Part shown: in pieces, positions 1 to 64,000 of the stretch
Numbering within the stretch: position 1 is the first letter of the stretch
Layout of the letters: every line of letters starts with the position of its first letter
Assembly (NCBI RefSeq): GCF_041686455.1
Contig: NZ_JAWLDW010000004.1
Location: 64 to 64,063, forward strand
Length of the DNA stretch: 64,000 nucleotides
Direction of reading: 5' to 3'
From: Rhodohalobacter sp.
GTDB lineage: Bacteria; Bacteroidota; Rhodothermia; Balneolales; Balneolaceae
Position numbers and translations under genes: made by a program
Notes under the pieces: model-generated
The model's database searches: none
What the model saw: the letters and a program-made list of their open reading frames with translations, nothing else
What the model was told of the DNA's origin: nothing

Positions 1-282
1 GGCTATGAAAGTCCGCAGCTTGACTATATAGAGGATTATACTGAACATAACTACGATTTTACTGCCATTGAATGTACTCTTTACAACGACCGATTTGTGT
101 ATGATTTTAAGGCGATCCAACTCAAATGGCTTCGAAAATTTTTGATTTCATTTTTTTCTTTGGTTCCCGGTAAGGGCGACTATATGAAAGTGACTCCCTA
201 CTGCCTGCACTTCGGATGGCATCACCAAAAACAGCCTTTTTATGACTTTGCCGATCGGGTTTGGGAAGAGTTAACAGAGTAG
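1..282 (+). CDS. 3' end of a CDS truncated by the window edge, function unknown
   Basis: Frame 1 is open from base 1 (GYESPQLDYIEDY...) to TAG at 280-282; no recognisable motif. Confidence 0.55.
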   Translation, partial: GYESPQLDYIEDYTEHNYDFTAIECTLYNDRFVYDFKAIQLKWLRKFLISFFSLVPGKGDYMKVTPYCLHFGWHHQKQPFYDFADRVWEELTE

Positions 283-293
283 GCCGTATCAAT

Positions 294-1292
294 TTATAAT
301 TGAATTTCAGACTTTCCTTTTTTACCGGTAATTGTGAGAATCAGATACAGGCTAAAATTCAACACTTTACCAAGCACATCATGGACAAGGAAAATACCGG
401 TTACGGGAGCTACGGGCACCTGTAAGATTTTTGCGATTTCAATATTGGTTCCGGTAGCTACAAGATCCTGGCTCGGAATGATTGGGATCCGGCTGATAAT
501 GATATTTACGCTCAAAAATGTAAACCAAATCTCAAGGCTGATTTCCGGAAGGACAATATGCCACTGCAGAATTTGAGCGGCGTAAAGAACGATCATTCTG
601 ATTGAATGTATGGAGAAAATCTTTATTGAAGTTGTAGCCGGCATGCTGAAGAGATATTTTCTGAATCGGGCTATAACAGCTGCCAGAATAATCGCAATGA
701 TACCAACAATCAGATAGTCCAAAAGTGTGGTGCCTGCCAGTAAGTCGCGCTGAATCAGTCTGTCTAAAGCCTTGATTTGACCGGTTAGGAAAAGAATCCC
801 CAATAACCCGAATGCAATAATTGTGGATGCGGCAGATGAGATGATATTCATATCCCGCACATCTTTAAAGATCTGTTTTTTTGACTTTTCAGTGTGAATA
901 GAAGCCCACTGCATCAGTACGATCTCACCGGAATACCCCATCACATCTTTATTGAAAATTCTCTTTTTGATAAAAATATTCAGACTTTTCCAGTAGGGAA
1001 TGTTCCAGGTAATTTTATACGCCAGGGTTTCCGAAAATGGAAGCAGAAAGTAGATAAAGAGAAAAAGAACGTAAAACCAGGGTGTAGTGGGAAGAGAATT
1101 GATAATATTGCCCCAGCCAATTCCTGTAAGCTGAACGGCAATGATGGCAATAATTAGTACCTGTGCTGCATAAGACAGGTATTTGAAAAACGTTTTACCA
1201 TGCGGTGACTGCCTGAATTCCTTGAATTTTTTCTGAAATGATTGAAATCCGATTTTTAGTGACTCTAACATATCTTGAAATTTTTCGCTCAA
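294..1292 (-). CDS. multi-pass membrane protein, possibly LPG-synthase TM/flippase-like (UPF0104)
   Basis: 332 aa with about 8 hydrophobic segments; TTG start overlaps the TGA of the upstream GT2 gene by 4 nt. Confidence 0.55.
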   Translation of the reverse strand: MSEKFQDMLESLKIGFQSFQKKFKEFRQSPHGKTFFKYLSYAAQVLIIAIIAVQLTGIGWGNIINSLPTTPWFYVLFLFIYFLLPFSETLAYKITWNIPYWKSLNIFIKKRIFNKDVMGYSGEIVLMQWASIHTEKSKKQIFKDVRDMNIISSAASTIIAFGLLGILFLTGQIKALDRLIQRDLLAGTTLLDYLIVGIIAIILAAVIARFRKYLFSMPATTSIKIFSIHSIRMIVLYAAQILQWHIVLPEISLEIWFTFLSVNIIISRIPIIPSQDLVATGTNIEIAKILQVPVAPVTGIFLVHDVLGKVLNFSLYLILTITGKKGKSEIQL

Positions 1293-2068
1293 AGAATACC
1301 GAGCTTTCTAGAGTCTCTTATGAACATTTCAAACGATTCCTGTTCCACCCGGGATAGTTTAAATTTAGGATGTCCCAGCAGATCTCCCTTAATTTTTGCG
1401 TACCACATAAACTGAATCCAGTTTTTGGGTGAATTCTTTAATCTGCGCAAAAAGTGTTTTTTCCCGGATACGTTGCTCCCATGGAAAACCCGTACAAAAA
1501 GGTATGCATAGCTGAGATCGAGCATTTTATATCTGCCTTGCCCAATCCATTGGTTTAGATAAACGGTATCCTCACCGCGTCGCATCGACGGATAGCGGAT
1601 TTGATCGTTTCGCCTGTGCATTATGGAGCTTGGTGAGCCATCAGGAAGCCGGCCGATATATGGATGGTCGATTAGATCCGGAGAGTCGATATGAAAAATA
1701 TTTCCTTCGAGGCAGCATGCATCAAAACCGGAACGGAGTGTCTGGAGCTGAATTTCAATTCTTTTGGGATGGAACCAGTCATCATCATCCCAGCAGATCA
1801 TATAGTCGCCAGTCGCATTTTCTAATGAGATATTCCGAAGTTCACCCAGAATATTATTGGGAGAAGGCTTAATGAAGGTATAGTTGACCTGCTCTTCAGG
1901 AAAAAGATCCAACAGCTCTTCAACTTTTTCTTCACCGTTGTCAACTACCACAACTTCAATATTTTTGTGTGTTTGGTTTTTCAAAGAAAGAAGCGAGCGC
2001 CTCAATAACTTTTTCCGATTTGCTGTTACAATCAGGCAACTGACTTTATCATCCTCTGTTGGTGGCAT
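1289..2068 (-). CDS. glycosyltransferase family 2
   Basis: VSCLIVT..R, VVVVDNG, WDDDD (DxD) motif followed by HPKRIE.Q. Confidence 0.9.
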   Translation of the reverse strand: MPPTEDDKVSCLIVTANRKKLLRRSLLSLKNQTHKNIEVVVVDNGEEKVEELLDLFPEEQVNYTFIKPSPNNILGELRNISLENATGDYMICWDDDDWFHPKRIEIQLQTLRSGFDACCLEGNIFHIDSPDLIDHPYIGRLPDGSPSSIMHRRNDQIRYPSMRRGEDTVYLNQWIGQGRYKMLDLSYAYLFVRVFHGSNVSGKKHFLRRLKNSPKNWIQFMWYAKIKGDLLGHPKFKLSRVEQESFEMFIRDSRKLGIL

Positions 2069-2154
2069 TTGAATTGGTTAAATAAGTTAAAAAAAAAGGT
2101 CTTGTTGTGTCGAATAGTACCAATAATTTTTGAGAAACGGGCAGTGCTCAAAAG

Positions 2155-2913
2155 CTAGAAGCTGTGGTGTTCAGAGTGAACTACCTTTAGGGAACCGGGT
2201 TGATATGTTTTCTCGATAAAGGTTGTATCTCCATCCGGGTTGGCAAAAAGAAGTGTTGAGCAGCGAGTTCCATAGTCGTCTGAGAGAATAAATATAGAAG
2301 AGACCATTCGTTCTCTTTCTAGAGGAAGTCCTGTAGAGGGCAGCTTGTGATCAGGAAAAGTTTTTGTACTGCGAAGGAGTTCGAATAGCGATTCTTCCTG
2401 AAGTTTGTTGTCTTCAACCAGCGTTTTGAAATCAGATAGTGCCTTTTCGGTTTTGGGCCATTTTGTGCTTAAAAAAGCATTGCTTAATGAGTAATATCCG
2501 GGTTCTAATGCCCGAAGCTCGAGATGTTGATTGTTGAAATAGTAAAGGTTGTCGGTAGTACCAAATAATAGATTGAACCCGTTATAAGCTGTAGCCTTAG
2601 GCTTTATTGACTGAAAAAACTCAACAGGTCCGATATCGGAATTCAAAAAATCTGTGACAAGATACCCTCTGCTGGGGGCATTTTCTTTAAGACTTGTGAT
2701 ATCCCGGTAGTTCGTCAATGCCGCGAACCGTTGATTTTTAGTAATACCCAACCATGTACCTCCGGCTTTTAAATCTTTACCGGCCAGCAGATCCGGATGA
2801 TTTTCCCAAAATTGAGCAGGACGCGTTGGCCGTTCATAAAACTCATCTCTGTTGGTTGCCAACAAGAGAGGGTACTCTTTATGAACATGATATGCAAAAA
2901 CGGTTAGACACAT
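2155..2913 (-). CDS. NRDE/TANGO2 family protein
   Basis: N-terminal MCL, NRDEFYERP, GGTWLG, SRG.LV, YGTRCST. Confidence 0.92.
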   Translation of the reverse strand: MCLTVFAYHVHKEYPLLLATNRDEFYERPTRPAQFWENHPDLLAGKDLKAGGTWLGITKNQRFAALTNYRDITSLKENAPSRGYLVTDFLNSDIGPVEFFQSIKPKATAYNGFNLLFGTTDNLYYFNNQHLELRALEPGYYSLSNAFLSTKWPKTEKALSDFKTLVEDNKLQEESLFELLRSTKTFPDHKLPSTGLPLERERMVSSIFILSDDYGTRCSTLLFANPDGDTTFIEKTYQPGSLKVVHSEHHSF

Positions 2914-3033
2914 AAAAACAGGTGATTTAACTTTTTTAATAACACAAAAAATTTTGAAACTTTGTTTCTTAAATTCCGATGTAAATTAATGGATCTCCAT
3001 ATTTAATCAATAACTTCTTAACCTGCTTTAAAT

Positions 3034-5601
3034 TTGTATCCCGATACAACAAAAAGAGATATTGTACTACTGACAGCCGGTATTCTAGCCGCGCTGACTT
3101 TTTTCTGGTTGTATGGAATTCAGCATCCTTTAAGTAAAGCGGATACTTCTTTGGGTGAGGAGAGGGCTTCAACCCACGCTCAGGAGATTCTTCAATCCCT
3201 GGGATATCAGGCAGGAGTGGAGCCAAATACATTATTTCGCGTACAAACTTCGTTACTGGATTCTCTGCAGTATCAAACTGATTTTCAGGATTTCTACTCA
3301 GATGAACAGAAAAGGAATAAGTTTCCGGTTTTTTTCTGGCGGTCTGAATTTTTGGTAGAGAAGGTAGATACGGATGATTTTTCCATGGGACCTGGAAATT
3401 TCAGAAGTATAGAAGTGGATCTCAATGAGAATGGTGAGTTGCGATCACTGAATAACTCAGATAACCTAATTCCTGAAAACTTTTTTCATACAGAAGTGCT
3501 CTCTTACGCATTAGATATTGAGCATCCGGAAATACCTGCTGAATCGGTTGACAGCACACTGTTCGACAGAATACAGTTTCAGTTTTCGTCGGCTCAAACT
3601 GTGCTGAACCCAGAAGAAGAACACGGTGGTCTAACCCAGATGGGTACAGATGTGGCGGAAAAAATGGCGAATTATCATTTAAAGAATACCGGTTGGCCGA
3701 TAACCGATCTTCAGTTAAGGCAAGTCGAAAGAGTCACCTTAGAATTAACAGATGCCGCAAAGGTTGTCTATTCGATCGAAGATGATGTCATCAATCAAAC
3801 AATTGATCTGAGCGTTACCGTTCTGCCTACGGGAGCTCTCCTATCGCTAAACAATAGCTTACGATCAGATGAAGCTGCCGGTACTTCATGGGATACTATA
3901 ATCTCGGGTATCAGGGGTGCAGTATTACTATTGCTGGTTTTCTGGATTCTTATTCTGTTTATAATCCGCTTCAGAATGAGATTGATTGACACAAAAGCCG
4001 CAATATTGGTTGCCGTCTTAGCCGGATTTATTTTTCCGTTGGTAATGCTGTCGCAATTGACTTTTGAGCATTTCAATAATTCGGGGAGTATCGATTTTAA
4101 TTTCATCTCAATGGTCATGATTTCGGCGGGTGTGACCGCAGCTTTTACATCCCTGATTTACTTCCTTGTTACAGCCATATCAGACTCTATAACCCGTCAA
4201 AACTGGGTTGAAAAGCTACAGACGATTGATCTGCTTAGAATAGGGCATTTTTTCAACAAACCGGTTGGCCTCTCTTTTATCAGAGGTATTGCCTACTCGT
4301 TTATTTTAGCGGGTATATGGGCATTAGCCTATTCTATTATGCCAAACGGTTACCTTACAGCCGAACCGGTCTTTTTTTCTGACGATAGATACTTGGCTAA
4401 TATTGTATTAATGCTGACAAACATAGCCGTTTTCTTTCTGGTAGCTCAGTTAATTTTTCTAGTATTCTTGGGCAAGATGAAAAAGATTGCAGATTCTTCT
4501 GTAACTCTTGTTTTACTTGTTGGGCTGATATTTGGAATTATGAACCCTCTTGCCGCAAGCGTGGGTCCGTTTTACGTGGAGTTTGTACTGTTAGCTATCG
4601 TTGGATTAGTTTTGGGCTGGATTTATATTCGCGATGATTTCCTAACAGTATTTATTACTCTGTTCTTTTTTGCCAATCATCTAGCTACGGCCCCGGGTTG
4701 GGTGATATCGCAATCACCTGACGCCATCCTTTTCTTTACGAATATCTTGCTTGCGCTTGTGGGCCTGGTTTATGGAGGATATTCTTTAAGCACCGGAAAG
4801 ACTGAAAAGGAACTTCCCAATTTTGTGCCTGAATATGTTGATGAGCTAGCTCAGAGTGAACGGATAAAACAAGAACTTCAGATTGCGCGTAAAGTTCAGC
4901 AGTCATTTTTACCCATCAGTACACCGAATTTTGAAGGTCTGGATATTTCTGCAGTATGTAAGCCGGCTTATGAAACCGGAGGAGATTACTACGATTTTAT
5001 CTCTCTGAAAGATGATCAGCTTGGTGTAACAATTGGTGATGTAAGCGGAAAAGGAATACAGGCTGCTTTTTTTATGACCTTTATAAAAGGTGTGATTCAT
5101 GCCGTTTGTGAAAACTTTGAATCTACTGTAACGGTTTTGGCCAGGGCCAATAAGTTGTTTAAAAAGAATGCCGGCAAAGGGATTTTTATTTCTCTTATAT
5201 TTGGTGTAGTGGATGTGAAAAGGGATCGATTTACCTTTTCGAGAGCAGGGCACAATCCACTTCTTTTCTTTAAAAGCAAGGAAAAGAAACTGTACACCTA
5301 CACGCCCGAAGGTATCGGTTTAGGAATAACTGAGGATAAAATCTTCAGGGAAAACATTTCTGAACTGTCGTTAGACTTTCAGCAAAACGATATTATAATA
5401 TTGTACACTGATGGTGTTGTTGAGGCAACCAATAATGTAAATCGATTTTATGGCGATAACAGGCTTAAAAAACTTATCGAAACCTACCAGGAATCAAATG
5501 CAGATACTCTTTTGAATAAAATAGTTGAAGACCTTTACACGTTTGGAGATGGTACCAATCAACACGATGATATGACTCTTGTAGTCATCAAAAAGAAGTA
5601 A
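3034..5601 (+). CDS. membrane-anchored PP2C/SpoIIE (RsbU-like) phosphatase
   Basis: C-terminal ELQIARKVQ, GGDYYD, GDVSGKG, RAGHNP, YTDGVVEA, DDMTL; large periplasmic and multi-TM N-terminus. Confidence 0.9.
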   Translation: MYPDTTKRDIVLLTAGILAALTFFWLYGIQHPLSKADTSLGEERASTHAQEILQSLGYQAGVEPNTLFRVQTSLLDSLQYQTDFQDFYSDEQKRNKFPVFFWRSEFLVEKVDTDDFSMGPGNFRSIEVDLNENGELRSLNNSDNLIPENFFHTEVLSYALDIEHPEIPAESVDSTLFDRIQFQFSSAQTVLNPEEEHGGLTQMGTDVAEKMANYHLKNTGWPITDLQLRQVERVTLELTDAAKVVYSIEDDVINQTIDLSVTVLPTGALLSLNNSLRSDEAAGTSWDTIISGIRGAVLLLLVFWILILFIIRFRMRLIDTKAAILVAVLAGFIFPLVMLSQLTFEHFNNSGSIDFNFISMVMISAGVTAAFTSLIYFLVTAISDSITRQNWVEKLQTIDLLRIGHFFNKPVGLSFIRGIAYSFILAGIWALAYSIMPNGYLTAEPVFFSDDRYLANIVLMLTNIAVFFLVAQLIFLVFLGKMKKIADSSVTLVLLVGLIFGIMNPLAASVGPFYVEFVLLAIVGLVLGWIYIRDDFLTVFITLFFFANHLATAPGWVISQSPDAILFFTNILLALVGLVYGGYSLSTGKTEKELPNFVPEYVDELAQSERIKQELQIARKVQQSFLPISTPNFEGLDISAVCKPAYETGGDYYDFISLKDDQLGVTIGDVSGKGIQAAFFMTFIKGVIHAVCENFESTVTVLARANKLFKKNAGKGIFISLIFGVVDVKRDRFTFSRAGHNPLLFFKSKEKKLYTYTPEGIGLGITEDKIFRENISELSLDFQQNDIIILYTDGVVEATNNVNRFYGDNRLKKLIETYQESNADTLLNKIVEDLYTFGDGTNQHDDMTLVVIKKK

Positions 5602-5621
5602 AATCACTCAGATCAATTTAC

Positions 5622-6128
5622 ATGAAGAATTTCTTACACATACTAATTGCCTTAACTTTTTTAATGATTGTGTTACTCTTTTCTTCCCGGCAATCAGTGG
5701 CTCAGGATGTTGAAATTACCCCTGAACCTATCAGTCTCGAGGAGGCTCTGAAACTCGCACCTGAATCCGATAAAAAAATTCTGGTTGATGTTTATGCCGA
5801 ATGGTGTCCTTACTGCCAGAGAATGCATTCAGAAGTGTACAAGAATGATGATGTAATCAAGGCGATTTCTGATCACTACATATGGGTCAAAATCAATGTG
5901 GAGTCGGATCAAATGGTAAGCTATCATGGAAATGAAATGACCGAAGCGCAGTTTGCCCGTGCACTTGAAAATGAGAGCGTTCCGACAACCTATTTTCTGA
6001 ATAAGGAAGGCAGCATTCTTGGTTCTCAGCCCGGTTTTATCGAAGCGGAGATGTTTTCCAGTCTTCTAAAGTTTGTTGGCAGCGATGAATACCTTATGCA
6101 GACCTTTCAGGAGTATCAAAATAATTAG
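5622..6128 (+). CDS. exported thioredoxin-like protein (SoxW-like)
   Basis: Signal peptide followed by WCPYC (CxxC) and a VPT cis-Pro motif. Confidence 0.85.
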   Translation: MKNFLHILIALTFLMIVLLFSSRQSVAQDVEITPEPISLEEALKLAPESDKKILVDVYAEWCPYCQRMHSEVYKNDDVIKAISDHYIWVKINVESDQMVSYHGNEMTEAQFARALENESVPTTYFLNKEGSILGSQPGFIEAEMFSSLLKFVGSDEYLMQTFQEYQNN

Positions 6129-6158
6129 TCCTACGTATCAGTAATTTAATTTTTGTTC

Positions 6159-6824
6159 ATGTCCAGAAGTCAATCCGTTGAAGATTATTTAAAAGCTATC
6201 TATAAGCTCGAAAATGAGTCAGAGGGTGGAGTCTCTAACTCGAGACTTTCTGAGGAGATGAATGTAGCCGGTGCATCCGTGACCAATATGGTGAAGAGAT
6301 TGTCTAAAATGGGGCTGGTGAACTACGAATCCTACTATGGCTCCAGATTAACCGATGCGGGAGAAAAAATTGCTCTTGAAATTATTCGTCATCATCGATT
6401 GATTGAACTTTATTTAACAGAGATGATGGGTTACTCCTGGGATGAAGTGCATGAGGAGGCTGAAAAGCTGGAGCACCATATATCAGAACAATTTGAAGAT
6501 CGAATTGCGGAACTGCTCAATAACCCACAGTTTGACCCTCACGGAGACCCAATACCCGGAAAAGATGGGAAGATGCCCAAAGTTCACCTTTTTTCATTGA
6601 TGGAGATTAAAGAAAAGACTTCATGTGTAATCAGAAGGGTAAAAAATCAGGATCCGGACCTTCTTCGTTACCTGGAAGAAAGAAATCTGATACCGGGCGT
6701 AAAGATTGAGATTATTAAGAGAGAACCTTTTGATGGCCCTGTTCATATATCTGTTGAAGGAGAGAATGAAGTGGTGATCGGTGCTAATGTAGCATCAGAT
6801 ATCTTTGTGGTAAACCGTGCGTAG
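6159..6824 (+). CDS. DtxR/MntR family metal-dependent repressor with FeoA-like C-terminal domain
   Basis: EDYLKAIY, RHHRLIELYL, EAEKLEH, PQFDPHGDPIP. Confidence 0.92.
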   Translation: MSRSQSVEDYLKAIYKLENESEGGVSNSRLSEEMNVAGASVTNMVKRLSKMGLVNYESYYGSRLTDAGEKIALEIIRHHRLIELYLTEMMGYSWDEVHEEAEKLEHHISEQFEDRIAELLNNPQFDPHGDPIPGKDGKMPKVHLFSLMEIKEKTSCVIRRVKNQDPDLLRYLEERNLIPGVKIEIIKREPFDGPVHISVEGENEVVIGANVASDIFVVNRA

Positions 6825-6828
6825 TCCG

Positions 6829-7656
6829 TTATGGAGTGTGATCCATCGGATTTGGATATGAAAAGGTGTATTCTAATTCCTTTTTTAACTTATCGTTTGA
6901 AACGACTCTATAGTCCGCTTTTTCTTGACTGGTGAATTCAGGTTCCGGTAAATTGAAATGTTGAGCAGCTGATTTGTAAAACTCTTTTCTGGGAGGATGC
7001 CCATCGGAAACGGCGTTATAAATTTCGTTCTTTTTATCCAGCCTGATAATTTCTGAAACTATATTCAAACAGTCCGTTTGATGGATAAGGTTTACAGGTT
7101 TTGCTGCATCCGAAAGCCCTTTCTTTCCGGCAAGATATTTTACCGGGTGCCTGCCATATCCATACAATCCGCCAAACCTGATAATTGTAACATCCAGTCC
7201 TGATTTTTTGAGAATATCTTCAGCTTTTAAGACTGCTTCTCCCGAAGGCCGGGCAGCATTACCGGGCTCTGCGTCTTCCTCTTTAGTGATTCCTCCAAAC
7301 GGACTATAAACGGATGTTGAGCTCGCAAAGATGATCCACTTGATATGTTCTCTTTCTGCCTTATCAGCAACTTTTTGAATAAGCTTCGGGTAATCTTTCT
7401 CAACATCTTTGATGCCGCGACCGGGAGGTATATTCAGAAATAAGATATCTGCAGACCAAAAACTTTTTGATTCCTCATCCTCAAGCTGTTTGGGTAACTC
7501 AATCAAATGAGCCTGAATACCGGTTTGTTTGATCTCTTTTAGTTTTTTTACGGATGTGGTTGAACCCTTCACGGTAAAACCCTTTCTCAATAAATTTTGG
7601 GCCAATGGAAATCCAAGCCATCCACACCCTAGTACTGAAATAGTCATGGTAGTCAT
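6829..7656 (-). CDS. NAD(P)-dependent epimerase/dehydratase-type SDR (YeeZ-like)
   Basis: GCGWLG Rossmann motif, SSTSVY, RFGGLYG, VNLIH. Confidence 0.88.
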   Translation of the reverse strand: MTTMTISVLGCGWLGFPLAQNLLRKGFTVKGSTTSVKKLKEIKQTGIQAHLIELPKQLEDEESKSFWSADILFLNIPPGRGIKDVEKDYPKLIQKVADKAEREHIKWIIFASSTSVYSPFGGITKEEDAEPGNAARPSGEAVLKAEDILKKSGLDVTIIRFGGLYGYGRHPVKYLAGKKGLSDAAKPVNLIHQTDCLNIVSEIIRLDKKNEIYNAVSDGHPPRKEFYKSAAQHFNLPEPEFTSQEKADYRVVSNDKLKKELEYTFSYPNPMDHTP

Positions 7657-7879
7657 TATTTAAATGGGTTTGGAATGTAAACACAACAGGGCAGAATTGA
7701 AAAGGTGATTAAACAAAAAAGAGTCTATAACGAAAGAAGCATTTGTTTTCGTTTTACAACAGATCTGCAAAATTTAAATGTATCACCTTTCTGACTTCTC
7801 AGAATTCTATTAATATCTGCTTAACTTAATTTTTGTAGATTTGACTTCTTATGTAGCTGGTTTCACCTGTATTATCACT

Positions 7880-7887
7880 TATCTTTG
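7880..7887 (+). promoter_or_regulatory. Bacteroidota-type -7 promoter box (TATCTTTG) upstream of hemG
   Basis: Exact TAnnTTTG. Similar boxes precede other genes here (TATATTTG before 15759; TATCTTTA before 40426 and 56264). Confidence 0.4.
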
Positions 7888-8086
7888 CGTTGCACTCTAA
7901 AAGAGTGATGTGAACCACGATAAAATTATCAATCGTATTACAGGAGTAATTCTTTTTTAGCCGTTTCTTTCAATCAATTACAATTAAGCTGAATTGGAGA
8001 AATAGACAGGAAGTAATTTTATTTTCAGCTTAGGTATTGAATAGAATGGATCTATTCATGAATGAAAATCTAGTTTTTAAAAATAG

Positions 8087-9454
8087 ATGTATATGTCAAA
8101 AAAAATTAACCGAGTAGCCATTGTCGGAGCCGGTATTACAGGTTTGGTTACAGCATGGAAACTCCAGAAATTTAGTGTGGAAGTTGATGTTTTGGAGCGA
8201 AAGGCGGAACCTGGCGGTGCAATTAAAACGGTTAAAGAGGACAATTGGCAGGTTGAATACGGCCCCAATACACTACTCCTAAAAGATAGAATGGTAGCCG
8301 AATTCATTTCAGAACTTGGTTTGAACGGTGAGAAAAAAACTGCTAACCCTGAGGCGAGCAAGAGGTTTGTGGTAAAAAACGGTGTATTGGAACCTCTGCC
8401 GTCCTCTTTAAAATCAGCCGTAACAACTCCCCTATTTAGTTTAGGAGGGAAATTACGAGTGCTGGCAGAACCATTTGTACCTAAAAATAGTGATCGCGAT
8501 CAGACAGTGGCAGAATTTGTGGAGAGGCGATTGGGCAAGGAGATGCTGGATTACGCTATTAATCCATTTGTTGCCGGGATATATGCCAATCGTCCGGAAT
8601 ATTTATCTCTTCGACACGCATTCCCGATGATGGATGACCTTGAACAAGAGTACGGTTCACTGATTTGGGGTACTTTTGCCGGATCAAAAAAGAGAAAGGA
8701 GAAGGGTAGAATAGATAGGGAATTAATCTCCTTTGAAAAAGGAATGCAGCAACTTCCCTTAACTATTGCGGAGCAGCTCAACAGTATGTACCTGAATCAC
8801 GAAGTTCGGTCGGTTACCGAAGAGGATGGAGAATGGTCGGTAGAAAGCAGTTTGGGGAAATTTGGGCCATATGATCACGTTATTTTAAATACCCCGATTT
8901 ATAAGTTGAATCAAGAAATCGCGCCCGTTACGGATCAAGAACTGAAAACTTTGAAAAAGGTGAACTATCCGCCTCTATCTGTTTTGCTTTTAGGTTTTAA
9001 AAAGGAGGATGTTAAACACGAACTTGATGGCTTTGGGTTTTTGGTTCCCGAACAGGAGAACAGAAACATTCTGGGAGCCCTGTTCTCTTCCACTCTTTTT
9101 GATGAGCGTGCTCCTAAGGATATGCATTTAATAACCGTATTTGTAGGTGGTGGCCGTCAGCCAGAATTAGCCGGGAAGGATAGTGAAGAGTTACTGAAGC
9201 TGGTTGTAAAGGAGCTTAATGATTTGATAGGCCTGTCGGGAGAACCGCAATTTAAAGACCATGTCTACTGGCCACAATCAATTCCGGGATATCATGAAGG
9301 CTACGATGAAATTCTGGATACTATCAAAAATATTGAAGATCGAAAGAGAGGCCTTACGTTAGCCGGTAATTTCAGGAATGGAATATCTGTACCGGATTGT
9401 ATAAAGAATGGGTTGAAGTTGGCGGACCAGCTGGCCGGAAGCGTAAGTTACTGA
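8087..9454 (+). CDS. hemG: protoporphyrinogen/coproporphyrinogen oxidase (HemY/HemG type)
   Basis: GAGITGL FAD motif, EYGPNT, PFVAGIYA, GFGFLVP, IPGY..G, G.SVPDCI..G. Confidence 0.92.
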   Translation: MYMSKKINRVAIVGAGITGLVTAWKLQKFSVEVDVLERKAEPGGAIKTVKEDNWQVEYGPNTLLLKDRMVAEFISELGLNGEKKTANPEASKRFVVKNGVLEPLPSSLKSAVTTPLFSLGGKLRVLAEPFVPKNSDRDQTVAEFVERRLGKEMLDYAINPFVAGIYANRPEYLSLRHAFPMMDDLEQEYGSLIWGTFAGSKKRKEKGRIDRELISFEKGMQQLPLTIAEQLNSMYLNHEVRSVTEEDGEWSVESSLGKFGPYDHVILNTPIYKLNQEIAPVTDQELKTLKKVNYPPLSVLLLGFKKEDVKHELDGFGFLVPEQENRNILGALFSSTLFDERAPKDMHLITVFVGGGRQPELAGKDSEELLKLVVKELNDLIGLSGEPQFKDHVYWPQSIPGYHEGYDEILDTIKNIEDRKRGLTLAGNFRNGISVPDCIKNGLKLADQLAGSVSY

Positions 9455-10968
9455 TGTTCTTCTTCCACTTTGGGACTGCTTGAAAATACTTCAACCATCT
9501 CCTGCAGCAGTCCTTTCCCAAACATCATTAGCTTCTCTTGTCTGCCGAGGGCGAGGAACCGCAGCAGTAGTCTTAGATTGTGAAGCAATTTCGGAGGATC
9601 AGTTAATAGTGTTTCGTTTTCAATCACGAAATCCCAGTCTATCTCATTTTTAAATTTTACACCACGCTTCTCCATGCTCATCTTGTAGATATTGGCGATC
9701 AAGCCATAGCCAACGGTAGAAGGGTGGAGACCGTCGAGGCTGAAGATTCCTCCTTTTTCTACTTTTCCAGTTTTCTCATTAATTCGCAGATAATCTGTAC
9801 TGATGTTGGGCTCTCCCATTTCATTTATCATAAATGATGTTTTGGGATTTTTTTTCAGTGCTTCGATAAACCCGTCCGGAAATGGTGATATGGTTTCGGG
9901 GAGGTGCCGTCGCCTAGCGGCGGCCTGTACATACCGTGCTACGGGAACAACCACAAAATCATATTCATCAGCCAGTTTTTTAATACTGTGGTTATACTGG
10001 TCTACTATTTCATCCAGTTTAATTGCGTCATCGCGGGTTAAGTGCGGATGTTTGTCGGGGTTGAAATCTTCGTCCCAAATCCAGAAACGGGAATAGTAAT
10101 CAAAATAGCCGTCTTCGGGCGCGCAATCACCCAAATTGACACCGCGAATGGCCGGGGGAATAGTTACATACGGAATGGTTGGTACAAAGACTCTTTTTGT
10201 ATTTAACTCGCTGATTTTTTCATACAACGTTCTTAACTCCTGTTCAAAATGATCCGGCCGGAATACGGTACACCTTCTCTCATTGAATGGGACATTCAGA
10301 TCGTTCTCCTCAGAAAACTCAATCTTCATTTTTGTGACGGCTCCAATAATATTGTTGTGGCCCAGACAGGCGATAAGGTTTTCAATTCCTCCATCGTTAC
10401 TCAGTACTTTGAGATTATCAATCTGGCTGTGATTTTCGAATATTTTACCAAAGGTTGGGTTCAGAACTAAACGAGCAGTTGTATACATAGCCTGATCTGG
10501 CAGTACGCTAAACACAGAGTATTGAGGCTTGTTGTTACGAATAAATTCACGGCAGAACTTTTCATTCAATAACCAGCTGTCGCTAATAGAAAATCCCCAG
10601 ACTGCCTGGTTGTGATAAGGTGTCTGCTGATCTTCATTTTTAAGAGAGATCATCTGACCTTCCCAATAGGACTTGATCCTTTTTAGCGTAGAGTAGACAT
10701 GATGGCCGGCCTGAACGGAATTAAACAGGTTAATCTCATCACCAAACTCATCTTCCAGGCCACGAACAAGAATTTCCATGTTGATGGGGATTCCCGCCTG
10801 AGCAGAAAAAGAGGGCAGATTCATTTGAATATCATCACCCATCGCGCGACTCAGCAGTGCAGGGAAACTGAGATCTGTTCGGTAGATACCACCGTTTTTA
10901 AACCCTTGGGCGAGACTATCACCCATGGCCACCAGCTTATGTTTGTAGGAATTCCGTCTGAATATCAC
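9448..10968 (-). CDS. SGNH/GDSL-type hydrolase with large insertions
   Basis: Block I GDSL (MGDSLAQG), block III-like LGHNN, block V DGLHP; 7-nt convergent overlap with hemG. Confidence 0.75.
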   Translation of the reverse strand: MIFRRNSYKHKLVAMGDSLAQGFKNGGIYRTDLSFPALLSRAMGDDIQMNLPSFSAQAGIPINMEILVRGLEDEFGDEINLFNSVQAGHHVYSTLKRIKSYWEGQMISLKNEDQQTPYHNQAVWGFSISDSWLLNEKFCREFIRNNKPQYSVFSVLPDQAMYTTARLVLNPTFGKIFENHSQIDNLKVLSNDGGIENLIACLGHNNIIGAVTKMKIEFSEENDLNVPFNERRCTVFRPDHFEQELRTLYEKISELNTKRVFVPTIPYVTIPPAIRGVNLGDCAPEDGYFDYYSRFWIWDEDFNPDKHPHLTRDDAIKLDEIVDQYNHSIKKLADEYDFVVVPVARYVQAAARRRHLPETISPFPDGFIEALKKNPKTSFMINEMGEPNISTDYLRINEKTGKVEKGGIFSLDGLHPSTVGYGLIANIYKMSMEKRGVKFKNEIDWDFVIENETLLTDPPKLLHNLRLLLRFLALGRQEKLMMFGKGLLQEMVEVFSSSPKVEEEHQ

Positions 10969-11036
10969 GTGATGAAAATTTGTAACTTGCCGACGTTAGA
11001 TACTTCAATGTACCATTTGCTCTAATCAAAACGAAT

Positions 11037-11414
11037 ATGTCTAAAAAAACAAATCGACTGGAAGAATTTCGCGAAAAACGTTCTGAAATGAACGATAAAA
11101 TTATGGATCTCAATCACCTTGGTGTGAAACGATTCTTCAACCTAGATAGCAATACGTATCGAGATGGGGCGCTTTCGGGTGAGACAAAAGAGTTACTTGG
11201 ATTGGTTGCTTCTGCCGTTCTTCGCTGCAATGACTGTATTGATTATCATCTGGAACAGTGTGCTAAGAGTGGTTTTACTAAAGATGAGATTATAGATGCG
11301 ATGAATGTTGCTTTGGTAATTGGCGGCAGTATTGTTATTCCACATATGCGTCATGCCGTAGAAACACTCAAATTTCTTGAAGGCGAGGGAGCCCTTAAAG
11401 TTGAGAGGGATTAA
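11037..11414 (+). CDS. carboxymuconolactone decarboxylase/AhpD-like protein
   Basis: KELLGLVASAVLRCNDCIDYH with CxxC. Confidence 0.88.
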   Translation: MSKKTNRLEEFREKRSEMNDKIMDLNHLGVKRFFNLDSNTYRDGALSGETKELLGLVASAVLRCNDCIDYHLEQCAKSGFTKDEIIDAMNVALVIGGSIVIPHMRHAVETLKFLEGEGALKVERD

Positions 11415-11539
11415 CCCGGTTTAATAACTGCCTCTCGTCCCGATTTTCGGGACAGACGAACCCGCAGAGTTCCTCAGGTTGAAACCTGTGGCTATGAGTT
11501 TGGCTTTGTTACGCCATTTGGATTAGCAGCCTGTCATCA

Positions 11540-11733
11540 GGAGATGTCTCGACTCCGTACCGACAAAGAGCGTCAGGACTTCGCTCGACATGACAATCAA
11601 ATAAAATACAAGAAAAACAGGGCTGTTCAGCAATTAGCTGAACAGCCCTGTTTTTTTATTCCATGTATGATGTTGTCATGTCGAGCGGAATGCAGGCAAA
11701 CGGAGTGAACAGGAATGGAGTCGAGACATCTCC
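11540..11733. repeat. nested inverted repeat (REPIN-like)
   Basis: GGAGATGTCTCGACTCC (11540-11556) pairs with 11717-11733; CGCTCGACATGACAA (11582-11596) pairs with 11673-11687. Confidence 0.8.
11613..11657. terminator. bidirectional intrinsic terminator between convergent genes
   Basis: Perfect 19-bp stem AAAAACAGGGCTGTTCAGC/AATTA/GCTGAACAGCCCTGTTTTT with A and T tracts on either side. Confidence 0.8.
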
Positions 11734-11902
11734 ATCCTGTAGACAATGCTAAACTCTCACAATAAAGTGCCATAGACTTGATAAATAATATGAGTTCGAT
11801 ATAAGAAAGCTAATGACGGATTTGACCAAATCTCCCCTAAAATGGGCGCCGAAGCCTCGGGGAGAGGGGTGTCCATAGAATTTTCCTAATGAATATCCAT
11901 TT

Positions 11903-11935
11903 ACCTAAATCCCTTCCTTCTCAAGAAGGGGGACT
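11903..11935. repeat. CCCCTCC-type REP-like palindrome
   Basis: CCTAAATCCCTTCCTTCTCAAGAAGGGGGACT; related elements at 20234-20266 and 63265-63286. Confidence 0.5.
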
Positions 11936-12233
11936 TCTCATATGGCCAAATTCAGTGATTTTATATCGAATTGACGTTAAATCGATTGTTACTCTTAATA
12001 ATTGTTTTTGCTATTGAAAATGCCCGATTAAATGAAATTTGTTCCGGCTGCTACCAAGTGTCGTTAGACACGAATTATCCCTTAGCCCCACATTTCATTG
12101 TTGGGAATATTGAAAGATAGGAGATGAGAAAGTGCCGCAGGCATGGCAGGTGTTTTTCAATTTGGAGCGTGGAAATAAAAAACCCTTCAAGGGTTTTGAA
12201 CCCTTGAAGGGTTTAATTAAGAGAATTAGTGAC

Positions 12234-13628
<1,395 letters not shown>

Positions 13629-13703
13629 TCAGTTATTTGATTTGAATGTTAAATAGGTAGAACAATCTGTCTTCTTAACAGACAGTATTAGCAAAGGAGA
13701 GAA

Positions 13704-13796
13704 TTATAAAGACGGGTATGCGTGGGGGCTGATAACAATATCTTCAGCTATTAAGCTGTAGCTGATTATTTGATATGTTTGTGTAATTTTTTCCAT
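13704..13796 (-). CDS. putative 30-aa leader peptide of tpl (MEKITQTYQIISYSLIAEDIVISPHAYPSL)
   Basis: Translated by hand: ATG at 13796, TAA at 13704-13706, A-rich upstream context, 3 Tyr, ends 84 nt before tpl. Below the ORF-track length cutoff. Confidence 0.45.
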   Translation of the reverse strand: MEKITQTYQIISYSLIAEDIVISPHAYPSL

Positions 13797-13921
13797 TCGT
13801 CTTATTTATAAATTTAATGTAGGATATTTGATACTTACTCTCCAATCAATTTTCAGTACAAAGCACGATTTGATATTTCGAACTGTTATGGTATCCTGAT
13901 GAACCACAATTCGTAATCAAT

Positions 13922-14683
13922 ATGCCTCTAATCCAATATTTTATCAGAAAATGGGTGACAGCCAAACCACTGTCTGATGCGCGGCTGAGAATTTTGTACG
14001 GAAAAGTGCCCATTTATAATAAGTTACCCTCCGGCTATAAAGATTTGCTTCATGACCGAATGAAAGTTCTGCTTCATGAAAAATATTTTGAGGGATGCGG
14101 GGGATTAAAATTGACGGAAGAGATGAAAGTTGTTATAGCAGCTTATGCATCCGTCTTAATTTTAGAGGAGAAAGCAGACTATTACGGTGATTTAAAATCA
14201 ATCCTTGTCTACCCGGATGATTATTTTGCACCTGTAAACCAGGAAACAGATGGTGGTTTTATTGAAGAGGGATATGAGAACAGAAAAGGAGAATATTGGC
14301 ATGCCGGTGTGATTGTTTTATCCTGGAATGATATTGAATCACAACTCTACGGGGAGGATCGAGGGAGTGGCCAGAATCTGATTTATCACGAATTTTCACA
14401 CTTTCTGGATGATCGATATGGGCTTACAGCCGGTATCGATCAAAACGGTGATACCCTACGCGATGATGAATGGACAGTGGTCATTGCAAAAGCATATCGA
14501 AATTTAAGGTTTACCGGCAAGCACTCTTTTCTGGATCTGTATGGTGCGGAGAGTCCGGCAGAGTTCTTTTCGGTTGCGACAGAACTCTTTTTTGAACGGC
14601 CTGAAAAACTTCTTCAAGAGAACAAAAAGCTATATATCCTGCTTCAGAATTTTTATCGGCTGGATCCAATACGGTGGAAATAA
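13922..14683 (+). CDS. zinc-dependent peptidase, MtfA/M90 family
   Basis: EKYFEGCGGL, ILVYP, VLSW, HEFSH (HExxH), YGAESPAEFFSVATELFFE.P. Confidence 0.9.
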   Translation: MPLIQYFIRKWVTAKPLSDARLRILYGKVPIYNKLPSGYKDLLHDRMKVLLHEKYFEGCGGLKLTEEMKVVIAAYASVLILEEKADYYGDLKSILVYPDDYFAPVNQETDGGFIEEGYENRKGEYWHAGVIVLSWNDIESQLYGEDRGSGQNLIYHEFSHFLDDRYGLTAGIDQNGDTLRDDEWTVVIAKAYRNLRFTGKHSFLDLYGAESPAEFFSVATELFFERPEKLLQENKKLYILLQNFYRLDPIRWK

Positions 14684-14793
14684 TAAGATTAAAAATGTAT
14701 TAGTTGACGAACTTTCTTAAATGACGGTGTGTTGAGTCGGGGTAAGTCTTAAAAATTAAGGCTCGCATAAACTTTAATTAACCTTATATCGTC

Positions 14794-15657
14794 ATGGATT
14801 TAATTAGTTCTTTAGGGAATTCGACCTTTGAAAACTATGTCGCGATGGAATCCGGGTTTACGGAAATGGCCTACCAAATGTCGGCCCACGTTCTTACTCT
14901 CGGTTACGCGATTATGTTGGCAGGGTTGCTTTACTTTGTTTTGACCATTAAGACCGTAAAACCGAAATACAGAATATCTTCAGTTCTATCTGTAGTTGTA
15001 ATGATTTCAGCATTTTTGCTGCTGCTTGTACAACAGCAAAACTGGACAGGAATGCTTACTTATGATGCAGACTCTGCCCGATATGTGCTGGATGAAGGAG
15101 CCGACCTGTTTAATAACGGTTATCGTTATTTAAACTGGTTAATTGATGTTCCGATGTTGCTGTTTCAGATTCTGTTTGTAGTAACCCTGACCAAAAGTGA
15201 CTTCAGCTCAGTTCGAAATGGATTTTGGTTCTCTGGTACTGCAATGATTCTTACCGGGTATGTAGGCCAATTTTATGAAGTAACAGATCCAACATTGTTC
15301 TTCATCTGGGGTACAGTTTCAACGCTTTTCTTCTTCCATATTCTATACCTGATGAAAAAAGTAATTTCTGAAGGCCAGGAAGGAGCACCTCCAAAAGCAC
15401 AGAAATATCTTGGCACAATCTGGAAGTTATTCCTTTTCACCTGGATGCTCTATCCGGGCGCGTACCTGATGCCTTACCTAACGTTTGGCGGACTTGAGCC
15501 GGTCTTGAGCGAGACTCTGGTTGTAGCGCGACACATTACATATACCATTGCTGATGTAGGTTCTAAAGTAATTTACGGTATACTGCTTACTCTGGTAGCT
15601 CAGGAAATGAGCAAAGCAGAAGGATATGACTTTGAGGATATGGAGAGCGCTCTCTAA
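14794..15657 (+). CDS. light-driven Na+-pumping rhodopsin (NaR, NDQ motif)
   Basis: Helix C NGYRYLNWLIDVPMLLFQ matches KR2 as recalled (N114/D118/Q125 here); helix G ADVGSKVIYG carries the retinal Lys; 7 TM. Confidence 0.95.
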   Translation: MDLISSLGNSTFENYVAMESGFTEMAYQMSAHVLTLGYAIMLAGLLYFVLTIKTVKPKYRISSVLSVVVMISAFLLLLVQQQNWTGMLTYDADSARYVLDEGADLFNNGYRYLNWLIDVPMLLFQILFVVTLTKSDFSSVRNGFWFSGTAMILTGYVGQFYEVTDPTLFFIWGTVSTLFFFHILYLMKKVISEGQEGAPPKAQKYLGTIWKLFLFTWMLYPGAYLMPYLTFGGLEPVLSETLVVARHITYTIADVGSKVIYGILLTLVAQEMSKAEGYDFEDMESAL

Positions 15658-15682
15658 TTTCTTAAATTTATTACTCTTTATT

Positions 15683-15718
15683 AAAACCCCTCTACTTTTG
15701 CAGTGGAGGGGTTTTTTT
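15683..15718 (+). terminator. intrinsic terminator after rhodopsin
   Basis: AAAACCCCTCTAC-loop-GTGGAGGGG followed by a T tract. Confidence 0.8.
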
Positions 15719-15758
15719 ATTATACGTATCAGTGGTTTCAGATTGTTATATTTGCACA

Positions 15759-16775
15759 ATGATATTTCAGAAACTCGCCACTTTACTTTTGTTTGTTTTT
15801 TTCGCTTTCTCAGCGGCATGTTCTGAGGAAAGTATTACACCTCCACCTGCACCGGAATCATCGGTAAATATTATTATATCCGGTAACGAAGAACCTGTAA
15901 AACCGGATTTGAAAGGCCCTTCTATCTATCTGATGGGCAAAGGTATGCCGGCGCTCTCTTCCTTTGAGTACTTTTTAGATACTTTAGCCGATTCACATGT
16001 GGATATTGTGGTGCTTGCAGGATCATCTGCATCAGGCGGTTCAGCTACTCCCGAGTGCGATCTTTTGATGGAATTGGATCATGTCAATTCATGTGCAACT
16101 GCCACAGTTCAGTCCCAGGAAGAGGCAAATAGTGAGGAACTTGTGGAAATTATTGATCAAAGTGAGATCATATACTTTGCAGGCGGTAATCAGTGCGTGT
16201 ACGTAAACTGGAGAGATTCTAATCTGCACTACGCCATCAACCAGCTCGTCGAAAGGGGCGGAGGTATTGGCGGCGGCAGTGCCGGGCTGGCGATAATGGG
16301 AGATATGATTTATGATGGCTGTTCAGGAAGTGTTCGTTCGGATGAAGCACTGTCTGATCCTTATCATGAGTATATTAGCATATCAGAAGGTCTGTTTGAA
16401 CTCTCATCGTTCGACAACACAATTACAGACAGTCACTTTTCTGAACGGGATCGCTTGGGCAGGTTCATTAGCTTTATGGCGAGAATTTCGTCAGAAAAAG
16501 ACAGAGATGAATACTTTGGCATTGGATTGGATGATAATACATCCATAGTTATTGACCACAGCAGTACCGGAAAAGTGTTTGGCGGTTATGCAACAAGACT
16601 TAAAACAACAGAGAGAGCTCAACATGCAGAAGAGGGGATTCCTGTTACAATTTATGGTGTAGAAAGAGTTGTTTCTGCTCCCGGTGAGACAATCAATATT
16701 AATGAATTCAATTTTGAACAGAGAGATATAATTGATGTGGAAAGTGGAGAGATTATTTTTAGGAATGAAGATTAA
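15759..16775 (+). CDS. cyanophycinase-like peptidase S51, lipoprotein
   Basis: Lipobox SAAC; YFAGGNQ, GGGSAG (nucleophile Ser), DSHF.ERDRLGR. ATG at 15759 preferred over the ORF-track start. Confidence 0.8.
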   Translation: MIFQKLATLLLFVFFAFSAACSEESITPPPAPESSVNIIISGNEEPVKPDLKGPSIYLMGKGMPALSSFEYFLDTLADSHVDIVVLAGSSASGGSATPECDLLMELDHVNSCATATVQSQEEANSEELVEIIDQSEIIYFAGGNQCVYVNWRDSNLHYAINQLVERGGGIGGGSAGLAIMGDMIYDGCSGSVRSDEALSDPYHEYISISEGLFELSSFDNTITDSHFSERDRLGRFISFMARISSEKDRDEYFGIGLDDNTSIVIDHSSTGKVFGGYATRLKTTERAQHAEEGIPVTIYGVERVVSAPGETININEFNFEQRDIIDVESGEIIFRNED

Positions 16776-17955
16776 TTTAGCAGTCTATTCTAAGTTAAAG
16801 ACGGTTTACCGTTTTATTTATTTTTTGTTAGGAGTATCCTTCCTTACAGCCGGTTCAGTTGATGCACAGATTCTCAACCTTCCTGATGAAGAAGACAAAA
16901 AGGGTGGTGTTCACTATTCTTTGGTTCCGGTATTTGGATACAGCAGTGACACCGGATTTGTTGGAGGAGTGGTGCTTCAGAGATTCAATTACGGTGATGG
17001 ACGGTCTCCCTTTTTAAGTAACCTGAAGGCAGACATAGTATTATCTACAAGAGCCGACTTAATCAGTGAATTAAATTATGAGCGAACGCGTTTTTTTGGT
17101 CGTGATATTCGAAGCGAATACTCTGTAATTGCAGAACGTTACAAACGTGCTAATTACTTTGGTATAGGAAATGAAACGGACTTTTCCAGTCGACTATATA
17201 ATCAAGACTACTATTTTTTTGAAAAAAGGGTAATTGAATTGGCTGCACGTTATAGAAAAGGAGTAACTGAATATGGATTCGAAGGGACATTTGATGGATA
17301 TATTGAATTAGGCTTTTCATATCTGGATGCTTCAAACCGGCAAGAAGAATCACTATTTGCTATAGAGCAACCTGCCGGAGATAACAGACAACTACTTAAT
17401 AGTTTTGGATTTGGAGTGATTGCAGAAGATCGTGACAGTGAGTTCAATCCTACTGAGGGATATCGCTATGAGGCTGGAATCGAGTTTAGCGGGCCTTACA
17501 CCGGAAGCGAGTTTAATTATGCCAAGGTTCATCTTCAACTGCGAAATTATGTAGAGTTAATGCCTAAAGTTTTGATAGCTCAAAAAATTCAGGGTACGCA
17601 CTTAATGGGTGATGCGCCTTTTTGGAAACGTTCATCACTTGCCGATAAATATGGTCTGCGTGGTTACCATGAAGATCGATTTTTAGGTGACAGCTCTATA
17701 CTTCATGTTTTGGAAGCAAGATCTTGGTTATTTTCACTCCTTGAAGATGAAGTCAGATTGGGAACGCAGCTATTCTGGGACAGTGGAAGGGTGTTTTCGA
17801 AAAATGACAGCAACCGTTTATTTGATAATTGGAAACACACATTCGGTTTTGGCGGTGCAATCTCAATATTTAACCCTGATTTTATATTGCGGGGTGATAT
17901 TGGATTTTCTGATGAATCAACCCAGATATATATCGGAATAGGCTACATATTTTAA
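16765..17955 (+). CDS. Omp85/BamA-TamA family outer-membrane beta-barrel without obvious POTRA domains
   Basis: LRGYHEDRF (VRGF-like) loop 6 motif, DSEFNPTEG, C-terminal YIGIGYIF; 11-nt overlap with the upstream gene. Confidence 0.8.
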   Translation: MKINLAVYSKLKTVYRFIYFLLGVSFLTAGSVDAQILNLPDEEDKKGGVHYSLVPVFGYSSDTGFVGGVVLQRFNYGDGRSPFLSNLKADIVLSTRADLISELNYERTRFFGRDIRSEYSVIAERYKRANYFGIGNETDFSSRLYNQDYYFFEKRVIELAARYRKGVTEYGFEGTFDGYIELGFSYLDASNRQEESLFAIEQPAGDNRQLLNSFGFGVIAEDRDSEFNPTEGYRYEAGIEFSGPYTGSEFNYAKVHLQLRNYVELMPKVLIAQKIQGTHLMGDAPFWKRSSLADKYGLRGYHEDRFLGDSSILHVLEARSWLFSLLEDEVRLGTQLFWDSGRVFSKNDSNRLFDNWKHTFGFGGAISIFNPDFILRGDIGFSDESTQIYIGIGYIF

Positions 17956-17971
17956 TTTAATTCGTTTTTTA

Positions 17972-18700
17972 ATGATCCTTTTTACTGCAGACAGAGATAC
18001 ATCAGCAAAGTTTTTTTTGCTTGAATTAGCAAAAAAGAAAGAGTTTCTACATTTACCCCTGGAAAATTTTAAATACCATGTAAATGAAGAGGAATCAAAA
18101 CAGATTCAAGATCACATAGACGAGTTTTCTTTTATCATACATGGTAATCTGCGTAATGCCAGATATTTTTCTGAATGGATGAAGCAGAATTCGATGGTAG
18201 AGCAAGTACGCCGCCGTGTAAATATTGTTTTGGACAAGCCTACAGCCGTGTTTCTGGAAGAGTTTGGTATTCCGGCAATACAGCCGCGGGAGCCGGCAAA
18301 ACCGATCGATATATTAGAGTTTATGCTTCGTATATCGAAGGAGGGGAACACACTCTATCCCACTGCAGAGAATAAAACGGAGGAGATGCCCGGGCTTCTC
18401 AAAGAACTTCAAATGCCCGTGGCTGAATTTTCGGTCTGTAAAGAAGTTACTTTGGAGGAAGAGATTTTGAAAGACTATAAATCTGAAGTCGGTAAAAATC
18501 CAATTGAGATCGTTTTGCTTCACAACAGATCTTCTTATGTACGTGTCAAAACAGCTTTTCCGGATTTGGATCTGTCAGCTAAAACTATTGTGGCCGGCAG
18601 TTTGGGAGTTGCCGAAACAATGGAAAAAGAGGGATTAAAGCCGGATTATCTTGCAAAAGGATCGTGGGCTTCGATAGCAAAAGTTTTAGATGAAATTTAA
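17972..18700 (+). CDS. uroporphyrinogen-III synthase (HemD)-like protein, divergent
   Basis: Size and weak HemD-like segments (TLYPTAEN..EEMPGLLKELQ.PV.EFSVCK; ETMEKEGLKPDYLA). Confidence 0.5.
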   Translation: MILFTADRDTSAKFFLLELAKKKEFLHLPLENFKYHVNEEESKQIQDHIDEFSFIIHGNLRNARYFSEWMKQNSMVEQVRRRVNIVLDKPTAVFLEEFGIPAIQPREPAKPIDILEFMLRISKEGNTLYPTAENKTEEMPGLLKELQMPVAEFSVCKEVTLEEEILKDYKSEVGKNPIEIVLLHNRSSYVRVKTAFPDLDLSAKTIVAGSLGVAETMEKEGLKPDYLAKGSWASIAKVLDEI

Positions 18701-18708
18701 TTTGGGGC

Positions 18709-19593
18709 TCATCTTAGAACAGCAGCACTGTCGGGATAGTCGGTGATGAATCCGTCTACACCAATCCGAAGCATCTCTCTCATTTCATCTACGGTGTTTA
18801 CTGTCCATGGGATTACTTTCATTCCTTTCGCTTGCAGTTCAGATACAGATTCTGCATCGAGTAACTTATAATCGGGGCTCCAGATATCGGGTGTATATCC
18901 TAGCAGGTTGATGTACATATCCGGGAGCTCATCATTACTTACAAGCATCGCCTGTCTTACCTCGGGTGCCAGCTGTTTGAACGCGATTAACGTTGATGGG
19001 TCAAAAGATTGAATAATGACTCTGTCCAGCACACCAAGTTCATTGAGCTCTTCGAAAAGTAATCTTGAAAATTCTTCGGGACCGGGCACATATTCGCCAT
19101 ACCATTCCGGACGACTTTTTGTCTCAATATTATAGTGAAGAAGAGGAAGATCATTTTTACTTGCATACTCTTCTACGGCTTGAATCGCATCTGTCATCAG
19201 CGGTTTGGTTACTTCCATCGATTGTTGATCAGGGAAATTGGGATTTCCGCGTTTACCAACATCAAATTGCTGAGTCTCCTGATACGTCATATCATAGATG
19301 TTGAAATCCATCTCTTCAGATTCGATAACAGGTTCGCCATTGGGTTTTGTGCTGAACAGATGATTAAACCACGGCTCATGAGAAACCAGGATTTTGCCAT
19401 CAGCAGTAACTACAACGTCAAACTCTACGGTGTCAACACCAAGGTCTACCGCTTTTAAAAAGGCCGGGATCGTATTTTCAGGCATAATTCCGCGTGCTCC
19501 ACGGTGTCCCTGCAGATCAAATGTGTCAGACTGTTCCATGGTACAAGAAATGGTGATGAATGCTGTTAAAAAAAGAATGGGAAGATGGCGCAT
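18709..19593 (-). CDS. glycerophosphodiester phosphodiesterase, lipoprotein
   Basis: Lipobox TISC; QGHRGARG..PENT, EFDV, HE, NIETK, IQSFD, WTVN, ITDYP. Confidence 0.93.
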   Translation of the reverse strand: MRHLPILFLTAFITISCTMEQSDTFDLQGHRGARGIMPENTIPAFLKAVDLGVDTVEFDVVVTADGKILVSHEPWFNHLFSTKPNGEPVIESEEMDFNIYDMTYQETQQFDVGKRGNPNFPDQQSMEVTKPLMTDAIQAVEEYASKNDLPLLHYNIETKSRPEWYGEYVPGPEEFSRLLFEELNELGVLDRVIIQSFDPSTLIAFKQLAPEVRQAMLVSNDELPDMYINLLGYTPDIWSPDYKLLDAESVSELQAKGMKVIPWTVNTVDEMREMLRIGVDGFITDYPDSAAVLR

Positions 19594-19677
19594 ATATTTT
19601 CGATTTTATCATGAACATCGTAAGTGGCTGTTAACTTGGTGTAAATATATTGTGAATCTTTAACTATACAAGGAAAA

Positions 19678-20190
19678 ATGAAATATAAATCTCTTCTGCT
19701 ACTCAGCCTACTCTTACTAACTGCATCACTTCCGTCGGTTGCACAACAAAACTCTGACATTACTACGTTTGTCCTGGTTCGGCACGCCGAAAAAGTTGAT
19801 GATAGTGCGGATCCGGAGTTGTCACCGGAAGGATATCAGCGTGCAGAACGGCTTGCAGAGATGCTTCAAAATATATCGTTCGATGCAGTCTATTCTTCTG
19901 ATAGAATTAGAACCCGAGAAACCGTTCGTAAAATCGCCGATCAAAACAGTGTTGAAATTGTTTTCTACGAACCACATGAAACGGAAGAGGAAGTAAAGCG
20001 AATGTTAAATTCAAACACTGGCAAAACCGTTTTGGTAAGCGGCCATTCCAACACAACTCCCTTTTTTGCAAATGAACTGCTGGGCAGGGAACATTTTGCT
20101 GATAAATTCGATGAGTCAGACTACGATAACCTTTTGATTATTACTATAGCAGGTGGTGGTGAGAGTGAGCTGCTGCATTTGAGATATTGA
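19678..20190 (+). CDS. exported histidine phosphatase (SixA-like)
   Basis: Signal peptide, LVRHAEK, VSGHSNT. Confidence 0.85.
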   Translation: MKYKSLLLLSLLLLTASLPSVAQQNSDITTFVLVRHAEKVDDSADPELSPEGYQRAERLAEMLQNISFDAVYSSDRIRTRETVRKIADQNSVEIVFYEPHETEEEVKRMLNSNTGKTVLVSGHSNTTPFFANELLGREHFADKFDESDYDNLLIITIAGGGESELLHLRY

Positions 20191-20233
20191 ATTCAAAGCA
20201 AAATTAAATCAATTGATCAATTTCTTACGGTTT

Positions 20234-20266
20234 ACACACCCCTTAATCCCGTCTCGAGAGGGGATT
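20234..20266. repeat. REP-like palindrome
   Basis: ACACACCCC-TAATCCC-GTCTCGAGA-GGGATTA hairpin, related to the element at 11903. Confidence 0.5.
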
Positions 20267-20325
20267 ATTATTAGTCTTATGAAATGATTTGGACCATAGA
20301 AGCATTACATCCCAAAAAGAAATAC

Positions 20326-20562
20326 ATGGAACTCTCGAAAGATAAAATCAGCAGAATTATTGAAATGGCGTGGGAGGATCGCACCCCATTTGACGCGATT
20401 GAATTTCAATTTGGCCTCAGTGAAAAAGAAGTTATTGAACTGATGAGAAAGGAGATGAAACCGTCGAGCTTCAAAATGTGGCGCAAAAGGGTAACCGGGC
20501 GATCGACTAAACACCGAAAGTTACGCAAAGACGATGTAGACCGGTTTACCAGTCCCTACTGA
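20326..20562 (+). CDS. TIGR03643 (DUF2805) family protein
   Basis: RIIEMAWEDRTPFDAIEFQFGLSEKEVIELMR.EMK.SSFKMWRKRV.GR.TKH. Confidence 0.88.
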   Translation: MELSKDKISRIIEMAWEDRTPFDAIEFQFGLSEKEVIELMRKEMKPSSFKMWRKRVTGRSTKHRKLRKDDVDRFTSPY

Positions 20563-20640
20563 TTGGATTTTTCTTTATCAAAGTGTTTCGACTTTGCGCT
20601 GTTTGTGAAGCAGTGAATGAAGTTGGCTTTGGAAAAGACA

Positions 20641-23043
20641 TCATCCCAACTCCACCACGGTACATCCACTGCCGCCACTTTCGAACGGGGCAATATCAAA
20701 AGATTTTACACCATCACGTTTTTCGAGATATTCGTGAACCAGTTTATGTAGAATTCCCTCACCCTTGCCATGCACAATTTCAACCTGCTGTAAATTACGG
20801 GCAATTGCCTTATCCAGGTAAATGGTAAGCTCTTTGATGGCTTCATTACCCCGTTTTCCGCGAAGATCAAGCCGCGGTTTTACAGAGAGGTCGATATCCT
20901 GAGAGCCTCCGTATGATCGTGAGCTGCTCTTTTTCTTCTTTTTTGGAGGCGATGTTTTTGTGAGTTTATTCAGCTTGGATTTAATCTTCATTCCATTCAC
21001 CAAAACGGTTGCCTGCTTACCTGAAAGCTCAATAAGATCTCCACCGGTGGTTCCATCGCCGATGATTACAAAATCACCGACTTCCGGTTTTTCATCGCTT
21101 CGTACAGGTTCTTCGCTCTCTGTTTCAAATTCATCTTTAAACGTATGAATCTCCTTTTTTGCCTCTTGAATGTCGGAGCGAGCCTCATGGATTTTGTCTT
21201 TATTATCCCGGCCTTCACTCACTACTTTTTCAACCGCCTCCTCGATCCGCCGATTGGCATCTTTCATGATCTCTTCAGCGTCTTTGTACGCTTTTTCAAT
21301 AATTCCCTTTCGCTTGTTATCGATCTGCTCCGAACGTTCCCTGTAAATCCTCTCCTGTTTCTCCGCTTCGATGAGTTTTCTTTGAAAGGTTGAACGCAGC
21401 TCTTCGGCTTCCTGCATCTGTTTTTCCAGATTAATTAACAGGTCACCCATTGAGTCTTTCTGTTCACCCAAAAGCTGCCGGGCTTTATCCATTAATTCGT
21501 GAGGCAGATTCATGCGATCAGCAATTTCAAAAGCGTAACTGCTTCCGGGCACACCTTTTTTAAATCTGTAGGTAGGCGAAAGGCTCTCCTGATTGAACTC
21601 CATCGCACCATTTACAACCTTTTCGTTCTCGTGAGCAAATACTTTTAATGATCCGTGGTGTGTGGTTACAATTACTCTTGAACCTTTATTGATCACCTCC
21701 TCAACAAACGCCTGAAATAGTGCACCGCCTTCCTCGGGATCTGTACCTGCTCCGGCCTCGTCAATGAGGATCAGAGAGTTCGGTTCCATTCTGTCCAATG
21801 TGGTTTTCATCCAGTTGAGGCGGGATGAAAATGTACTCAAATCATTCTCTATGGATTGGTCATCCCCGATATCTACAAAGAGTCCGCTTAGTACGGGCAG
21901 TTCAGAATCGGGCTGTACAGGAATGGGATAACCGGCTTGCAACATCATACAGAGCAATCCGGTGGTTTTCATGGCAACCGATTTACCACCCGCGTTAGGC
22001 CCCGTGATTACCAGCCCCAGCTCATTTTCTAAAAGCTCCAGATCGAGAGGGATAACGGGTTCAGGCTCCTGAAGTGATCTGTTTTTGAGCATCAGGTTGG
22101 GGTTTTTGCCCCGAATCAGATTTAAATGATTGTTACCAGATAAAACCGGAATGGTGCCTTCAAGGTCCAGCCCCAGACTTACAACGCAGTGAATTGCGTC
22201 CAATTCGCCTACGTAGGTGCAATTCAGCTCCAGCTCTTCATTGTATGTCCTCACCTGATCCGTTAGTTTTTGAATGATGCGTTCTATCTCACGCTTCTCT
22301 TCAGCCTCCAGCTGACGGATCTCATTATTGATCTGGAGCGCTTGGACCGGCTCAATGTAAACTGTTTGGCCGGTTGACGAAACATCATGTACAAATCCTT
22401 CTACTTTGCGCTTATACTCTGCCTGAACAGGAATAACCATACGCCCGCTACGAATGGTTGCTCCCTCATCTGAGGTCATACCATCTTTAGCGAGCCGTTT
22501 CATCACTTGCTGAACCGTACTTCGAAGTTTGCTTCTCTCTCTGTTCAGCTTTCCACGAATCTGCTGTAGTTCGCGACTTGCATCATCCCTTAGCTCTCCA
22601 CGCTCTGTAATCACACGCTGAATGGCTTCTTCAAGCGGCTTCAGATTTACGAGGCGGTCTGAAATTTTCTGAAGCGACGGAGTATCAAATTCGAGTCGTT
22701 TAAAAAAATTGGTGATCAGGCGGGCCAGGCGAGCATTTTGCAGAATAACCGGAAAATCATCGAGTGGTAGAATAGTCCCTTTTAAACGGCTGTCCTTAAG
22801 TATTTCGCGAACGTCGTCCAATACCGTCAAGGGATGCCTCGATCCGCTTTGTAAAATTTTTGTCCACTCACGGGATTCAGAAAGTCTGCGCTCAACGGTA
22901 CTCCGATCGGATGTGGGAGACAAATTATCAATCTCTTCACGCCCGTAAGGGGTGAAGCTTTTTCGAAGAGTTGCCTCTCTTATACTCTCAAAACCAATCT
23001 TTTGAGAGCTGTTTCCAGGGAATAGTTGTATCTGTTTAGCCAT
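20641..23043 (-). CDS. mutS2: endonuclease MutS2
   Basis: HDVSSTGQTVYIEP, GPNAGGKS (Walker A), DEAGAGTDP, TTH, C-terminal Smr domain (LDLRG..IVHGKGEG). Confidence 0.95.
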   Translation of the reverse strand: MAKQIQLFPGNSSQKIGFESIREATLRKSFTPYGREEIDNLSPTSDRSTVERRLSESREWTKILQSGSRHPLTVLDDVREILKDSRLKGTILPLDDFPVILQNARLARLITNFFKRLEFDTPSLQKISDRLVNLKPLEEAIQRVITERGELRDDASRELQQIRGKLNRERSKLRSTVQQVMKRLAKDGMTSDEGATIRSGRMVIPVQAEYKRKVEGFVHDVSSTGQTVYIEPVQALQINNEIRQLEAEEKREIERIIQKLTDQVRTYNEELELNCTYVGELDAIHCVVSLGLDLEGTIPVLSGNNHLNLIRGKNPNLMLKNRSLQEPEPVIPLDLELLENELGLVITGPNAGGKSVAMKTTGLLCMMLQAGYPIPVQPDSELPVLSGLFVDIGDDQSIENDLSTFSSRLNWMKTTLDRMEPNSLILIDEAGAGTDPEEGGALFQAFVEEVINKGSRVIVTTHHGSLKVFAHENEKVVNGAMEFNQESLSPTYRFKKGVPGSSYAFEIADRMNLPHELMDKARQLLGEQKDSMGDLLINLEKQMQEAEELRSTFQRKLIEAEKQERIYRERSEQIDNKRKGIIEKAYKDAEEIMKDANRRIEEAVEKVVSEGRDNKDKIHEARSDIQEAKKEIHTFKDEFETESEEPVRSDEKPEVGDFVIIGDGTTGGDLIELSGKQATVLVNGMKIKSKLNKLTKTSPPKKKKKSSSRSYGGSQDIDLSVKPRLDLRGKRGNEAIKELTIYLDKAIARNLQQVEIVHGKGEGILHKLVHEYLEKRDGVKSFDIAPFESGGSGCTVVELG

Positions 23044-23104
23044 AGACGGAAAGTTCGCAATCTTTCCGCCTAAAATCGAATCTATAATGGTGAATAAATG
23101 ATGT

Positions 23105-23797
23105 TTAATTCATTTTGAACTGAACCCTGACGCTCTCAGAAATGGGTATAGTCCGCTGCATGACAATTAGGGAGCCGCTGTTTGATTCAGCACTCATCAT
23201 GGCCATATCCCGGCGAACAACTCCTTTAGAAGAGGTATAATCAATATTGTGGACACCGCCTAACTCCATGCCGGATGCCTGAGCTAATATTTGGGCTTTG
23301 CTGCGTGCGTTTTCAACGGCTTTTTCCAAAGCCTCATTGCGTGCTTCTTCTGCAGATGATGTTGAAAAGTTGGCTGAAAAATTATCAAAGCCATTCTCAA
23401 TCAGGGTAATTTGCATCGACTCAAATTGATCTAAATCCTGCAATTGGATAGATACACTCTGTCGTGTTTCAAACCCTGTATTTTGAGAATGTCGTCGCGG
23501 AGAAATACTGATTGGATACGCATTGATGTACTCCTCGTCAATATTATGTTCAATGATCAGTTCTGTTAGGAATTGCTCCAGATTTTTATGATTCTCAAAA
23601 GCCTTGCTTGCTTCTTCGTCAAAGCGATTGATGGTGATATTGAAAATAATCTCATCGGCAGGCGCAAAAACTTCGCCTGTGGCATCAATGGTTATCAGTC
23701 TAGCAGTATCCTGTCCTGTCAATATTTCCGGTGAGGTGCACCCTGCAAAAAGGAAAAGAAATAGAAGAACAATGTAGCGCAGATCTGTTTTTATCAT
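23105..23797 (-). CDS. SIMPL (DUF541) domain lipoprotein
   Basis: Lipobox FAGC; ITIDATGEV..PADE, AR.EALEKAVENARSKA..LA...G..LG.V. Confidence 0.85.
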   Translation of the reverse strand: MIKTDLRYIVLLFLFLFAGCTSPEILTGQDTARLITIDATGEVFAPADEIIFNITINRFDEEASKAFENHKNLEQFLTELIIEHNIDEEYINAYPISISPRRHSQNTGFETRQSVSIQLQDLDQFESMQITLIENGFDNFSANFSTSSAEEARNEALEKAVENARSKAQILAQASGMELGGVHNIDYTSSKGVVRRDMAMMSAESNSGSLIVMQRTIPISESVRVQFKMN

Positions 23798-23898
23798 ATA
23801 AAGTATCAGTTAGATTTATTTGGTTGGTTCAATATACTTTAAAAGTAATTGTTTCAGATGGAACATATAATACGATTGGGGCAGTATAAAAATTATTT

Positions 23899-23968
23899 TG
23901 GAAGCGCTTGCATTAACCAAAAATTGAGTTTTATTTATAGTTGACAAATCATCGGGAAACGGTTTACA
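23899..23968. promoter_or_regulatory. two LacI/GalR-type operators around a promoter of the TonB-dependent receptor
   Basis: TGGAAGCGCTTGCA (23899-23912) and GGAAACGGTTTACA (23955-23968); TTGACA at 23941 with TACATT 18 nt downstream. Confidence 0.55.
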
Positions 23969-24019
23969 TTCGATGTTGCAAATAGCAAACCCCTAAATCA
24001 TTAATTAAATCTGAAATCT

Positions 24020-26989
24020 ATGAAAGATTGGATACGGAATTCAGTTATTCGATTATTCTCTCTTATGCTGATCGCGGGATTGGCCGGTGCAGAGTACTCG
24101 AGTGCTTCCAGCACATCTTACGACGAAATATCAACGGATCAGCAAATTGTTATTACCGGGCAAGTTGTTGATGCCGGATCAGGCGAGCCCCTTGCAGGTG
24201 TAAATATTGCAGTAAAAGGTCGTGTAGTAGGTGTGGCTGCTGATGCTCAAGGTGAGTTTACACTCAATGTAAATGACGATCCGCCCATTACTCTTGTGGT
24301 ATCTATTGTAGGATATCGAACCCAGGAAATTGAAATTACGGAATCGAACGTATCTGATTTGAGAATCGAACTGGTTGAAGAGACATTCCTTGGCTCTGAT
24401 GTTGTAGTGTCAGCTTCCCGGGTTGAGGAGAGCATTATGGAGGCACCGGTATCCATCGAAAGAATGGACATTCTGGCGATCAATCAGACCGCTTCTGATA
24501 ACTACTATAAAGGTATTGCAAACCTGAAGGGAGTTGATGTAACAACCAGCAGTATTAATTTTCAGATTATTAATGCCCGCGGATTCAACTCCACAGGTAA
24601 CACCCGGATGGTGCAGCTAACAGACGGAATGGATACTCAGGCTCCGGCGCTTAACTTCCCGATCGGGAATTTGAACGGACCTTCTGAGCTGGACGTAGAG
24701 AGTCTGGAATTTATTCCCGGTGCATCTTCTGCACTTTACGGGCCAAATGCGTTTAACGGAATCCTGCTGGTTAACAGCAAAAGCCCGTTTCGCTACCCCG
24801 GATTAAGCGTATTTGTGAGAAACGGTGTAAACCATATTGACAGTGATGGTGATATTGGGGAGCCGAACAATCCGCGCCACATGTTTGAGTCTTCTATTCG
24901 TTGGGCAGATACTGTGGGTGATCGTTTTGCTTATAAACTGAACTTCTCCTATAGCCAGGCAGATGACTGGAGAGGTATTAACTATTCTGATAAAAATTCC
25001 GACCTTAATTTCGCTAGTAATCCGGGACAAAATCCGGCCTACGACGGGGTACACCTGTATGGTGATGACGGTACATTCAATATTGGATTATTAAGTTTTA
25101 ACCAGGATTTTGTTCAGGCAGTTACGCAAGGATTAATGCAAGCAGGTTTTTCAGCAAATGATGCTCAGCAGTTCGCGCAGAGTCTTCCATCACAACCGGT
25201 GGCGAGAACCGGATACAGAGAAGAGCACCTTGTGGATCACGATGCGGAGAATCTGAAGTTTAATACATCTTTGCAATACCGAATTACGGACAATGTTGAA
25301 GCGAGCTATTCAATGAACTATGGCTACGGTACTTCTATCTATAGTGGTGCTCAGCGATATAGCCTGAAGGACTTTAATATCCAGCAGCATAAACTTCAGC
25401 TGGACGGAGATAATTTTATGGTTCGAGCGTATGGAACTTTTGAAGATTCAGGAGAATCCTACATAGCAGACTTTGTCGGTTTTGCTGTTAACGATGCATA
25501 TCTGGGAACTGAAGACTGGTATGCTAACTATGGTGGAGCTTTTATACAAGGCTTAGCACAAACGTACGCCGTAACTGAGCAAAGCACAACTTATGATCCT
25601 GCAGTAGTTCAATCTTTATTATCAGATCCAAATATTTTAGCAAACTTGCATAGTTCGGCAAGAAATGCCGTTGACGCGAATAGATTTATGCCGGGTACGC
25701 AACAGTTTGAAGCGGCTAAAAGTGCGGCTTTAGAAGGTACGGTTCCTGATGGAGCTCGATTTGATGACAAATCAAGATTTCTCCATACAGAAGGTCAGTA
25801 CGACTTCAAAAACGAGATCGAATTTGCAGATGTTCAAGTTGGATTCAGTTACCGTCAATATCAGCTTCGATCGAATGGAACTATTTTTGATGACGGTGAC
25901 GGAGGGGTAGATATCAGTGAATATGGCGGATATCTTCAGGCTGCAAAGTCTCTTTTCGACGACAGATGGAGACTGACCGGCTCCCTGCGTTACGATAAAA
26001 ATGAGAACTTCGACGGACAGTTCAATCCTCGTATCTCATCTGTTCTGAAAGTAGCAGACGGGCATAACATTCGTACATCGTACCAGACAGGTTTCAGGAA
26101 CCCAACTACACAGGGTCAATATATAGATCTGAATGTTTTGACTGCCAGATTATTGGGTGGTCTGCCTTATCTCGCTGAGAAGTACAATGTGACTGAGAAC
26201 GGATACACCCTGGAGTCAGTAGAACAATTTACCAATGAATTTCTGAGTGGAAATCAGTTAGCTTATACAGAGCTACAATCCGGGCAATTCACAGAGTTCA
26301 ATCCTGTTAAGCCTGAACAGATTCAATCCTATGAAATCGGATACAAAGGTTTGCTTGGAAACAGGCTTATGATTGACGCCGCCTATTACTATAACATTTA
26401 TGACGATTTTATCGCACAGTTTAGGGTAAGACGCGCTGCAGGGCCAATCGATTTCACGGCTCAGGACCCAGCTGCGATTCAACAGAATGTGCAAACGGCA
26501 GCCTCACTGCTTTCCGGTGATGCGTCGAACACTTTCCAGCTCTACACAAACGTGGATGAGACAGTGAAGTCTCAGGGTGCTGTTTTGGGAGTAGATTACA
26601 GTCTTCCCAAAGGATTTCTGCTGAGTACAAACTACAACTGGAATCAGCTGGTAACCGACAGGGAAGACCAGTTTATCTTTGATTACAATACACCGGAGCA
26701 CAAGGTGAATGTATCATTTGGTAACCGTCGTCTTACCGATCAGATAGGCTTCAACTTGACATATAGATGGCAGGAAGCGTTTAACTGGACATCCTCTTTT
26801 GCCAGCGGGCGAGTGCCTGATGTAAGCACGTTAGATGCTCAAGTCACATACAGTATTCCTGATATGAAAACGGTAGTGAAGGCCGGTGGTTCAAATATCC
26901 TGAATAACCGTCATTTTCTGAATTACGGCGGACCAAACCTTGGTGCGATCTACTATATCTCCCTGACGTTTGACCAATTCTTGAACTAA
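24020..26989 (+). CDS. TonB-dependent receptor with N-terminal carboxypeptidase-regulatory-like domain
   Basis: ITGQVVDAGSGEPLAGVNI, VVVSASRVEE, plug NARGF, GASSALYGPNAFNG, LRYDKNENF, C-terminal aromatic strand. Confidence 0.93.
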   Translation: MKDWIRNSVIRLFSLMLIAGLAGAEYSSASSTSYDEISTDQQIVITGQVVDAGSGEPLAGVNIAVKGRVVGVAADAQGEFTLNVNDDPPITLVVSIVGYRTQEIEITESNVSDLRIELVEETFLGSDVVVSASRVEESIMEAPVSIERMDILAINQTASDNYYKGIANLKGVDVTTSSINFQIINARGFNSTGNTRMVQLTDGMDTQAPALNFPIGNLNGPSELDVESLEFIPGASSALYGPNAFNGILLVNSKSPFRYPGLSVFVRNGVNHIDSDGDIGEPNNPRHMFESSIRWADTVGDRFAYKLNFSYSQADDWRGINYSDKNSDLNFASNPGQNPAYDGVHLYGDDGTFNIGLLSFNQDFVQAVTQGLMQAGFSANDAQQFAQSLPSQPVARTGYREEHLVDHDAENLKFNTSLQYRITDNVEASYSMNYGYGTSIYSGAQRYSLKDFNIQQHKLQLDGDNFMVRAYGTFEDSGESYIADFVGFAVNDAYLGTEDWYANYGGAFIQGLAQTYAVTEQSTTYDPAVVQSLLSDPNILANLHSSARNAVDANRFMPGTQQFEAAKSAALEGTVPDGARFDDKSRFLHTEGQYDFKNEIEFADVQVGFSYRQYQLRSNGTIFDDGDGGVDISEYGGYLQAAKSLFDDRWRLTGSLRYDKNENFDGQFNPRISSVLKVADGHNIRTSYQTGFRNPTTQGQYIDLNVLTARLLGGLPYLAEKYNVTENGYTLESVEQFTNEFLSGNQLAYTELQSGQFTEFNPVKPEQIQSYEIGYKGLLGNRLMIDAAYYYNIYDDFIAQFRVRRAAGPIDFTAQDPAAIQQNVQTAASLLSGDASNTFQLYTNVDETVKSQGAVLGVDYSLPKGFLLSTNYNWNQLVTDREDQFIFDYNTPEHKVNVSFGNRRLTDQIGFNLTYRWQEAFNWTSSFASGRVPDVSTLDAQVTYSIPDMKTVVKAGGSNILNNRHFLNYGGPNLGAIYYISLTFDQFLN

Positions 26990-27015
26990 GTACTTGCATG
27001 AAATATTAATTTATT

Positions 27016-27042
27016 AAAAGAGGCCTTCGGGCCTCTTTTTTT
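27016..27042 (+). terminator. intrinsic terminator after the TonB-dependent receptor
   Basis: AAAAGAGGCC-TTCG-GGCCTCTTTTTTT. Confidence 0.88.
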
Positions 27043-27084
27043 GTTTTGTGTTTTCTGTAATTAATTACATCCGGTCTAATGTGT

Positions 27085-27667
27085 CGTGCCTTACGGCACT
27101 GATTAAAGGGTAGGGGTTATCCTTTTTCTACCCATGTTACGTGCCCAGGGGACGTTGAATCTAGGTTTTGACTCAATGACCCACCCATAGAAAGAACAGC
27201 TTAGTTCTGCTTTAGGGGTTGAGAAGTTTACTGCCGAGTGTGAACTTAATTACTAATTCATTGTCCCGTCAGGGACAACACATGTGTAGAAAAATAAAAG
27301 AGAGCAGTTTGGTAAATTCTGAAGGGATTGAAAATGGAATTAGAAGAAAATGTGATCTCAGAAATGGCTTGAATGCAACATAAGCCATACGTTGCTCCCC
27401 CTATTCAAACGAAATGAAGCACTACCATTGGTTTAACCATGAAATCCAACGTCTCGTGCCTTACGGCACTGATTATGGGGGTGGGATAATTCTTTTACTA
27501 CCCATGTTACGCCCCCGAGTTGGACGTCGAATTTTGATTTTACCCTATGAGTATCCTTAAATAAACAGCTTAGATTTGCTTTAGGAGTTGAGAAGTTTAC
27601 TACCGAGTGTGAATTTAATTACTAATTCATTGTCCCGTTAGGGACAACACATGGGTAGTAGAAAAAT
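27085..27667. repeat. two imperfect direct copies (about 210 nt, period about 370 nt) of a REPIN-like unit
   Basis: CGTGCCTTACGGCACTGATTA at 27085 and 27455; AATTACTAATTCATTGTCCCGTYAGGGACAACACATG near 27248 and 27617; internal CTACCCATGT/ACATG(G/T)GTAG inverted pair. Confidence 0.8.
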
Positions 27668-27724
27668 GAGGTCAAGAATTTATAAAGTCCCGCAGGGACG
27701 ACTCAAATTACAGATTACTGCAAA

Positions 27725-28009
27725 TTAAGGCTCCAAGTTCGCAATTGTAGCACCCCAGCCGCCACCTGATCCATCTGCAATCTGGTACCCGGTTACGTGT
27801 GGATTACGTTCGAGCAGAGCGTGGACACTTCTCCTGACATTACCAATTCCCTTACCGTGGATAAACCGCACCTGGTAGATCTCCTCTTCAAGGCAGGCAT
27901 TAATGTACTCATCAATCAGTGTGGAGAGGTCTTCCGGCGCAAAGTAGTGGAGGTCCAATACACCGTTGATGGGAATTTCATGTGGTTCATCAGTATCCAT
28001 AGATGTCAA
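27725..28009 (-). CDS. small stand-alone Smr domain protein
   Basis: LDLH, RFIHGKGIG, GGGWGAT. Confidence 0.9.
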   Translation of the reverse strand: MTSMDTDEPHEIPINGVLDLHYFAPEDLSTLIDEYINACLEEEIYQVRFIHGKGIGNVRRSVHALLERNPHVTGYQIADGSGGGWGATIANLEP

Positions 28010-28012
28010 AAA

Positions 28013-28876
28013 TCAAACGGATGAGTGTTTATAAAATCTTTGCCCTTCAATAATAAGCTGTCGCTTCAATTCAATCTGAGATTTTTTTAAGTGATGAATC
28101 AATCGATTTACAGGTTTTGGCTTCAGATTCAGTGAGTGCAGCCAATGGATAAAGTTATTCAAATCCTGATCTTTTCCGAGTGTTTCACAGATCCGTTCTA
28201 CATCCGGTTCGGATATATTTATACGGGTTTGTTGAGATCGCAAAAGAGCCAATTGATATTGAACATCTTTCAGCCGCTTCCGCCATTCATGAAATGGTCC
28301 TGAGAGTTCGGATGCTACAGCTTGTTTAAACGCCTGGTGACTTTTCCGGAATGAAATTTTAAAACCTTCTAAAATACATTCAGTATCAAATGTGTTTGAA
28401 TTGATGAATGTTTTTAAAGACGAGTGACTGCTAATCTGAAGTTCAAGATTTTTAAAGATTTCATCTTTAACTACCAATTGATTTTCCAGCTGGTCAACTT
28501 GAGAACTGGCAATTTCTTTTATCTTGTGAAGTACTCTGGTGTCTACATTTTTAGAATATTCAGGTGTGATGTCTTCAATAAACATTCTGTAAACATGAAT
28601 ATCCCTCAGCTCTGATAAGGACTGCCCCCAACTTTTGAATGTGACGTTAAGCTTGTTTGAATGGTCTGGATTCCCGCACTTTTTAAGCAATTTTAAAAAC
28701 GCCCGAAGTAACTTCAGGCGTTTTCGGGTAAGATGAGTGGATTCCACGATATCTCTATCGTGAAGCTGAACTGAGCGTAGCAGCTCAGTTTTCAATAAAT
28801 CAGCTATAGTTAAAAGCTTATCATTGAGATGATCATCCAGTGAAATCTCAGGTATAATAAATGAAGGTTGCTCCAA
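28013..28876 (-). CDS. CHAD domain protein (polyphosphate-binding family)
   Basis: HLTRKRLKLLRA, LSELRDIHV, FHEWRKRLKDVQYQL, LGKDQDL. TTG start at 28876 chosen to avoid overlap with the Dabb gene. Confidence 0.8.
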   Translation of the reverse strand: MEQPSFIIPEISLDDHLNDKLLTIADLLKTELLRSVQLHDRDIVESTHLTRKRLKLLRAFLKLLKKCGNPDHSNKLNVTFKSWGQSLSELRDIHVYRMFIEDITPEYSKNVDTRVLHKIKEIASSQVDQLENQLVVKDEIFKNLELQISSHSSLKTFINSNTFDTECILEGFKISFRKSHQAFKQAVASELSGPFHEWRKRLKDVQYQLALLRSQQTRINISEPDVERICETLGKDQDLNNFIHWLHSLNLKPKPVNRLIHHLKKSQIELKRQLIIEGQRFYKHSSV

Positions 28877-28889
28877 AATCTTACTTAAT

Positions 28890-29201
28890 TTATAAATCAA
28901 CCTTATAGTCGACCGTATATCGGCTTTCAGCAACCTGTTTTATAAACTCTACAGCTTTTTTATGGTGTGCATTTCTGGTATACATTTGAAAATCCAGATC
29001 TGTTTCAAAATCACAAATTAGAACTACATCAAGTGCATCCGGGTCGTCCTGGTTAATCTGTATACCTACTTCAACATCTTTTATTTCTTCAATGTTGGTT
29101 CGAAGGCCTTCCAGAATGAGTTTCATCTTTTCGGCATTCTTCTCTTTGGTAGCGCCTGCGGCTTCATCTTGTAGTTTCCACATTACTATATGACGTATCA
29201 T
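28890..29201 (-). CDS. Dabb (stress-responsive alpha/beta barrel) protein
   Basis: MIRHIVMWKL, D.VL..DF, Y..NAHH, VDY. Confidence 0.9.
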   Translation of the reverse strand: MIRHIVMWKLQDEAAGATKEKNAEKMKLILEGLRTNIEEIKDVEVGIQINQDDPDALDVVLICDFETDLDFQMYTRNAHHKKAVEFIKQVAESRYTVDYKVDL

Positions 29202-29234
29202 AGTTTCCTCAAATTTAGGATTGTTAATTTGGTT

Positions 29235-30533
29235 TTATCTCGTTTTTGCAAAAGTGAGATCTGCTTGATCAACGCTTGAAGCTGCGAGATCGAGCATTTC
29301 CGGTGAGAAGACCCCTACAGCCCAGAGGAAATATTTAGCCTCTTCCGGGTTGTTGGTTTTGGTCCATTGATATACGGCGAGGTATCCCTCTGCAACCTGT
29401 TCGAGCTCTGATTCCGAAAGGTTATCGGGATCAGAAATTACCGGTACAGTCAGGTCAGCTGAAACCGGAATGATATTTGGGCTGTCAATTTGATCAAGGT
29501 TTAGCCCATATATCATAGGCCATAGATAGGGATCCCCCAAATCAGTTTCTGAAATACTCCAGAGTGACTCACCTGAATCTACTGTATGAATCTCGGTTTC
29601 AGCCTGAGGTGCGGTCTCAGTCTCAGCCTCTGAGGCCGGAGGCTCAGTTTCTTCATTAGTTTCATTGAGCTCAGGGGCTGGTGTTACAGGTGCTGTTATC
29701 TGCTCTGGTTCAGATGTCAGCTGAGGAGTGTCATTACCAATATATTGCCTGGAGACAAGGAAGATGATAAAAATAGCCAAAGCGACGATTACGGCCGCCG
29801 CAGCGTAGGTCCAGTTAATCTTTTCTGAATCCTGAGCGCGCTTTGCCATTCTGGTTTTTTTACCTGCATTTAAAGCGGGCATATTTTGATCGGCCGGTAA
29901 TTTTGGCTGAACAGCATTTGGCTCATCACTGCTTTTAGAACCTTTATCACTGCCTGTACCCACAGGAAAAGGATCAAACTTTTCTTGGTCTGGCTTGACC
30001 TCTTCATTATCATCCTGTTTTGAAGATTGCTCCGTCTTTTTCTCTTCATCGGAATCTTCGGCAGATTTGAGCTCAGACTTACCTTTTACAGGATTGGGGC
30101 GCTCTATCAAGAAGTCGTTGCCATCATCCGCTTCAGCTGAGGAAACGCCGACCGTTTTCTGAGTATTTTCTTCGAGATCATCAGATTTTTTGTCCGACGA
30201 ATCTTTTGGCGATTCATCCAGAATCTGAGGCTCCATTTTAGAATATGGACGATTCACATCTTCGCGGAGTGCTTTGTAAGGCTTGAAGACAACTTTGTTC
30301 TGACCCGGAATGGTAATTTCTTCACCCGTTTGTGGGTTTACTCCGGGGCGCTCATTCATCCAGCGTAGTTCAAATTTTCCAAAACCTGAAATACTTACAG
30401 ATCCGCTTTTCCTCAGTCCGGACTCGATAATATTAACGAGTTCACCGATAAAACTGTTTGTGGAGGCCTGGCTCTGTTTTGATTGCTCAGCGATGAGATC
30501 AACCAGCTCACTAAAAGTAATTTTTTCACTCAT
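29235..30533 (-). CDS. HU/IHF domain - acidic linker - single TM - LysM domain fusion protein
   Basis: N-term VSISGFGKFELR...R.GVNPQTGEEITIP...VVFKP; TM WTYAAAAVIVALAIFIIFLVS; LysM HTVDSGESLWSISETDLGDPYLWPMIYGLN...PNII. ATG at 30533 overlaps the upstream HU by 8 nt. Confidence 0.85.
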   Translation of the reverse strand: MSEKITFSELVDLIAEQSKQSQASTNSFIGELVNIIESGLRKSGSVSISGFGKFELRWMNERPGVNPQTGEEITIPGQNKVVFKPYKALREDVNRPYSKMEPQILDESPKDSSDKKSDDLEENTQKTVGVSSAEADDGNDFLIERPNPVKGKSELKSAEDSDEEKKTEQSSKQDDNEEVKPDQEKFDPFPVGTGSDKGSKSSDEPNAVQPKLPADQNMPALNAGKKTRMAKRAQDSEKINWTYAAAAVIVALAIFIIFLVSRQYIGNDTPQLTSEPEQITAPVTPAPELNETNEETEPPASEAETETAPQAETEIHTVDSGESLWSISETDLGDPYLWPMIYGLNLDQIDSPNIIPVSADLTVPVISDPDNLSESELEQVAEGYLAVYQWTKTNNPEEAKYFLWAVGVFSPEMLDLAASSVDQADLTFAKTR

Positions 30534-30819
30534 CTTCTTTTCCCACAAACTTTAGTTCATCTTTTAGAACAGATGAGGGGCTAAATTCAACAACCCGCTT
30601 TGGAGGAATGAGCATATACTTTTTATAGTGGGGACTGTATACTTTTTGAACTTCTTTCACTTTACAACCAAATGTTCCCAAGTCAGGAATTGTCACGCCG
30701 TTACCACGGGCAAGCTGACTGGAAAGTACGGAGATAGCATCTTCTAAAAGCTCTTTGGTTTGAGCTTTTGACTTGCCGGAAGAATCGGCGAGTTGGTCTA
30801 TGAGTTCACGGTAAGTCAT
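30526..30819 (-). CDS. HU family DNA-binding protein
   Basis: MTYRELIDQLA, VTIPDLGTF, IPPKRVVEFSPS..LK. Confidence 0.88.
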   Translation of the reverse strand: MTYRELIDQLADSSGKSKAQTKELLEDAISVLSSQLARGNGVTIPDLGTFGCKVKEVQKVYSPHYKKYMLIPPKRVVEFSPSSVLKDELKFVGKEDE

Positions 30820-31008
30820 AACTGCAGATGATCAGTTTATTCAATAAACGAAAAAATTGCCGAAAATTCCTAACAAACTCAGAAAATGGAAGTTAACAGC
30901 ATTTTATAGATTTCCAGTAAAAAAATAAAGCCATAACAATATCACTTTGAACGATATTTTATATGATAACCTTATACTATTCAAAAGGTTAATAAAAAAG
31001 TACTCTTT

Positions 31009-32967
31009 ATGTCTGAAGCACTGAATGTTACCCAAAAGCTGATAGAATCACACTTGGTTGAAGGACAATTAAAACCTGGGGCGGAGATTGGTATAAAAAT
31101 TGATCAAACACTAACGCAGGACGCAACCGGTACACTTGTGATGCTGGAGTTGGAAGCTATGGGGCTGGACAGGGCTAAAACGGAAATTTCTTGTCAGTAT
31201 GTAGATCATAATCTTCTTCAAACTGATAATAAAAATCCGGATGATCATGTGTTCTTAAAATCTGCGGCTGATAAATTTGGAATCTGGTACTCTCGGCCGG
31301 GTAACGGAGTGAGTCATCCGGTACATACTGAACATTTCGCTACACCCGGCCAGACACTTGCAGGGTCTGATAGCCATACACCTGCATCGGGCTGTATGGG
31401 AATGTTTGCCTTGGGAGCAGGTGGGCTTGACGTAGCTTTTGCTATCGCTGGAGAACCGATGTATTTAAAGATGCCAAAAGTGCTTGGTGTGGAATTGAAA
31501 GGGAAATTACCCGATTGGGTCAGTGCCAAGGATCTCGTGCTCGAAATGTTGAGAAGATACGATGTGAAAGGAGCCCGGGGCTACGTTATTGAATACTTTG
31601 GTGAAGGCTTAAAAGAGCTTAGTACAATGGATCGGCATGTGATTGCCAACATGGGTACTGAAATGGGTGCTACAACTACGGTTTTCCCTTCTGATGATGA
31701 AGTACGCCGTTTCATGAAGCAAAATGATCGCGAGGATCAGTGGAGCGAATTGAAAGCAGATGAAGGAGCGTCTTACGATGATTATGAGGAATTGATTATG
31801 GACGAACTGGAACCAATGATTGCCCTTCCAAGCAGTCCGGGTAATGTCGTACCTGTTTCAGAAGTTGAAGGTAAGCCGATCTATCAATCGTACATCGGTT
31901 CGTCTGCAAATCCGGGATACAGGGATTTTTGGATAACTTCAGAAATTGTAAAAGATCAGCGCATCCATGATGATGTAAGTTTAGACGTTAATCCAACATC
32001 ACGACAGATAATCGAGAATATGGTTAAGACCGGGGTGATGCTTCATTTGGTGCAGTCAGGTGCACGAATACACCAGGCGGGATGCAACGGCTGTATTGGA
32101 ATGGGACAGGCGCCAGCGAGCGGTCAGAATAGTTTAAGAACGGTTCCGCGTAACTTTCCGGATCGATCGGGTACTAAAGAAGACTCCGTTTTTCTGGTAA
32201 GTCCTGAAACGGCAACTGCTTCTGCATTGACCGGCGAAATCACGGATCCGCGACGGCTTGAAGAGCTGTTTGATATCAAGTGGCCAAAGTACAGCGACCC
32301 TGAAGATTACATTATCAATAAAGACATGCTCCTGGCACCCTCAGAAAACGGAAAAGAGAAAGAGCTTAAAAAAGGACCGAATATCTCAACAATGCCCGAC
32401 TTTGAAGAGCTCTCCGATTTTGAAGTTCCGGTGCTCTTAAAAATGGGAGATGATATTTCGACAGATGGTATCCTGAAGGCAGGTGCAGAGGTATTGCCTT
32501 TCAGAAGCAATATCCCTGAAATCAGTAAATTTTCGTTTACAGTTATAGATGAATCATTTTATGACCGGGCCATTGAGGCAAATGAAGAATATGAAGGGCA
32601 TGTAGTTATTGCGGGTGAGAACTATGCACAAGGTTCAAGCCGTGAACATGCAGCAATTGCTCCAAGATATTTAGGGCAGCGTGCTGTTATTGCCAAAAGT
32701 TACGCCCGCATAGGGTGGCAAAATCTGGCCAATTTTGGTATTGCTCCTCTCGAATTTATCGATGATGATGACTACGAGTCAATCGATCAGGGAGATATTC
32801 TAAAAGTTGAGGATATCAGGCAGCAGCTAAAATCCGGAGAAAAAATAACGGTTAAGAACGTTACGAAAGACAGTGAATTTACCGTACGACATACATTGAG
32901 CGGGCGGCAGTTAAAATCGCTGTTGGACGGTGGAGTAATTAATACTTTTAAAAAAGAAAAGGCTTAA
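31009..32967 (+). CDS. acn: aconitate hydratase (compact, about 650 aa type)
   Basis: QDATG, DHN, GSDSHT, GSSANP, GCNGCIG, RNF, DISTD, GSSREHA, SYARI. Confidence 0.9.
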   Translation: MSEALNVTQKLIESHLVEGQLKPGAEIGIKIDQTLTQDATGTLVMLELEAMGLDRAKTEISCQYVDHNLLQTDNKNPDDHVFLKSAADKFGIWYSRPGNGVSHPVHTEHFATPGQTLAGSDSHTPASGCMGMFALGAGGLDVAFAIAGEPMYLKMPKVLGVELKGKLPDWVSAKDLVLEMLRRYDVKGARGYVIEYFGEGLKELSTMDRHVIANMGTEMGATTTVFPSDDEVRRFMKQNDREDQWSELKADEGASYDDYEELIMDELEPMIALPSSPGNVVPVSEVEGKPIYQSYIGSSANPGYRDFWITSEIVKDQRIHDDVSLDVNPTSRQIIENMVKTGVMLHLVQSGARIHQAGCNGCIGMGQAPASGQNSLRTVPRNFPDRSGTKEDSVFLVSPETATASALTGEITDPRRLEELFDIKWPKYSDPEDYIINKDMLLAPSENGKEKELKKGPNISTMPDFEELSDFEVPVLLKMGDDISTDGILKAGAEVLPFRSNIPEISKFSFTVIDESFYDRAIEANEEYEGHVVIAGENYAQGSSREHAAIAPRYLGQRAVIAKSYARIGWQNLANFGIAPLEFIDDDDYESIDQGDILKVEDIRQQLKSGEKITVKNVTKDSEFTVRHTLSGRQLKSLLDGGVINTFKKEKA

Positions 32968-33090
32968 TTTGAACCGTTATGATAGCTTTTAGTGATGTGT
33001 CTCTATCGTTTCATCTATTATGATATTGAAACAGGAACCCGTAACTTTAAAGCTGAAAAAAAAGATATTTATACACAGATTTTTTAATCA

Positions 33091-33795
33091 ATGAGTAAAG
33101 AAAAAAATGCAGTCGGTTCACTGGAACTAGACCATACAGAAGCAGACGAAATTGGAGATGATCACATATCCACTTCTGTTAAAACACCACTTAGAGAAGA
33201 CGCTTTTGAATTAACGGATGGCGAAAAAATTGAAGTGATTGAAAAACATTTCGCCAAAATTATGGAAGCTTTGGGATTAGACCTGAACGACGAGAGTTTA
33301 AGCGGTACTCCCCAACGTGTTGCCAAAATGTACGTGAAGGAAATTTTTAAAGGCCTGAACCCTAAGAATCGTCCGGATGCCAGAAAATTTGGCAACAAGT
33401 ATGAGTATGGCGATATGGTTGTGGTAAAAAATATTAATGTAACTTCTTTTTGTGAGCACCACTTTTTGCCATTCATTGGGAAGGCTCACGTTGCCTATTA
33501 CAGTACCGGCAAAGTTATCGGACTGTCTAAAATTAACCGGGTGGTGGATTATTATGCCCGGCGTCCACAAGTGCAGGAACGATTGACATTGCAGATAGCA
33601 GATGAGTTGGAAACTGCATTGGAATCGAAGGATGTGGCTGTATTTATCGAAAGTAAGCATTTTTGTGTTTCTACACGTGGAATTCAAGACAGGGAAAGCA
33701 GTACGGTTACTACTGATTACAGAGGCCAATTCAAGGATGAGATAACTCAGCAACGGTTTATTGATTATATTAAAACTCAAACCGATATGGCCTGA
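33091..33795 (+). CDS. folE: GTP cyclohydrolase I
   Basis: TPQRVAKM, CEHHFLPF.G, IGLSK, RRPQVQERLT, HFCVSTRG. Confidence 0.96.
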   Translation: MSKEKNAVGSLELDHTEADEIGDDHISTSVKTPLREDAFELTDGEKIEVIEKHFAKIMEALGLDLNDESLSGTPQRVAKMYVKEIFKGLNPKNRPDARKFGNKYEYGDMVVVKNINVTSFCEHHFLPFIGKAHVAYYSTGKVIGLSKINRVVDYYARRPQVQERLTLQIADELETALESKDVAVFIESKHFCVSTRGIQDRESSTVTTDYRGQFKDEITQQRFIDYIKTQTDMA

Positions 33796-33858
33796 TACCA
33801 AATCGTTCGGTTAATATTTTAGGATAATCAACAATTTCAGGATCTTTAAAAGATAACA

Positions 33859-35370
33859 ATGGCACAGAAGGAGCAATCAAAACTGCATCTTTACAACAGT
33901 TTATCACGAAATAAAGAACTGTTTGAACCGATCAAGCCGCCTTTTGTTGGTCTTTATGTATGTGGTCCAACCGTTTACGGAGATCCACATTTAGGACATG
34001 CCCGGGCAGCCATCACTTTTGATATTGTTTACAGATACCTTAAGCATCTTGGATATAAAGTTCGATATGTTCGGAATATTACAGATGTAGGACATCTCGA
34101 AAATGAAGAGGCTGAACAGGGAGAAGACAAAATTGCTAAAAAAGCCCGTCTACAAGAGATTGAACCGATGGAAGTGGTTCAGACCTACACCATAAAGTAC
34201 CATGAAGGTATGGATGCACTGAACTGTATTCGGCCAAGTATCGAACCGACGGCATCTGGCCACATCATAGAACAGATTGAGCTGATTGAAAAAATTTTGG
34301 AAAACGGATTCGCTTACGAAGTAAATGGAAGTGTCTATTTCGATTTGATGAAATATCGTGAGAGTAACGACTATGGAACACTTTCGGGCAAAGTTCTGGA
34401 AGATTTACAAGTTGGCAGTCGCGGCACTGAAGGAATGGAAGAGAAGAAAAGTCCGTACGATTTTGCACTCTGGAAAAAGGCGAATCCGGAGCACATCATG
34501 CGATGGCGTTCACCATGGAGTGTTGGATTTCCCGGCTGGCACCTCGAGTGCACCACGATGAGCACGAAATATTTGGGAGAAAAATTTGATATTCATGGCG
34601 GCGGGCTGGACTTGCAGTTTCCTCACCATGAAGCTGAAATAGCTCAGTGCAGAGGCGCTCACGGCCACGATCCGGTGAACTACTGGATGCACAACAATAT
34701 GGTGACCATAGACGGTTCCAAGATGAGTAAAAGTGCCGGAAACTTTATAAATCTGGAAGAGCTCTTTGGCGGTGACCATGTAAAACTGGATAAAGCGTAT
34801 GATCCTATGGTAGTGCGCTTTCTTATGCTTCAGAGTCATTACAGAAGTAAAATAGACTTTTCAAACGAAGCACTTGCTGCTGCAGAAAAAGGTTATCAAA
34901 AGCTGATGAATGCCGTAGATACCCTGAACAAAATGGATCCGCCCAAAAACGGTACTGATGGAAAAATAGATAATGAAATTCTGGACGCTTGCAATCGTTG
35001 TCATTCAGCCATGAATGATGATTTTAACACGGCTCTCGTTCTTGCTGCACTCTTCGATTTGAGCAGCAAAGTGAATGCACTCCACAATGGTCAAATCAAT
35101 AAATCTGAACTATCTATTTCTGCATTTACATCTCTTTCCAAAACTATGAATGAGTTTGTATTTGACGTGATGGGCTTGAAGGCGCACACCAAATCAGACG
35201 ATAGTAAAACGGATGAGCTGGTTCAACTTCTGATTGAAATTCGTGCTGAAGCTCGAGAGAAGAAAGATTTTGCCACATCTGATAAAATCAGGGATGACCT
35301 TTTGGAAATTGGGATCCGTTTGAAGGACGACAAAAGCGGAAACACCACCTACGAATTTAATGCTTCATAG
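33859..35370 (+). CDS. cysS: cysteine--tRNA ligase
   Basis: YVCGPTVYGDPHLGHAR, GFPGWHLEC, DIHGGGLDL.FPHHE, KMSKS. Confidence 0.97.
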   Translation: MAQKEQSKLHLYNSLSRNKELFEPIKPPFVGLYVCGPTVYGDPHLGHARAAITFDIVYRYLKHLGYKVRYVRNITDVGHLENEEAEQGEDKIAKKARLQEIEPMEVVQTYTIKYHEGMDALNCIRPSIEPTASGHIIEQIELIEKILENGFAYEVNGSVYFDLMKYRESNDYGTLSGKVLEDLQVGSRGTEGMEEKKSPYDFALWKKANPEHIMRWRSPWSVGFPGWHLECTTMSTKYLGEKFDIHGGGLDLQFPHHEAEIAQCRGAHGHDPVNYWMHNNMVTIDGSKMSKSAGNFINLEELFGGDHVKLDKAYDPMVVRFLMLQSHYRSKIDFSNEALAAAEKGYQKLMNAVDTLNKMDPPKNGTDGKIDNEILDACNRCHSAMNDDFNTALVLAALFDLSSKVNALHNGQINKSELSISAFTSLSKTMNEFVFDVMGLKAHTKSDDSKTDELVQLLIEIRAEAREKKDFATSDKIRDDLLEIGIRLKDDKSGNTTYEFNAS

Positions 35371-35623
35371 TATCCAAAAAGTCTTGAAATGGATTTTTGT
35401 AGGTCTGATTAAGATCTATCAGGCGATTTTGTCTCCCTTTATGGGTCCAAGCTGCAGGCACGTACCAAGCTGCTCTAACTACACAATTGAAGCCATTGAG
35501 GAGTGGGGAGTTTTGAAAGGTACTTGGCTGGGTATAAAACGAATTTCGAAATGTCATCCATGGGGTAGTTCAGGATACGATCCGGTACCGAAAAAAAAGG
35601 ATGATGACGACGGAAGTTTATAA
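35360..35623 (+). CDS. yidD: membrane protein insertion efficiency factor
   Basis: YQ..LSP..GPSCRHVPSCS.Y..EA, RI.KCHPWG..G.DPVP. Confidence 0.93.
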   Translation: MLHSIQKVLKWIFVGLIKIYQAILSPFMGPSCRHVPSCSNYTIEAIEEWGVLKGTWLGIKRISKCHPWGSSGYDPVPKKKDDDDGSL

Positions 35624-35682
35624 TCCAACGTCTTTAAAATATAGCTTGGCCGCTACTTTTTTTTAAATGTTTAAGAAGCATT

Positions 35683-36357
35683 TTAATACCAATCTATATC
35701 TCTGATTTCAAATAAGTCTTCATCAGAGGGGTCTGTATTGATCAATATTCCGCCGACGGCCAACAGTGGCTTACCTTCTAAATAGGAAAGACAGGAAGTG
35801 ATGATTTCCCTGATTTCATGTTTAATCTCATCATATGTTATTTCAGTAGCAGTTATGACTTGGTCTTCTGAATTGGAAAGTTTTTTCCAATTTTTTCGAA
35901 GAAGATTTTTCACCTCCTCCTGTTGATAATCATACTGTGGCTTTTTAGAATTCTCATTATTTTTTAATGTATTGAGTGCTCCTATGACTGAACCGCAACT
36001 TGAAGTATTAAGTTGTTGCCCGGCCCGGTGTACTTTTCCGATTTCACCTTCTTGAGTAATTCCAACATGAGGTCCATAGACAATAAAAGCACCTCCATTA
36101 TCTGGTATATGGCTTGAAAAAGCTTTAAAACCAGTCTTGCCCGCAAAAGGGATTCCTGAAATACCCCCAAGGATAAAAGGCCCAAATGTTTCAAAATATT
36201 CATCTAGCTGATGAAGACTCTGATTAACTTCGTCACTACAAACCGAGGTTGCCCAAAGTGTATTTTTTTGGTTTAAGTTTTTTTTAGATAGTTTTTCTAG
36301 TACAAATTCTTGGAGTTTGGGAATGGGTACTGCTCTAGGGAAATAGTTGTCTATCAT
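35683..36357 (-). CDS. LCIB/LCIC-type beta-carbonic anhydrase homolog
   Basis: SVCSDEVN, F.LGG.SGIPFAGKTG..AF..H.P, GPHVGI, HRAG, SCGS; gives the Cys/His/Cys zinc-ligand set and Asp/Arg of the LCIB_C_CA family. Confidence 0.8.
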   Translation of the reverse strand: MIDNYFPRAVPIPKLQEFVLEKLSKKNLNQKNTLWATSVCSDEVNQSLHQLDEYFETFGPFILGGISGIPFAGKTGFKAFSSHIPDNGGAFIVYGPHVGITQEGEIGKVHRAGQQLNTSSCGSVIGALNTLKNNENSKKPQYDYQQEEVKNLLRKNWKKLSNSEDQVITATEITYDEIKHEIREIITSCLSYLEGKPLLAVGGILINTDPSDEDLFEIRDIDWY

Positions 36358-36472
36358 TTTTACTTATTAATTAGAAATAGCATCTAAATTTAAAGAAAAG
36401 GCAAGTCAGTTTCATTGAGCTGAAAAGCATTTCTGATAGCAAATGGACGACGGACTAACTGCTATATCGATT

Positions 36473-37933
36473 TTATTCACCTTGGCCGGACGAAAAGGCG
36501 GGTTCATTGTCGAACAGATAAAGGTTTTCCGTTTTAATGATATCTATAGCATGTTTGGTTAATCTTTTTTGAAGATCAACAACTTTGAACTGAGTGGCTT
36601 TCCCATTCATAGATTTAAATCTGCATCGCCAATGATCTGTACAAAAAGTTTCTGGATTACCATTTGGCCATACTTTTGTACCTCGATTTGTAATCATGGT
36701 CAGTTCAAACTCCTCACTGGCTGCGTCATTAAGTCTTTGAGCAAGTAGATTTATATTTTGGGGTTCCCAATAGATAAATACGTCCACTCCGGTAAGAGTC
36801 CTTTTTTGAGTTGCAGAAGGTTTATTTTCTGACCTGCTCAATTTTAATGCCGGGATCTGAAAATTAACGGCTCCGGATGTAGAAACTTTTGAAAGTGTTG
36901 CCGGCTTCTGTCCTAATCTCTCGATTACAGCTTGGGTGAAATCTTGAGTGGAAGCTTTGAGCTTGCTGTCGTTATTAAATATGTCAGGAGTGTGAATTCC
37001 ATCTTCAAGAGTTTTAAGCCAGGCATTTTGAATATTATCCGCTTGAGTAAACTGCCCAAGATGCCTTAACATCATTACAGAAGCTTGAATGAGAGCCGAA
37101 GGATTTGCAATATTATGGCCGGCAATATCCGGGGCTGATCCATGAATTGCTTCAAACATAGCTGTTTTTGTTCCAATATTTGCTGAGCCCACCATACCCA
37201 CTGATCCTGAAATCTGAGCTGTGATATCTGAAACAATATCTCCGTACAAGTTCGGCATAACTACTACATCAAACCGCTCAGGAGTGTCTGCTAGTCTGGC
37301 AGTTCCAATATCCACAATTAAATTTTCTGATTCGATGTGTGGGTACTCTTTGGAAACTGTTTTAAACACATCGTGAAAAAGACCATCCGTCAGTTTCATG
37401 ATATTGTCTTTTGTAAGACAGGTTACTTTACTTCGGCCATTCGATTTTGCATACTCAAAAGCGTAGCGTACGATTCGTTCAGTACCGGGAAGGGTGATTA
37501 ATTTAAGGCATTGGTATACTTCAAAGGTTTGTCTGTGCTCGATACCGCCGTATGTATCTTCTTCATTTTCGCGGATTACAATTACATCCATATCCGGATG
37601 TTTGGTTTTAACAAATGGATGGTAAGCCCTGCATGGCCTTACATTTGCAAAAAGGCCGAGAGTCTTTCGCAATGTTACATTTAAACTTTTCACACCGCCT
37701 CCCTGGGGGGTAGTAATAGGAGCTTTTAGCAGAATTTTATTCTTTGAGATTATGTCCCAGCTTTTATCTTCGATCCCCGCTTTAATACCTTTGTTATAAA
37801 CTTTTTCACCTACTTCAATTGACTCATAAATGAGATTAGAATTAGCCGCATCTAGAATTTTTAAGGTAGAATCCATTATCTCAGGACCAATTCCGTCTCC
37901 GTGCGCCACAGTAATTGTTTTCGTAAAGCTCAT
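36473..37933 (-). CDS. icd: isocitrate dehydrogenase, long form with C-terminal extension
   Basis: GDGIGPEI, KAPITTPQGGG.KSLNV, RENEED.Y, K.NIMKLTDG, PNLYGDI.SD, EAIHGSAPDIAG, C-terminal MITNRG.KVWP..CTDHWRCRF. Confidence 0.92.
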   Translation of the reverse strand: MSFTKTITVAHGDGIGPEIMDSTLKILDAANSNLIYESIEVGEKVYNKGIKAGIEDKSWDIISKNKILLKAPITTPQGGGVKSLNVTLRKTLGLFANVRPCRAYHPFVKTKHPDMDVIVIRENEEDTYGGIEHRQTFEVYQCLKLITLPGTERIVRYAFEYAKSNGRSKVTCLTKDNIMKLTDGLFHDVFKTVSKEYPHIESENLIVDIGTARLADTPERFDVVVMPNLYGDIVSDITAQISGSVGMVGSANIGTKTAMFEAIHGSAPDIAGHNIANPSALIQASVMMLRHLGQFTQADNIQNAWLKTLEDGIHTPDIFNNDSKLKASTQDFTQAVIERLGQKPATLSKVSTSGAVNFQIPALKLSRSENKPSATQKRTLTGVDVFIYWEPQNINLLAQRLNDAASEEFELTMITNRGTKVWPNGNPETFCTDHWRCRFKSMNGKATQFKVVDLQKRLTKHAIDIIKTENLYLFDNEPAFSSGQGE

Positions 37934-37992
37934 TATTTTTTGTTTAAATGTTGAATATGCGGCGAAAAAATAGGGTGCTTTTTGTATAAATA

Positions 37993-38026
37993 ATAATTAA
38001 CATAAATGATTATAATCATAAGTTAT
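37993..38026. promoter_or_regulatory. LysR-type boxes in the icd/lysR divergent promoter
   Basis: ATAA-N7-TTAT at 38012-38026, imperfect ATAA-N7-AAAT at 37993-38007, 14-bp palindrome ATGATTATAATCAT at 38006-38019. Confidence 0.6.
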
Positions 38027-38031
38027 CGTTT

Positions 38032-38934
38032 ATGTCATTTACGCTACATCAACTGGACGTTTTTGCATCAGTGGCAAAAAACAAAAGCATTACCAAAGCA
38101 GCTAAAGAGCTATTTATGAGTCAGCCTGCGGTTTCAATTCAGGTAAAGAAATTACAGGAACACTTCGACATTGACCTTATTGAGGTAATAGGTAAGCAGC
38201 TTTACTTGACTGATGCAGGAGTTGAGCTCTATAACTCACAGAAGAAAATTAAGAGTGAGCTTAAGTCTTTGGAGATGGCGCTTGATGAATTAAAAGGGGT
38301 GATGAAGGGTAAATTAAGTATTGTGGTGGTGTCAACCGCGAAATATTTCATGCCTTACATCCTTGGAAAATTCAGAGATGAGTTGCCTCACGTACAGATA
38401 TCTTTAAAAGTAACAGACCGAATTGAAGTTGCGTCTCAATTAAAAGAAAATGCATGTGACCTGGCTGTTTTTTCACAATTGCCAGAGGGAATAGCGTTGG
38501 AGCAGATCGGATTTTTGTCAAATCCATTGGTGCTGGCTGCTTCACCCAATCATGATCTTGCAAATAAAAAAAATATCCAGTGGGAAGATCTTAAAAAGTA
38601 CGACTTTTTGATCCGGGAAACAGGGTCTGGAACCAGACTGGTGATGGAAAGTTTATTAAATCAGGAAAGCATTAATCCAAAAATTGTAATGGAGTTGAGT
38701 ACGAACGAAGCTGTGAAACAAGCAATTATGGCTGGAATAGGAATTTCATTAGTGTCGCGATACAGCTTGCTAAATGAAGAAAAAATGGGCAAAATATCTG
38801 TTTTGGACGTTAAAGGTTTACCCTATGTGAATAACTGGAAATTGGTTTATCCCAAAGGTAAAAAGTTGAGCCCGGTTGCAAGGAGTTTCATTCAATTTGC
38901 AAAGAATAAAAATATCCACGCAATCATAAGTTGA
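38032..38934 (+). CDS. LysR family regulator, CbbR/CmpR-like
   Basis: TLHQLDVF..VA...SITKAAKEL.MSQPAVSIQVK HTH; VVSTAKYFMP..LG.F, RE.GSGTR and STNEAVKQAI.AG.G typical of the CbbR subgroup. Confidence 0.85.
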   Translation: MSFTLHQLDVFASVAKNKSITKAAKELFMSQPAVSIQVKKLQEHFDIDLIEVIGKQLYLTDAGVELYNSQKKIKSELKSLEMALDELKGVMKGKLSIVVVSTAKYFMPYILGKFRDELPHVQISLKVTDRIEVASQLKENACDLAVFSQLPEGIALEQIGFLSNPLVLAASPNHDLANKKNIQWEDLKKYDFLIRETGSGTRLVMESLLNQESINPKIVMELSTNEAVKQAIMAGIGISLVSRYSLLNEEKMGKISVLDVKGLPYVNNWKLVYPKGKKLSPVARSFIQFAKNKNIHAIIS

Positions 38935-39042
38935 ATTTTATTCGTTTACCAATTTTTAGAATAGGGCTACTTCGCTCTTATATTTCCCGGTTTTTTTATT
39001 TAGTTTCGATGGTTTTAAGTTGAAAAAAATATAATACTGTTA

Positions 39043-39999
39043 ATGGAATCTCTGCTATCAAATTTTACATCACCTATTGTGATGGCTTTTGTCTTGGGAA
39101 TCGTTGCAAAAGTAGTTAAGAGTGATCTTGAATTTCCGCAACCTATCTATAAGGCCTTATCGATCTACTTGCTGCTTGCAATTGGATTAAAGGGGGGGGT
39201 TGAACTTAGCACTACGGCTTTTTCTGACTTCATTTGGCCAGTTGTTGCTACAATTTCCTTAGGTATTTTAACCCCACTCATTGCATATGCAGTATTGAGA
39301 TATATGGGTAAATTTGATGTCTCAAACGCGGCGGGTATTGCTGCACATTACGGTTCTGTTTCGGCAGTAACATTCATAGCTGCTATCAGCTATGCTGAAA
39401 GTTTAGGAGACTCTCCCGAGGGTTTTCTTCCTGCCCTTGTTGCATTGCTGGAGGTGCCGGGAATTATTGTTGCTTTGATGATACCTCAAATTATTAATTC
39501 AGGTTCAGGTTCTGTTAAAAAAGCACTTCACGAAGTTGTAACAGGCAGCAGTATAATTTTGTTGCTTGGAGGATTGATAATTGGATATTTGGCAGGTCCT
39601 AAAAGTTTTGAACCGGTAGCCCCATTTTTTGTAAATGGTTTCCAGGGGGCTTTAGTGCTTTTTCTACTGGAACTTGGGATGATTACCGCACGCAGGCTCG
39701 GTGATTTGAAAAGAGCGGGCTTTTTCTTGTTGGGATTTGGAATAATAGTGCCTATCCTCTTTGGGTTTATGGCAGTTTTAGTAGGGCTCTGGTCAGGTCT
39801 AAGTGTAGCAGGCAGTTCTGTATTTGCCGCTATGGTTTCCAGCGGGAGTTACATTGCAGCCCCTGCAGCTGTAAGAATTGCATTACCAAAAGCAAGTCCT
39901 ACACTTTACCTTACAGCATCACTTGGAATAACTTTTCCTTTTAACATTACGCTGGGTATTCCATTATACTATGTAATTGCAACTTGGTTTGGAGGTTAA
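39043..39999 (+). CDS. sbtA: sodium-dependent bicarbonate transporter (SbtA/DUF897)
   Basis: S.YLL.AIGLKGGVEL, AAHYGSVSAVTF, FLLELG, SYIAAPAA.R, LG.TFPFNI.LGIPLY. Confidence 0.92.
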   Translation: MESLLSNFTSPIVMAFVLGIVAKVVKSDLEFPQPIYKALSIYLLLAIGLKGGVELSTTAFSDFIWPVVATISLGILTPLIAYAVLRYMGKFDVSNAAGIAAHYGSVSAVTFIAAISYAESLGDSPEGFLPALVALLEVPGIIVALMIPQIINSGSGSVKKALHEVVTGSSIILLLGGLIIGYLAGPKSFEPVAPFFVNGFQGALVLFLLELGMITARRLGDLKRAGFFLLGFGIIVPILFGFMAVLVGLWSGLSVAGSSVFAAMVSSGSYIAAPAAVRIALPKASPTLYLTASLGITFPFNITLGIPLYYVIATWFGG

Positions 40000-40000
40000 T

Positions 40001-49713: not shown

Positions 49714-52113
49714 TTAAATCCCACTCTTCTCGTTACTGTCCTTTTCCTCGTCGATTGGAGGGTTTTCTGCAGAAGTCTGTTTATCGTCCTCTTGCTTAGA
49801 CTTTTCTTCGTTCTGTTTTTTCTTCTTTTTTTCCTCAGGATACTCAATCCTGCTGTGATAGACTCCAACCAGGATATTCAGAAATGAATTTTTAATGGTC
49901 TGTATATGCTTGAACGTAAGAGGGCAGTTACTGAGCTGACCATCATTAATATTGTCGTCTATAAGTCTGTTAATAAGATTTTCGAGCTTGCTGTAATTGG
50001 GATCCTTCATCGCCCTTGATGCTGCCTCAACACCATCAGCAAGCAACAGAATACCCTGTTCCTTGGTATATGGAATAGGGCCGTCGTACCGAAAATCTTC
50101 TTCAGGTATTGTCTCTTTCTGATTTTGAGCTTTGCCGTAAAAATATTTAATCAGTGAGGTACCGTGGTGCGTTTTAATAAATTCAATAATCACATTCGGG
50201 AGATCGTGTTCTTTTGCAATCTTGACTCCCTCGCTAACATGGTTTTTAATAACCAACGCACTCATTTTTGGCTTTAGCTTATCGTGGTCGTTCGACTTAT
50301 TCTGATTTTCAATAAAATAGGCCGGCTTATCCATTTTACCAATATCGTGATACATGGCGCCAACCCGGCACAATAGTCCATTCGCCCCAATTTCTGATGC
50401 TGCAGATTCCGCAAGATTCGCCACTTGGAGGCTATGGTGAAAGGTTCCCGGCGCTTCGTTCATTAATTTTTTCATTAATGGCAGATTGGTATCGCCCAGC
50501 TCTAACAGAGTAAAATCAGTGGTGATTTTGAAGAGCTTCTCAATCAATAGGATGAGTGGATAGGTGAAGAGAATAAAGATTGAATTGATAACAACAAAAA
50601 GTACATCTGTTGAAAACTGATCAAGACCGGTATAGCGTGTTAACGCGAAACCTCCCAATACAAAAAGATAACTTCCCATCACAACCCCGGGTGTTGTAAA
50701 GAAGAACTGTGATCTATTTTTAATATCTCGCACAGAAAAAACACCGAGGCTACAGGCAACGGTAGTGGCTATCAGATATTCAAAGCTGTTATCATGTATG
50801 ATGCCTGTAATCATAGCCATAGTAATAGTTGCTGTAAGTCCAACCCGCGAGTCAAAAATGATAGTGAGAATGATTGGAGCTACGGCTATAGGCACTATAT
50901 AGCTGTTAACGCTCTCTAACTGATATATAGCCGCGCTTCCTAGTATGAATAACCCCATCACAATAAAGACCAGCAGAAACATGGATGGGTTATTAAAAAT
51001 TTTGAGCCTGTAAAGATAGATGTAGAAAAGAAAGACAAGTGCAGCAGCAATAATGACTAGTGCCTCGCCAATGAATCGCAGTAGTTTTTCGTGGTCTGTG
51101 GCGGTAATTGCTCGCGCTTCGGCGAGGCTTTCCAGCATATTTGCACGCTCTTCCGTTACAATATCGCCCTTGCGAATGATGATTTCACCCTGTTCAACGG
51201 CACCCTTTGTAGTGGCGATGTTGTCCATCTTTTCGCTTAAAATAGTTTCTGTATCTTCTTCGCTATAGATATAGTTTGGCTCTATAATCTTTGAAAATAC
51301 TTCGAATCCTACTTCGGCAGCACTGCTTGTAAGAGACCTCTGGAGTTGGGATTCTGCGTAGTCCAAAGCTTCATTTGGATCAAAAGTACGCTCCACATTG
51401 ATTGTACGTTCAGTTCGATCAATAAGATTACGAACAATAATTTCTTCCTGCTTAATATTCGATTTTGTGCGATCTACAATTCCCCTGTTAAGCAGTTCGG
51501 TGGCAATGTTGCGGACATTTGATTGAACTTGTTCAATCAGCAGGGTTTCATTTGACGATTCCAGCCGTTTAGACTCGTAATCGTTCAATATTGTATTCCA
51601 GGCTTCTTCTGAGAGATCCAAACCTGAGAGTCTTCTCTCCTGATAAAATCGGGTACTGTCTTCATCAGCAGTGCTTTCGCTGTTAAGCTTAGCTCTTTGC
51701 CATTGCAGATAGTTGTCTAAAACCGGTTGAAGTGTTCTGTAAACCGAATCGATTCTGGCATCTATAGAAACAATTGCATTTTGATCGGCATGAAATACAG
51801 GCGGTGTGTTTTGTCTGATCTCCTGCCGTTCCTCTTCAATTTCTGAAGACGATTTTTTTAGGGAAAACGTAAAAGGTGCGGTCAGGTCATCAGACCTCCA
51901 GGGTTCACCTATAGTGTAGCTTGCCACCGGCTGAAAAGTAGTTTGCGGCAATGTGATGAGGATAGAAATCACAAATACTGAGAAAATGAGAATCCGAAGA
52001 TATTTAATCTTCTTTTTTTCGGCCTCTTTCAGTTTCTGTTTTTTCTTTTTTCCAATATTGGGTGAACTATTGCGAGTTTTTTGGCCTAAACCCAATTTTT
52101 CAAGAATGCTCAT
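49714..52113 (-). CDS. 7TM-HD (HDIG) phosphohydrolase, PgpH-like
   Basis: Extracellular 7TMR-HDED region, 7 TM, APGTFHHS, YHDIGK, THHGT, LADGVEAASR. Confidence 0.9.
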   Translation of the reverse strand: MSILEKLGLGQKTRNSSPNIGKKKKQKLKEAEKKKIKYLRILIFSVFVISILITLPQTTFQPVASYTIGEPWRSDDLTAPFTFSLKKSSSEIEEERQEIRQNTPPVFHADQNAIVSIDARIDSVYRTLQPVLDNYLQWQRAKLNSESTADEDSTRFYQERRLSGLDLSEEAWNTILNDYESKRLESSNETLLIEQVQSNVRNIATELLNRGIVDRTKSNIKQEEIIVRNLIDRTERTINVERTFDPNEALDYAESQLQRSLTSSAAEVGFEVFSKIIEPNYIYSEEDTETILSEKMDNIATTKGAVEQGEIIIRKGDIVTEERANMLESLAEARAITATDHEKLLRFIGEALVIIAAALVFLFYIYLYRLKIFNNPSMFLLVFIVMGLFILGSAAIYQLESVNSYIVPIAVAPIILTIIFDSRVGLTATITMAMITGIIHDNSFEYLIATTVACSLGVFSVRDIKNRSQFFFTTPGVVMGSYLFVLGGFALTRYTGLDQFSTDVLFVVINSIFILFTYPLILLIEKLFKITTDFTLLELGDTNLPLMKKLMNEAPGTFHHSLQVANLAESAASEIGANGLLCRVGAMYHDIGKMDKPAYFIENQNKSNDHDKLKPKMSALVIKNHVSEGVKIAKEHDLPNVIIEFIKTHHGTSLIKYFYGKAQNQKETIPEEDFRYDGPIPYTKEQGILLLADGVEAASRAMKDPNYSKLENLINRLIDDNINDGQLSNCPLTFKHIQTIKNSFLNILVGVYHSRIEYPEEKKKKKQNEEKSKQEDDKQTSAENPPIDEEKDSNEKSGI

Positions 52114-52246
52114 AATGATTGATTAGTAGAAAGGTAACCTCAACGTGTCACGAGTACCTGATTCATAGTATAGGGAAGGTGAGGTTCTATCAAAAATTGA
52201 TTTTTAATGATAAATCATAATTATCGTTTAGATAGTGTGGGCACGG

Positions 52247-54262
<2,016 letters not shown>

Positions 54263-55351
54263 TTAAAAAGATGGTCTGAGGACAACAGAGTCGGGTTCGG
54301 CTACGTTCGGGGGCAGTTCAAGCGGAACCGGTGATGCCCATCTTTCTTCATCTTCAAAAATATCTCGTGTCAATTCTACAGAATTCTGTTCTTCATTGAA
54401 ATACTCCTGACGGAAATTGTCAATCCGGTGTCCATTCAGGAAAAGAAGCATGCGCCCGTATTGACCACGAACACGAATGGTATCGCTGAACTCAAAATTA
54501 AAGGCTTTACCCTGCTCCAGCCAGTAGGGATCTACCCGGGGTTTTAGGTCGCTCCAAACGCGTATAGGTTCAAGACGATCCGTCGCTGCGTAAATGGTTA
54601 GGTAAAGAGTTTCTTCCAGTTCTGTAGGAACATCAATTTCTGGTTCTTGGGTGGGTGATTCTGTGATTTCCAATGGAATTCCGGATTCATCCTCCTGAAT
54701 AGTTTCTTCGGGAGCGGGCGGGGTACTTGTAATCTGGGGTTCGTCTGTTGCAAAAAAGTCATTTGTAAAAATATAGTAGGTTGTAAGTAACACTACAAGC
54801 ACGATCAGACCAATACCAATTAAACGAACTGGGGCATTATTTCGGTTGGTTGAAAATCTCTTCCCCATATCGGCCCAGTTTATGTTGCGAACATTCGGTG
54901 GTTCCGGCCGGCTCGATTTTTTTGGACGATTTGTAACGTCAGGTGCGTCGTATTGATGAGAAGTTCCAGCTTGATCAAAAACTTCGTTCTTTTTAGTTGA
55001 TTCATCTGCAGAATCGTCAGCAGGTTTATCTTCCGGAATTTTTTTATCTACCGGTTTTGCTGAAGGGGGTGCCAGTTCAGGATAGGCTTTTAAAAGCTGA
55101 TGATCATATCCTCCAACTTCTAATGCATCCAGGGCTTCCAAAACCAATTGATCATCGAGCCCCAGCTTACGGCCATAGGTGCGAACAAAACTTCTAATGT
55201 AGGTTTGAATCTCTTTTGATTCTTCAAAAATTGAATCGTCCTCAATGGATTTCAGTGTTGAGAGAGGAATCTTCGTTGCATTTTGAATGTCATGAATAGT
55301 GAGATCGAGGTGTTCTCGAATTTTGATTAAATCTTTCCCTAGTGAAGGCAT
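54263..55351 (-). CDS. RodZ-like HTH - TM - periplasmic domain protein
   Basis: LGKDLIKIRE..DLTI.DI..ATKIP..TL..IE; YIRSFVRTYGRKLGLD; single TM. Confidence 0.75.
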   Translation of the reverse strand: MPSLGKDLIKIREHLDLTIHDIQNATKIPLSTLKSIEDDSIFEESKEIQTYIRSFVRTYGRKLGLDDQLVLEALDALEVGGYDHQLLKAYPELAPPSAKPVDKKIPEDKPADDSADESTKKNEVFDQAGTSHQYDAPDVTNRPKKSSRPEPPNVRNINWADMGKRFSTNRNNAPVRLIGIGLIVLVVLLTTYYIFTNDFFATDEPQITSTPPAPEETIQEDESGIPLEITESPTQEPEIDVPTELEETLYLTIYAATDRLEPIRVWSDLKPRVDPYWLEQGKAFNFEFSDTIRVRGQYGRMLLFLNGHRIDNFRQEYFNEEQNSVELTRDIFEDEERWASPVPLELPPNVAEPDSVVLRPSF

Positions 55352-55506
55352 AAAATTTGTTTTTGAATTGTTTTCGCTGATCAAATCTAATTAAATATAG
55401 GGCTTTCCAAAAGATTCAACCTAAAAAGTACCACAATTTGTAAGGAACGGAGAAAAAATGGTTCATATAATTATAACAAGGATATTTTAATTCTATTCTT
55501 TCATCT

Positions 55507-56193
55507 ATGTGGAAAATATTGGAACCATATTTTGAACTGCTGTTTCCCGTAATTTGTCCATGTTGTGGTTCATCAATTCAGCAACCAGATAAACATCTAT
55601 GTAATTGGTGCGCCAAAGAGAGGTTTGAGTATTCTGGACTCGATCCAGACCTGATTTTGCCGGATTCTGTTAAACTTCAGTTTTCGATGTGGAAGTTTGA
55701 TAAAGGAGGATATTTACAGCAAATGCTTCATAATCTTAAGTATAATTATCTACAGTCAGTGGGTGTGGATTTAGGCGGTCTATTGGCAGAGAAATTTTTG
55801 TCGCAGTCTCATATATATCTGGATGAAATATTTAGACATGCTGAACCGATTATTGTTCCGATTCCCCTTCATAAAAGTAAGCTGCGAAAAAGGGGGTTTA
55901 ATCAGGCCGGAGCTTTGGCAACAGGTTTTGCAAAAAAGACAGGATGGAAAATTATCCGAAAGGGAACTGTTTTGCGAGTAAAGAGAACAAAAACACAGAC
56001 AGGCCTTTCTGTTGAAAAAAGAACGGGAAATTTGAAAAATGCATTTTTGGTGAAAGGAAAGATTGAATTAGAAGACAAGATTCCTGTAATCATAGACGAC
56101 GTATTTACGACAGGTGCAACCACATTCGAATTAGCCGGCGTTCTGCATAAAATAAGTAATCCGGCAGTTATCGTTACGGTAGCAAAAGCGTAA
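55507..56193 (+). CDS. comF: ComF family phosphoribosyltransferase-like protein
   Basis: CPCC..C..C zinc ribbon, PIPLH..K.RKRGFNQA, IIDDVFTTGAT. Confidence 0.9.
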   Translation: MWKILEPYFELLFPVICPCCGSSIQQPDKHLCNWCAKERFEYSGLDPDLILPDSVKLQFSMWKFDKGGYLQQMLHNLKYNYLQSVGVDLGGLLAEKFLSQSHIYLDEIFRHAEPIIVPIPLHKSKLRKRGFNQAGALATGFAKKTGWKIIRKGTVLRVKRTKTQTGLSVEKRTGNLKNAFLVKGKIELEDKIPVIIDDVFTTGATTFELAGVLHKISNPAVIVTVAKA

Positions 56194-56263
56194 ACTGAAT
56201 AACTGCAGCATCTATGGGGTTTTCAGTTCTTTTTCTCCACAATAGAGGCTATCTTTAGCCATT

Positions 56264-56902
56264 ATGTTTTCAAAGAAGTCTCACTCAATAAATATACTGG
56301 AAACCCCATTCTCTACCGTCACTTCAGGCGGTCACTGGTTCCATGCAACCAGGGAAACCGTCGAAAAGTACGTGCCCGGTTTGCTAAAAAAATATTCGTT
56401 CGAAAGTCTGATTTCCAAAGCAGTAACCTGGATTGATAGTGCAGATTCATTAGCCATGTTACTCTATCTCGGTTTGGCTTTTATTATGGATACTTGGTTG
56501 GCAGCAGTTATTGCATTTATTTTCCACTACTGGTGGTATCATAGAAAAAGTGCATTTGTAAATATTGTATTTGAAAAAACGGTGAGGATTTTAAATTCAG
56601 AACTTCTTCAGGTTTCGGTTGCCGCTGTAGCTCTTAGTTTTATGGGCATCAATGAAATGTATTTAGCTGTCTCAATTGGAATTATCTACTTTTTCCTCTT
56701 CAAAATAAGCTTGTTGAGAAGGCTTTGGGATAAGTTCGATTCAAACCGTAAAGGGGATAAACTTCCGTTAAACGATCGAGTACTAAAGATGGTTTTAATA
56801 CGATATGCCGTCTATGAGGATATTCCGCCGGTTGAAGTAGAAAAACTGGATCAGCAAATCAGACAGGCAGTCATCGATTTTAACACAAAAAAGAAAAAAT
56901 GA
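56264..56902 (+). CDS. hypothetical membrane protein
   Basis: 212 aa with 3-4 hydrophobic helices; ATGA-coupled to the next gene. Confidence 0.7.
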   Translation: MFSKKSHSINILETPFSTVTSGGHWFHATRETVEKYVPGLLKKYSFESLISKAVTWIDSADSLAMLLYLGLAFIMDTWLAAVIAFIFHYWWYHRKSAFVNIVFEKTVRILNSELLQVSVAAVALSFMGINEMYLAVSIGIIYFFLFKISLLRRLWDKFDSNRKGDKLPLNDRVLKMVLIRYAVYEDIPPVEVEKLDQQIRQAVIDFNTKKKK

Positions 56903-57510
56903 GTGTGAAACGGCTTTTAATAGCGCGTCACGGAGAAACGGATTATAACTTAAAGGGACTGCTACAGGGAAGAAGCATTGACGCTCCGCTGAATGAGACA
57001 GGGTGGACCCAGGCAGAAAAACTATCCAGCTACTTAACCAACTACACAGCAGATAAGCTGTATTGCAGTTCGTTACAGCGAACCTGGCAAACAGCAAAAC
57101 CCTTTAGCGAGAAGCATCAACTCGAAACAGTGCGTGAAAAAGGTCTCGACGAGATGGATTTCGGGGAATATGAAGGAATTCCATACATGGATGCTTCAGA
57201 CGATTTAAAGAAACTTAAACTGATCTGGCAATCCGGCAGCCTGAACACACCGATACCGGGAGGCGAATCTCCGGTCGAAGTATTTGAAAGAGCAAATGAC
57301 GTAATACAACGCGATATTGAAAACCGTAAGAGTGATACTTTGGTTTATGTATTGCATGGCCGATTGATCCGAATCTTGCTATCAAAATGGCTGGGATACG
57401 GGTTGGAAAACATGCACAAAGTTGAACATCAGAACGGGGCTGTAAATCATCTTGTTTATGACGATGGATTTAAGGCTGTGTACCTGAATAAAACCGATCA
57501 TTTGAAGTGA
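56899..57510 (+). CDS. histidine phosphatase (phosphoglycerate mutase-like)
   Basis: RHGETDYN, SSLQRT.QTA, EMDFG.YEG, PGGES, LHG..IR. Confidence 0.9.
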   Translation: MSVKRLLIARHGETDYNLKGLLQGRSIDAPLNETGWTQAEKLSSYLTNYTADKLYCSSLQRTWQTAKPFSEKHQLETVREKGLDEMDFGEYEGIPYMDASDDLKKLKLIWQSGSLNTPIPGGESPVEVFERANDVIQRDIENRKSDTLVYVLHGRLIRILLSKWLGYGLENMHKVEHQNGAVNHLVYDDGFKAVYLNKTDHLK

Positions 57511-57541
57511 AATTGATTCTTATTTAAAGTTTTGTAGAGTT

Positions 57542-58231
57542 ATGAGTGAAAAAGTTAGAAATATGTTTGCCGATATTGCCGATGACTATGATCGGATAAA
57601 CGGCATTTTGTCTTTTGGCGTGCACAATGCATGGAGAAAGAAAACGGTGCTTGAAAGCAGAGCAAAGCCGGGTGACAGGGTATTGGATTGCGCAACAGGA
57701 ACAGGTGACTTGGCTCTTGAGTTTAAAAAAACGGTAGGCCACCAAGGGTATGTACTGGGCACAGATTTCTGCAAAGAGATGATAGAACACGCTCCGGCAA
57801 AAGCAGAAGATGAAAATCTTGTGGTTGAGTTTGAAGTTGCCGATGCAATGGACCTTCCTTACGATGATAATTCATTTGATGTAACCAGTATCGCTTTTGG
57901 AATTCGAAATGTTGATGATCCTTCAGTTGCATTGAAAGAGATGGCAAGGGTTGTAAAACCGGGAGGCCGGGTGGTTGTGCTGGAATTTGGCCAGCCGGAA
58001 GGGCTGATCCGATATCCTTATCAGTTTTACAGCAAACACGTAATGCCAACGGTAGGTGGATGGATTAGTGGAAATCGTGAAGCTTATACCTACCTACCTG
58101 AAACGAGTGCTAAATTTCCGGCAGGTGACAAATTTCTGAACTTGATGAACCAAACAGAATCTTTCTCTTCAACGAAAGCTATAAAACTTACCGGCGGAAT
58201 TGCTTACGTCTATGTGGGTACCGTAGCTTAG
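57542..58231 (+). CDS. menG: UbiE/MenG C-methyltransferase
   Basis: MF.DIA.DYDRIN..LS, LDCATGTGDLA, ADAMDLP, FGIRNV, YTYLPET. Confidence 0.88.
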   Translation: MSEKVRNMFADIADDYDRINGILSFGVHNAWRKKTVLESRAKPGDRVLDCATGTGDLALEFKKTVGHQGYVLGTDFCKEMIEHAPAKAEDENLVVEFEVADAMDLPYDDNSFDVTSIAFGIRNVDDPSVALKEMARVVKPGGRVVVLEFGQPEGLIRYPYQFYSKHVMPTVGGWISGNREAYTYLPETSAKFPAGDKFLNLMNQTESFSSTKAIKLTGGIAYVYVGTVA

Positions 58232-58371
58232 ATTTGTTATATTCACAAACAATAATAGCATTTTGGGTATGAATTTAAGACATGGTGATGTCAATCTGAA
58301 TATCTTTAAATACCCAAAGATGTTGACTACTGTGCAGGCCAATAATTTTTATAATTTTATAAGCTAAGAAC

Positions 58372-58809
58372 ATGAAAATCGAAGAGATTAAAAATTACAT
58401 TCCACATCGCTACCCCTTCCTTTTGATAGACCGGGTTATTGAACTGGAAGAAGATCGAATTGTGACTATTAAAAATGTCACTGTAAATGAAGATTATTTT
58501 AACGGACACTTTCCGGGATCTCCTATTATGCCGGGAGTACTTCAGGTAGAAGCGATGGCACAAACGGGGGCATTAATGATTATGAAAAATCAGGTTGATG
58601 ATCCGGAAAATACGCTGATGGTGTTTACAGGAATCAAAAATGCGAAATTCAGAAAAAGCGTGGTTCCAGGAGATCAGCTTCGAATAGAGGTAAAGCTTGA
58701 TAGCCAGAGAAGAAATTTTATCACCATGGTAGGTAAGGCAACAGTTGATGACAAGGTTGTCTGTGAACTGGAAGCATCAGCTGCACTTGTATCAAAGGAT
58801 AACGCATGA
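58372..58809 (+). CDS. fabZ: 3-hydroxyacyl-ACP dehydratase
   Basis: [46 protein letters not shown]. Confidence 0.95.
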
Positions 58810-59633
58810 GTACTGAACTTCCTTCCCAAAAAAGAGACAAGGTAACTACTCAAACCGTGGTAGATATGAAACGCCACGGTGAAAAAATCAGCATGCTTAC
58901 CGCGTACGACTTTACCATGGCCGGAATTATAGACGGTGCCGGAGTGGATGTAATTCTGGTTGGTGACTCTGCAAGCAATGTAATGGCAGGACACGAAACT
59001 ACTGTTCCAATGACAATGGACCAGATGATTTATCATACACAGTGTGTGGTGCGTGGTGTAGACCGGGCTTTGGTTATTGCTGATTTGCCATTTATGAGCT
59101 ACCAGGTAACAACGAAAGAAGCTTTAAAAAGTGCTGGCAGAATGATGAAAGAAGCAGGTGCACACGCTGTTAAAATGGAAGGTGGTGATCCTATTTCCAA
59201 TACGGTGAAGCGAATTGTAGAGGCCGGTATTCCGGTAATGGGTCATTTAGGCCTCACACCACAGAGCATATATCAATTTGGCACCTATAAGGTGAGAGCC
59301 AAAGAGGAGCAGGAAGCAGATCAGCTTTTGAAAGATGCCAAAATTCTTGAAGAGGCGGGTGTGTTTTCCATTGTTCTCGAAAAAATTCCTTCAAGCTTAG
59401 CCAAGCGCGTTACTGAATCCGTATCTGTACCTACAATTGGAATCGGTGCAGGCCCGCACTGCGATGGTCAAGTTTTGGTTTTGCACGATATGCTGGGATT
59501 AAACAAAGATTTTTCCCCGCGTTTTCTTAGAAGATATGCAGATTTGCATTCCGAAATGGATAATGCGGTAAAAGAATATATTGATGATGTGAAAAGCGGC
59601 GATTTTCCGAATGAAGAAGAGCAGTATAAGTAA
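58806..59633 (+). CDS. panB: 3-methyl-2-oxobutanoate hydroxymethyltransferase
   Basis: [45 protein letters not shown]. Confidence 0.97.
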
Positions 59634-59695
59634 TCTGCGGAATCCAGATCAGTTTTTCCAGCGGATGAGATTTGAAAAAAGATAATTATTAGTAG

Positions 59696-60460
59696 ATGTC
59701 AAAACCTCGTAAGCCTCTGATTTTAGTTTGTAATGATGACGGAATTTTTTCCCAGGGGATTCAGGCGCTCGCTGAAGTAGCTGATGAATTTGGTGATGTT
59801 GCCATTATCGCTCCGGATCGACAGCAGAGTGCTGTTGGTCACGCCATAACCGTTTCTACTCCGCTTCGTGCACGCCCTTTTCGGATTGACGGACGTTTTG
59901 ACGGACAGGCCGTATCCGGAACTCCCGCCGACTCTGTAAAACTGGCTCATAATCAGCTTTTGGACCGAAAACCGGACCTGGTAGTGAGTGGTATCAATCA
60001 CGGAAGTAATGCGGGGATAAACATTCTCTATTCGGGAACTGTAAGTGCAGCTACGGAAGGCACCATTCTGGGTTATCCCTCAATTGCTGTATCCTGTACC
60101 GATTTTGACGAAGACGCCGATCTGTCCGGATGTCAGGATGCTGCTCGTAAAGTGATCGGATATGTTTTAAATCACGGATTACCCAGAGGAGTTACCCTTA
60201 ACCTGAATGCGCCATCAGGTCCTTTAAAAGGGATTAAATGGGCACGCCAGGCGAACAGCCGGTATGTGGAAGAATTTGAGGGCAGGGTTGATCCCCACAA
60301 TCGTAATTACTATTGGATGACGGGTAAATTTCAGCTTTTAGATGAGGATGAAAAAAACGATATCTCTATCCTGGAGAAAGGATATGCATCACTCACACCA
60401 ATTCAGTATGATCTGACAGCCTACTCTCTTCTGAACGACTTGAAAGATATTGAATTATAA
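59696..60460 (+). CDS. surE: 5'/3'-nucleotidase SurE
   Basis: NDDG, APD.QQSA, GTPADSV, SGINHGSN, YSGTVSAA.E, S.TP.QYDLT. Confidence 0.96.
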   Translation: MSKPRKPLILVCNDDGIFSQGIQALAEVADEFGDVAIIAPDRQQSAVGHAITVSTPLRARPFRIDGRFDGQAVSGTPADSVKLAHNQLLDRKPDLVVSGINHGSNAGINILYSGTVSAATEGTILGYPSIAVSCTDFDEDADLSGCQDAARKVIGYVLNHGLPRGVTLNLNAPSGPLKGIKWARQANSRYVEEFEGRVDPHNRNYYWMTGKFQLLDEDEKNDISILEKGYASLTPIQYDLTAYSLLNDLKDIEL

Positions 60461-61312
60461 GCTGTTATTTTTCAGTGTTTTGGCTATATCGAGCCACATC
60501 TGGTTCACCAACGGTTTCCGCTCTTTGCTAACCTGGAGATCGATCTGCTCGAGATGGCTAAGCGAGTACTCACCAATATGCTCGCCCCAAACGGCGCTAT
60601 CTGCAGTTACGAAAGAGTCATTCACACCCTCTTTTTGATAAATCAGCTGATTTTGCAGACGCAGAATTGGATTCAAGGGATACTTGGTTCCTTTTCCTAC
60701 ACAAGCACTGATCGAAAAGTATTGAATATCTTCGTGATTAGGAGTTGACGGATTGAATGTCTCCTTAATGTAGTTTCGTGTCAATTGCTCAACAGCAGCG
60801 ACGGCATTACTTTTCTGATCCGGAAATACATTCTCACCAAACCAGTTCATTAGTTCATTCAGTTTCTCCTTGAGTAGCTCAGGAGTGGTCAAAACAATTT
60901 CGGCGAGGCTTGTGCCGTGGTGAGGTGTAGCAACGGTTGTGAGGGAAGCCACCGAGCTGCTGATGCCGAGGTTATGGATAGCGTACCTCATATCCAGGCC
61001 TCCCATGCTGTGAGCAATAACATTGAACTTTTCATACCCATACTTTTCCTGAAGCTGTTTAATGCGCTCAGACCACTGGCTGGCACGTATTTCGATTGTA
61101 GCGTAGGGCACTATGTTTGGAGCAAAGGCTTGAATTCCAAAACTTCTGAGACGCAGACAGGAGTCGTGCATCGGAGAAGGTTTCATCAGCATAGACATAC
61201 TTCCATACCCGTGGCAAAGCAGTACCGGATGGTTAAGTTGAATAATATCCGGTTGGGGGAATTCATCGAGCTTAAGCTTCTTTAGATATTTTTGAGGTTC
61301 AATCCACTTCAT
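60455..61312 (-). CDS. lipase-family alpha/beta hydrolase
   Basis: VLLCHGY, AHSMGGLD.R, TPHHGT.LA, ND.FV...SA.WG, HL.QI. Confidence 0.85.
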   Translation of the reverse strand: MKWIEPQKYLKKLKLDEFPQPDIIQLNHPVLLCHGYGSMSMLMKPSPMHDSCLRLRSFGIQAFAPNIVPYATIEIRASQWSERIKQLQEKYGYEKFNVIAHSMGGLDMRYAIHNLGISSSVASLTTVATPHHGTSLAEIVLTTPELLKEKLNELMNWFGENVFPDQKSNAVAAVEQLTRNYIKETFNPSTPNHEDIQYFSISACVGKGTKYPLNPILRLQNQLIYQKEGVNDSFVTADSAVWGEHIGEYSLSHLEQIDLQVSKERKPLVNQMWLDIAKTLKNNSL

Positions 61313-61769
61313 GAGAATCCTGGCCGGGTAAAATTTCTGGTTGATTTTGCTGCAGTATCAAATCCTGATCATCCTGTATAATAAGTGTTCTGTAGATCTG
61401 GTCATTAACCAACAAGTGCAATCGCATATCTTTTGCAGGAAACTCTACCTTGGCAACCGGATTGATTCGATAAGGCCATAATTCCTGTTTCATTGTATAA
61501 TGTAAAGTGGTCTTTGAAAAGTTGGGAGCTACTCTAATGTTATAAACACTCCGCGAAAAAACAGAATCTACCTGAATATCTCTTTTACGAACCTGATTTG
61601 AGGCAATATTAAAGTCTTCGAGTGTTAATGTGATCAGAGAATCTATCTGTGAACTGCGGACCAGTTTTTTTTGTGTTATTGGAGAAGTGCCAATTAACAA
61701 ATAGGTAGCCAGAATGCAGGATAGAGCTAGTAAAATTACAATAAATTTCCGTCTGCTTTCAGACTGCAT
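61299..61769 (-). CDS. hypothetical protein with N-terminal TM anchor
   Basis: 156 aa ORF overlapping the lipase start; N-terminal hydrophobic helix. Confidence 0.65.
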   Translation of the reverse strand: MQSESRRKFIVILLALSCILATYLLIGTSPITQKKLVRSSQIDSLITLTLEDFNIASNQVRKRDIQVDSVFSRSVYNIRVAPNFSKTTLHYTMKQELWPYRINPVAKVEFPAKDMRLHLLVNDQIYRTLIIQDDQDLILQQNQPEILPGQDSHEVD

Positions 61770-61884
61770 AAATATAAACCCTGTGATTAACGGTTAACCT
61801 GGTTTTAACGATTTTGAACAGAACATTGTGGCCTGTACTTTCTACAGATATTTAAAATCATAATGTAAGAATTGATTTCGACTG

Positions 61885-63033
61885 ATGGCATACCGATTTC
61901 AAAAGATTGATTCAAAAAAAGAGATCGATCTCTTTCATGAATTCCCCTTTTCTATTTACAGAGACTATCCCAAATGGATACCGCCGTTTCGATTTGAAGT
62001 TGAAAATGTTTTTAACTCCGAGAAGAACTCCTTTTTTGATGGGGGAATTTGTGAGCGCTATTTGATGTATCAGAGGGAGAAATTGGTTGCACGATTTGCC
62101 TTGATGAATCACCCTGAAAAGGATACTGCGCTATCTCCAAAAATGGGCGGGTTGGGTTTTCTGGAGATGATTGATGACCAATCTGTTGCGGATGAAGTTA
62201 TTCGATTTGCTAAGATGTGGCATAAAAAACATAATTACTCTGCTTTTCGCGGGCCGGTCAATTTTGGGCAGAATATGAATTACTGGGGGCTTTTGGTAGA
62301 GAACTTTGACGAGCCGCCTATTTATGGAATGCTTTATCACCCGCCATATTATAAAAAGCTGATTGAAAATACTGGTGCTGAAAAGCTGGACGATCACTGG
62401 AGTTATAAGCGGGATTTTGCTGAGCCTATCCCCGAAAGAATGGTTCGTATTACGGACCGAATTGAGAGCCGGCCTGATGTGAGTACGCGTCCTATTGATA
62501 TGAAAAATCTAAAAACAGATGCGGAATCAATTCGAATAATTTACAATCAGGCGTGGCGCCATCAGGATATCTCAGAGCGGGAGGATGAGTTTACGGAGCT
62601 GACCAGTGAAGCAACTCAACAGATGGTTCAGGATTTGAAAAGAATCATGATTCCGGAGAGTATCCAGCTTGCATTTGTGAATGGAGAGCCGGCTTCATTT
62701 TCAGTTTCCATTCCGGATCTGAATGAAATTTCTGCCGAAACGGGAGGTAAACTGAATTGGTGGCATATTCCGAAACTGATGCGTTTTAAGCACAGGGTTA
62801 TGCATCTTAGAACAATGGTTTTTGGAACACTTCCAAAGTATCGAAAGCTTGGTTTAGAAGCCCTGGTGTTTGTTCGGGGTATTCAGATGACACATCAGGC
62901 GGCGCCAACACTTGAGTACCTGGAGGGGGCGTGGGTCAGCGAAAAGAATTGGCTGATGCAGCGAAGCCTGGAAGCGCTGGGGTGTGTACATCACAAAACC
63001 CATCGAACATATCGTTGGGATGTTGACAATTAA
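61885..63033 (+). CDS. YghO-like tandem GNAT protein (family includes bacterial ceramide synthase)
   Basis: FP..IY.D.P.WIPP, GF.E.IDD..VA, RGP, GLLVE.FD.PP...M.YHPPYY, P.YRKLGL, SWV-like AWVSE.N..M, Y.TY-like HRTY. Confidence 0.7.
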   Translation: MAYRFQKIDSKKEIDLFHEFPFSIYRDYPKWIPPFRFEVENVFNSEKNSFFDGGICERYLMYQREKLVARFALMNHPEKDTALSPKMGGLGFLEMIDDQSVADEVIRFAKMWHKKHNYSAFRGPVNFGQNMNYWGLLVENFDEPPIYGMLYHPPYYKKLIENTGAEKLDDHWSYKRDFAEPIPERMVRITDRIESRPDVSTRPIDMKNLKTDAESIRIIYNQAWRHQDISEREDEFTELTSEATQQMVQDLKRIMIPESIQLAFVNGEPASFSVSIPDLNEISAETGGKLNWWHIPKLMRFKHRVMHLRTMVFGTLPKYRKLGLEALVFVRGIQMTHQAAPTLEYLEGAWVSEKNWLMQRSLEALGCVHHKTHRTYRWDVDN

Positions 63034-63034
63034 A

Positions 63035-63652
63035 AGACCTGTCAGCACCCACCGGATCTGGCAGCGTCTGATTTTCTCGCAGATTTGCGCGGATTACTGC
63101 GCTGAGTTTCGCAGAAATATTTGTTGAGCACCTTTGTGTTTTCCGTGCTTCCGTGGCAAAATAAACGCTATGGCCAAAAAGGTACGAGGACCCGAAGTTT
63201 CACCAAGAGTATAGTTAAATAATGTGAGTTCGATATAAAATGAATGTAAAGGTATTGAAAAAGTCCCCTCCTTTTTCAAGGAGGGGCTCCGAGCGAAGCG
63301 ATTCCCACGAAGTGATATAGGGGTGGTTAAAACCACTATCAGATTAGGTTTGAAGCCTTTATTCATCAAGGCTACCTCCCCCATGCCCTCCTTACACCCC
63401 GACGTTTCGTGGGCAGGCAGGAGTGGAGAATCATATTCAAGATACTTATGTCGAACTCACGTTAAAAATGAAAAGCCTCAAATTGTGAGGCTTAATATAT
63501 TAGCCGGTCATTCATGACCGGGCTTCATCTATTTCTCGCGGGGATAAATCCCGCGCTCGTGTGTTAAACCCATGAATGGGTTTTGTGGAGTTGGTGATTT
63601 TTTTAAAACGTGTTTGAGACGCTGCCAGGTCCTGTCGGACGCTTGCAGGTCG
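63035..63652. repeat. intergenic mosaic of REP-like palindromes bounded by an inverted pair
   Basis: CTGGCAGCGTCT (63058-63069) versus AGACGCTGCCAG (63617-63628); internal CCCCTCCTT-TTTC-AAGGAGGGG, CCGGTCA-TTCA-TGACCGG and AAACCCA-TGAA-TGGGTTT. Confidence 0.7.
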
Positions 63653-63653
63653 T

Positions 63654-64000
63654 TTAATTCACTTTATTTTCAATAATCTTCTCAAGCCTCGCCGCGATGA
63701 TCATTGGAAATTTTGAGGTAAGGAAAATTGGATTTTTCCTCCCGGAAATGGTGATTTCAATCGTGTTTGCTTCCAGGTCTGTAATTACATCCAAAACTTT
63801 ATTGAGGCGATACTCCTTTGAACCTGATCCGAATATAATAAACCTCCGATCTGTAATAACCAACGTACCTTCAATTTGGATATCATATCCCAGCTTTCTG
63901 TATTGAATCCGTTTGTGCTGAAAACGATCCTGAACACGTTCTTCAAGCAATCGAACATCTTCAAAAACCGCATAACAGTGTTCACCTCTGACCAAAGGAA
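63654..64000 (-). CDS. 3' end of a CDS truncated by the window edge; C-terminal PH-like domain
   Basis: Frame open to base 64000; EGTLVITDRRFIIFG...EYRLNKV resembles the bacterial PH-fold pattern G.L.IT..R..F. Confidence 0.55.
   Translation of the reverse strand, partial: PLVRGEHCYAVFEDVRLLEERVQDRFQHKRIQYRKLGYDIQIEGTLVITDRRFIIFGSGSKEYRLNKVLDVITDLEANTIEITISGRKNPIFLTSKFPMIIAARLEKIIENKVN

Follow-up and report, generated by a model that had tools for sequence, protein, structure and literature searches.

A free HU and an HU-TM-LysM fusion encoded by overlapping genes in Balneolaceae: a candidate tether between DNA and the cell wall

The window that we analyzed, a 64,000-nt stretch of a Rhodohalobacter contig, carries on its minus strand two overlapping genes that encode a free HU/IHF-like protein and a 432-aa bitopic fusion protein (29235..30533). 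In the fusion protein, an HU domain is followed by a linker, a single transmembrane (TM) helix, a spacer, a LysM domain and a four-helix domain. On balance, we read this LysM-type pair as a membrane-anchored module of the HU/IHF type that would tether DNA to the cell wall and, within that reading, as a little-derived version of the bacterial HU-CCDC81-type tethers that Burroughs et al. predicted in 2017 (PMC5499826). Both the architecture and the tether hypothesis were already published in that study, and the Balneolaceae pair is incremental as a discovery. What is new is that both LysM-type HUs retain complete Pro-tipped arms, which the SPOR-type paralogue lacks; that the same genome carries a second, split pair of HU and HU-TM-SPOR; that sequence motifs appear to tie the free HU to domain 1, and the anchored HU to domain 2, of the Bacteroidia tandem-HU proteins; and that a Marinimicrobia relative has swapped HU for DUF1508, the free copy included. 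How the nucleoid is positioned and segregated relative to the envelope is poorly known outside model organisms, above all in the FCB group, and no known link would be as direct as a single chain that joins DNA and the inner membrane to peptidoglycan. Experiments could well start from the Balneolaceae version, because both HUs still look competent for DNA binding, because the two subunits are separate genes that can each be removed alone, because the periplasmic domain models at very high confidence, and because the armless SPOR-type pair in the same genome offers a built-in comparison. The pair is relevant, too, to where eukaryotic CCDC81 came from.

The free HU is a 97-aa ORF (30819..30526, minus strand) that matches the classical HU model PF00216 at 67.9 bits (E = 9.3e-19; cut-off 22.4). 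The fusion ORF, on the same strand, runs from an ATG at 30533 to a stop at 29235-29237 and matches this model over aa 7-94 (84.2 bits, E = 7.6e-24; same cut-off). We rejected a TTG start five codons upstream, which would give 437 aa: the MSEKITF N-terminus and an ATG at the position of 30533 are kept in 23/23 related loci. A sequence-only reading of this DNA had described the HU-TM-LysM fusion of 432 aa together with the free HU, and Pfam, hydropathy, phmmer and AlphaFold2 (AF2) all bore out this architecture. It had also pointed out that the fusion ATG overlaps the free-HU stop by 8 nt (ATGAGTGA, 30533..30526, minus strand). This overlap is kept in all 23 related Balneolaceae loci, with the variant ATGAGTAA in one of them, and the free HU is always 97 aa long. 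In the distant relatives L084 and L085, a free HU likewise lies immediately upstream, and the overlaps are 1 nt and 4 nt. The overlapping stop and start imply translational coupling of the two genes, and they are inherited together across Balneolaceae and in more distant lineages, one of them Ignavibacteria-like in appearance. Upstream of the free HU, the intergenic region (30820..31008, minus strand) is presumed to hold the operon promoter and contains two weak sigma-70-like matches at 30992..30956; an aconitase-like gene (31009..32967, plus strand) is divergent from the free HU.

Conservation in the fusion is highest in its predicted cytoplasmic HU/IHF domain (30249..30533, minus strand; aa 1-95). 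We compared both HUs with E. coli HU and IHF by alignment and observed no arm deletion; in 24/24 loci both HUs have full-length arms that carry Pro at the tip. The arm of the anchored HU is near-invariant (ELRWMNERxGxNPQTGEEITIPGQNK), with NPQTG as the anchored-HU form. In the free HU the beta-arm is complete, has Pro at its tip (YSPH) and is basic, with a net charge of +5; across the 24 loci the free HU shows Y.P[HT] at the arm tip and P[PKRE][KR][RKST], mostly PPKR, at beta3. The best NCBIfam match for both HUs is IHF-alpha, below cut-off, and both fall short of the IHF equivalogs NF001401 and NF001222 (63.6 vs 111 and 51.2 vs 115 bits for the fusion, 43.4 vs 111 for the free HU). The anchored-HU arm has a net charge of 0 in this fusion and a median of 0 over 24 loci, compared with +4 to +6 in canonical HU/IHF, and the domain has a pI of 6.3, which makes strong non-specific DNA binding by the anchored subunit doubtful. 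This objection loses weight in a probably halophilic host whose own canonical HU has a pI of only 8.0.

An anchored arm without net positive charge, on a domain of this pI, would also suit a protein-docking scaffold, in which the HU pair would form a protein interface (e.g., for a division or partition factor) without binding DNA and would act as a landmark at the wall in the manner of HubP or FimV. The acidic, disordered cytoplasmic linker (29859..30248, minus strand; aa 96-225, about 130 aa) could provide a site for such a partner. It contains 18 K+R and 32 D+E (net -14), is modelled at pLDDT 41-53, has a mean identity of 27%, and varies in length, from about 70-135 aa among the 24 loci to as much as about 275 aa for cluster representatives. 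Within it lies a conserved island, DFLIERPNP (30090..30116, minus strand; aa 140-148), which is a candidate short docking motif. In a 55-sequence alignment, P148 is invariant, E144 is at least 90% conserved and the motif regex matches 44/55 sequences; the island is not present in more distant family members. The SPOR-type paralogue of the same genome, which has lost the arm entirely, also fits a scaffold, and Burroughs et al. (PMC5499826) proposed protein binding for the two-HU forms. We nevertheless consider a scaffold without DNA binding unlikely. Both LysM-type arms are full length, the intercalating Pro is kept in 24/24 loci, and the arm of the free partner carries +5. Moreover, both proteins get good scores from the classical HU model (84 and 68 bits) but poor ones from the HU-CCDC81 models: PF18175 reaches 16.5 bits on the fusion (cut-off 35), and the free HU scores 17.4 bits with PF18174 (cut-off 26) and 17.1 with PF18175, all below cut-off.

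The proposed heterodimer of the free and anchored subunits is indirectly supported by several comparisons. The genes are translationally coupled, and their order, free then anchored, is the domain order of Bacteroidia proteins in which HU1-HU2-TM-SPOR forms a single chain; in Rhodothermia, this arrangement is split into a free HU and an anchored HU. Motifs also tie the free HU to HU1 and the anchored HU to its SPOR-type counterpart. The beta3 "PP[KR]" is common to the LysM-type free HU, HU1 and the SPOR-type free HU, and a post-HU motif (VNRPYSKMEPQ, 30225..30257, minus strand; aa 93-103; consensus N-x-x-[YF]-x-x-[LMIV]-x-[PSAT]) is common to the LysM-type and SPOR-type anchored HUs. The post-HU motif occurs in 23/24 family loci, 54/76 cluster representatives and 6/6 SPOR-type anchored HUs, and is absent from the six canonical HU/IHF proteins examined and from all free partners. 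The Marinimicrobia relative, which encodes DUF1508-TM-LysM plus a free DUF1508 gene, follows a parallel logic. In addition, AF2 of the anchored HU as a monomer yielded HU-like secondary structure at a pLDDT of only 45-74, compared with 95-98 for the periplasmic domain.

The split SPOR-type pair of Rhodohalobacter lies on contig C41, and a search of the genome with PF18175 retrieved its SPOR-type gene rather than the LysM-type fusion. This SPOR-type pair adjoins ExbB/ExbD/TonB. Within the LysM family, we found no one-chain fusion of both HUs; members of 517-570 aa were considered as double-HU fusions and rejected, as they have longer linkers and start with MSEK[IV]TF. In a maximum-likelihood tree (103 columns), the LysM-fused HUs and the LysM-type free HUs form one clade each, distant members included (support 94 and 95). 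The deep nodes of this tree are without resolution between LysM-type HUs, SPOR-type HUs and canonical HU, and therefore a common descent of the LysM-type HUs with HU-CCDC81 domains 1 and 2 is suggested by motifs only.

A shared operon could also hold two independent nucleoid proteins that form separate homodimers, in which case the free HU would be an extra nucleoid-associated protein and only anchored homodimers would sit at the membrane. HU proteins commonly homodimerize, and the genome already has six HU-fold genes, both of which fit this alternative. It is quite unlikely, however, given that the free HU has a fixed length of 97 aa and its overlap with the fusion is kept in 23/23 loci, that pairing extends to distant lineages, that related proteins occur as one fused chain, that DUF1508 provides a parallel case, and that the free and anchored HUs are separate, co-inherited clades.

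We assessed the C-terminal half of the fusion by sequence and structure comparison. The LysM assignment of the sequence-only reading held up: judged by sequence and model, the domain (29439..29597, minus strand; aa 313-365) is a real but divergent LysM of the TsaP/YgaU(Kbp) subtype. Its closest solved sequence, found with phmmer against the PDB, is the LysM of TsaP (3jc8, E = 2e-6), and NCBIfam PRK11198 scores 23.8 bits on the fusion, yet Pfam PF01476 stays below threshold (15 bits vs a cut-off of 20.9, first 13 residues only). Among relatives, Pfam LysM is found at E ≤ 0.001 in 28/86. The AF2 model of aa 296-432 (pLDDT 91, pTM 0.82) shows a beta-alpha-alpha-beta fold at aa 313-364, with strands at 313-317 and 360-364 and helices at 324-332 and 335-344 (pLDDT 95-98). 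The top Foldseek matches are all LysM domains with an rmsd of 1.3-2 Å over 54-63 columns, e.g., Kbp (7pvc, 1.7 Å over 63), at E-values above 0.001 for this small domain.

What had been taken for a short helical tail is instead a conserved four-helix domain (29238..29438, minus strand; aa 374-431, with helices at 374-394, 396-409, 411-420 and 423-431), modelled as a single unit with the LysM (pLDDT 95-98, pTM 0.82). Its mean pairwise identity is 61%, compared with 53% for the LysM, and residues invariant in the 55-sequence alignment include Y384, Y388, W390, F402, L403, W404 and F428. Foldseek searches against the PDB and BFVD returned LysM matches only and no structural match for the four-helix domain (ferritin-like bundles, prob ≤ 0.06). 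PF00216 is present in 77/86 cluster representatives that have the LysM and tail. We found no LysM plus tail outside Balneolaceae in a single-sequence search of 201 genomes of the class or a profile search of 301 genomes of the phylum. Six LysM-only matches from other families, comprising five secreted coiled-coil LysM proteins and one 560-aa secreted LysM protein, were discarded, as none has an HU.

The four-helix domain, being better conserved than the LysM, could be the real periplasmic effector. This degree of conservation would suit a ToxR/CadC-like membrane regulator, in which the LysM and four-helix domain would sense muropeptides or the state of the wall and the HU dimer would act at a few specific sites. 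The layout fits that of a bitopic one-component system (DNA-binding domain inside, one TM helix, ligand-binding domain outside), and the near-invariant, uncharged anchored arm suits a specific target better than bulk DNA. HU/IHF folds are, however, architectural proteins rather than wHTH activators; an OmpR-type winged helix is not present, and HU is the only cytoplasmic Pfam domain found. A disordered linker of about 70 to about 275 aa among relatives suits a leash over signal transmission, and the obligate free partner and the tandem-HU relatives indicate a structural dimer. We therefore regard a regulator as distinctly improbable.

The placement of HU in the cytoplasm and LysM in the periplasm, which the sequence-only reading had assumed, is supported by topology prediction. 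A basic juxtamembrane helix (aa 226-240) and a single TM helix (aa 241-262) are encoded at 29748..29858 (minus strand). Kyte-Doolittle analysis gave one hydrophobic window only, aa 241-262, with a peak of 2.8, and the AF2 model has helices at aa 226-235 and 241-263. The TM flanks carry five K+R on the N side and none on the C side, and K+R is higher in the N-flank than in the C-flank in 24/24 family members, which argues for N-in/C-out insertion. The fusion protein has no N-terminal signal sequence. On the C side follows a predicted periplasmic Pro/Glu/Thr-rich spacer (29598..29747, minus strand; about aa 263-312) with E11, T9 and P8, no K/R, low pLDDT and a mean identity of 26%. DNABII proteins do occur in eDNA matrices, but an extracytoplasmic protein of this kind, with HU outside binding biofilm eDNA and LysM inside or also outside, is barely credible given the absent signal peptide, the K/R on the HU side of the single TM in 24/24 and a LysM that would be without substrate in the cytoplasm, and we rejected a periplasmic or eDNA-binding HU on the predicted topology.

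Under the tether reading that we favor, the fusion would insert N-in/C-out, delivering its HU to the cytoplasm and its LysM to the periplasm. Produced at roughly equal levels, the free and anchored HUs would form an IHF-like heterodimer with two different arms: a basic, Pro-tipped one from the free subunit and a neutral, near-invariant, Pro-tipped one from the anchored subunit. This asymmetric dimer would bind and bend chromosomal DNA. On the other side of the membrane, the LysM would hold the protein on peptidoglycan via a roughly 50-residue extended spacer, and the flexible acidic linker of about 130 aa would act as a leash. DNA would thereby be connected physically, across the inner membrane, to the wall, probably for nucleoid positioning or segregation. 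The armless SPOR-type pair may play a parallel role at the septum via protein contacts.

We compared the pair with known and predicted systems. The closest is the HU-CCDC81 clade. Burroughs, Kaur, Zhang and Aravind (Cell Cycle 16:1093, PMC5499826) predicted computationally a set of HU-disordered-TM-LysM/SPOR proteins whose single-HU forms are paired with an operonic stand-alone HU, and proposed a heterodimer and a nucleoid-to-envelope tether, citing Noc and RacA-DivIVA as functional parallels. The sequence-only reading had mentioned computational predictions of similar fusions with wall-binding domains, and its remark that no experimental test was known agrees with our literature searches, which found none for any member of the tether family. 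The Balneolaceae pair shares the architecture (HU, disordered segment, TM and C-terminal LysM, with a stand-alone HU in a two-gene operon), the predicted topology, and the proposed heterodimer and tether. It differs in that its HUs score as classical PF00216, under the PF18174 and PF18175 cut-offs, and keep full Pro-tipped arms, whereas HU-CCDC81_bac_2 has none. In that study the stand-alone partner is described as a classical HU, whereas in Balneolaceae the anchored HU is the more canonical and conserved of the two (82% vs 60% mean pairwise identity in the family). The conserved four-helix domain after the LysM is a further feature of the Balneolaceae fusion.

Other systems share single elements. 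IHF (E. coli IhfA/IhfB) likewise pairs two HU-fold subunits that have diverged and that each bear a Pro-tipped beta-arm, but it is soluble, its genes are unlinked, and it has neither a TM nor a wall-binding domain. HubP (Vibrio), FimV (Pseudomonas) and TsaP resemble the fusion in having a periplasmic LysM, a single TM and an extended acidic portion in the cytoplasm. Through ParA1, HubP ties the chromosome origin to the pole. HubP and FimV are, however, oriented the other way round, with the LysM at the N-terminus instead of the C-terminus as in Balneolaceae. They lack a DNA-binding domain and reach DNA indirectly. Chromosomal DNA is also recruited to the envelope by Noc (B. subtilis), which belongs to the ParB family and carries an amphipathic helix, and by RacA-DivIVA, in which RacA binds DivIVA; but neither Noc nor RacA is integral to the membrane, attaches to the wall or contains an HU fold. 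The bitopic SPOR proteins FtsN, DamX and DedD are likewise N-in/C-out, and in the periplasm a disordered spacer leads to a peptidoglycan-binding domain at the C-terminus; on the cytoplasmic side they have short peptides without an HU fold, and they carry SPOR where the Balneolaceae fusion has LysM. These divisome proteins bear directly on the SPOR-type paralogue.

A broader reading can be assembled from these comparisons, although we think it rather unlikely that all of its parts hold jointly. The LysM and four-helix domain would be a portable trans-envelope anchor that always carries a small cytoplasmic dimerizing domain, HU or DUF1508, completed by an adjacent free copy. The Balneolaceae pair would represent a little-derived, still DNA-binding stage of a lineage that later lost its arms, fused into the tandem HU-CCDC81 and passed to eukaryotes as CCDC81. 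Each cell would have two parallel tethers, the LysM type gripping DNA at the wall and the armless SPOR type at the septum, and the neutral invariant arm and the linker motif would confer specificity for a locus or partner.

Downstream of the fusion, three genes lie on the same strand at 27725..29201, identified by Pfam as Dabb (29201..28890), CHAD (28933..28013, start uncertain) and Smr (28009..27725). We detected no minus-strand terminator-like site between 30819 and 27725, and these genes are possibly co-transcribed with the HU pair. Among the 24 related loci (L010-L033), some of which are incomplete downstream, Dabb is found in 24, Smr in 17 and CHAD in 14. We leave Dabb-CHAD-Smr out of the core system, since this synteny is specific to Balneolaceae and L084 and L085 have other neighbors.

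The pair under study lies on the minus strand and consists of a gene for a free HU of 97 aa (30819..30526) and a gene for a 432-aa fusion, which runs from an ATG at 30533 to a stop at 29235. Both proteins match PF00216, the classical HU/IHF model of Pfam. The free HU scores 67.9 bits and the fusion 84.2 bits over aa 7-94, which confirms the N-terminal HU domain assigned to the fusion in the sequence-only reading. The 8-nt overlap noted there also agrees with the ORF coordinates, as the stop of the 97-aa ORF falls 8 nt past the ATG of the 432-aa ORF. We rejected a longer TTG start from the ORF finder because the MSEKITF N-terminus and an ATG at this place are kept in 23 of 23 related loci. Among the 23 Balneolaceae loci where the region upstream of the fusion gene is present, the free HU is always exactly 97 aa long and the gene junction is ATGAGTGA, except for one locus with ATGAGTAA. 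The nearest relatives carry the annotation "HU family DNA-binding protein" from Rhodohalobacter or Balneolaceae; in JGI, "YgaU" is added.

The fusion carries a LysM domain, as had been claimed, although the Pfam model PF01476 gives only 15 bits (threshold 20.9). In support, the same model detects LysM at E<=0.001 in 28 of 86 diverse relatives, and the NCBIfam YgaU-type LysM model gives 23.8 bits for the fusion. Three results settle the assignment. Against PDB sequences, phmmer places the LysM domain of TsaP, a type IV pilus protein, first (E=2e-6), with other LysM chains next. From 55 family sequences, AlphaFold2 gave a model of aa 296-432 (mean pLDDT 91, pTM 0.82) that has a beta-alpha-alpha-beta fold at aa 313-364. 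Every one of the best Foldseek matches from PDB and BFVD is a LysM domain (e.g., Kbp, 7pvc, rmsd 1.7 Å over 63 columns), with modest E-values because the domain is so small. What had been described as a short helical tail proved to be a conserved four-helix domain (aa 374-431), modelled as one unit with the LysM and with no Foldseek structural match in PDB or BFVD.

Upstream of this C-terminal globular part, composition and hydrophobicity support the segments originally described. The cytoplasmic linker (aa 96-225) is acidic and of low complexity, with a net charge of -14. A short basic helix separates it from the TM (aa 241-262), the sole hydrophobic segment in the protein. The periplasmic spacer (aa 263-312) is rich in Pro, Glu and Thr and has no Lys or Arg. 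We ran the topology prediction suggested with the sequence-only reading. Five Lys/Arg occur in the 15 residues preceding the TM and none in the following 15, this bias to the N-terminal side recurs in 24 of 24 family members examined, and we found no signal peptide in the fusion. Because of the single TM, the missing signal peptide and the Lys/Arg bias, the HU domain and linker are predicted to be cytoplasmic and the LysM periplasmic.

Conservation along the fusion is strongly uneven. Mean pairwise identity is 82% for the anchored HU domain, 61% for the four-helix domain versus 53% for the LysM, 55% for the TM, and 27% and 26% for the cytoplasmic linker and periplasmic spacer; it is 60% for the free HU. 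Linker length ranges from ~70 to ~275 aa among relatives. Amid the otherwise unconserved disordered linker, a DFLIERPNP island (aa 140-148; window 30090..30116, minus strand) is conserved. Across 55 sequences, P148 is invariant and E144 reaches at least 90% conservation. More distant members lack the island, which is a candidate short linear motif for a partner.

An exhaustive search with the LysM and tail recovered 250 cluster representatives at E<=1e-10, and 77 of the 86 scanned contain an HU domain. Two distant metagenome relatives have a free HU directly upstream (overlaps of 1 nt and 4 nt); the cluster of one distant relative includes an Ignavibacteriaceae-labelled member. In the tree, anchored HUs form one clade and free HUs another (support 94 and 95), with distant members inside each. 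The retained upstream HU and the separate clades indicate that the pair is an old, co-inherited two-gene unit. In the 23 Balneolaceae loci compared, genes for Dabb (stress-responsive alpha/beta barrel), often CHAD (polyphosphate-granule-associated domain), then Smr (small MutS-related nuclease) lie downstream. They occupy 27725..29201 (minus strand) in the window, where no terminator-like site was found between the five genes from the free HU to Smr. This synteny extends across Balneolaceae and not to the distant relatives. A locus titled 'Chitinophagaceae bacterium' (LKNA01000026.1) encodes aconitase-like, HU, HU-TM-LysM, Dabb, CHAD and Smr proteins collinear with the window at 59-98% protein identity, and this MAG is probably a mislabelled Balneolaceae.

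We compared the pair to the bacterial HU-CCDC81 proteins that Burroughs, Kaur, Zhang and Aravind described for the Bacteroidetes-Chlorobi lineage (Cell Cycle 2017, PMC5499826). In these, a disordered segment and a TM lead to an extracellular domain of either FtsN/SPOR or LysM type. Where such a protein has a single HU, its gene shares a two-gene operon with one for a stand-alone HU, and the authors proposed a heterodimer and anchoring of the nucleoid to the envelope. The sequence-only reading had mentioned computational predictions of similar fusions, and this paper gives a nearly identical interpretation. The statement in the sequence-only reading that no experimental test was known agrees with our literature search, which found none for this tether prediction; a broader search returned nothing relevant, and the term HU-CCDC81 was found only in this paper. 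The tether interpretation, already a prediction in 2017, is reasonable and somewhat strengthened here. The pair is an unusually well-preserved example of a computationally defined kind. It has the HU-CCDC81 architecture and operonic free HU, but by Pfam thresholds it scores as classical HU.

Six genes with an HU fold occur in the genome (GCF_041686455.1). Besides the pair, there are a canonical HU (94 aa, 106 bits) and an IHF-like gene (109 aa, adjoining ruvX and def), on contigs C136 and C172 (loci L008 and L009). The other two form a second pair on contig C41, which lies outside the window (locus L007, 5061..1457, minus strand). There, the stop of the gene for a 69-aa free HU without helix 1 overlaps by 11 nt the start of the gene for a 476-aa protein, in which a truncated, armless HU is followed by a hyper-acidic linker, a TM and a SPOR domain. 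ExbB, ExbD and TonB-like genes directly follow; a 589-aa gene without Pfam match, possibly encoding an outer-membrane protein, precedes the pair. The split layout, with a free 65-68-aa HU upstream, also occurs in Rhodothermales and other Balneolaceae. Such forms are an exception, since SPOR versions were said always to bear two N-terminal HU domains (PMC5499826). A search of the genome with PF18175 (HU-CCDC81_bac_2) selects the SPOR-type and not the LysM-type gene because, in the alignment, the SPOR-type anchored HU and domain 2 of Bacteroidia tandem-HU proteins lack ~20 DNA-embracing arm residues, whereas both LysM-type HUs have full arms and keep the tip proline.

The anchored arm is near-invariant (ELRWMNERxGxNPQTGEEITIPGQNK), with a median net charge of 0 over 24 loci, versus +4 to +6 in the HU/IHF of E. 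coli and in the canonical HU of this genome. For the arm of the free partner, net charge is +5 in this genome and ranges from 0 to +6 across the family. The low charge counts against DNA binding by the anchored arm, but not decisively, given that proteins in this host, a probable halophile, are generally acidic. A dimer of the two HUs, which is likely, would therefore be asymmetric, with one basic and one neutral, highly constrained arm. Starting from the observed domain content, single TM, gene coupling and co-inheritance, we infer a mechanism whose steps we give in falling confidence. The fusion would insert N-in/C-out; its LysM would attach to peptidoglycan across the ~50-residue extended spacer; translational coupling would yield free and anchored HU in equal amounts, and the two would form an IHF-like heterodimer; this would bind and bend DNA; and the DNA-membrane-wall link, with a flexible acidic leash of ~130 residues, would position or segregate the nucleoid. 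The asymmetric arms fit DNA binding via the free subunit and are also compatible with a protein partner or a specific DNA structure as the target. Rival explanations are a ToxR-like envelope sensor working at specific sites and a protein-docking landmark without DNA binding.

A third rival, two independent homodimeric HUs, faces a gene-fusion argument. For the SPOR-type system, free and anchored HU are separate proteins in class Rhodothermia and are joined in one chain, HU1-HU2-TM-SPOR, in Bacteroidia. Gene order, free then anchored, equals domain order, HU1 then HU2, which argues for a single dimer composed of the free and the anchored HU. Two motifs extend this argument to the LysM-type pair and appear to tie it to the HU-CCDC81 lineage, a relationship on which the deep nodes of the tree lack resolution. 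N-x-x-[YF]-x-x-[LMIV]-x-[PSAT] follows the anchored HU (VNRPYSKMEP in the fusion) in 23 of 24 LysM-type and 6 of 6 SPOR-type proteins, 0 of 6 canonical HU/IHF and no free partners. Strand 3 begins with "PP[KR]" in the LysM-type free HU, as it does in free HUs of the SPOR type and in domain 1 of the tandem proteins. Modelled as a monomer, the HU domain reached pLDDT 45-74 (ectodomain 95-98), which may fit an obligate intertwined dimer. We reject an extracellular HU, since the predicted topology puts the HU in the cytoplasm.

The logic of an anchored domain plus a free copy is repeated with a different cytoplasmic fold in a Candidatus Marinimicrobia MAG (GCA_016783665.1, locus L087, 3001..4288), where DUF1508 (YegP-like), a linker and a TM precede the same LysM and four-helix ectodomain, and a free 60-aa DUF1508 gene lies 10 nt after. 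This parallel lends the proposed heterodimer indirect support. In other Bacteroidota families (loci L089-L093), the same LysM subtype ends a secreted coiled-coil protein of 231-269 aa, preceded in 5 of 5 loci by a gene for a lipoprotein-like coiled-coil protein of ~90-125 aa. This periplasmic pair of genes thus recurs, and it has no relation to HU.

Follow-up and report, generated by a model that had tools for sequence, protein, structure and literature searches.

LCIB holds a central place in the algal CO2-concentrating mechanism (CCM), is puzzling in its biochemistry and is a target for crop engineering. In Chlamydomonas, LCIB and LCIC are proteins of 448 aa that form LCIB-LCIC complexes at the periphery of the pyrenoid, i.e., the organelle that holds Rubisco, where they are proposed to trap CO2 as HCO3- in an alkaline compartment near HCO3- conduits; Chlamydomonas LCIB (CrLCIB) and LCIC carry the same zinc ligands as the protein described below, are inactive in vitro and show disorder at His162 and Arg194, two residues whose importance is stated for CrLCIB (PMC5876011). 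PtLCIB3 and PtLCIB4 of the diatom Phaeodactylum tricornutum are described as constitutively active (PMC9614477, citing Jin 2016), and a 2026 survey of microbial carbonic anhydrases (CAs) assigned the theta class mainly to diatoms and protozoa (PMC13098186). The literature searched here yielded no papers on bacterial LCIB homologs or on a pairing of LCIB with SbtA. For the bacterial side, the closest described systems are the cyanobacterial SbtA/SbtB low-carbon regulon, in which a Na+-dependent HCO3- transporter and its PII-like partner are under LysR control (CmpR/CcmR), the E. coli-type cytoplasmic beta-CA Can and the MpsAB transporter, which has been shown experimentally to be an alternative to Can for carbon supply in staphylococci, with the two supply routes described for Firmicutes (PMC8552792).

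Here we describe a locus in a stretch of 64,000 nucleotides from Rhodohalobacter sp. (Balneolaceae), referred to below as the window, in which a gene for an LCIB-type protein faces an SbtA/SbtB-type gene pair (Table 1). Our reading, which we hold with a probability of roughly two in three, is that the LCIB protein is a predicted housekeeping cytoplasmic CA that forms, together with lysR-sbtA-sbtB, an inorganic-carbon supply module of a heterotroph.

Table 1. Features of the LCIB-sbtAB locus in the window, and the canonical beta-CA gene found elsewhere in the same genome
Feature	Position	Strand	Details
LCIB-type (theta / beta-like) carbonic anhydrase gene	35683..36357	-	ATG start, 224 aa
icd, NADP-isocitrate dehydrogenase (CO2-releasing)	36473..37933	-	Pfam Iso_dh and Isocitrate_DH_C_bact
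LysR-box-like element ATAAATAATAATTAACATA	37986..38004		AT-rich, T-N11-A core; in the icd<>lysR divergent gap
Degenerate second copy of the ATAAATAATAATTAACATA element	38002-38020		
Sigma-70-type promoter match	38038->38009	-	ATGACA-18-TATAAT, 11/12
lysR, LysR-family regulator, CbbR-like	38032..38934	+	Pfam HTH_1 and LysR_substrate
sbtA, SbtA-family putative Na+/HCO3- symporter	39043..39999	+	318 aa; Pfam Sbt_1 (PF05982), E 1.7e-111
sbtB, SbtB-like PII-family protein	39977..40303	+	Pfam P-II (PF00543), E 2e-17
Only canonical beta-CA of the window genome	G000:C59:5077-5820	-	248 aa; starts MFTKLSLFTTAIFLMFSFTAC, lipoprotein-type signal

Family, modelled fold and predicted active site of the LCIB-type protein

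The initial annotation, made from the sequence alone, had described the gene as encoding an LCIB/LCIC-type protein on the basis of four motifs, and both the reading frame and the motifs are present in the translation (SVCSDEVN at aa 38-45, GPHVGI at 95-100, HRAG at 110-113 and SCGS at 120-123). A search with the Pfam model PF18599 (LCIB_C_CA), one of the checks proposed at that time, gave a match far beyond chance (186.5 bits against a gathering cut-off of 25; E 5.6e-55) that covers positions 1-214 of the 223 positions of the model. Conversely, the protein showed no match to PF00484 (Pro_CA) at E <= 0.01, and none of the NCBIfam models matched it. The canonical beta-CA signature CxDxR ... HxxC is also absent, as the protein carries C-S-D-E-V in place of the first part and differs in the spacing between the His and the Cys of the second. 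By both PF00484 and motif, the protein is thus not a canonical beta-CA.

Among structures in the PDB, the best sequence match was PtLCIB4 (5b5y; E 3.8e-34, 35% identity), followed by 9vzj/9w00/9w05 and 6kfs and then by Chlamydomonas LCIB (6e-13) and LCIC (7e-10). We considered 6kfs and 9vzj/9w00/9w05 as possible bacterial LCIBs and rejected them, as their sequences look eukaryote-type; 6kfs we take to be a close diatom-like relative. An AlphaFold2 monomer model of the LCIB protein, built on an alignment of 39 homologs, reached a mean pLDDT of 91.8 and a pTM of 0.90. When this model was compared to known structures with Foldseek, TM scores were 0.91 for both 5b5y and 6kfs, 0.71 for 5k5w (CrLCIB; approx. 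0.71 for CrLCIB/LCIC overall) and approx. 0.5 for canonical beta-CAs, and the overlay on PtLCIB4, together with the PF18599 match, bears out the LCIB-type family and fold at the level of a predicted model. The bacterial protein shares with PtLCIB4 and PtLCIB3 the Pfam family, the fold, a single catalytic domain of similar size and the active-site pattern Cys-Ser-Asp ... His ... His ... Arg ... Cys; unlike these proteins, it has no targeting sequence, belongs to a non-photosynthetic host and is encoded in an sbtAB neighbourhood, outside any plastid CCM. With Chlamydomonas LCIB and LCIC it shares the homologous domain and the zinc ligands at an identity of only 17-19%; the capture of CO2 as HCO3- proposed for these algal proteins is similar in concept to the role proposed here. 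In modelled structure and in sequence, the bacterial protein therefore appears to resemble the active PtLCIB type.

The register of the alignment between the LCIB protein and PtLCIB4 was anchored by the S47R and H88A mutant chains of PtLCIB4 deposited in the PDB, which place S41 at Ser47 and H83 at His88. With the register set in this way, C40, H97 and C121 correspond to Cys46, His102 and Cys126 of PtLCIB4; these are the zinc ligands of PtLCIB4, as reportedly assigned by Jin et al. in 2016. C40, H97 and C121 are thus the predicted Zn ligands and D42, H83 and R111 the predicted catalytic or active-site residues, with the Asp located two residues past the first Cys, and every residue aligned to a zinc or catalytic residue of PtLCIB4 is retained. 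All six positions, as well as several Gly and Pro residues, are invariant in 39 homologs with identities down to approx. 32%, in agreement with the Cys-His-Cys site that the initial annotation had proposed. R111 would be the equivalent of Arg194 of CrLCIB.

Conserved residues do not prove catalysis, as CrLCIB and LCIC keep their ligands and yet are inactive in vitro. A silent or only conditionally active LCIB-like protein, which would sense CO2/HCO3- or regulate SbtA, could thus be envisaged from the intact zinc site of the inactive Chlamydomonas proteins (PMC5876011). We consider this improbable, as the model is nearer to PtLCIB4 (TM 0.91, 35% identity) than to CrLCIB (TM 0.71, 19% identity), as H83 and R111, the equivalents of the residues disordered in CrLCIB (His162 and Arg194), are invariant, and as the perfect exclusivity with Can-type CAs described below argues for the same enzymatic job. 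Every line of evidence on LCIB-family membership that was examined (i.e., HMM, ligands, catalytic residues and fold) places the 224-aa protein in the family, and its LCIB fold is practically certain; that it is an active CA we regard as likely. Reading of the sequence revealed no signal peptide or N-terminal hydrophobic segment, and the protein should therefore be cytoplasmic.

The sbtAB neighbourhood and its conservation among Balneolaceae

In the window, the LCIB gene is preceded, 115 nt upstream and on the same strand, by icd, the product of which scores 744 bits against NCBIfam NF006673 (cut-off 509) and represents the only close isocitrate dehydrogenase (ICDH) copy in the genome. No terminator-like site was found on the minus strand between the two genes, and co-transcription of icd and the LCIB gene is therefore possible. 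The best NCBIfam model for the product of the divergent lysR gene is CbbR, at 228 bits and thus under the cut-off of 450. SbtA aligns with Synechocystis SbtA (7cye) in two blocks (E 4.6e-24); the cytoplasmic loop of approx. 55 aa found in the Synechocystis protein, the expected docking site of SbtB in such systems, is absent or much shorter here, as chain residues ~159-214 are skipped in the alignment. The closest PDB match of SbtB is TTHA0516 from Thermus (2cz4; E 1.5e-27), with cyanobacterial SbtB proteins at approx. 5e-12. The mechanically called sbtB frame begins at a TTG that overlaps sbtA; as orthologs of SbtB are mostly around 100 aa long (range 99-106), an ATG at approx. 40001 represents a plausible alternative start. 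A gene for an Sbt_1 permease is followed by an adjacent or overlapping gene for a PII-like protein, i.e., an SbtA/SbtB-type gene pair. The initial annotation had placed the LCIB gene beside sbtAB; the carbon-uptake context stands, while the immediate adjacency does not, as icd and lysR intervene and the two are 2.7 kb apart.

The locus shares with the cyanobacterial SbtA/SbtB regulon the Na+-dependent HCO3- transporter family, the PII-like partner and the LysR regulator, and differs from it in the heterotrophic host and in an SbtA without the long cytoplasmic loop. It also differs from the cyanobacterial CCM, which avoids a cytoplasmic CA, in that one is encoded within the sbtAB module. A search for the RuBisCO large subunit gave no match in the assembly of the window genome, which is 94% complete, and autotrophy, a carboxysome-type CCM or one tied to the CBB cycle was rejected on this ground. 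Given this result and a heterotrophic Balneolaceae host, the LCIB protein does not have the role of its algal relatives in a pyrenoid CCM.

The divergent gap between icd and lysR is 98 nt long and contains the LysR-box-like element. Allowing up to 4 mismatches, ATAAATAATAATTAACATA recurs in the gaps upstream of lysR in six further loci (L039-L043 and L076); in L039-L043 the element faces icd or the LCIB gene, and in L076 it precedes lysR. The few remaining matches with 4 mismatches fall elsewhere in the loci, and no copy was found in the LCIB<>sbtA gaps of loci without lysR. These sequence patterns suggest that the CbbR-like LysR protein is a likely low-inorganic-carbon regulator of the module and that it probably co-regulates both arms. 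The same region is overlapped by a near-consensus sigma-70-type promoter match that is aimed at icd (Table 1); as Bacteroidota-type promoters differ, its meaning is uncertain.

The frequency and placement of LCIB and sbtA genes were surveyed in 121 Balneolaceae genomes, using Pfam models searched genome-wide. LCIB was found in 67 of these genomes, representing 26 of 43 genera and always as a single copy, and the main SbtA type was found in 42. Both were present in 26 genomes, and in 23 of these (8 genera) they lie on the same contig, no more than 2.8 kb apart and in divergent orientation without exception. Three internal layouts were observed among the linked genomes, i.e., LCIB<>sbtA-sbtB (gaps of 160-300 bp), LCIB<>lysR-sbtA-sbtB and LCIB-icd<>lysR-sbtA-sbtB, where <> denotes divergent genes. 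The last is the arrangement in the window and is found in four genera from different LCIB sub-clades; the icd-LCIB order also occurs in G107, G115, G029, G095, G088 and G105, and the order lysR-sbtA-sbtB is conserved among loci. The module is found in at least four flank contexts, including yidD/cysS and rluB in Rhodohalobacter and, in several genera, rsmI, lnt and a gene for a 128-aa protein. Genus g2 and a metagenomic contig have yet other flanking genes; the LCIB on this contig is 43% identical to that of the window and likewise faces Sbt_1 and P-II genes. The ortholog in Rhodohalobacter halophilus JZ3C29, at the corresponding locus (L001), is 89% identical. The carbon-uptake context proposed for the gene is thus kept in 23 of the 26 family genomes in which it could be observed.

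Two further observations concern paralogs. In G071, a genome of the same genus, the cysS/rluB slot, which in the window holds the LCIB-icd<>lysR-sbtAB cassette, contains only an LCIB of the other clade (L051 7886-8581, + strand; 33% identical) in reversed orientation, and the slot thus holds a different paralog in each genome. Seven family genomes, i.e., G099 (C75), G106, G066, G103, G079, G053 and G083, carry a second, lower-scoring Sbt_1 paralog (approx. 296 bits, frames of 333-362 aa) away from the LCIB locus.

One possible explanation for the linkage is that the LCIB protein is an active housekeeping CA that replaces Can, and that it lies near sbtAB because the gene order was inherited, without any coupling in function or regulation. 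Of the 67 genomes with LCIB, 41 lack SbtA, and SbtA is found without LCIB in 16 genomes; neither therefore needs the other. In the LCIB tree all SbtA-linked genes fall in one of two clades; clade-A LCIBs are never linked to SbtA, even where the genome holds sbtA, and the three genomes with unlinked LCIB and SbtA carry an LCIB of this other clade. The wider synteny is common to several linked genera, and outside Balneolaceae the link to SbtA was not seen; part of the linkage could thus be inherited synteny, with several genera sharing the lnt-rsmI-128-aa side. On the other hand, the divergent pair survives the three internal layouts and the various flank contexts, the conserved LysR box faces the LCIB or icd-LCIB arm, a can gene fills the CA slot adjoining sbtAB in G099, and other bacterial LCIB genes lie in operons with bestrophin channels (both described below). 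Overall, we consider inherited order without coupling unlikely as a full account, and favor, with reasonable though not high confidence, a functional coupling of LCIB to SbtAB. In genomes that lack SbtA, the neighbours of LCIB are not transporters; a recurrent gene of approx. 600 aa divergent from LCIB was considered as a SulP/BicA transporter and rejected, as by eye it shows DEAD-box RNA helicase motifs.

Exclusivity with Can-type carbonic anhydrases

The co-occurrence survey covered CAs of the LCIB and beta types. Canonical beta-CAs of the Balneolaceae genomes were split by score into type 1 (>165 bits) and type 2 (approx. 120-150 bits). Type 1 proteins are Can-like, with 200-229 aa, and a signal peptide was absent from all three sequences read; on the other hand, all six type 2 sequences read start with a lipoprotein-type signal (...FTAC, ...VAC, ...GAC, ...IGC), and export is therefore predicted for type 2 beta-CAs. 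None of the 121 genomes carries LCIB (67 genomes) together with a type 1 beta-CA (27 genomes), a pattern with P = 2.8e-12 (Fisher's exact test, with kinship among genomes ignored); 27 genomes have neither. LCIB and type 2 beta-CAs showed no association (P = 0.17). The switch between LCIB and type 1 also occurs within genera: in the genus of the window, G000 (the window genome), G107, G115 and G071 carry LCIB and G038 and G099 carry type 1, and genus g11 represents a second genus with such a split.

The window genome contains a single canonical beta-CA, of the exported kind (Table 1); five orthologs in the family show the same lipoprotein-type signal, which suggests that this type is probably periplasmic. 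No Can-type gene was found in this genome by tblastn. As its canonical beta-CA is predicted to be exported and as a Can-type gene was not found, LCIB represents the only predicted cytoplasmic beta-fold CA of the genome. The LCIB protein would thus share with Can the job of a housekeeping bicarbonate supplier; it differs from Can in having neither a PF00484 match nor the CxDxR motif and in a fold likeness that is distant only (TM approx. 0.5).

A natural exchange of the two enzymes was found in the congeneric genome G099, which has no LCIB and in which carA-carB-sbtA-sbtB-can are arranged on one strand (L075, G099:C116:134000-150000, 2784-8951, + strand), followed downstream of can by DUF6671 (-) and icd (-) <> lysR (+). 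In this genome a canonical CA fills the CA slot adjoining sbtAB, i.e., an in-situ swap. Carbamoyl-phosphate synthetase, the product of carAB, uses bicarbonate as a substrate, and the gene order in G099 ties SbtAB and a CA to this enzyme.

This gene order also bears on the idea that the purpose of the module is homeostasis of pH and sodium in alkaline brine, where the cytoplasm would be buffered or acidified by entry of Na+ and HCO3- together with CA activity. Judged from names, the genus has a halophilic habitat, and one bacterial LCIB operon has a gene for a Na+/H+ exchanger after the bestrophin gene. However, sbtAB-can in G099 lies downstream of carAB, the product of which consumes bicarbonate, the regulator resembles CbbR rather than NhaR, and the exclusivity with Can points to a general housekeeping role; we thus consider homeostasis of pH and sodium a very improbable purpose of the module. 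A role in inorganic-carbon supply may also accommodate the eight genomes that have SbtA without any beta-fold CA, as these fit, by analogy, a scheme with interchangeable transporter and CA supply routes. The same relation, i.e., transporter and CA as alternative or complementary routes of carbon supply, is described for MpsAB and Can (PMC8552792). Overall, the interpretation put forward in the initial annotation is supported, and has been upgraded, by the conserved divergent linkage, the strict exclusivity with Can and the in-situ swap.

Wider occurrence and proposed role

PF18599 is a family of modest size, with 1,262 clusters (50% identity) out of 1.84 billion representative sequences. Bacterial homologs had been said to be mostly annotated as hypothetical, and every named bacterial match was indeed called "hypothetical protein". 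In a phylogenetic tree, bacterial LCIBs form one clade and eukaryote-type LCIBs another (SH-aLRT 99), where the eukaryotic clade unites sequences that lie among eukaryotic genes or come from transcriptomes with other long sequences presumed to be eukaryotic. A recent transfer of LCIB from algae is thus unsupported, given these separate and well-supported clades. The local GC content is 0.36 as compared to approx. 0.42, i.e., only slightly low. Outside Balneolaceae, LCIB is rare in other Bacteroidota, with approx. 6 genomes in a phylum sample of 401 genomes. No LCIB-SbtA pair was found outside Balneolaceae at the loci examined, and little could be learned from the genes directly flanking four of five further Bacteroidota LCIB genes (LytTR, lipocalin, OsmC and similar).

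At two of nine Bacteroidota loci outside Balneolaceae (L068 374-2112, - strand, and the P0105 contig, JGI 3300059473), LCIB and a bacterial bestrophin gene (PF25539) are closely paired on one strand, in opposite gene orders and with gaps of 12 bp and 20 bp. The LCIBs of these two pairs are 70% identical, and one pair is followed by the Na+/H+ exchanger gene. The partnership of LCIB and bestrophin in algae is echoed by these bacterial pairs.

Other contexts were seen as well. Genes of a closely related LCIB sub-clade are part of clusters with FUR<>MerC-GTP cyclohydrolase I and phosphatase genes (PhoX or metallophosphatases), i.e., L072 1083-9334 in Reichenbachiella versicolor, which also carries CobW and DUF1826, and L069 6760-13359 in Balneolaceae G079. 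Both clusters resemble Zur regulons, i.e., those of zinc starvation, and the sub-clade may thus have a role in zinc economy. Three tandem LCIB_C_CA calls of 238, 345 and 116 aa (L054 6089-9557, + strand) were found on a contig of metagenomic origin that also carries eukaryotic genes (XRN1, NB-ARC).

In beta-CAs a zinc-bound hydroxide, held by Cys-His-Cys and tuned by a neighbouring Asp, attacks CO2. For the module in the window, we infer catalytic activity of the LCIB protein, HCO3- transport by SbtA, control by LysR and the direction of net flux as follows. SbtA would bring in external HCO3- together with Na+, with SbtB gating or throttling it, and the LCIB CA would equilibrate the CO2/HCO3- pool in a slightly alkaline cytoplasm, thus taking the role that is otherwise filled by a Can-type beta-CA, i.e., fast interconversion of CO2 and HCO3-. 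Respiratory CO2, e.g., from the co-oriented ICDH, would be trapped as HCO3- by the LCIB CA, and imported HCO3- could be turned into CO2 where CO2 is the substrate. Bicarbonate users (i.e., carbamoyl-phosphate synthetase, biotin carboxylases and PEP carboxylase) would thereby be supplied in air or in alkaline brine, and LysR would raise both arms when inorganic carbon is short. In cyanobacteria, a cytoplasmic CA beside an active HCO3- pump dissipates the accumulated pool; as a CA would dissipate pumped HCO3- here as well, LCIB and SbtA may serve alternative conditions.

The LCIB-lysR-sbtAB module represents an undescribed variant of inorganic-carbon supply, the enzyme of which is a bacterial member of a known family. 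A broader reading, which we find possible but on the whole doubtful, is that bacterial LCIBs are dedicated partners of bicarbonate conduits (SbtAB, bestrophins and possibly other anion permeases) in a widespread heterotroph module, and that the Balneolaceae LCIB fully took the role of Can. If this were true, bacterial operons would contain a counterpart to, or even a forerunner of, the algal pairing of LCIB/theta-CA with bestrophin.

For the narrower reading, i.e., a housekeeping CA in a carbon supply module, the significance lies in the biology of the family. Balneolaceae would have replaced the essential Can by an LCIB-type enzyme that is kept near an SbtA/SbtB operon, which gives bacterial LCIB proteins a testable job, i.e., the supply of inorganic carbon to the cell. 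The protein described here would offer a small, soluble and probably constitutively active LCIB that could be assayed in E. coli. The module may also give first access to the physiology of SbtA/SbtB homologs in heterotrophs, and the natural swaps of LCIB and Can next to sbtAB make both functions directly testable.
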